DNA from: a virus
Lineage: Duplodnaviria > Caudoviricetes
DNA length: 32,381 nucleotides
Strand: one strand, 5' to 3'
Virus record (IMG/VR): IMGVR_UViG_3300032295_001524
Span: 1 to 32,381 of that record
Both the position numbers and the translations under genes were made by a program. Shown here one piece after another: positions 1 to 32,381 of this stretch; position 1 is the stretch's first letter; each line of letters begins with the position of its first letter. The notes beneath the pieces were generated by a model, which worked only from the letters and a program-made list of their open reading frames with translations, was not told the DNA's origin and searched no databases.

Positions 1-123
1 CGCAGCTGTCCTTTCCGGAACAAATAACGCTGTTCTCTCTCTAACCGTTTAGTAAGTTACAAAATAGTAAGTTTAACCCGGGGGGTGGGGATACAACCTC
101 ACCCCCTTTTTAATAAAAAAAAA
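1..123. repeat. Terminal direct repeat (identical to 32259..32381); most likely the circular-assembly overlap
   Basis: Sequence from cgcagctgtc to taataaaaaaaaa occurs at both ends and includes the end of the major capsid gene. Confidence 0.95.
81..111 (+). terminator. Intrinsic terminator-like hairpin after major capsid gene
   Basis: GGGGGTGGGG-atacaa-CCTCACCCCC followed by TTTTT. Confidence 0.7.
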
Positions 124-125
124 AT

Positions 126-641
126 ATGTGTGTATTAACCACCGGATTTACCCTCGATTGCAAAACCGCATCGGCTGGTATCAAAACAATATGGCTCGTT
201 GAATTTACAGCGAAGTCAACCCTCACTAAATCAAGCGGTGAGGTATCTGCCCACACCTTGTCAGGTGGCAAATCTTATTTCAAGTACGAACTTGAAAAAG
301 AAACCGCCTCAATGACTTGGCGTACAATCCCCTCAACCGAGAACGGCACTGTGTTTTACGAAGCCGACCTCGTTGCTCGTCTGCACAAAGTAACCACCGC
401 CCAGCGTAACGAAATCAAGCTGCTGGCTCAAAACCGTATGCTGGCTATTGCCCTTGATGCAAGCGGTGACTACTGGCTGTTGGGTGCTGACTATGGTGTT
501 CAGTTGCAGCAGAGTGAAAGCAATTTCGGTCAGGCATTTGGTGACTTCAAAGGTCATGTGCTGAACTTTTTGCACAAAGAAACTGATTTGCCTTTGAAAG
601 TTCAATCTTCTGTTGTAACTTCGCTCGCTCTCGGTTCTTGA
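126..641 (+). CDS. Virion structural protein, probable major tail (tube) protein
   Basis: 171 aa, beta-rich, directly after capsid gene and followed by a strong terminator; function inferred from size and synteny. Confidence 0.6.
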   Translation: MCVLTTGFTLDCKTASAGIKTIWLVEFTAKSTLTKSSGEVSAHTLSGGKSYFKYELEKETASMTWRTIPSTENGTVFYEADLVARLHKVTTAQRNEIKLLAQNRMLAIALDASGDYWLLGADYGVQLQQSESNFGQAFGDFKGHVLNFLHKETDLPLKVQSSVVTSLALGS

Positions 642-666
642 TTGATTTGAGTGTTTCATGCAAAGG

Positions 667-691
667 AGGTCACCTACGGGTGGCCTTTTTT
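667..691 (+). terminator. Rho-independent terminator
   Basis: AGGTCACC-tacg-GGTGGCCT then T-run. Confidence 0.85.
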
Positions 692-710
692 GTTTAACAT
701 CAAATCTACC

Positions 711-720
711 TACTTTTATA
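711..720 (+). promoter_or_regulatory. TACTTTTATA motif (putative phage late promoter)
   Basis: Same motif recurs 13-15 nt before start codons at 8351(-), 23831, 29745, 30779 and upstream of the tRNA-like RNA. Confidence 0.55.
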
Positions 721-724
721 GTTG

Positions 725-1102
725 ATGTTATACATCACAAAAAGCGGCACACCTGAACTTATAATCACGGGCAAAGAGAAAGTGACTATTTCTCCCGTGT
801 ATTATTTATTGGTGTTCGAGAGCGAAATGTCGCAGGAACGCAAGGCATTTATCGTGTCGGACAGCAGCACTTCGCCCAACAGATACCAGTTATTTTCATT
901 TGTAGAGGGTAGCAGCACCGCCAAAACGCTTGCCGTAGGTACGCATTATTGGTCATTATACGCACAAACTTCACCGACCAACACAAATTATCTGCTGGCA
1001 AACGAGGAAATCGACAGAGGCCTTGCATATGTTTCTACCAGCCACACCCCATTTAATGACCACGAGGTCAACACAACGATTAAACAGCACAACGTAGGAT
1101 GA
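725..1102 (+). CDS. Hypothetical virion protein
   Basis: ORF in head/neck module; ATG 725 is 14 nt after the TACTTTTAT motif; ATGA overlap with portal. Confidence 0.7.
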   Translation: MLYITKSGTPELIITGKEKVTISPVYYLLVFESEMSQERKAFIVSDSSTSPNRYQLFSFVEGSSTAKTLAVGTHYWSLYAQTSPTNTNYLLANEEIDRGLAYVSTSHTPFNDHEVNTTIKQHNVG

Positions 1103-3018
1103 GTTTTGAACTATTACGCATAAATTTTGCCGAAAGCAAGTTGCCTGTATTCAAAGAGAATAAGAATAAGGGCATAATGTATTACGGGGAAGCCAACGAT
1201 TTCCCACAGCACCTATTGGAATTTTACAACCGTTCGCCAAAACATGGTGCAATCGTACGCCAAAAGGCACGATTTGTAGCAGGTGAGGAAACGATTGTGG
1301 AGGGCAACCCCAACGCTGTTAAGATAATTGATTACGTGAACCCTTACGAGGGTGTGCAGGAGTTCAAAAACAAACTGGCACTTGATTACGAATTGTTTAA
1401 TGGCTTTGCATACGAGGTGCATTACAACAAATTGGGGCAATTAGCGGCACTTTACCACGTGGATTTCAGCAAAGTTCGGACATTAGACCACGACTTGTAT
1501 ATGTACGCAGAGGATTGGAAAAAGGCGAAACATGAGGACATGAAGCATTACCGCCCTTTCAACCCCAAAAAGGCACAGCCAATGGAGGTGCAGTTGTTTT
1601 ACTTCCGTGAATACGCACCGGGGTTGGGTGTTTATCCTCTGCCACCTTATCAGCATTGTTTGCAGTATATTGAAATTGATGTTGAGATAGCAAACTTCCA
1701 CAACAACAACATCCGCAACGGGTTTTCAAACGGTACGTTGGTACAGTTGTTTAAAGGGCAGCCATCGCAGGAAATCGCCTACGAATTTGAGCGTAAGTTC
1801 AAAGCCAAAACAACCGGCACGGACAACGCAGGTGGTGTGCTAATTCAGTTCAATGAAATGAACGAGAAAGAGGCCACCATTAATCACCTGCAACCGAGCG
1901 AAATGGACAAGCAGTTTTTGCAACTCAATGAAACGGTGCAGGATGAAATCTTTGTCGGTCACAACTTCCCCAAGATTTTATTGGGTTACGCAACCGAGGG
2001 CGCACTTGGTCAGCGTAACGAAATGATACAAGCCTATGAGTTGTTGCATAAATCGTACATCAACCGCAGGCAGAACAAAATTGAAACGTGTCTGGAGAAT
2101 ACTCTTGAGGTAATTTATCCCGGCATCCAAATCAGCACCAAAGACAGCGAATTTTTAGCAATTGATTACGTGGCATTGTATGGTGCAGGAATTGCCACCG
2201 TAGATGAAGCCCGTGAGCAGTTAGGATTGGGTGAAAGTGAGCAAAAAGTTATTGATGCAGCGCAGAAAACCATTGACAATATCAACAGTTTGTCGCCATT
2301 GGTAGCAAATAACGTGCTGGCAAACATGACCGTAAATGAAAAACGTGCATTGGCAGGATTGCCACCTATCGAGGGCGGTGATGTGCTGGCAAATACCCCA
2401 AGTGAAGCACCTGAGCCTACCACATTTACAGCAGTAAAAATGAAATGTGAATGTGAAACATGGAAAGACAGCGACATTGAGGTATTTTCTAAGTTCGGTA
2501 TGAGTGCTGATCAGTTTGAAGACGTGCCAATGTTGTTTGCCCTTGACACAAAAGAGAAAAAAGTCCTTGCGGTGGTTACGGCTGATGAAAAAGCCACGGT
2601 GAAAAACATTGCTGATGCCGTAAAATTGGATGAACCAGAGGTAATCGAAATCCTGAAAAAACTGCAATCCGACGGCAAGCTGAACTGGACAAACAACGCA
2701 ATCAAAATCACCGACATTGGCAGGGCAGACATTCAAGATGAGGGACTGCCTAAAATAGAGGTTCGTTACAAATACGATTTAAGCCCTGATGCACCACCTT
2801 TGATGCCCGGTGGAAAGAGCCGTGAGTTTTGTATCAAAATGACCGATTTAAAAAAGCTATACACTCGTGCTGAAATCGACCAAATAAGCGGCATTGTAGG
2901 TTACAACGCATGGCTTCGTCGTGGTGGTTGGTACACTGTTCCAAATAGTGAGCCACCATTGCACATTCCGCATTGTCGGCATGAGTGGTCGCAAAAAGTA
3001 GTAAGGAGAAAATCATAA
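1099..3018 (+). CDS. Portal protein with C-terminal extension
   Basis: 639 aa; SPKHGAIV, YPLPPY, FHNNNIRNGFS, F..KTTGTDNAG and MDKQFLQL segments typical of HK97-type portals; extra winged-helix-like and C...CRHEW tail. Confidence 0.85.
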   Translation: MSFELLRINFAESKLPVFKENKNKGIMYYGEANDFPQHLLEFYNRSPKHGAIVRQKARFVAGEETIVEGNPNAVKIIDYVNPYEGVQEFKNKLALDYELFNGFAYEVHYNKLGQLAALYHVDFSKVRTLDHDLYMYAEDWKKAKHEDMKHYRPFNPKKAQPMEVQLFYFREYAPGLGVYPLPPYQHCLQYIEIDVEIANFHNNNIRNGFSNGTLVQLFKGQPSQEIAYEFERKFKAKTTGTDNAGGVLIQFNEMNEKEATINHLQPSEMDKQFLQLNETVQDEIFVGHNFPKILLGYATEGALGQRNEMIQAYELLHKSYINRRQNKIETCLENTLEVIYPGIQISTKDSEFLAIDYVALYGAGIATVDEAREQLGLGESEQKVIDAAQKTIDNINSLSPLVANNVLANMTVNEKRALAGLPPIEGGDVLANTPSEAPEPTTFTAVKMKCECETWKDSDIEVFSKFGMSADQFEDVPMLFALDTKEKKVLAVVTADEKATVKNIADAVKLDEPEVIEILKKLQSDGKLNWTNNAIKITDIGRADIQDEGLPKIEVRYKYDLSPDAPPLMPGGKSREFCIKMTDLKKLYTRAEIDQISGIVGYNAWLRRGGWYTVPNSEPPLHIPHCRHEWSQKVVRRKS

Positions 3019-3569
3019 TGGCAACATTTGCATATTTCATATCAGAGCAAGACGTCAAAAAGAACACCCCGATTGACGAGAATGTAGACAGCAAGCTGCT
3101 ACAAACAGCCATGCGTACCGCCCAAGACATTTATATTCGGGATATAATCGGCTCAACCCTTTACGATAAACTTTGTGACGACATAAACGGGGCCGGATTG
3201 GCGGGTAATTACCTGACTTTGGTAAACAAATACATCGCACCTTGCCTGTATCACTACGTTATTACGGATAGCATCCTACCCATGACGTTCAAAATGATGA
3301 ATAAATCGGTGGCAACACGTGGTGCAGAGAACGCAAATGCCATTGATGTTGACCAATTACGCATGATTGAGCAGCGTTACCAACAAAAAGCCGAGTATTA
3401 CGGTGAGCGTTTACGCTTGTATCTGTGCGAAAACATGGACTTATTCCCCGAATATCGGACACCTGCACCGGGATTGGACACCATACCACCACAAGAGCAG
3501 GTCATTTTTGGCGGTTTTATGCTGGGCGAGGATGAGGAATATAAATTTTTACGTGGTTTTTTTAGATGA
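3018..3569 (+). CDS. Probable head-tail adaptor/connector
   Basis: Start ATG 3018 (MATFAYFISEQDVKK); helical 183 aa directly after portal. Confidence 0.6.
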   Translation: MATFAYFISEQDVKKNTPIDENVDSKLLQTAMRTAQDIYIRDIIGSTLYDKLCDDINGAGLAGNYLTLVNKYIAPCLYHYVITDSILPMTFKMMNKSVATRGAENANAIDVDQLRMIEQRYQQKAEYYGERLRLYLCENMDLFPEYRTPAPGLDTIPPQEQVIFGGFMLGEDEEYKFLRGFFR

Positions 3570-3614
3570 ACAAAGTACGTATAAAGAACGAAAACAAATT
3601 AAAGGTATTTTTAA

Positions 3615-4079
3615 GTGGTAACAATCAATCAGCTACTGGCAGCACTGACAAGAGCAGGGCAAAATCACAAGCAGATAAAGGCAACAATCGTTAATGTTGA
3701 GCCAAACATCAACACAAACGGTGAGCAGCTTTATCCGTTGATGCGGATTTTTCCTGACGGCTCGCAAGTGACCGTTGACAAGGTGATTTATCGGTTTGCC
3801 GTTGCTATTGCTGACCGCCACCGGGAAGATTTTACCGATGCGGTGGAACGTATCAGCGATATGCATACAGTCATGCTTGATATTTACTCGATGCTACGTT
3901 ATGTTTATCGTGGCAACATTGCAGGAACGTGGGTAATAGCCGACAGCATCACTCCGTTTTATGATGCACAAACCGACATCGTTTCTGGTGTGGCTTGTGT
4001 AATAGAATTTCACTGCTCTAATCTCCGTGATTATTGCGATACACCTAATAACAATTTAACATTTCCAACAATAGAATAA
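3615..4079 (+). CDS. Probable tail terminator/completion protein
   Basis: 154 aa, YPLMRI motif, position after adaptor. Confidence 0.5.
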   Translation: MVTINQLLAALTRAGQNHKQIKATIVNVEPNINTNGEQLYPLMRIFPDGSQVTVDKVIYRFAVAIADRHREDFTDAVERISDMHTVMLDIYSMLRYVYRGNIAGTWVIADSITPFYDAQTDIVSGVACVIEFHCSNLRDYCDTPNNNLTFPTIE

Positions 4080-4080
4080 T

Positions 4081-4350
4081 ATGTCAACTTCATTAGAATT
4101 TATGAGCGGCTTTACTGGCTGCAAAGTTATCAGCAACACATCCGCAAACACTGGCCGTTTTCAAGGTTTTGTAGTTAATGCCGATGCGGTGGTTTCTGCC
4201 TGTCTTGACGAGAATAGTGCATCATTGATGACCACAATCGGACTGACTGGCGTAACCTTAAAGCAAGGCACATTCATCAGCGTACAAGAGGGCAAGTACA
4301 TCAGCAGCATCACGCTGACAAGTGGTAGCATCGTAGCATACAACGTATGA
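4081..4350 (+). CDS. Small beta-rich virion protein
   Basis: 89 aa ending SITLTSGSIVAY, tightly coupled in the structural operon. Confidence 0.65.
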   Translation: MSTSLEFMSGFTGCKVISNTSANTGRFQGFVVNADAVVSACLDENSASLMTTIGLTGVTLKQGTFISVQEGKYISSITLTSGSIVAYNV

Positions 4351-5216
4351 TAAGGCGGGGCATAGGTGTTCAGCCATATACTGCCGTTATTGGTGGGGTA
4401 ATTCCATTGCTTGATACTTATGGTTCGGCTGCTGCGGCTTATAGCGTAAGAAAATTGCGTACATTATACACGGGCAATGCTATACGAGTGCGTAGGTCAT
4501 CTGATAACACCGAGCAGGATATTGGATTTGACATCAATGGTAATTTAAATGAAAGTGCATTGACTACATTTGTTGGTGCTGGTAATGGATTTGTCACTAC
4601 TTGGTATGACCAGAGTGGTAACGGCAGAAATGTGACACAAGAAACAGCAACTTCGCAGCCGCAAATTATACAATCCGGTTCTTTAATCACAGAAAATTCA
4701 AGAGCCAGCATAAGATTTGACGGCAGCAATGATTTTTTGTTTAATACAACAAAAGGTTTTGCCGTAAACAATATCACTCACTTTGCCGTAAGTACTCGTG
4801 ACACAACTGGGGTATTTCAACCAATTTTCTCTACTGGTATTTTATCAGGTAGCATAGGTTTTGGTTTTTATTATACCAACACAAATTTGCTTACACAACA
4901 AACACGAGATGCCGTAAATGTTAATTCTATTGGTGATTATGCAAATACACAAGGAAATTTAAATTTAATTAGTGCGGTTAATACAACTACAACTATCAAT
5001 GTTTATTTTAATGGAGTAAATAACGTAAATGCTAATCACGCCATATCTGGTAATTCTAATGGCTATATGGCATTTGGGACAAGATTTGATAGTTCAAATA
5101 GTAATCTTTTTGCATTAAACGGCAAAGTTTCTGAATATATTTTTTGGCAAAATAATTTGTCGGCCAATTTAGATGCAATTGAAATCGATGTAAATAATTA
5201 TTATACAATTTACTGA
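4347..5216 (+). CDS. Putative receptor-binding protein, ConA/LamG-like (arabinofuranosidase-B catalytic-like N-terminus)
   Basis: AAAAYSVRKL...AIRVRRSSDNTEQDIGF...GFVTTWYDQSGNG and F.G.ND.L motifs; AT-rich C-terminal half. Confidence 0.7.
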   Translation: MIRRGIGVQPYTAVIGGVIPLLDTYGSAAAAYSVRKLRTLYTGNAIRVRRSSDNTEQDIGFDINGNLNESALTTFVGAGNGFVTTWYDQSGNGRNVTQETATSQPQIIQSGSLITENSRASIRFDGSNDFLFNTTKGFAVNNITHFAVSTRDTTGVFQPIFSTGILSGSIGFGFYYTNTNLLTQQTRDAVNVNSIGDYANTQGNLNLISAVNTTTTINVYFNGVNNVNANHAISGNSNGYMAFGTRFDSSNSNLFALNGKVSEYIFWQNNLSANLDAIEIDVNNYYTIY

Positions 5217-5446
5217 TGCTTGGATATAAATATAATACAGAAGATGAAGCAATCACAGCACGTGAAGCGTGTGATGCTTTTTATGGAATACCCGTTGCAC
5301 CTGATGATGTTACACAAAACTGGGTTGAGTATTCATTTGCATCAATGAACATACCACAATTTTGGTTTATTGTTTATGATGAAAGTTTGCTGCCTGTTTT
5401 TGGTGAGCCGATTGAATTTGATGTAATAACACCTCCCTTCCCGTGA
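5216..5446 (+). CDS. Small acidic protein, possible fibre chaperone
   Basis: 76 aa coupled to the lectin-like gene. Confidence 0.6.
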   Translation: MLGYKYNTEDEAITAREACDAFYGIPVAPDDVTQNWVEYSFASMNIPQFWFIVYDESLLPVFGEPIEFDVITPPFP

Positions 5447-5451
5447 AAAAT

Positions 5452-5601
5452 ATGAATGAAACAATAGTGGGTAGTTGGTTATTGTGGTTGGCAGGGGCTG
5501 CGGCAAAGTTGCTGCCCATTATTCAATTCCTTTCGTTTACCGCAGCACTCGTGCTGTCTTGCATAGGCATTTACAAGTTTTTCAAAAATGGCAAAAAGTA
5601 A
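5452..5601 (+). CDS. Small membrane protein (holin/antiholin-like)
   Basis: Read by hand: MNETIVGSWLLWLAGAAAKLLPIIQFLSFTAALVLSCIGIYKFFKNGKK (49 aa), hydrophobic with a basic tail. Confidence 0.65.
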   Translation: MNETIVGSWLLWLAGAAAKLLPIIQFLSFTAALVLSCIGIYKFFKNGKK

Positions 5602-5707
5602 GGAGATAAGCAAATGGACACCCAAACCAAAAAAGAGATTGGGCAGACACACGAAGTCAGCGAACAAGCACAAGTCAGCAAAACCCTACCGAGGACAAGG
5701 AAGATGA
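5588..5707 (+). CDS. Small basic protein ending KPYRGQGR
   Basis: Read by hand: MAKSKEISKWTPKPKKRLGRHTKSANKHKSAKPYRGQGR (39 aa); ATGA overlap with the next gene. Confidence 0.65.
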   Translation: MAKSKEISKWTPKPKKRLGRHTKSANKHKSAKPYRGQGR

Positions 5708-5883
5708 AATTGAAAAACTACTTCTCACCAACGCCAAAGCGGTTCCGGGTTTTAGGTGATAGCATCGCTGCTGCATCTTTGTTTGTTGCTGGGTTAAACC
5801 TTGACCACCCCAAACTGATGTTGTTGTGCGGTGTGCTGGGTGCAGTCGGCAAATTTGTGACAAACTTTTTTGCAGATGAATGA
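5704..5883 (+). CDS. Putative holin
   Basis: MKLKNYFSPTPKRFRVLGD... with two hydrophobic helices; start 5704 preferred over 5614. Confidence 0.6.
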   Translation: MKLKNYFSPTPKRFRVLGDSIAAASLFVAGLNLDHPKLMLLCGVLGAVGKFVTNFFADE

Positions 5884-6398
5884 GGTGGGTAAATGCAGGC
5901 ATTATTGTTTTTCTGCTTTTTTTCCTTGTGTTTAGCACTCGGAGTTGTGAGGATGCAATCCAAACACGGCAAAATGTAGATACGATGCAAGGCAAGGTTG
6001 ACAAATACAAGGCAGAGATTGACAGCTTGAAAGCCGAGTATTTAACCCTGCTGAACAGCCGTGCAGTTAAAATCAAAACCTTGCGTGAAATAAGGACAAA
6101 ATATGTCCACGATACGTTGACCATTGAGGCACTCGTTGGCGACACTTCTGGCATTGCAAATCTGCTGTCTGAAAATGCCCTGATGAAAGAGATTATTTTT
6201 GAGGATAGTTTAATAATTGCAAATCAAGGTCAGGTGGTTATTTATCAAGATAGCGTTATTTCGCATTTAGAAGCGATTACAGCCAGTCAAAAAGAAATGA
6301 TGAATGATTGTGCCAAACAAGTAAAAAAACAGCGTGTAAAGACGAATTTCTGGAAAACCGTTGCCGTTGTGTTTGGATTGGTTGCCGTTGCAAAGTAA
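5880..6398 (+). CDS. Membrane-anchored coiled-coil protein, spanin-like
   Basis: N-terminal TM, coiled coil, C-terminal hydrophobic segment; in lysis cluster. Confidence 0.5.
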   Translation: MRWVNAGIIVFLLFFLVFSTRSCEDAIQTRQNVDTMQGKVDKYKAEIDSLKAEYLTLLNSRAVKIKTLREIRTKYVHDTLTIEALVGDTSGIANLLSENALMKEIIFEDSLIIANQGQVVIYQDSVISHLEAITASQKEMMNDCAKQVKKQRVKTNFWKTVAVVFGLVAVAK

Positions 6399-6403
6399 CT
6401 TTG
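6372..6403 (+). promoter_or_regulatory. Bacteroidota sigma-A-type promoter
   Basis: TTTG-N20-TAACTTTG, ATG 4 nt downstream. Confidence 0.55.
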
Positions 6404-6407
6404 TAGA

Positions 6408-6617
6408 ATGTTTACACTAATTAAACAGCAAGGCATACAAGATTTTTACTATTGCAAAGACGGGCAATGGCATCCATCTGCCGAACTTAATGCGGTGATA
6501 AAACCCTGCGTTTACCGCACGGAAAACGATGCACGGAAAGCATGGGGGCGGATGGGAAAGCCTGCAATTACGTTCTGCCAAGAGATAAAAACAAGGGATA
6601 AAAAACTACTCGCATGA
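6408..6617 (+). CDS. Hypothetical protein
   Basis: 69 aa ORF, ATGA overlap with endolysin. Confidence 0.6.
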   Translation: MFTLIKQQGIQDFYYCKDGQWHPSAELNAVIKPCVYRTENDARKAWGRMGKPAITFCQEIKTRDKKLLA

Positions 6618-7234
6618 AAAACCTGCAAATATACCTGAACACAAAAGGAGCAAAAATTGCCAATGACGGGGTGATTGGCTCACAAACAATCAATGCACTT
6701 GACAACTACATAAAAGCCGAAATAAAGGCCCGCAAATACGTGATGCCGGTTGATGGGTTGGTGTGGTTGCGTACGGATATGGTGTTCAGTAATAAATTCG
6801 ATGATTTTGTGGTATGCTACAAAAACGGCAGGATTGTGTATGTGGCACCGGCATCCACAACGGCTGGTGATTTTTACGTTTACAATCCTTTGACCGTTGG
6901 CGGTGTTACTGGCACAGCCGTTGCCGTTGCACAACAAGTCACAAATTCGCACAGATTTGTGACAGGTGCAAACTGGAAAAACCTTTGGCTTGGCGCACCT
7001 TACTTTCAGCAGATTTTACCGATTACCATTCAAAGAGACGGCAACAAAAATAATTTAGTTGACGGGGTAACAAAGCAATTCGGTCTTTATGGCATAAACT
7101 TCCACCGGGCAGGTATAGGAAACTTTGTAAACAAGTGGTCAGCAGGTTGCCAAACAGTGCCTGATGCACACTGGTTTGAAATAATCAAACGATTTAACCC
7201 AGGTCAGGTTATTGACTTCACTTTGTTAGATTGA
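6614..7234 (+). CDS. Putative endolysin (YkuD/L,D-transpeptidase-like His-Cys motif)
   Basis: N-terminal DGVIGSQT peptidoglycan-binding-like motif; GINFHRA...WSAGCQ catalytic-like motif; end of lysis cluster. Confidence 0.65.
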   Translation: MKNLQIYLNTKGAKIANDGVIGSQTINALDNYIKAEIKARKYVMPVDGLVWLRTDMVFSNKFDDFVVCYKNGRIVYVAPASTTAGDFYVYNPLTVGGVTGTAVAVAQQVTNSHRFVTGANWKNLWLGAPYFQQILPITIQRDGNKNNLVDGVTKQFGLYGINFHRAGIGNFVNKWSAGCQTVPDAHWFEIIKRFNPGQVIDFTLLD

Positions 7235-7492
7235 TACAGCAGCAATTCTATCCACAAGGGTTGCCATGTCTAATTTGCATAGATAAGCAAATTCACCGCA
7301 ATATATGACGGTGAGCGGTTTTTTTGCAGTACTCCTTGTATCGGTTGTAATTGCATCGACTTTGTAAAAACAAACGATAAATGTTTGTTCGTCGTATGGG
7401 TCAACCGAATTGGTTTTTAAACCCATGTTTTGAAGCATCTCGTCTTGTTCGTCACCTGCAATGACTTCAAGGCATAAAGGTATTTTAAACAT
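7226..7492 (-). CDS. Hypothetical protein
   Basis: 88 aa, coupled to phosphoesterase. Confidence 0.6.
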   Translation of the reverse strand: MFKIPLCLEVIAGDEQDEMLQNMGLKTNSVDPYDEQTFIVCFYKVDAITTDTRSTAKKPLTVIYCGEFAYLCKLDMATLVDRIAAVSI

Positions 7493-8351
7493 AGTATTGT
7501 TGGCAAAAAGTAAATTCGGGTATCACTTCGTTTTCACGGTAATTAGCTGTAAGTGTTAGCCACATACTTCCAAGCGGTTTGAATGGGCGGCCTTTTTCTA
7601 CGTGAAAGCCACCGAACCCGTCTTCGTATTCCTCTTTATAGGTTGATGTTCTTATTTGGTGAACACTCCGTGCCTTTATTCTCTTTTGGTGGCTGTCATA
7701 GGTTTCAACCGGGTTAATGTGGTGGTATAGTTCGTGAACGTGGCCTTGCCATATACAATCATAACCCTCCATTGATGCCATCATTCGTTGGTCTTGGATA
7801 ACACCTTTTGTCACAGCACCTCCGCCACCGTGTCCGTGATGATATCGGAGTGTCCATTTACGCCTTTGCCCTGCTGCATCAAGTTGAAATTTAAAATCTA
7901 CTACCCCACCATAACCCCCAGCGTAAAGATTAGCCGCATGTGTCGTGTTGAATAGGTCAACAAAGCGTTGGATTGGATCCGTTTCAAGTGCTTTTAGGAT
8001 TGCCGTTTCGTGGTTGCCATAACCTACCAGCAGGATGTGGTCTTTGTACGGAGCAAACCAATCGACCGCATCATGAATAACCGCATCGATATAATTGGCT
8101 TTGTTGTGTTCTGGCCGGATGTCTTTCTTTGACCTACGTGGGTCATATTTGCCTTGCATCATGCAAAAAGTGTCACCGTTTAAAATGATTTTGCAGTCAC
8201 GTTTTACCGCTTCATCCATGTGGTTTTTGAGTAAATCCCTGTCACACTTGGGGTTATCCCAGTGCAGGTCACTCATAAGAAGCAGTTTGATTGATTTTTC
8301 GCAGTACACCGCATGGATGTTGCGAGAGATACGCTTAGTTTCTTTCAGCAT
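7485..8351 (-). CDS. Calcineurin-like metallophosphoesterase
   Basis: SDLH, NGD, GNHE, HHGHG, GHVH motifs. Confidence 0.85.
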   Translation of the reverse strand: MLKETKRISRNIHAVYCEKSIKLLLMSDLHWDNPKCDRDLLKNHMDEAVKRDCKIILNGDTFCMMQGKYDPRRSKKDIRPEHNKANYIDAVIHDAVDWFAPYKDHILLVGYGNHETAILKALETDPIQRFVDLFNTTHAANLYAGGYGGVVDFKFQLDAAGQRRKWTLRYHHGHGGGGAVTKGVIQDQRMMASMEGYDCIWQGHVHELYHHINPVETYDSHQKRIKARSVHQIRTSTYKEEYEDGFGGFHVEKGRPFKPLGSMWLTLTANYRENEVIPEFTFCQQYYV

Positions 8352-8369
8352 CTACCTATAAAAGTAGAA

Positions 8370-8459
8370 TTATTTACAGTTGTTGCTGATGTCGGTCAAA
8401 AAGTCCACCAAAGCCAATGCAGCAGGGGATAAAAAAATTATGCTTGCAATCAATTCCAT
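8370..8459 (-). CDS. Small hydrophobic peptide
   Basis: MELIASIIFLSPAALALVDFLTDISNNCK (29 aa), read by hand. Confidence 0.35.
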   Translation of the reverse strand: MELIASIIFLSPAALALVDFLTDISNNCK

Positions 8460-8512
8460 ATACCCGATAAGGTACGATTTTGTTTATACTAAGTGGTATT
8501 ATACCCGATAGG

Positions 8513-8582
8513 TGATAACAAAGTGCAAGCGTAACCAATGTATATTTAAATGCTTATGGCTGCGCCTGCACGACTGTTAGTA
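8513..8582. repeat. attC-like imperfect inverted repeat A
   Basis: TGATAAC...GTGCAAGCGTAACC / GGCTGCGCCTGCAC...GTTAGTA. Confidence 0.55.
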
Positions 8583-8586
8583 GCAA

Positions 8587-8844
8587 TTATTTTTTGCTAC
8601 GTTCTGCACAAAATTTACAATTCTCCTTATGAGTAATCATCCTACTTCTATCGTAATCAGCTAAAAGATATTCGCAACTATCTATGGTTATAATTGTAAA
8701 TTCTTCTTGACTACTATAACCGTTTTCATCAAACCAATGTATGTCAATTCTTTTAGCGGAAATGATTTTTTCTTTTTTCTGTTTCGTTTTTAAATTCAAC
8801 TTTTGTGCTTCGTATTGGGCTTTCGTGCTGAAAGTCCGCCACAT
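8587..8844 (-). CDS. Hypothetical protein (cassette-like)
   Basis: 85 aa, C-terminal HKENCKFC; stop 4 nt before hairpin A. Confidence 0.55.
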   Translation of the reverse strand: MWRTFSTKAQYEAQKLNLKTKQKKEKIISAKRIDIHWFDENGYSSQEEFTIITIDSCEYLLADYDRSRMITHKENCKFCAERSKK

Positions 8845-8885
8845 CGTATAGCACCGATACGTTATGTTGAATTAAAACGATAATA

Positions 8886-9074
8886 TCAAGACATTAACCA
8901 TTTAACAAATCTAGTGAAATAATCTTTATCTTTAAAATTTTGTGTAAAAAATTGATAATACCAACTAACATTGGAAAGTTTATAAAATAACATTCCTACA
9001 AACAAAAAGATAAAGATTACAAATATTACAATAAAATATTTCATAATTTTTGTTTTACATTCGTTTATACTCAA
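8886..9074 (-). CDS. Small membrane protein
   Basis: Very AT-rich, one TM helix. Confidence 0.5.
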   Translation of the reverse strand: MSINECKTKIMKYFIVIFVIFIFLFVGMLFYKLSNVSWYYQFFTQNFKDKDYFTRFVKWLMS

Positions 9075-9084
9075 CCATTATGAT

Positions 9085-9297
9085 CTATTTTTTATTGACA
9101 CCTTTTAAATATCCTTTAACTGATGAAATGGATATAAGTAAAAGCAGCAGCCAAAACATAAGCCAACTACCGCCATAATTTTTAAATATTAATAATATCA
9201 CAACAAGCTGTATAGCGTTCAAAAAACAGCGTATAACAGCACCTACCCAAAAATGTGGCGGTTGTGTATTAATCAAGTTTTGTATTTTCTTTATCAT
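9085..9297 (-). CDS. Small membrane protein
   Basis: Two hydrophobic helices; starts inside hairpin C. Confidence 0.5.
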   Translation of the reverse strand: MIKKIQNLINTQPPHFWVGAVIRCFLNAIQLVVILLIFKNYGGSWLMFWLLLLLISISSVKGYLKGVNKK

Positions 9298-9359
9298 TTG
9301 TTCTATTTTGAAAGTTTGTACTATTAATCCCCGCCTCGGGTAGCTGCATCACGTTATCC
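9231..9359. repeat. attC-like imperfect inverted repeat C
   Basis: GTATAAC-AGCACCTACCC...GGCGG / CCGCC-TC-GGGTAGCTGC...GTTATCC. Confidence 0.6.
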
Positions 9360-9548
9360 ATTTGCTATTCGTTCCACTTGAAACAAATGCCGCTCTCGCA
9401 CATTATACCAATGCTCTACACTCGGCAAATCATCCGGCATATTGGCGTAATCATACGGCTGGGCTTCTGGCATCTGTTCGGTATTTCCGAATAGTTTGCA
9501 ATCCTGCAACTGCCTTTCAATGCTTTTGGGTGTTTCTCGCTTTTTCAT
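9354..9548 (-). CDS. Hypothetical protein
   Basis: Likely start ATG 9548 (MKKRETPK), ATGA overlap with upstream gene. Confidence 0.6.
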   Translation of the reverse strand: MKKRETPKSIERQLQDCKLFGNTEQMPEAQPYDYANMPDDLPSVEHWYNVRERHLFQVERIANG

Positions 9549-9868
9549 CTTTGATATGGGTTTTCGTGTTTTTCTCCCCAAAACTGCGACCGGATGCGGT
9601 GCTGCTGCTCTGTATGCACCCTGTTTACCTTGAACTCTGCACTATCCCATTCGGGCTGCATCGCTACAATCAGGTTGCGTGTGATTAACTCCCGCCTAAT
9701 TTGGTTCATTGCCATATAAGCGGTCAAATCGTGGATGTCATACGCAGCAGCGTGAGCAGCTAATTGTGTGACGTATGCCTTAGCACCTGCAATATCACCG
9801 GCATCGAGCAAGGCCACCACTGGCAGCGGCCTTGCATCATATTGTTTGTCAAGTTCTTTATTCATCAC
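9545..9868 (-). CDS. Hypothetical protein
   Basis: 107 aa in the early operon. Confidence 0.65.
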   Translation of the reverse strand: MMNKELDKQYDARPLPVVALLDAGDIAGAKAYVTQLAAHAAAYDIHDLTAYMAMNQIRRELITRNLIVAMQPEWDSAEFKVNRVHTEQQHRIRSQFWGEKHENPYQR

Positions 9869-10332
9869 TTTTGGCTTAAAATAATCATGTCACGGTTACA
9901 CTTGCCGTCATTTATCCAAGTGACGAGTTTATCCAATTTTTCGTATGCCCAATCGGGGATGAACTTGCCCTCACATTCAATCATTACACGGGGGTAGTCA
10001 TACAGGCAGCGACCAAGACCGAACTGCACAGCAGCACGTTTCATTGCATCAGAGATACCACCCTTTTCCGGCTCGATGTTTGTCTTGCTGGCTCCGTCTT
10101 CCCGGTACACTTCCCGTTTATTTATGGTCACGGTAAGGCGGCAAAGAAAACCATTGCTGATTTCCCGAAACTCGGATGTCCAGTTCTCTGCACCAAAAGC
10201 AGCATCGAAGCGTGTCATTACACAGCGATTGTTTATGTACGGCACGACAATCAGTTTGCCCGTACTTGTTTGGCTCTGAATTCTCCATTCTACTTCGTTT
10301 GGCAGAATGGGTGCGGTTAGGGTGTTATTCAT
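9865..10332 (-). CDS. Rad52/Rad22-family (Sak-like) single-strand annealing protein
   Basis: EVEWRIQ, PYINNRCVMTRFD..FG.ENW, EKGGISDAMKRAAVQFGLGRCLY motifs. Confidence 0.85.
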   Translation of the reverse strand: MNNTLTAPILPNEVEWRIQSQTSTGKLIVVPYINNRCVMTRFDAAFGAENWTSEFREISNGFLCRLTVTINKREVYREDGASKTNIEPEKGGISDAMKRAAVQFGLGRCLYDYPRVMIECEGKFIPDWAYEKLDKLVTWINDGKCNRDMIILSQK

Positions 10333-10561
10333 AGCTGACACCCTCCTTGTCAAGTCCTAATTTGTACATGAATTTGGCATCCTGCAAAAATGCAATCAGC
10401 TCGTCAATCTTTTCAGCAGGAATGGCAACCCTTTCCTTTTCGTTGATGTTCGCCCAGGTAGCAGTGATGCTAACAATGTCGGTGAATGACGAGTAATAAA
10501 ACTCGTACTCGCAGGATGATACCCTGCCGTGTTTGGTTTTGTGTTCTAAATCGTGTTTCAT
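10325..10561 (-). CDS. Hypothetical protein
   Basis: ATG 10561 (MKHDLEHK) downstream of promoter. Confidence 0.6.
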   Translation of the reverse strand: MKHDLEHKTKHGRVSSCEYEFYYSSFTDIVSITATWANINEKERVAIPAEKIDELIAFLQDAKFMYKLGLDKEGVSYE

Positions 10562-10582
10562 ATTTGATTGATTTGTATGGTG

Positions 10583-10613
10583 CAAATATAGTATAGTTTT
10601 TTATATATGCAAA
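10583..10613 (-). promoter_or_regulatory. Bacteroidota sigma-A-type promoter
   Basis: TTTG-N19-TATATTTG. Confidence 0.8.
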
Positions 10614-10749
10614 CTTTTTTCAAGATTTTTTTTTGGCAATGGTTACAATCAACTCTTTGCTGTAAACTTCCGCATGGTATCCCTTTTTGCGATATCTTGC
10701 TAGCACCCTCTCGGCTTCGATGTTTGGCACGATGTCAAAAGATAGCATC

Positions 10750-10992
10750 TCACGCTTCCAATATACTATGGTCGTGTATAACTCCTCTCGCACGGCTGTT
10801 CACAAATTGATAGGCAACATCAATAATCTGCTGCTCCTTTTTGCTTTTGTATTTGCCCGGTGTGTTGAGGGCTTTAATAATCGTCGCATAACTGGCTATG
10901 TCCTCGCAGAACTTTACCACCGCCATTACATCACCCTTTTGCTTACAGGTTTGAAAATGATTTCGTTTCTCTTCGTATGTCATTTTTTGCAA
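10750..10992 (-). CDS. Hypothetical protein, possibly a small DNA-binding protein
   Basis: About 80 aa, basic and helical. Confidence 0.55.
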   Translation of the reverse strand: MQKMTYEEKRNHFQTCKQKGDVMAVVKFCEDIASYATIIKALNTPGKYKSKKEQQIIDVAYQFVNSRARGVIHDHSILEA

Positions 10993-11230
10993 TCTTTAAT
11001 AAAATTAAGTAACCGATTAAATCGTTTAGGGTATCTTCATCCACGCCATCCATTCCTGCACCACGTGCAATCCGGCTCAACTTGTCGTCAATGCGGACAA
11101 GTAACTGTTCCTGATTATCCGCCTTGCTGAAAACTCGCACCGGGTTAAGGGCGGAGTTTCCATACTTGGCATTTTTGTCAATCAGCAGTTGTTTGATGCT
11201 GTCGCAGGTGTTTTCAATTTTCTCTTTCAT
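10943..11230 (-). CDS. Nucleotide modification associated domain 1 (DUF1599-like) protein
   Basis: KNAKYGNS...VRIDDKLSRI...EDTLNDLIGYLIL signature. Confidence 0.75.
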   Translation of the reverse strand: MKEKIENTCDSIKQLLIDKNAKYGNSALNPVRVFSKADNQEQLLVRIDDKLSRIARGAGMDGVDEDTLNDLIGYLILLKIAKNDIRRETKSFSNL

Positions 11231-11232
11231 AC

Positions 11233-11511
11233 TTAAAACGGTAATCCAGTATCCTCATACTTTGCAGGTTCATCCGCAGTTGTTTTCGGCTTTTGCTCAA
11301 ATGTGTAAGCCTTTCCGCTTCCAACATAGGTTGGTTTTACTCCTGCTAATCTTGCCTCTTTGGTCTGGCTTAATTGCAGCGTGTGGGTTTCGCCATACTT
11401 GCCCTCGCTTTTGCGTTCGTTTAGTACCAATTTCAGGTACTTTTTACCGTTTTTGCCCTCGGTGATTAGTTCCTTTGGAACGTCAGTTAGGCAGATGTCA
11501 ATTACTATCAT
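11233..11511 (-). CDS. Putative single-stranded DNA-binding protein
   Basis: GKNGKKYL...KYGETH...YVGSGK core with acidic DTGLPF tail. Confidence 0.6.
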   Translation of the reverse strand: MIVIDICLTDVPKELITEGKNGKKYLKLVLNERKSEGKYGETHTLQLSQTKEARLAGVKPTYVGSGKAYTFEQKPKTTADEPAKYEDTGLPF

Positions 11512-11732
11512 ATTGCTTTTGCTTTGTTTAATTGTTTACGTTTGTAGATAAGGATATCCAGATGCATCACAGCATCAAAATGGGTGCGGAATAGCATAAG
11601 ATTATCCACGCAATCGGTGTACGTTCCAAATTCAGTGAGGAACTGGGCAGAAAAAAGCCGATACAACCGGATAGCAAAACCACCGTCTGGCAGTTCAACA
11701 ACGTGGGGCTTGAATGGATTAATCAGTTTCAT
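11508..11732 (-). CDS. Hypothetical protein
   Basis: MKLINPFKPHVVE...; start uncertain (11732 or 11759). Confidence 0.55.
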   Translation of the reverse strand: MKLINPFKPHVVELPDGGFAIRLYRLFSAQFLTEFGTYTDCVDNLMLFRTHFDAVMHLDILIYKRKQLNKAKAI

Positions 11733-11940
11733 TAATAGTTTCAATCTTATACCCATCAAATGAACTTAATGTATTTTCAATGTCAATCTCTTTGCTGTTT
11801 TTTTCAATTATGATATCTTCATAATTTACCGAAACATTATGAACGGTTGCATTAATCCAAACACCACCATCTTTTTCCATTTCATCAGGCAGCCAAATCC
11901 TAATTGATTTTTTTACAGGCCCTATTATTGTTTGTTTCAT
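11719..11940 (-). CDS. Hypothetical protein
   Basis: ATG 11940 lies 4 nt after TATATTTG. Confidence 0.55.
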   Translation of the reverse strand: MKQTIIGPVKKSIRIWLPDEMEKDGGVWINATVHNVSVNYEDIIIEKNSKEIDIENTLSSFDGYKIETINETD

Positions 11941-11944
11941 TGTG

Positions 11945-11975
11945 CAAATATACAAAATTAAACTTCATTCACAAA
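11945..11975 (-). promoter_or_regulatory. Bacteroidota sigma-A-type promoter
   Basis: TTTG-N19-TATATTTG. Confidence 0.7.
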
Positions 11976-12410
11976 CAACTCAAAGTTATTTTTTATGGTT
12001 TCAACACGGGCAGCGTAACGCCTGTCAATCTCGCAGAAATTGTCCACTAAATTAACCGCATGGATGACTGTGGAGTGGTCACGCCCACCGCAAATGTTGC
12101 CGATATCCCTTAGCGACATTGCTGTTTTGTAGCGGAGTAGCCACATAAATATCTGCCGGGGTTCCAGATACTCACGCTCACGGGTTTTGTGCGACACATG
12201 CGTTGGCAAATAGCCATGATACGCTGACCTTATTGCAAGGTGAGCGGCTTTGACTGCGGCATCCTCATTGGTGATGTTCATTTTTAGCATCCGTTCCAGT
12301 TCCTGTATGCGGATTTGCTGATGCCGGATTGTTTCTTTTAGCTGCGACACCTCGCTCATGCGGAAAGTGGTGCGGCTGTTTGTCTTTGGTGTTTTTATTT
12401 TTGCTCTCAT
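11958..12410 (-). CDS. DnaA C-terminal (domain IV) HTH-like protein
   Basis: PRQIFMWLLR...SLRDIGNICGGRDHSTVIHA matches the DnaA domain IV signature. Confidence 0.8.
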   Translation of the reverse strand: MRAKIKTPKTNSRTTFRMSEVSQLKETIRHQQIRIQELERMLKMNITNEDAAVKAAHLAIRSAYHGYLPTHVSHKTREREYLEPRQIFMWLLRYKTAMSLRDIGNICGGRDHSTVIHAVNLVDNFCEIDRRYAARVETIKNNFELFVNEV

Positions 12411-13356
12411 GTTCTATTATTTGAAAAAGTTGATATGCGATTTGTGGCACTATGGCGTTTCCATATCCTTTGATTGACTCGTTTCGCCACTTAGAAAAGG
12501 TAATTCCGTCCAGTTCGGTGGGAAGCCCATCATCTCCGCCACAAATCGGGGGTTGAGTTGGGAAGTTTTGCCAGTCCATTGGGGGTTGTCTTTTGCAATT
12601 GTCCTTGTTAAATTCATCTGTTTGAAATTGCCTGTTTTCACACCCTCTCCCGTATCCCTGTACTCTCCTGCTACTGGTGTCGGTAGTAAGCCCGTCACCC
12701 ATCCCGCGACCGTTTCTTCTAAATTCCCCTTGTTCCGCGTTGCCAATTTTACGCTGTTGAGGTCGCATCCATTGACCTGGTTCGCCCTCGGTGTCGGTAG
12801 CATTTTGGCTACCATTAACAAACTCGGACTGAAATCCTCCCTTCTCCCATTTTCGTTGTTCAATGTTGGAGTTGGTAGCAATAAACCAACATCTATCCCT
12901 GCGGTGGGGAGCGTTTTTGGCCGCAGCTGGAATAATAAACGGTTGAACTTCGTACCCTTCATTTTCCAAATCAACGCACACCTGCTCGAATACCAATCCG
13001 CCGTCAATGTTGACAATACCAAAGACATTTTCTGCAATGACCCATTTGGGTTTAATTTCACGTATTGCTCGAAGCATTTCATGCCAGAGGTAGCGTTCAT
13101 CACTTGTTCCTTTTCGTTTTCCGGCAAGTGAGAATGGTTGGCAGGGGAAGCCACCGGAAATAATGTCAACTGTTCCTTCATATTTTGTAAAATCTGTTTT
13201 GCAAATATCTGTGTGGCTGTCTGCTTCCGGCCAGTAGTATTCCAATACCTTGCGTGGGAACTCCATCCACTCACAATGGAATACGTTTTCCCATCCCATC
13301 CATTCGGCTGCAAGGTCAAACCCACCGATGCCTGAAAATAAACTGCCGTGTCTCAT
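12265..13356 (-). CDS. DNA cytosine-5 methyltransferase (alpha chain: motifs I-VIII and X)
   Basis: SLFSGIGG, GGFPCQPFS, ENV, PHRRDR, YGNAIVP. Confidence 0.9.
   Translation of the reverse strand: MRHGSLFSGIGGFDLAAEWMGWENVFHCEWMEFPRKVLEYYWPEADSHTDICKTDFTKYEGTVDIISGGFPCQPFSLAGKRKGTSDERYLWHEMLRAIREIKPKWVIAENVFGIVNIDGGLVFEQVCVDLENEGYEVQPFIIPAAAKNAPHRRDRCWFIATNSNIEQRKWEKGGFQSEFVNGSQNATDTEGEPGQWMRPQQRKIGNAEQGEFRRNGRGMGDGLTTDTSSRRVQGYGRGCENRQFQTDEFNKDNCKRQPPMDWQNFPTQPPICGGDDGLPTELDGITFSKWRNESIKGYGNAIVPQIAYQLFQIIEHESKNKNTKDKQPHHFPHERGVAAKRNNPASANPHTGTGTDAKNEHHQ
12450..13181 (-). CDS. Overlapping alternative-frame methyltransferase beta chain (TRD + motif IX)
   Basis: MKEQLTLF start, three LPTP repeats, LNPRFVAEMMGFPPNWT (motif IX-like, absent from the alpha frame). 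Confidence 0.7.
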   Translation of the reverse strand: MKEQLTLFPVASPANHSHLPENEKEQVMNATSGMKCFEQYVKLNPNGSLQKMSLVLSTLTADWYSSRCALIWKMKGTKFNRLLFQLRPKTLPTAGIDVGLLLPTPTLNNENGRREDFSPSLLMVAKMLPTPRANQVNGCDLNSVKLATRNKGNLEETVAGWVTGLLPTPVAGEYRDTGEGVKTGNFKQMNLTRTIAKDNPQWTGKTSQLNPRFVAEMMGFPPNWTELPFLSGETSQSKDMETP

Positions 13357-13360
13357 GGTG

Positions 13361-13391
13361 CAAATATAGTATATTTTTTTATATTTTCAAA
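13361..13391 (-). promoter_or_regulatory. Bacteroidota sigma-A-type promoter
   Basis: TTTG-N19-TATATTTG, ATG of MTase 4 nt downstream. Confidence 0.8.
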
Positions 13392-15015
13392 TTTCACGAT
13401 ACAACCCGGTTGGCACATCATATTGGAATAGCTGTGAACCAACCGCACCCCAATGGCTGAATTTTACTTTTTGCACGTGGACTTCCACGCTATTGTTTTG
13501 GAAATTCCGATACACCGTAATTCCGTTGTCCGTCTTATTGAAAAAGTTTGCTGAACCTGCGATGTCATAAAGTGTGGGAACTTCATAGATACCGCCATCC
13601 TTTTTCTGTATTTTGCGTGGGTGTGCCACCAAAAAGCAATGCACATTGTACCTCTCGCAGAAATTGACAATCTTGTCCAGAGATTGACCGATATATTTAG
13701 TTTCGCTTTCGCTGTACTGGTGTTCCAACTTGTTCCATGCATCAATGACAAACCAATCAATGTTCCTGCGGTTTTTAAGTTCGGCCACCTTTGACAAGAT
13801 GCTGTCCAGCGTGAAATCCTTTTCCGGCTTTACGAAGTAGATATTGTTTTCCAGCAGCATCAGGGCTTCATATACTTCCTCTTGGTTCATCCTATTGTGG
13901 CCCTGAAATGGTCGCTGTGTTATCTTCCGCATCAACTTGCTGATGTGCAGTTCAACTGGCCTGTTTTCAGGGCTGTAAAACGCACCTTTCCATCCGTGTT
14001 TTTGCAGTAACTTGATAAGGATATGGTCTAAAAAGTCCGATTTACCGTGACCGGGTACGCCAGTAATGGTTGTCAAATATCCCTTATGGAATTTCAGCAG
14101 GCTATCAAATCCGAGCATACCCGTTCCGCATCCCTCTGGCAATCCGTAATTGTAGAGATTTTCAATTTCTGGCAGGTAATCTGTAATGCTGAACACTCCG
14201 ACCATCGGAAACTCGGTTGCGTTATTGGCAGCATCACGCAAGGCAAATGCACCATTAAGCAAAAGATATTCGTTTGCATCTTTGCAGTCAGGAAATACAA
14301 TGTAATCGCATTTGTCTTTACCAAACCGCTCTGCAATGGCATTGCGTAATTCAATGCCGGGCGCATCGTTGTCAACTGCGATGTGTATCTTTTCAATGTG
14401 GTCAAACATCGGCATAAAGCGGTCAAAAAAAGTTAGGTTTGGCTGCGCCCCGTTTGGTACGCTGATAACATTTTCAATCCCTGCTTCAATCAGTGATAGT
14501 GCATCCATTTCTCCTTCAACTATCCAAACCTCTTTTGCGGTTGCAAGGCAGTCAATGTTATATGGGATGAGTTCCGCCCCTTTGTGCATCTTGAAATTCT
14601 TTGAGCCATCCCGATATTTTGTGTTTTTCAACACCCCACCCTCAAAGTAATTGAAGCAGATGCAATTGACTTCCTTGCTAACCTGCGGCATCCATTCGGA
14701 TTGTTCGGTGATTTGCATCTTATTCAGCGTGGCGGCTGTAATCCTGCGACCCTCAAACCATTTCAGCACCTTGTCGGACAGCGTGGTATTATTTTTCCAT
14801 TCTGGTACTTCGTATTTTACAACTTCCGGGCGGTCAATGATTGCGCCTTTCCACTGGCAGTGCTGACAATACCATGCTTTCTTATCAAGGTTTACAGATA
14901 GGCATTTGTCGGTTTTCTTTTTCCTTGTGTGGCTGCACTGTGGACAAAGTGTTTGAACTTCTCCTGATGTCTTGCCAGCAGGTATCTCGATATTGTGAAA
15001 TGAATATGTTAGCAT
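13387..15015 (-). CDS. Bifunctional primase-helicase (T7 gp4/Twinkle-like)
   Basis: CPQC...CQHC zinc-binding domain, TOPRIM VEGEMD / DND, SF4 Walker A TGVPGHGKS, VIDAW, LVAHP, DIAGS. Confidence 0.9.
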   Translation of the reverse strand: MLTYSFHNIEIPAGKTSGEVQTLCPQCSHTRKKKTDKCLSVNLDKKAWYCQHCQWKGAIIDRPEVVKYEVPEWKNNTTLSDKVLKWFEGRRITAATLNKMQITEQSEWMPQVSKEVNCICFNYFEGGVLKNTKYRDGSKNFKMHKGAELIPYNIDCLATAKEVWIVEGEMDALSLIEAGIENVISVPNGAQPNLTFFDRFMPMFDHIEKIHIAVDNDAPGIELRNAIAERFGKDKCDYIVFPDCKDANEYLLLNGAFALRDAANNATEFPMVGVFSITDYLPEIENLYNYGLPEGCGTGMLGFDSLLKFHKGYLTTITGVPGHGKSDFLDHILIKLLQKHGWKGAFYSPENRPVELHISKLMRKITQRPFQGHNRMNQEEVYEALMLLENNIYFVKPEKDFTLDSILSKVAELKNRRNIDWFVIDAWNKLEHQYSESETKYIGQSLDKIVNFCERYNVHCFLVAHPRKIQKKDGGIYEVPTLYDIAGSANFFNKTDNGITVYRNFQNNSVEVHVQKVKFSHWGAVGSQLFQYDVPTGLYREI

Positions 15016-15662
15016 ACGAAGTTTTTTAGGTGTTTAGGCAGAAGTCCTTTTTTGGGTTTATCTGCGAGCCATTTGCGAGCCGTCAAATATAGGTAAACAT
15101 ACTTTTTATTGTTTGCGAAATTTTGGATTTCATCAAGCGTTTCATCAATCTGTTCTTTTTCCCACCCATCGGCAATCAACTTGTCAAACTCCGCAGTTGT
15201 AATTTTCAAATGAGAGAAAGCTCTATATATATTTTCTTCTTTCTTTTCTTTCTTATCATTCTTAAATTCTTTAGTTGGTGTCATCTGCGTTTCATCTGCG
15301 TTTCGTTTGCGTTTCACTTGCGTTTCATCTGCGTGTCGCTCGTCTTGGTAACATTCATATTTACAAACAGTTAGCCGTGTCGAAACAGATATGTTTTCAA
15401 GTGTAATCATGCCGTCAGTTTCCAGCATACTCAAAAATCTACGTACCTTGCTTTTATCCGTGTTCCAGCGTTTTGCCCATGTATCAAGTGAATACACGCT
15501 TTGACCACGTTTACAATCGTACAAAGCACCCTTAATCAATACCTTTTTATCCTCAAAGTTTGCAGCAAGCAGGATGTCAATCCACCAATGCAGGTAGTTG
15601 CTATCTTGATATATCCAATGCTCGGAAAGTTTGCGGTGTATTTTTATCCAACCACCACTCAT
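15009..15662 (-). CDS. Replication initiator (lambda O-like)
   Basis: GWIKIHRKL N-terminus, RGQ...S...WA.RW winged helix, internal iterons, upstream of helicase. Confidence 0.8.
   Translation of the reverse strand: MSGGWIKIHRKLSEHWIYQDSNYLHWWIDILLAANFEDKKVLIKGALYDCKRGQSVYSLDTWAKRWNTDKSKVRRFLSMLETDGMITLENISVSTRLTVCKYECYQDERHADETQVKRKRNADETQMTPTKEFKNDKKEKKEENIYRAFSHLKITTAEFDKLIADGWEKEQIDETLDEIQNFANNKKYVYLYLTARKWLADKPKKGLLPKHLKNFVC
15279..15333. repeat. Five tandem 11-bp iterons (putative replication origin)
   Basis: tgtcatctgcg tttcatctgcg tttcgtttgcg tttcacttgcg tttcatctgcg next to an AT-rich tract inside the initiator gene. Confidence 0.75.
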
Positions 15663-15874
15663 TGCATTTGCCCTTTCATAAATAAACGCTTACATTCTGT
15701 GTAGTAAAGCTGCTGAAATCCTAATTTGTGCATCTCATACTTGTAAACAGGCAGATGCTCTTTGATTGTGCAGTTTTGCTTTTTGACTTCCAACTGGATG
15801 ATTTGATTTTCCAGTTCTTCCAGACACCGATTGCAAATGTCGGTCGGGATAGGTTTGGGTTTTGTGATATTCAT
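15659..15874 (-). CDS. Hypothetical protein
   Basis: Likely start ATG 15874 (MNITKPKP) just after the leader hairpin. Confidence 0.55.
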   Translation of the reverse strand: MNITKPKPIPTDICNRCLEELENQIIQLEVKKQNCTIKEHLPVYKYEMHKLGFQQLYYTECKRLFMKGQMQ

Positions 15875-15881
15875 AAATACA

Positions 15882-16009
15882 AAAGACCCCACGCTTTCAA
15901 AGGTAGAGCCGGCTGGAAGTGAGCCGCCTTTTACTTGCGTGAGGTCTTTCTGATTATGCTTTGTCATTTCTTCCAATTTTCGGCAGGGGCTCTAATCCTG
16001 TTAATCCGA
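15882..16009 (-). ncRNA. Structured 5' leader: two hairpins with complementary loop and bulge
   Basis: Begins 4 nt after TATATTTG; loop TAGAGCC is complementary to GGCTCTA in a long second hairpin followed by a U-rich tract. Confidence 0.5.
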
Positions 16010-16013
16010 TACG

Positions 16014-16044
16014 CAAATATACAAGTTACTTTTTACTTTGCAAA
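16014..16044 (-). promoter_or_regulatory. Bacteroidota sigma-A-type promoter
   Basis: TTTG-N19-TATATTTG. Confidence 0.75.
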
Positions 16045-16251
16045 ATTATTTTCAACAAATTTCTGCTGCTCTTGCTGGGCATCAGCGTAATCAATGCGGC
16101 TTTGAATGGTGATGTACCATTGCCATCCCTTTTCCCATTCTTTGAAGTCATCGGAGTTAAGTTCAAACGGATTTTCGCCTTCGGTAGCGAAGTAGTTGTA
16201 GTGCTTGGATGCATCCCAGCCCATTTCAAAAGGTGTTTTAGTGTTTTCCAT
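16033..16251 (-). CDS. Hypothetical protein (Rmf/CrpP-like pattern)
   Basis: G.DA...NPF......EW.KGW pattern. Confidence 0.55.
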   Translation of the reverse strand: MENTKTPFEMGWDASKHYNYFATEGENPFELNSDDFKEWEKGWQWYITIQSRIDYADAQQEQQKFVENNFAK

Positions 16252-16254
16252 GAT

Positions 16255-16437
16255 TTATATTATTCTTTTTTGTAATTGGTCGTAAAAGTTTCTTTCTTGT
16301 TGTGACTCAATAAAATAATCTGTGTCTGTATCTTTCCCAAGACTATCAAAATACTTTTTAGCAGAGTCAAAATCAGCAGCTTTGATAGTTTTTACTATTG
16401 TACCTGACTGAATTGATGTTAAATTATATTGTTCCAT
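16255..16437 (-). CDS. Hypothetical protein, first early gene
   Basis: ATG 16437 (MEQYNLTS) 4 nt after TATATTTG. Confidence 0.6.
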   Translation of the reverse strand: MEQYNLTSIQSGTIVKTIKAADFDSAKKYFDSLGKDTDTDYFIESQQERNFYDQLQKRII

Positions 16438-16441
16438 ACCG

Positions 16442-16474
16442 CAAATATAATATAGTTTTTTATATCTATGCAAG
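16442..16474 (-). promoter_or_regulatory. Leftward early promoter in the divergent control region
   Basis: CTTG-N21-TATATTTG in an AT-rich intergenic gap. Confidence 0.7.
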
Positions 16475-16539
16475 TATTTTAATAAAAAGTTTTCAACATT
16501 CTTAAAAATTATGGTAATTATTCCACAAACTTTGCATCC

Positions 16540-16794
16540 GTGCAACGCCACACGAAGATTTATTTCCAGCATTTTGGATATACGCCCGGTGACTTTATCC
16601 CATGTGAGGTATGCGGTGCGGTGGCAAATGATATACACCACATTCAAGCACGGGGCATGGGTGGAAGTAAACACGCTGACCGCATTGAAAACCTGATGGC
16701 ATTGTGCCGCAAACATCACGAAATGTACGGAGATAGGAAGCAATGGAAAGATTGGTTACAAAAGGTGCATGATTTGAAAATTAAACGTGAGTGA
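16540..16794 (+). CDS. HNH endonuclease
   Basis: CEVCG...DIHHI...NLMALCRKHH. Confidence 0.8.
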   Translation: MQRHTKIYFQHFGYTPGDFIPCEVCGAVANDIHHIQARGMGGSKHADRIENLMALCRKHHEMYGDRKQWKDWLQKVHDLKIKRE

Positions 16795-17318
16795 CGAAAT
16801 CCCAAATCATAACAGAGATAGCAACGAGCAAATGGCTGCCGGACTTCTGCCAAAAAGTAGGAAAGCACGTCGCAAGCGATTTACAGCAGCATCTTTTGTT
16901 ATTGCTCTGCGAAATGAGCGAGGAGAAAATCACCAACTTGCACCAGAACGGAACGCTGATATTTTACCTTGTCCGGGTGGGTGTAAATGCAGTAAACGGC
17001 AACCGATACACAAAGTTTTATCGTGACCACCTACGCACCAATGAAACGCTACCCGATGACTACGATGACACCGCTGAGGATTACGATGAAAGCAATTTTA
17101 GGCGGATGCAGGAAGCACGTGAGGCAATCAATTACAAAGAGGTGTCGTTACACTTTAACCGCTCCGAATGGTACGTGGAGAAACTTTGGATGCTATACAA
17201 TGAAAATCGCAGCATGGCCAGCATAGCCAAAGCCACCAAAATAAATTACAGAGAAATCAGTCAAATCATTAATGCCCTGAAAACCCAAATAAAAGAACGT
17301 TACAATGAACTTGGTTAA
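16791..17318 (+). CDS. Sigma-70/ECF-like transcription factor
   Basis: ASDLQQHLLL region-2-like segment and C-terminal HTH SMASIAKATKINYREIS. Confidence 0.6.
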   Translation: MTKSQIITEIATSKWLPDFCQKVGKHVASDLQQHLLLLLCEMSEEKITNLHQNGTLIFYLVRVGVNAVNGNRYTKFYRDHLRTNETLPDDYDDTAEDYDESNFRRMQEAREAINYKEVSLHFNRSEWYVEKLWMLYNENRSMASIAKATKINYREISQIINALKTQIKERYNELG

Positions 17319-17556
17319 TATAATATCCGTTGCCGCATTAGCGGTACTGCTATCCCGGTACTTATTCCCTCCGGTGATTAGCTTTGTGTTGAAAGTCAGC
17401 ACACCGCACAGACCGATTTACAAACCCTGGGAGTGTGGGTTTTGTTTATCGTGGTGGCTCAGCCTTGCCGTATTCATTCCACTTGCCGGGTGGTGGGGAT
17501 TGCCCTTTGCTGCCTTGTCTGCTGTGTGTGGCAGTTTAATTGACCGTTACCTATGA
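17305..17556 (+). CDS. Membrane protein, DUF1360-like
   Basis: KPWECGFCLSWW motif between TM helices. Confidence 0.6.
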   Translation: MNLVNIISVAALAVLLSRYLFPPVISFVLKVSTPHRPIYKPWECGFCLSWWLSLAVFIPLAGWWGLPFAALSAVCGSLIDRYL

Positions 17557-17629
17557 TTGAAATTTTAACATTTTCATTTATTTCGTTTGGCTTTGGTTAT
17601 TTAATTGCATACGTAAGACATACAAAGTG

Positions 17630-17833
17630 ATGACACCCGAACAAAAAGAAATTTGCCTACAACTGAAAGAAACCATTGAGCGTATTAACCGCACGGGAAC
17701 CTATGCCCTTTCGGCTGAATACTACGCAAAGTTAAACGAAGTACACCGCCAGTTATACGGACAGCCATTGCCCGGTTGCCGCAGTTGTATGTTTGATGCT
17801 TTGAAACGATTATACCGAGAAGCCAATGCCTAA
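17630..17833 (+). CDS. Small CxxC protein
   Basis: PGCRSC motif, 67 aa. Confidence 0.6.
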   Translation: MTPEQKEICLQLKETIERINRTGTYALSAEYYAKLNEVHRQLYGQPLPGCRSCMFDALKRLYREANA

Positions 17834-18581
17834 AATTATACATAGCGGAAACGCAGGGGATTTGATTTACTCCTTACCTGCCATGCGGAAAGCTGCCGAG
17901 CTGAAAGGCGAAACCGTTGATTTGTACCTGCATATAAACGTACCGGGTAAATATGGCAATATGTCGCACCCAATGGGCAATGTGCAGATGAACCGCAAGA
18001 TGGCTGAAATGTTGGAACCTTTGTTGTGGGGTTTGGACTTTATCAACGACATCCACATAACTGAAAACGATGAAAAGGTAGATTATAACTTTGACCTATT
18101 CCGTAAATTCCACAATTACACCGGGCATATCTCACAGTGGTACTTCCATATTTACCCGGAACTGACCTGCGATTTATCCGTGCCGATTAACTTTGATTTA
18201 GCACCCAGCCCCGAAGCGTTTGATATTGTTTTAAATCGGACAAGCCGATACCACAACCCGACATTTGATTACAGCATTTTAAAACCATATCAAGACCGCA
18301 TCACTTTTGTAGGGTTGCCGGAGGAATATCGGGTAATCAGTGCAAAGCTGCCCAATATCAAATACTATTCGGTTAATGATTTTTATCATTTAGCACAAGT
18401 AATCGCAGCATCAAAGCTATTCATCGGCAACCAGTCAATGGCCTTTGCAATCGCAGAGCAAATGAAGCACCCACGCATTTTGGAAATATGCCCTACCGCA
18501 CACAACGTCATTCCGACCGGGCAGAACGGATACGGTGCATGGACAATCTTAAACTTATTACAAATACTTAAAAATGGCTGA
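17826..18581 (+). CDS. Glycosyltransferase, GT9/heptosyltransferase-like
   Basis: HSGNAGDLIYSLP N-terminus; LAQVIAASKLFIGNQSMAFAIA resembles the GT9 G.DSG..H.A motif. Confidence 0.65.
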   Translation: MPKIIHSGNAGDLIYSLPAMRKAAELKGETVDLYLHINVPGKYGNMSHPMGNVQMNRKMAEMLEPLLWGLDFINDIHITENDEKVDYNFDLFRKFHNYTGHISQWYFHIYPELTCDLSVPINFDLAPSPEAFDIVLNRTSRYHNPTFDYSILKPYQDRITFVGLPEEYRVISAKLPNIKYYSVNDFYHLAQVIAASKLFIGNQSMAFAIAEQMKHPRILEICPTAHNVIPTGQNGYGAWTILNLLQILKNG

Positions 18582-19170
18582 AACAAGAAAAGCACACCAA
18601 CGCAGATTGGCAGCAGGATTTTATGAAAAATACATCAAAGGGCAAGGCATTGACATCGGCTGCGGCAGAATAGACACGCACGATGGCGTGGACACCATCA
18701 GCTTAACCGATTGCATCCACCACGACAAAGACGACTGCGACGCAACCACAATGGATAAATACGCTGACAATACCTTTGACTACGTTTACGCTTCGCACGT
18801 GCTGGAACACCTTGACGAACCAGTTACTGCAATCCAAAATTGGTATCGCATTTGCAAACCGGGTGGGCATATCATCATGAGCATACCGCATCGTGATTTG
18901 TATGAGCGTAAAAAGACACTGCCGAGCCGTTGGAATTTAGACCACCGATATTTCTATCTGCCTTATTCATGTGAGCCACCACATACTTTTAGTGTTGAGG
19001 GCATCCTATTACAAACAGGCATAAAGGAGTATTGGGATATAGAGGTAATCGACACGGCTACAAACGCAGATAAGCCAGAGGAACACAATAACGGTGAATT
19101 TTCAATCGAAGTAATAATCAAAAAAAATGATTTGGGTAAAACTAACCGAAATAAGACCAAACGCAAATAA
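18574..19170 (+). CDS. Class I SAM-dependent methyltransferase
   Basis: IDIGCG, FDYVYASHVLEH, WYRICKPGG. Confidence 0.85.
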   Translation: MAETRKAHQRRLAAGFYEKYIKGQGIDIGCGRIDTHDGVDTISLTDCIHHDKDDCDATTMDKYADNTFDYVYASHVLEHLDEPVTAIQNWYRICKPGGHIIMSIPHRDLYERKKTLPSRWNLDHRYFYLPYSCEPPHTFSVEGILLQTGIKEYWDIEVIDTATNADKPEEHNNGEFSIEVIIKKNDLGKTNRNKTKRK

Positions 19171-19552
19171 CCCACGCCAAATATCGGCTGATGATTTTGC
19201 ATTGCTTAAAAGGTCGCTGATGCAATTCCCTGAAATGCTAACTGCCCGGCCATTAGTTTGCTATACATCCGACATGGGTGGCTATGTTATTCTCGGTGGC
19301 AATCAAAGATATCGAGCATTGTGCGACATAGGGGCGGTGGAAGTTCCCATCGTGTTGGCTGATGATTGGACACCACAGCAGCGTGATGAGTTCCTGATTA
19401 AAGATAACACCCATTATGGCAAATGGGATATGGACACACTCGCAAACGAATGGGATGCGGAAGAGTTAGCGGAGTGGGGATTGCATCTACCCGAAGCACC
19501 CAAAGAGAAAGAAGAGAAAGACACCTGCCCGACTTGTGGCAAAAGTGTATAA
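19127..19552 (+). CDS. ParB/sulfiredoxin-like protein
   Basis: PNANNPRQI, ILGGNQRYRA, IKDN...G.WD, C-terminal CPTCG. Confidence 0.8.
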   Translation: MIWVKLTEIRPNANNPRQISADDFALLKRSLMQFPEMLTARPLVCYTSDMGGYVILGGNQRYRALCDIGAVEVPIVLADDWTPQQRDEFLIKDNTHYGKWDMDTLANEWDAEELAEWGLHLPEAPKEKEEKDTCPTCGKSV

Positions 19553-19574
19553 AATAGTGAACAAATAGTGAACA

Positions 19575-19934
19575 ATGGCAAACGAACAAAACCTTAAACC
19601 ATTCCCGAAAGGGGTAGTACAAAACCCAAACGGAAGACCGAAAAAGTACGTCACTCTACTCAAAGAGCAGGGGTACAAATTAGCGGAAATAAACGACACT
19701 ATCCAAGCCATGCTGTCAATGGATTTAGACGAGCTGAAAGAAGTATGGCAGAACCCAAAGGCCACCATATTGGAAAAGACAATCGCCAATGCTATGCGGA
19801 AGTCACTTGAAAAAGGCAGCTTGTATTCTATTGAAACGCTTTTATCCCGTGTGTACGGCAAACCAAAGGAAACGGCTGATGTCAACCAGACCGTGACCGG
19901 GGAGATTAAAATCACATTAGATTTAGGGGAATGA
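19575..19934 (+). CDS. Terminase small subunit (probable)
   Basis: NLKPFPKGVVQNPNGRPKK motif, RVYGKP, upstream of TerL. Confidence 0.7.
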   Translation: MANEQNLKPFPKGVVQNPNGRPKKYVTLLKEQGYKLAEINDTIQAMLSMDLDELKEVWQNPKATILEKTIANAMRKSLEKGSLYSIETLLSRVYGKPKETADVNQTVTGEIKITLDLGE

Positions 19935-20065
19935 AAAGAAAATACCACCACCGCTTTCGCATCCAAGCCAAACGCAGACAATTAGAGTTTCAACGGGTGC
20001 TGATACATAACCCATATTTCCGCAATCTGTGGGCGGACATTAAACAAACAATCAAAAACAAATGA
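19931..20065 (+). CDS. Small basic protein
   Basis: 44 aa (MKRKYHHRFR...) with ATGA overlaps at both ends. Confidence 0.5.
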   Translation: MKRKYHHRFRIQAKRRQLEFQRVLIHNPYFRNLWADIKQTIKNK

Positions 20066-21120
20066 AAGTACTCGCATTATGGAATGGCATGGGTGGGGTA
20101 GAATACCACCGCCTTTACGTGCCGCTCAAACGATTGCAGATTGACCACGCTGACGAAATCGAGGTTGAGGTATCGCAGGAGTTCAACAAATCAGGATTAC
20201 CAAATTTAAAGAAATATGACCTTGTACTATTCAACAGATATTTGGGTGCTGACCACTACGAGATATTACACTACTTGGCAAAGCACGGCATCCCGTACAT
20301 TATCGACATCGACGACTTTTGGGAACTGCCGAAGTACCACCCAACGTATAAGTATTTCCGTGAGCATAAATTGAAGCAGGCCATCGTGGATGCTATCCGA
20401 TACGCTGACGGAGTGACCACCACCACACCGCAGCTGGCAGCCGAGATTAAGAAACTCAACCGCAGGGTGGAGATACTGCCCAACGCATTGGACACTACTG
20501 ATGAGCATTGGGTGGCAGCACCGCAACAACGTGATGTGTTTACATTCGGCTGGGTTGGTGGCCTTACTCACAGCAACGATATCATGATCATATCGGATGC
20601 CATTGCCCGGATATGCGATGAATATGGGGACAAGGTGCGATTTGTTATCTGCGGTTGGATGCCTAACAATTACGTATGGGATAGCATCCTATACAAATTC
20701 AATGGCGGTAGTGGTGTGCTTAGACCGCAAGTGGTTGTATCAGCAGCACAAGCCCCGAATGAATATGGCAACTTTTACCGCTTGTTTGATGTGGCGTTAG
20801 CACCGCTGGAAGATACCAAATGGAACAACTGCAAATCCGAACTGAAAATAATTGAAGCGGCAACCTATAAGTTGCCAGTCATTGCCTCAAATGTCAACCC
20901 ATATATTAACCATGCTGAAAATTACGGGGTGCATTTCACGGACAACACCCCCGATGCGTGGTATAAATCAATGAAGCATTTTTTAGACAGTCAGGAAAGT
21001 GCAAAGATTTTGGGAGACAACAATTTCTACTACTGCAAAGAGCATCACGACCTCGATAAAATTAACAACCACAGGTTGGAGTTTTACAAATGCACATCCA
21101 ATATAAGCGACCATTCGTAA
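20062..21120 (+). CDS. GT-B (GT4-like) glycosyltransferase
   Basis: YHRLYVP, DIDD, GWVGG.TH, DVALAPL...NNCKSELKIIE...PVIAS. Confidence 0.85.
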   Translation: MKVLALWNGMGGVEYHRLYVPLKRLQIDHADEIEVEVSQEFNKSGLPNLKKYDLVLFNRYLGADHYEILHYLAKHGIPYIIDIDDFWELPKYHPTYKYFREHKLKQAIVDAIRYADGVTTTTPQLAAEIKKLNRRVEILPNALDTTDEHWVAAPQQRDVFTFGWVGGLTHSNDIMIISDAIARICDEYGDKVRFVICGWMPNNYVWDSILYKFNGGSGVLRPQVVVSAAQAPNEYGNFYRLFDVALAPLEDTKWNNCKSELKIIEAATYKLPVIASNVNPYINHAENYGVHFTDNTPDAWYKSMKHFLDSQESAKILGDNNFYYCKEHHDLDKINNHRLEFYKCTSNISDHS

Positions 21121-22277
21121 CCGATTACCAACGCAGGATATTAGACAGCCATGCAAGGTACACGATTACAGCAGCCGCCACCAAAGTAGGCAAGACGGCA
21201 TCGCATATTATTTGGTTATTTGAGCAGGCATTGACACTCAAAGAAAATCAATCCGTGTGGTGGGTGGCACCCGTGTATCAGCAGGCAGAAATTGCGTTTA
21301 ACCGTATGCGGACACAGGTAACCAACAAGGCATTTTTTAAGGTCAATGAAAGCAAACTGCGACTGACCACACCAACGGGCGGCATTATTCAATTCAAGTC
21401 AGCAGAGAAGCCCGACAACCTTTATGGGGATGATGTCTATGCAGCCGTATTCGATGAGTTTACAAGGGCAAGAGAAGAAGCGTGGTTCGCCCTGCGTTCC
21501 ACCCTCACCAAAACAGAGGGCAAGTGCAAACTAATCGGGAACGTAAAGGGCAAAAAGAACTGGGGATATAAGTTAAGTGAACGGGCAAGGATGGGTGAGC
21601 CAAACTACGAGTTCCACAAAATCACGGCCTATGACGGAGTTAATGCTGGCATCCTAAAAATTGAGGAAGTTGAGCAGGCAAAACGTGACCTGCCACAGCA
21701 TATATTCAGCGAGTTGTACCTTGCCGAGCCAACAGAGGATGGAAGCAACCCATTTGGTTTAAACTTTATCAACCAATGTATCGCACCGCTCTCAAACCGC
21801 CCTGCCGAGTGGTACGGTATTGACCTTGCAAAATACAGCGACTGGACTGTCATCATAGGATTGGATGCCGAGTATAAGGTTTGTCACTTTGACCGCTTCC
21901 AAATGGATTGGGCGCAAACAGAGCAGCGAATTATTCGTACTATTGGCAGCACACCTGCGGCATTGGACAGCACGGGCGTGGGTGACCCAATCGTTGAGAA
22001 AATACAGCGTGTCTGTCCTCGTGCAATCGGTGTGAAATTCACCAGCACCAGCAAGCAACAAATGATGGAACAACTGACGGCAGACGTTCACGCAGGGGCA
22101 ATTAAATTTCCAGAGGGTGTAATTGCAGACGAAATGCGTAACTTTGAATTTGAACACACGCAAACGGGCATGCGGTATTCAGCACCATCAGGACTACATG
22201 ATGACGCTGTTTGTGCATTGGCACTTGCCCGGCATTGCTCAATAAAAAATAAAAAAGGAGTATTTGTAATAATATGA
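21090..22277 (+). CDS. terL: Terminase large subunit
   Basis: Walker A TKVGKT, WWVAP.Y.QA, Walker B VFDE, nuclease GIDLA...HDD. Confidence 0.92.
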   Translation: MHIQYKRPFVTDYQRRILDSHARYTITAAATKVGKTASHIIWLFEQALTLKENQSVWWVAPVYQQAEIAFNRMRTQVTNKAFFKVNESKLRLTTPTGGIIQFKSAEKPDNLYGDDVYAAVFDEFTRAREEAWFALRSTLTKTEGKCKLIGNVKGKKNWGYKLSERARMGEPNYEFHKITAYDGVNAGILKIEEVEQAKRDLPQHIFSELYLAEPTEDGSNPFGLNFINQCIAPLSNRPAEWYGIDLAKYSDWTVIIGLDAEYKVCHFDRFQMDWAQTEQRIIRTIGSTPAALDSTGVGDPIVEKIQRVCPRAIGVKFTSTSKQQMMEQLTADVHAGAIKFPEGVIADEMRNFEFEHTQTGMRYSAPSGLHDDAVCALALARHCSIKNKKGVFVII

Positions 22278-22870
22278 AATTACCAAAATCATGGCAGGAC
22301 ATCAGCATCGGCACTTTTCAGCAGTTGCACAAGTTGACCGAGCCAACATTTGAAAACCAAATCGCCACCCTTGCGGTGCTGACCGACAAAAGTGTGGAGG
22401 ACATCGAGGAATTGTCAATAAGAGAAATAACGGATGCCATTGCAAAATTGTCATGGATGTCGCAGCTACCTACCGCAAAGGATTGTAAAAAGTTTCGGCA
22501 CGGGCTTACCACTTACAAATTTGTGGCATCGCAACACGAATTGGCAGCGCATCAGTTTATCACCGTGCAGGATTTGTTCGGTCAGCAAGATAATTGGGTT
22601 GGCAACCTGCACAAAATCATGGCGGCACTGGCTGTGAAATATAAGTGGTTCCGCAAATCGGAAATCAAGCCCACAGAATTTGACAAGGTGGCTGACCTAT
22701 TCCGTGACCGCATGAGCATTGCCAATGCCTACGGATATGCGCTTTTTTTTTCGGCTTACTTGCCGGAGTTACTCGAAACTACCCGAGTATATTTAGAGCA
22801 GGAAGTGGAGAAGTTGAGGAAGATACACGCAGAAAAGACCGCCCAGCAATCGCATGGCTCAAAACAATAG
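22274..22870 (+). CDS. Tail assembly chaperone (G-like)
   Basis: MKLPKSWQDIS start; contains slippery T9 run at 22743-22751. Confidence 0.65.
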   Translation: MKLPKSWQDISIGTFQQLHKLTEPTFENQIATLAVLTDKSVEDIEELSIREITDAIAKLSWMSQLPTAKDCKKFRHGLTTYKFVASQHELAAHQFITVQDLFGQQDNWVGNLHKIMAALAVKYKWFRKSEIKPTEFDKVADLFRDRMSIANAYGYALFFSAYLPELLETTRVYLEQEVEKLRKIHAEKTAQQSHGSKQ

Positions 22871-23067
22871 ACGGCATGGCAAATGGTGACCGCACCAAAT
22901 GGGATTTCTTTTTAAATATGGGGTTGGTGGAGTTTCTCAATGCGGTATCGTTCCACAATGAAAAACAACGGGCAAAGACCGAGCGTCTTAATGCAGCAGC
23001 ACAAGGGGCAAAATCCGCCAAAGATAGCAGCGTGTACCAAATCGCCTTATTGCAGGAAATGATTTGA
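22741..23067 (+). CDS. -1 frameshift extension of tail chaperone (GT-like)
   Basis: -1 frame is open from the T-run: FFFGLLAGVTRNYPSIF...AWLKTIDGMANGDRTKWD... Confidence 0.65.
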   Translation, partial: AFFFGLLAGVTRNYPSIFRAGSGEVEEDTRRKDRPAIAWLKTIDGMANGDRTKWDFFLNMGLVEFLNAVSFHNEKQRAKTERLNAAAQGAKSAKDSSVYQIALLQEMI

Positions 23068-23096
23068 CCTACTTTTATTAGTGAGGTTGCGGCCTT

Positions 23097-23210
23097 GCCG
23101 GGTTAGTGTATAATAGGTAACATCTCCATTCCGGATAACGGGTTGCTTTGAGCGGCACTATAAGAGCAATTCAAAGATGGTGGACGAGGGTTCGATCCCC
23201 TCACCCGGTG
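23097..23210 (+). ncRNA. tRNA-like RNA with a 47-nt insert replacing the anticodon loop
   Basis: Acceptor GCCGGGT/ACCCGGT, D-arm GTGT-ATAATAGGTA-ACAT, T-arm GAGGG-TTCGATC-CCCTC; no encoded CCA. Confidence 0.7.
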
Positions 23211-23212
23211 CA

Positions 23213-23815
23213 ATGAACATAAGCAAGGCAGATTTAGCCCGTTTGGATGATTTGTTAAAAACAATCGGCATTGACGAAGCCACCGCAGGCATGGGCGGCT
23301 CTGTGCTTGGTGATGCGATGGAAAGGGTTGCACAAGTCATTATTGACAAGCTGAAACAATCAGCAATGGAAAAGGGTGTCAAAGCAACAGGCAATCTTGT
23401 GCAGAGCATTAGGGCTGATTTTCCAAGTGTCACCCCACAGGGTATTACGGTTGCAATCGAAATGGCTGATTACTACCAATGGGTAGAAAGTGGAAGAGGG
23501 CCGACCAAAACAACCACTGCAAGCAAACCGACACTCGTACAAAGTTTAGAACAATGGATTTCTGCAAAGGGCATTCCAGTTCGCAAATCAAAAGGGCAAA
23601 GCGGTCAATCTGTACTTGAACTGCGTAAATCAATGGCTATTGCTATTGCGCGTAAAATTCACAGCAAAGGCACAATCAAAAGGTTTGGTTACAAGGGTTC
23701 TGGATTTATAGCCGATGTACTTACCCAGCAAAACGTGGATGTCATTGCACAGAAACTATCCGACATTACCGGGTTGCGTATTTCAGCATTTGTCACTACC
23801 GAGATAGCCAAATAG
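23213..23815 (+). CDS. HK97 gp10-like tail completion protein
   Basis: ATGNLVQSI, YYQWVESGR, AIARKIHSKG motifs; start 23213 right after the tRNA-like RNA. Confidence 0.7.
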   Translation: MNISKADLARLDDLLKTIGIDEATAGMGGSVLGDAMERVAQVIIDKLKQSAMEKGVKATGNLVQSIRADFPSVTPQGITVAIEMADYYQWVESGRGPTKTTTASKPTLVQSLEQWISAKGIPVRKSKGQSGQSVLELRKSMAIAIARKIHSKGTIKRFGYKGSGFIADVLTQQNVDVIAQKLSDITGLRISAFVTTEIAK

Positions 23816-23830
23816 GTACTTTTATTAGTA

Positions 23831-25030
23831 ATGGCAATCACAATTAATAGGGAACCTGCTGATGTGGCTCCCGTGTATTCCGATATTTCCTATGTGGTAA
23901 CTTCCACCAACTATGCACAGCCGAACTTTAAATTTGTGGCGGTCGTAAAAAACGCATCCAATGTGGTAATCGCAAAACTGAAAGCACCTATCTTTCACGG
24001 CACTACTGACAAAGCGGTATTTAATCTGTCACGAATTTTGCAAAATTATGTGACATACGACTTCACCCAATCGCTCGCATCAATCAGCAAATGCACAAAT
24101 TCATATCTTGCATACAGCGTGGAATTTGGCGAGGAATATGGCGGCACGGAATACCTAACCCTTGCCAGCGATACGGGTAAATATGTTTGGAACGGCCTAT
24201 TCAATTTGTACGGCAGTGAAACCACAGCCACATATCAAATCACCTATCCAAGCACTACACCTAAATTCCTTACACGTGTACGTACAAGGCGTGTAATTTT
24301 AGCACAAACAGATTACCTTTACTTTTTAAGGGGTGCGGTAGGTGCGGCAACCGAAATACAAGTAAAAGCATACAACGGTGCTGGCTCATTGCTTGCCACA
24401 TCACAGATAAAAAACACCTTTACCGATGCCGGTGAAAAATCGGAGTTCTTATTGCGTTGCCCTGCTGGGCCTGATAACCTAAATGACATCACCGCAGGCA
24501 ACCTAACAAGCGGAACGGCAGGCAACGTGATACCAGCATCAACAAGTTATTACACCATGCAGGCGATTGATAGCGGCAGTCAGTTGGGCAGCGAACTTTA
24601 CCGCTTTGACGTGGTGGAAGAGTGCAGCAAATACACCCCGCAGTATTTATACTTTTTAAACCCATTAGGCGGGTTTGAAAGTGTGCGTTGTAGTATGGCA
24701 TCAAAAGACAAGTATAGCATCAGCAGAAAGCAATTCAAGCGGAATAACTACACGCTGTCTGGCAACATATACTCATACGATACCAGTAAGCACGGCATCA
24801 CAAATTATGCGGTTGAAAAAACCCGTGAGGTAACTTTGAACACCAACTGGCTGAATGAAACGGAATTTGAATGGTTGCAGGATTTGATTGCATCGCCTGT
24901 TGTCTTTTTGGGCAACATTCCGGTCAACATAACCGAAACAAGCTACGAAGTTTTTGACGACATCGACGGCCCAAATAATCTTAAAATAACTGTCCAATAT
25001 ACTGAACCCGAAAGGTTGCAAAACGCATGA
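23831..25030 (+). CDS. Tail protein (distal-tail-like)
   Basis: 399 aa; FLNPLGGFE and LNTNWL.E.E..WLQDL..SP.V motifs. Confidence 0.65.
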   Translation: MAITINREPADVAPVYSDISYVVTSTNYAQPNFKFVAVVKNASNVVIAKLKAPIFHGTTDKAVFNLSRILQNYVTYDFTQSLASISKCTNSYLAYSVEFGEEYGGTEYLTLASDTGKYVWNGLFNLYGSETTATYQITYPSTTPKFLTRVRTRRVILAQTDYLYFLRGAVGAATEIQVKAYNGAGSLLATSQIKNTFTDAGEKSEFLLRCPAGPDNLNDITAGNLTSGTAGNVIPASTSYYTMQAIDSGSQLGSELYRFDVVEECSKYTPQYLYFLNPLGGFESVRCSMASKDKYSISRKQFKRNNYTLSGNIYSYDTSKHGITNYAVEKTREVTLNTNWLNETEFEWLQDLIASPVVFLGNIPVNITETSYEVFDDIDGPNNLKITVQYTEPERLQNA

Positions 25031-27789
25031 ACAACGTAAGATTAGTATGCGGTGGGGTAAGTGTTGACCTGCCAAGTGATTTTGGTATCTTAATCAATAA
25101 GTCAATAGCCGACATTCGGGAGCCGGAAAGCCGCTCATCGGATTGGTCAAAGACATTCACGCTGCCCGGCACAAAGGCAAACAACAAGCTGTTTACCCAC
25201 TTGTTTGATTTGAATTTGAGCATACGCAATACATCAGCCACGAATTTCAATCCCGATTTTAACCCAAACCTGAAAGCCGATGCAATCCTGCAAGTTGATG
25301 AGGTTACACAGATACAGGGTTTTATTCGCCTATTAGGCATCAAAATAAACGACTTCAACCAAATCGAATACGAATGCAGTATGCATGGAGAACTGGCTGA
25401 CCTATTCGCAAAGGTAGCAGATGCCAAACTTGCCGATTTAGATTTCACCGCCTACAACCACATCATCAGCGACACAAATATTTTTAATTCTTGGAACACT
25501 TCCATCATAAAAAACAGCAGTGGATTTGTAAATTTTAGCGGTGGCGCACCTATTGGTGAGGGTTATGTTTATGGGTGGATAGATAATGGAACCTATGCCG
25601 ATTATCGGAAATTATACACCGATGACATGACGCCTTATTTGTATGCTAAAACGGTTGTTGATGCAGTTTTTAGCGGTGCTGGTTATTCCTATACATCAGG
25701 CAGCTTTTTTAACACTCAACAATTTAGGCGTTTGGTTATTCCATGCCCAACAAAATCACCGCAATTAAGTGAGCAAAATGTTTTAGACAGGCAGTTTGAA
25801 GCTAAATTTAGCGGTACAACCAATTTATCAGGGATGACAGCACCTCAACAGCTTTTATTTCCTACTGAGATTTTTGACACTTCAAATCAATATGACACTT
25901 CAAATTCAAAATTCACTAACTCTTTTAATGGTGTGAATTATGACTTTTTTATTTATTTGAGTGGCACAGGTGCTGGATATACGCCAAACGATTACAGCTA
26001 CATAACCTTAATACTTTACATCAATGGCGTTGCGTACAGGTCAAATCCGCAATATTATTTAGCTGATGGCAGTGGTAATTTAGTTATCAATAACACATAT
26101 GTTTTTAATGGCATAAAATTACTACCAAATGACGAGGTTACTATTTTTATTGATAGGCCAAAAAACAAAATTTTTACTCCAATTTCTGGTGCTTCATATT
26201 CGTTAAATTCAACTTGTAAATTTTACAATGGCGTTGTTGAAAGCCAGTATGGCTACGGTGACACAATGGATTTCGCCGGGTTTTTTACGGGTGTAGAAAC
26301 CAAACAGCGTGAATTTATGCGTGATATTTTCACAATGTTCAACCTCTACATTGAAGCCAGTGGAATTGATAAGGAATTACTCATCTTGCCGCGTGACCAA
26401 TTTTACACCACATCGGTAAAAGATTGGACACGCAAAAGGGATTTGTCGCAGCTGCTTGAAATAACCCCGATGGGTGAGCTTGAAGCCAGCAGATATTTGT
26501 TTACATATAAAGAGGGTGGCGATGAGGGTAATAAGGATTACAAAGATAATTACAGCCGCGTATATGGTGACCGCCAAATTTTGGTGCAAAATGATTTTGT
26601 CAAAGAAACTAAAAAAATAGAAACATCGTTTGTGCCTACAATCATTGTGAAAGCACCTAATGAGATTGATAAATATTTCCCGGATGTGGCAACAAGTGAC
26701 GGCAAACAACAGATGGGCGACTTGCGTATTTTGCAATATAAACCAAAGTCCTGCCAACCATATAGGGTTGCCAATGGCAGTTACAGGCCAAGTATTGTTT
26801 TTTTGCCAACATTTGTAAATAAAACCATTTATCCATATATGGGGCATCTTGACGACCCGTTGACATCAACAACAGACATAAATTTTGGGTTGCCGCGTTT
26901 TATTGGATTACCCCCAAATACACCGGTCACAAATAACAACCTATTCAATGCGTATTGGTCAACATATTTGCAGGAAGTAACCGACAAGGATAGTAAGATA
27001 GTTAAGGGCAGTTTTTATTTGACACCTGCCGATATGGAAAAGTTGTCATTCCGTGACTTGTATTTTTTCGATGGCAATTACTTCCGACTGAATAAAATAG
27101 AGGATTACGACCCTATTAATCCATCGGTCAATATCTGTGAGTTCCTTTTCCTCAAATCGGGTGTGACATTTTCTGCAACAACTGGAAGCGTTGGCGGTGG
27201 CGGTAAGCGTGAAGATATATTTAGCGGATTGGAGGAATACGACCCCGGTGGCGGTAATACCTCAGGCAAAGTTATACAGGGTAAAGGGTTTTCGCTCGGT
27301 GAATTTAATAGTGCAGGTGACGGCATATTTGCAGGTGACGCCATTACTAATTTTGGCAGAGCCAATGCAGCATTTGCAACCAGTGGTGTCACTTTTCTGC
27401 CTGATAGTGAACGCAGCATCGTAATTGGCGAGGGTGTGCAGGATGTAGGAAGTGATGAGATATGGCTACAAGGCCACCTAATGACACAGGAAAATTTCAG
27501 CACCAACCGAATTGAGTTCACGGCAGCAACATCCGTGACCGCTGATTTGTACGTGGACATTTACATCATGGACACCGCTGCAAATACTACGTTAAATTTG
27601 CCCGATGCCACCACTTGTTTGGGGAAAGCATACTATGTCTATAAAAATACCAGTGCACACCAATTAAGAATTGAACCATACGAAGCGCAGGAAATAGACG
27701 ATCATGACCACTACAATTTAAACCAGCATTACCAATGCGTACAAATAGTGTCCGATGGCACACAATGGAGAGTAATAAGCAAAACATAA
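25027..27789 (+). CDS. Baseplate hub/tail tip protein with C-terminal fibre-like domain
   Basis: SIADI...WSKTFTLPGT..NN N-terminus; C-terminal LNLPDA...SDGTQW. Confidence 0.7.
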   Translation: MNNVRLVCGGVSVDLPSDFGILINKSIADIREPESRSSDWSKTFTLPGTKANNKLFTHLFDLNLSIRNTSATNFNPDFNPNLKADAILQVDEVTQIQGFIRLLGIKINDFNQIEYECSMHGELADLFAKVADAKLADLDFTAYNHIISDTNIFNSWNTSIIKNSSGFVNFSGGAPIGEGYVYGWIDNGTYADYRKLYTDDMTPYLYAKTVVDAVFSGAGYSYTSGSFFNTQQFRRLVIPCPTKSPQLSEQNVLDRQFEAKFSGTTNLSGMTAPQQLLFPTEIFDTSNQYDTSNSKFTNSFNGVNYDFFIYLSGTGAGYTPNDYSYITLILYINGVAYRSNPQYYLADGSGNLVINNTYVFNGIKLLPNDEVTIFIDRPKNKIFTPISGASYSLNSTCKFYNGVVESQYGYGDTMDFAGFFTGVETKQREFMRDIFTMFNLYIEASGIDKELLILPRDQFYTTSVKDWTRKRDLSQLLEITPMGELEASRYLFTYKEGGDEGNKDYKDNYSRVYGDRQILVQNDFVKETKKIETSFVPTIIVKAPNEIDKYFPDVATSDGKQQMGDLRILQYKPKSCQPYRVANGSYRPSIVFLPTFVNKTIYPYMGHLDDPLTSTTDINFGLPRFIGLPPNTPVTNNNLFNAYWSTYLQEVTDKDSKIVKGSFYLTPADMEKLSFRDLYFFDGNYFRLNKIEDYDPINPSVNICEFLFLKSGVTFSATTGSVGGGGKREDIFSGLEEYDPGGGNTSGKVIQGKGFSLGEFNSAGDGIFAGDAITNFGRANAAFATSGVTFLPDSERSIVIGEGVQDVGSDEIWLQGHLMTQENFSTNRIEFTAATSVTADLYVDIYIMDTAANTTLNLPDATTCLGKAYYVYKNTSAHQLRIEPYEAQEIDDHDHYNLNQHYQCVQIVSDGTQWRVISKT

Positions 27790-27790
27790 A

Positions 27791-29728
27791 ATGGCACAGA
27801 CCACAGTAGCAATAAATTTAGAAGCCAAAACCAAAGGCACGGAAAGCGTAAAGTCGCTGAAAACACAAATCAGGGAGGCCACAGCCGAAGCGGTATTGCT
27901 TGCCCGTAAGTTTGGTGAGTTCTCACCCGAAGCAACGGCAGCAGCGCAAAAGGTTGCCAAGCTGAAAGATGAAATGGGCGACTTCCAACAGCGTGTCGCA
28001 GGTTTAAACCCCGATAAATTCCAAGCGATTGCAGGCGTTACGCAAGGTATTGCAGGCGGTATTTCTGCTGCCACTGGTGCAATGGCCTTATTTGGTGCTG
28101 AAAGCGAAGATGCACAAAAGACACTTGCAAAGGTTCAGGGTGCGATTGCCTTTTCGCAGGGTATACAGCAGTTGTTGGATATGCGGAACTCATTTGGGGC
28201 AATGGCTACCACGATTAAAACGCAGGTCATTACAGCATTTACAACGCTGAGAGGTGCTATGATGGCAACTGGTATTGGACTGTTAGTTGCTGGTGTTGCT
28301 GCTTTAATAGCTAATTTTGAAAAGGTATCTGCATGGATTAAAAATAGCCCATTTGGAGCATTGGCAAATGGAATAGGCGATGTAATTAATGCAATAACAG
28401 ATTGGATAGGTATTACAAGTGAAGCACAACGTCAGACGGACAAGATGCTAAAAGATACCGAAAAAAGCATTAAGCAAACAGAAACATTTTTAGAGGCGAA
28501 TGGTGACAAATATGATGCTTATACAAATCGTAAAATCAAAGCAAACCTTGATTACAAAAAAAAGGTATTGGAGGTCAATAAAGATGAAACACTTTCAGAG
28601 GCACAAAAACAGGCCATATTAAAACAGTTCCGTGATAAAGCTGACAGGGAAATAAAAAAGGCAGACAGCGAGCGTGCAGCCGAGTCAACAAAAGCGAAAA
28701 AAGATGAACTAAAAAAGAGTGAGGAACTTGCACAAAAACAACGTGAACTTGCCGAGCAGCGTAAACAAAATCAGCTCGAAATCAATGCCACGATGTTGGC
28801 ACTTGACCAATCCACTCTTGATGCACAAATCAAAGCGGCTGATGCGGCTTTCGCCACAAAGGTAACGCAGTTGAAAAATCAAGGATACACGGAAAAGCAA
28901 ATTGCAACCCTGCGTGATGCGGAACTTGAAAAGGTACGTACAGCGTTCTATGATAAACAAAAGGCAGACCAAGAAAAAGCCAACAAGGAACGTGAGGACA
29001 ACTTTAAGCAAACAACTGAAAAGGAAATTGCAGATGCTCAAAAGGCAACAGATGACTATTTTACCATACAACAAACTGCCTTAATACAACAGGGCGCAAC
29101 ACAAGCTGAATTTGATGCACTTGAACTTAAAAGATTAAATGCAAAATTACAAAATGCCCGTGATTACGGACAAAGCACAGTAGATATTGAAAAAGATATT
29201 GCGGCAAAGAAAAAAGACATATACGACAAGGATGCCAAAGCCAAAGAGGACACAGAAAAAGCAAAACGTGCGGCTGAAATGGCAACCCTCGAAAGTGCAT
29301 CGTCAATAATTGGCTCTCTCGGTCAGTTGTTTGGTGAAAGCGAAAAGTCGCAAAAGGCGTTTGGCCTTGCTCAAATCGCAGTTGACACCGCAAAGGCATT
29401 GACCGCAGCACAGGTAAACGCAATGGCTACCACACCCGACAACGTGGCGACAGGCGGTGCAGCAGGTTTTGCTAAATATGCCGCTTATGTAGCAATTATT
29501 CTTTCAAACGTAGCAAGGGCAAAAGCATTAATAAAAGGTAGTGGCGGTGGAGGTGGTGGCGGTGGCTCTGCTGCTGCACCTGCTGCCCCGTCATTTGCAC
29601 CTACCGTTGGCGGTGGATTGCCCGATGAGCAGCAGTTCGGTGGAATGGGCAGGGTGTATGTGTTAGAGGGTGATATTACCAAAACCCAAACCCGTGTCCG
29701 CAGGTTAAGAAATACGAGCGTTGTTTAA
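27791..29728 (+). CDS. Tape measure protein
   Basis: 645 aa, Ala/Gly-rich hydrophobic segments and long coiled coil. Confidence 0.75.
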   Translation: MAQTTVAINLEAKTKGTESVKSLKTQIREATAEAVLLARKFGEFSPEATAAAQKVAKLKDEMGDFQQRVAGLNPDKFQAIAGVTQGIAGGISAATGAMALFGAESEDAQKTLAKVQGAIAFSQGIQQLLDMRNSFGAMATTIKTQVITAFTTLRGAMMATGIGLLVAGVAALIANFEKVSAWIKNSPFGALANGIGDVINAITDWIGITSEAQRQTDKMLKDTEKSIKQTETFLEANGDKYDAYTNRKIKANLDYKKKVLEVNKDETLSEAQKQAILKQFRDKADREIKKADSERAAESTKAKKDELKKSEELAQKQRELAEQRKQNQLEINATMLALDQSTLDAQIKAADAAFATKVTQLKNQGYTEKQIATLRDAELEKVRTAFYDKQKADQEKANKEREDNFKQTTEKEIADAQKATDDYFTIQQTALIQQGATQAEFDALELKRLNAKLQNARDYGQSTVDIEKDIAAKKKDIYDKDAKAKEDTEKAKRAAEMATLESASSIIGSLGQLFGESEKSQKAFGLAQIAVDTAKALTAAQVNAMATTPDNVATGGAAGFAKYAAYVAIILSNVARAKALIKGSGGGGGGGGSAAAPAAPSFAPTVGGGLPDEQQFGGMGRVYVLEGDITKTQTRVRRLRNTSVV

Positions 29729-29744
29729 ACCTACTTTTAAAGAT

Positions 29745-30752
29745 ATGGACTTGCCAGTTTACAAAATCATAGTTAATGAGGATGACGATACCGGGGTTGA
29801 TGTAGTTTCTTTCGTGGAACGCCCAGCAATACAAAAGGACTTCATGCTGTTTAATCAGCAGTTTGTGGAACCGGGTGCAAAGGAAACCGAGGATGAATTT
29901 ATCAGCAGGTGTATTCCGGTCATGATTGGTGAGGGCATGGAACAAGAGCAAGCCGCAGCCGTGTGTTATTCTAAGTGGGAAAGCCGCAAGGAATTTGAAA
30001 GCTACGATGACTATCCCGAAGCCGCCAAAGAAAATGCAAAGATTGCACTACGTTGGGCAGAGGAAAACGGCTGGGGTGATTGCGGCACACCCGTTGGCAA
30101 GATAAGAGCAAACCAGTTGGCAAACGGTGAAGCCATCACCCGTGAAACCATTGCACGAATGGCAGGGTTTGAACGCCACAGACAGAACAGCGACAAAGAA
30201 CTTGGAGATGGATGCGGTAGATTGATGTGGTTAGCGTGGGGTGGTGATGAGGGCATTGAATGGGCGAGCCGTAAACTGCAACAGATAGACATGAAACAAG
30301 CGTATTCAGTGCAGGATGAAGAGAAACGCATTGTGACTGGCCCAGCAATGTTGGCCGATTTACCCATTTACCGCTATGATGATGTACGTGGTGAGTACTA
30401 TGTAACCTTTGATGCACCTACCATTTGGACTATTGCCAAAAAATTTGTCCGTAAAAACTTCTACAAGGCCGTAAATACCGACCACGAAACCCCGGTTGAT
30501 GGTGGTGTCCACATGATTGAGAGTTACTTTATTGACCGAGAGCGTGGTGTTATGCCACCCAAAGGATATGAGGATGCCAAAGACGGTAGCTGGTTTCTCA
30601 CCTATTTAGTGGACAATGACGAATTGTGGGCAAAAGTCAAGGCAGGTGAATGGAAAGGGTTTTCGGTTGAGGGGTTTTTTGACATGGAAGAGCAAGACGA
30701 AGTCGTAACCCTGATGCGTGAAATAGCTGCCATGCTGAAAAATTTTGCATAG
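29745..30752 (+). CDS. Prohead protease (XkdF-like) with inserted domains
   Basis: VSFVERPAI, KRIVTGPAM, N.DH, GSW, KGFSVEG; start 29745 follows the TACTTTTA motif. Confidence 0.75.
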   Translation: MDLPVYKIIVNEDDDTGVDVVSFVERPAIQKDFMLFNQQFVEPGAKETEDEFISRCIPVMIGEGMEQEQAAAVCYSKWESRKEFESYDDYPEAAKENAKIALRWAEENGWGDCGTPVGKIRANQLANGEAITRETIARMAGFERHRQNSDKELGDGCGRLMWLAWGGDEGIEWASRKLQQIDMKQAYSVQDEEKRIVTGPAMLADLPIYRYDDVRGEYYVTFDAPTIWTIAKKFVRKNFYKAVNTDHETPVDGGVHMIESYFIDRERGVMPPKGYEDAKDGSWFLTYLVDNDELWAKVKAGEWKGFSVEGFFDMEEQDEVVTLMREIAAMLKNFA

Positions 30753-30778
30753 GTTTTTGGTCTTGTACCTTTTATGGT

Positions 30779-31345
30779 ATGGATTTCAAAACAGAACTTA
30801 ACGAAATGAAAAGCGGACTTGCGGCTTTTATGGCCGAAGTAAAGCAGCGTTTCAATGAAGTTCCTGCACCCGTTGAAGCTGCGTTTGGTGAGTTGACTTT
30901 GGTTGACGGTACAATCGTAGTATTTGACGGTGACGAATTAAACGTGGGTAGTATGTTATCGGTTAAAACAGAGGAGGGCATTGTGCCTGCCCCTGATGCC
31001 GTACACGAAACCACCGATGGCCTGCTTGTAACTACAAAAGACGGAGTTGTTGAACTTATCGAAGAGAAAACAATGCCCGTTGAGGAAGTTGAGGTTGAAA
31101 ATCAATTCGCATCGCTGGAACAATTTGATGCTCTGCGTGCCGCCAATGAGGAAATGGCAAAGAAAATCGCCACCCTCGAAACCGCCCTTATCAATGTGTT
31201 GGGCAAAGTAGAAGAAACTTTCAGCGTGTTTGAAAAGTTTGCATCTGCTACACCTGAGCCGACTAAAAAGCCAATCGGTGCAGTAAAGAAAAATCAACAG
31301 GACAACTTCAATGGCTTTTTGTCCGCAATCAAAAAAAACAAATAA
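30779..31345 (+). CDS. Scaffolding-like protein
   Basis: Acidic, PAPDAVHE..DG motif plus coiled coil; between protease and capsid. Confidence 0.6.
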   Translation: MDFKTELNEMKSGLAAFMAEVKQRFNEVPAPVEAAFGELTLVDGTIVVFDGDELNVGSMLSVKTEEGIVPAPDAVHETTDGLLVTTKDGVVELIEEKTMPVEEVEVENQFASLEQFDALRAANEEMAKKIATLETALINVLGKVEETFSVFEKFASATPEPTKKPIGAVKKNQQDNFNGFLSAIKKNK

Positions 31346-31354
31346 TTAAAAATC

Positions 31355-32302
31355 ATGGCATTTAATTTAAATGGTCTTTCAAATTACACCAAAGAGGAAA
31401 GCTTACAGCTCCTGACCAAAGCTATGTTTACCAGCAAAACAGCATCTTTGCTGTCTGCTGCTGGACAAGTTCTTCCCGGTATCAAAAGTGCAGAAATTCT
31501 GCCCTTGCTGTCATCTGACGTTTTCTTTCAAGCCGATAGCTGCTCTTATCAGTCAAGCGGTAACACCACCATTTCACAGCGTACTTTGACCGTTGGAAAA
31601 GTAAAGGTTCAGGAAACTTTGTGTCCCAAAGACCTTGAAACCAAATATACCCAGAAAGCTCTTGCCGCAGGTGAAGCTATCGACATGGGAGTATTTACTG
31701 AACAAATCGGTGCTGAAAAAGCAGGTGACATCGCTGAACTAATCGAAACAGCAATTTGGCAAGGTGATTTGACAAGCACAAACCCTAACCTGAACAAGTG
31801 GGATGGTTTCTTAACTATTCTTACAGCTCTTGGTTTTGGCGGTGCTGGCGACCCTATCCGCGGTAACGTGGGTGGTGCTTACACTTCAATCACTGCTTCA
31901 AACATCGACGACATTCTGGGTACCATTTACAGCGTAATTCCTGCTGCTCTGCTTGACAAACCCGATTTGTTTATCGGTATGGGTACTGATACCTTCCGAC
32001 TGTATCGTCAGTGGCTCGTAGGTGCTAACCTTTTCCATTACTCACCTGCTGAAATTCAGAGCATGGAAATCGTTGACCCTATCACCGGCATCCGTATCTA
32101 CGGTTTGAATGGTATGAACGGTAGCAATAAGATTGTTGCTGGTCTGTGGAGTCATTTCTTCCTTGGTACTGACCTCATGAATGACGAAGAAAATCTAGAA
32201 TTTATCTTCAATCCATTTGAGCGGAGAGTTCAATTTCATTGTACCTTTAAATACGGAACGCAGCTGTCCTTTCCGGAACAAATAACGCTGTTCTCTCTCT
32301 AA
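31355..32302 (+). CDS. Major capsid protein
   Basis: 315 aa, IETAIWQGD and WDGFL HK97-fold-like motifs; follows protease and scaffold. Confidence 0.8.
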   Translation: MAFNLNGLSNYTKEESLQLLTKAMFTSKTASLLSAAGQVLPGIKSAEILPLLSSDVFFQADSCSYQSSGNTTISQRTLTVGKVKVQETLCPKDLETKYTQKALAAGEAIDMGVFTEQIGAEKAGDIAELIETAIWQGDLTSTNPNLNKWDGFLTILTALGFGGAGDPIRGNVGGAYTSITASNIDDILGTIYSVIPAALLDKPDLFIGMGTDTFRLYRQWLVGANLFHYSPAEIQSMEIVDPITGIRIYGLNGMNGSNKIVAGLWSHFFLGTDLMNDEENLEFIFNPFERRVQFHCTFKYGTQLSFPEQITLFSL

Positions 32303-32381
32303 CCGTTTAGTAAGTTACAAAATAGTAAGTTTAACCCGGGGGGTGGGGATACAACCTCACCCCCTTTTTAATAAAAAAAAA
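32259..32381. repeat. Terminal direct repeat (copy of 1..123)
   Basis: Exact match to the window start. Confidence 0.95.

Follow-up and report, generated by a model that had tools for sequence, protein, structure and literature searches.

A conserved tRNA-shaped phage RNA with a covarying palindrome in place of the anticodon loop, a predicted homodimer

The window, by which we mean the whole stretch of DNA analysed (32,381 nucleotides), comprises the whole 32.4-kb genome of a phage, with direct repeats at its termini. A Bacteroidota bacterium is the probable host, to judge from promoter-like motifs and the name of one homologue; among the neck homologues one is named from a Cytophagia bin and another from an Actinobacteria bin. 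The RNA element described here lies on the plus strand at 23097-23210, just ahead of a gp10-like neck/tail-completion gene (23213..23815, plus strand; PHROG 5, E 1.2e-5). The two upstream neighbours, 22274-22870 and 22876-23067, were taken for tail chaperones in an earlier note on this DNA; a family search gave no match for either. An eight-T run at 22743-22750, near the 3' end of a 198-aa gene and upstream of the 63-aa ORF (22876-23067), is possibly a tail-chaperone frameshift site. The window also encodes a C5 DNA methylase (PF00145) at 12265-13356. It avoids GATC (5 vs 102 expected), CTAG (3 vs 31), CGCG (7 vs 47) and GCGC (15 vs 64), and the strength of the GCGC avoidance varies among relatives.

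The upstream motif TACTTTTAT, to which the earlier note had pointed, is present at 23070. The promoter-like motif TACTTTTA (23070..23077, plus strand) resembles the Bacteroidota sigma-A -7 box TAnnTTTG. It is also found 5-7 nt ahead of the ATG of four other genes of the window (711, 8366 on the minus strand, 23817 and 29732), and exact TATATTTG boxes occur at the corresponding slot in relatives. The same motif precedes the neck gene in relatives without the element, and there the neck start follows 5-8 nt after the motif. The spacing of TACTTTTA suggests near-leaderless transcripts from a variant Bacteroidota -7 box. In Flavobacterium the box covers -12 to -5 (PMC9723704); here we infer a promoter role for TACTTTTA, and the predicted transcription start of the element is at about 23082. 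A scan for sigma-70 promoters and terminators gave nothing on the plus strand. An optional 5' leader hairpin with a UNCG-type loop (TGCG; TACG in relatives) is situated at 23083..23096 on the plus strand and has a folding energy of -4.1 kcal/mol. A compensatory variant is seen in L035 and L055, and the hairpin is missing from L034, L036, L051, L054 and from the second subfamily described below.

The tRNA-like features which the earlier note listed were all found in the sequence at their coordinates. The 5' half of the scaffold (23097..23129, plus strand) comprises, by pair counts in 13 and 20 sequences, the 5' strand of the acceptor stem GCCGGGT/ACCCGGT (23097-23103/23203-23209), followed by T8-A9, the D stem GTGT/ACAT (23106-09/23120-23) and the 5' strand of the anticodon stem (23124-29/23177-82). 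The latter stem was correctly recognised in the earlier note but its size was not: instead of 4 bp plus a T.T it has 6 bp, 15 of 20 sequences having a Watson-Crick pair where the T.T stands. The 3' half (23177..23212) holds the 3' strand of the anticodon stem, a short variable region, the T arm GAGGG-TTCGATC-CCCTC (23186-23202) and the 3' strand of the acceptor stem. The discriminator G23210 is followed by C23211; CCA is unencoded and the sequence reads G-C-A and then ATG 23213.

A single sequence of this kind folds no better than its shuffles (z -0.64), and the case against chance is therefore a comparative one. Relatives were gathered via the neck protein. Of 215 loci found 80 were taken, and the element lies upstream of the neck gene in 22 of these 80. 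In 13 distinct relatives 95.6% of the cells pair and 10 pairs change on both sides; the pairing score of this alignment was matched by 0 of 500 shuffles, and controls with slid positions gave 46-55%. With both subfamilies included (20 distinct sequences, from related phages of ~32 kb) pairing is 97.4%, with changes on both sides in 14 of 29 pairs. In this joint alignment the pair 1:72 was counted in 13 rows, the seven rows of the second subfamily being without the first base. The T stem is 100% paired in the 20 sequences, with 3 of its 5 pairs covarying, and acceptor position 4 is G-C in 13 and C-G in 7. RNAalifold, unaided, recovered the acceptor, anticodon, distal and T stems, and the pair counts uphold a cloverleaf with acceptor, D and T arms. 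The small print of the scaffold is equally constant: G10.U25 in 20/20, a discriminator G in 18/20, and an encoded C74 with position 75 never C in all 20, so that CCA is unencoded throughout. Position 1:72 is weak or mismatched (G.U or G.A). U33 and a 7-nt anticodon loop are absent, and the module in their place measures 47-50 nt in the family.

The element might be a decayed pseudo-tRNA with a chance insert, in keeping with the folding energy, the missing CCA and the absence of an Rfam tRNA match. The covariation counts refute this, since every arm has compensatory changes; the elements of L035 and L055 moreover share 92-95% identity with that of the window, against about 69% for the upstream genes of these loci, and the insert carries the palindromic constraint set out below. 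We regard decay as extremely improbable. The compensatory changes in the stems instead bear out the view of the earlier note that the element mimics a tRNA, carries a structured insert and is conserved. Judged by these alignments the tRNA-shaped element is real and conserved, and is a new RNA family.

The insert in place of the anticodon loop has 47 nt in the window (23130-23176). It starts with the palindromic hexamer TCCGGA (23130..23135, plus strand), at tRNA positions 32-37, which is a predicted site of intermolecular pairing. The alignment of both subfamilies places after it a linker UAAC (23136..23139; UAAA in some, with UAA invariant), then a distal hairpin (23140..23172) with a 10-bp stem (23140-49/23163-72) and a 13-nt loop (23150-62), and a second linker AAAG (23173..23176) in which AAA is invariant, all on the plus strand. 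In the consensus the 6-bp anticodon stem thus leads through a 10x4 internal loop into a distal hairpin of 10 bp. Three helices had been suggested for the insert in the earlier note. Only GGGTTGCTTT/AGAGCAATTC (23140-49/23163-72) covaries, at 4 of 10 pairs. The helix TCCG/CGGG pairs in only 30 of 52 cells, and CTTTGAG/TTCAAAG pairs in 76 of 91 cells with zero compensatory change; both are discarded. Pairing of CGGGT (23139-43) with the 3' strand of the acceptor stem, which was also considered, suits the first subfamily and was rejected since CGGGT is absent from the second.

The second subfamily was found in a covariance-model search of whole relatives, at 66-72 bits and at a different genomic site. 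In its 10 contigs the element lies 3' of a nuclease/phosphoesterase-like operon and borders on a convergent gene's stop codon, and no gene follows it on its own strand. The distal hairpin is swapped for a different 36-nt domain, the stem of which (L766, L782, L784, L786, L789, L791, L793) has AGTA opposite GAAA, in the manner of a loop-E/sarcin-ricin motif. The distal loop, with GC-NNG-GCTC, resembles the GCAGGCTC loop of L034, L036 and L054.

For the neck gene the true start is likely ATG 23213 and not the in-frame ATG 23177, which lies inside the RNA. Neck homologues without the element have the same M-N/S-I start in common. An extension through the 3' half of the element is called in 90 of the 120 neck-protein clusters listed (169 were found). 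The N-terminal extension from ATG 23177 was rejected: it is detached or out of frame in six loci, and its variation tracks the covariation of the T stem.

The genomes also bear on a role tied to the neck gene. In most members of the first subfamily the ATG follows 2 nt after the discriminator; in two loci the spacing between element and neck gene differs. L034, L036, L051 and L054 have a promoter-like motif for the neck gene itself, downstream of the element. Among 14 near-complete relatives tested, chosen among those without an element beside the neck gene, 11 are without any member, and relatives without the element retain the same gene order. When L010 is compared to L001, and L035 and L055 to the window, the element is identical or 92-98% identical and the neck proteins are 44-73% identical; the closer phages L005 and L009 carry a version of the element which is 77-79% identical. 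The identity of the element is thus out of step with that of the neck proteins, pointing to a cassette exchanged between phages. Comparison of these genomes shows the element to be mobile and dispensable. Punctuation of the neck-gene transcript, which the earlier note had proposed, is not the core role of an element that moves, is missing from those 11 relatives, stands in four loci ahead of a separate neck promoter motif and in 10 contigs elsewhere; release of the neck mRNA may be a by-product of processing. It should be noted that an invariant C after the discriminator is reported to hinder RNase Z (PMC7479834). Since a C follows the discriminator in 20/20 sequences the route of 3' processing is uncertain.

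The main finding, which the earlier note overlooked, is that the hexamer is a covarying palindrome. It is the most variable stretch of the stem-flanked region, yet it is always self-complementary. A first pattern in which the hexamer was left free gave 64 matches in the viral collection; 24 of 24 members had a palindrome and 0 of 40 chance matches did. The figures for a second pattern were 24/24 and 0/57. Palindromy was predicted before the diverged subfamily was found, and its 10 contigs then turned out to have TCCGGA, ACCGGT or GTCGAC. A pattern for both subfamilies, again with a free hexamer, gave a complete list of 32 matches, all of them members and all 32 palindromic. Seven palindromes occur in these: TCCGGA (9), GCGCGC (6), ACCGGT (6), GTCGAC (5), AGGCCT (4), AGCGCT (1) and GTGCAC (1). 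The 32 matches represent 19 distinct sequences from related contigs, and the number of independent switches is perhaps 8-10. In the 20-sequence alignment the three self-pairs of the hexamer are kept in 20/20 and each changes on both sides. A shuffle test of the self-pairs gave 100% pairing and a covariation score of 1.27 (0 of 500 shuffles). The change takes place by jumps: L035 and L055 have 0 differences outside the hexamer and differ in 4 of its 6 bases. GTCGAC recurs on four branches of a tree made from the hexamer-free sequence, the support of which is rough.

All seven hexamers fall within the 32 palindromes that have at least 4 G+C. Their self-duplexes have energies between -7.5 and -10.9 kcal/mol; of the 15 cross-pairs that the first six can make, 12 are weak. 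GC-rich palindromic hexamers are depleted in six genomes (167 observed vs 834 expected) and non-palindromic control hexamers show no depletion in the same six. The hexamer which a phage has in its element is found elsewhere in its own genome 4 times vs 22 expected. Because such words are purged from the genomes, the palindrome site is kept against a genome-wide cost, presumably that of host restriction.

Six bases without a loop cannot pair within one strand, and the conserved self-complementarity therefore points to pairing between two molecules. The hexamer sits in the 10x4 internal loop, not in an apical loop like that of the HIV-1 DIS. The consensus fold leaves it unpaired; in ensembles of single sequences part of it is buried in most members, with differing partners. 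We consider it quite probable that the hexamer is selected for self-pairing between molecules, through which the RNA would likely form a homodimer.

A different explanation of the palindrome is that it acts as DNA, as a binding, methylation or recombination site or through template-switch repair, and that the RNA is a monomeric tRNA mimic. All seven hexamers do resemble sites of type II restriction enzymes or methylases, the C5 methylase (PF00145) is encoded by the phage, and the multi-base jumps suggest recombination. Hexamers containing GCGC are found only in loci without GCGC depletion (5/13 vs 0/4), a comparison of too few and too related loci. A protein site would not, however, wander across seven unrelated sequences; depletion of the own hexamer elsewhere argues that it is not a protected site; the flanks lie outside the inverted repeat, and the position is exactly the open loop of the covarying RNA fold. 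We find a DNA-level function rather improbable. A choice by each phage of a hexamer that its host tolerates was unsupported at the 6-mer level and left a weak hint at the 4-mer level.

The relation to ordinary tRNAs was followed up along several lines. RF00005 gave no match at E<=5 in the window and none on the members in L005, L034, L051 and L054. A search against Rfam, including tmRNA, YrlA, ROOL and GOLLD, had as its only match tmRNA, at 15 bits against a gathering threshold of 47 and for the T arm only; no Rfam family matched the window, and relatives gave the same result. ARAGORN reported a tRNA-Leu(CAA) at 23137-23211, which was rejected as a mis-fold, with 33 of 65 cells paired in its anticodon stem and 27 of 52 in its D stem. 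The ordinary tRNAs best matched by model R2 are tRNA-Asp(GUC) of Bacteroidota type, at 42-44 bits vs at most 40 for others, which is a thin margin. G10.U25 and G73 are shared with tRNA-Asp, where they have an identity role; the GUC anticodon of tRNA-Asp can self-pair, at most a hint of the scaffold's origin. Run on 100 viral records, 50 of which carry the other scaffold family, R2 found one member, already known. The remaining R2 matches scored 30-44 bits; of the 21 that were checked, 19 proved to be ordinary tRNAs. An annotated phage collection contained homologues of neither the RNA nor the neck protein. Scans of 3/64 parts of a metagenome set and 28/64 parts of a genome set gave no member and mostly unrelated Pseudomonas matches, from which absence is not implied.

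The earlier note had also offered a tRNA with a mini-intron and a CAA anticodon. According to this reading removal of 40 nt from a tRNA-Leu would restore a Y-U-C-A-A-A loop. Phage tRNAs with enigmatic introns have been reported (10.1101/356790), and the 7 nt before the stem read Y-T-C-A-A-A-K in the 13 sequences of the first subfamily. In the second subfamily, however, they are CTTAAAG, CTTAAAT or CAAAAAG, so that the CAA loop is lost: the restored loop would hold CAA in 13 of 20 sequences, TAA in 5 and no U33 in 2. The TC bases belong to the distal stem. A discriminator G in 18/20 and a G.U or G.A at 1:72 also speak against a tRNA-Leu. The structure is the 10x4 internal loop, with no bulge-helix-bulge, group I feature or splicing motif, and no insert-less copy was found among the model matches in 151 records searched, the weak matches being ordinary tRNAs. 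Four low-share assemblies of metatranscriptomes supplied the RNA data; the element is covered in one, and no spliced joint was seen in these four runs. One RNA-library contig from a relative spans the element unspliced at a depth of 3.3 with TCCGGA kept, for which DNA carry-over is possible. One RNA-library contig stops at 23208, a single contig end which is no evidence of processing. As the mini-intron moreover leaves the palindrome unexplained, we find it very improbable.

We lean towards a non-decoding tRNA-shaped RNA which would pair with itself through the palindrome into a symmetric dimer and would act in trans as a putative tRNA decoy. Transcription would start at about 23082 from the -7-like box, the short hairpin leader would be removed by RNase P, and the 3' end would be trimmed and CCA completed from the encoded C74. 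Two molecules could then form a 6-bp intermolecular hexamer helix stacking on each anticodon stem. The hairpin, together with the A-rich linkers (UAA and AAA), is supposed to brace this helix independently of its sequence, which would explain why the hexamer is free to change. Such a dimer might present two tRNA elbows and acceptor arms and no single-stranded anticodon, and might bind and stall host proteins that recognise tRNA, for example anti-phage tRNA nucleases. A decoy against such proteins is our best guess for the putative job, made tentatively; it fits a mobile and dispensable RNA in which elbow and acceptor arm are retained and the anticodon position is concealed. A more specific and doubtful form of the idea is that the element is a selected two-headed, uncleavable tRNA dimer, its anticodon position locked in a self-specific helix between the two molecules, that inhibits dimeric host defence enzymes targeting tRNA.

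Other uses of a dimer have been weighed. Two neck-gene mRNAs could pair in cis as a concentration sensor or processing switch, the tRNA shape being a punctuation site. The start codon 2 nt past the discriminator in most first-subfamily members would suit this, as would the common placement, seen in the clusters that read through the 3' half of the element, and dimerisation of an umbravirus genome activates transcription (PMC10484742). Against it stand the four loci with a neck promoter motif of their own 3' of the element, the two with a different spacing, the 10 contigs in which the element closes another operon at its 3' end and no same-strand gene follows, and the unchanged gene order in relatives without it. 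We judge a cis dimer distinctly unlikely. A dimer or higher oligomer could also be a structural or storage RNA, like pRNA, ROOL or GOLLD, that takes part in assembly or is packaged in the virion. The element lies under a late-type promoter among morphogenesis genes, oligomerising phage RNAs are known (PMC12286853, PMC7357161), and the distal loop is also weakly self-complementary (-4.7 to -13.1 kcal/mol, a range without a control). Since 11 of the 14 near-complete relatives tested do without the element it cannot be a core part of the motor, and the elbow and acceptor are conserved as though they were read by tRNA-binding proteins; a structural RNA is in our opinion unlikely.

Dimers of tRNA usually pass for refolding artefacts or disease states, and natural RNA oligomers are rare (PMC7357161). 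Palindromes of this kind are known from other RNAs. GCGCGC and GUGCAC drive the homodimers of the HIV-1 DIS (PMC5874298), and both oskar mRNA (PMC7357161) and HYER1 (PMC12990946) dimerise through a GC-rich 6-nt palindrome. The phage RNA shares with the HIV-1 DIS and oskar a GC-rich 6-nt palindrome selected for self-complementarity (PMC5874298, PMC7357161), and two of its seven palindromes are HIV-1 DIS sequences, which implies no homology (PMC5874298). It differs in that the palindrome stands in an asymmetric internal loop followed by a hairpin, comes in seven forms, and would form the predicted dimer. With the tRNAs of RF00005 it has in common the 7/5 acceptor and T stems, U8, a 4-bp D stem, the T loop and a short variable region, and it lacks their 7-nt anticodon loop, U33 and an encoded CCA, having the 47-50 nt module instead. 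The intron-containing tRNAs of Lak megaphages likewise carry an insertion in the anticodon arm of a tRNA body and belong to Bacteroidota phages (10.1101/356790); for the phage RNA no insert-less copy was found and no anticodon is conserved, and a covarying palindrome is unmentioned for the Lak tRNAs in the part of that report available to us. ROOL, GOLLD and the phi29 pRNA are phage ncRNAs with conserved intermolecular pairings too (PMC12286853, PMC12990946, PMC7357161). They are not tRNA-shaped, ROOL and GOLLD measure 550-830 nt, and pRNA is essential and uses two different complementary loops, unlike an RNA missing from 11 of 14 relatives tested. A comparable tRNA case is tRNA-Leu(UUR) A14G of human mitochondria, whose pathogenic dimer forms via a six-nucleotide palindrome (PMC7357161); this is a D-arm misfolding mutation, whereas in the phage RNA the palindrome occupies the anticodon position and is both selected and conserved.

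A literature search gave no published description of the RNA, part of the supplements of PMC10690425 being outside the motif search. Six supplementary files of that paper held no motif match, and its 10,006 candidate viral RNAs could include the family. In the available part of a review of non-canonical tRNAs (PMC7609411) the words 'phage' and 'dimer' do not occur. Phage tRNA-like RNAs and palindrome-driven dimers are each known; their union in one selected RNA appears to be new. By the comparative evidence a tRNA-shaped RNA seems to have been selected for dimerisation. The seven natural palindromes are ready-made controls for it, and an RNA of 115 nt is easily made, so that the claim is open to direct test. 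Should it be a decoy, it would represent an RNA-only counter-defence of a new kind, a handle on phage RNAs with a tRNA scaffold and also a natural, programmable self-assembling RNA module. If the two-headed mimic is true, the fast-switching palindrome might be a self/non-self code, as the RNAs of co-infecting phages mostly cannot cross-pair; alternatively, switching might dodge host restriction of an obligatory DNA site.

In relatives other types of tRNA-shaped cassette fill the slot ahead of the neck gene, which is a hot spot for them. One family with D and T arms has constant ends (AGTCAGG...CCTGACT) and a hypervariable middle (L022:2755-2873, L050:2816-2923, L054:2744-2862, L626-L751). Its 133 matches have 116 distinct inserts, with several copies per genome; about 510 stretches are estimated in the viral collection for 60-90-nt middles alone, and against Rfam it gave tRNA matches only. 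A further cassette in the neck slot (L019:2878-2961, L022:2877-2964, L029:2746-2830 and about 25 more loci) has a short acceptor stem, a covarying D-loop hairpin with a GAATGAATA loop and a 3-5-nt loop which replaces the anticodon; it had no match in Rfam. In larger phages there are tRNA-like genes which share the CCGGGT/ACCCGG acceptor and have 40-55 nt inserted in the region of the D arm (L396:1496-1612, L401:1496-1616 and L406:1496-1614, these three on the minus strand, L412:1500-1628 and L424:1500-1618), and some of these retain a CAT anticodon loop and CCA.
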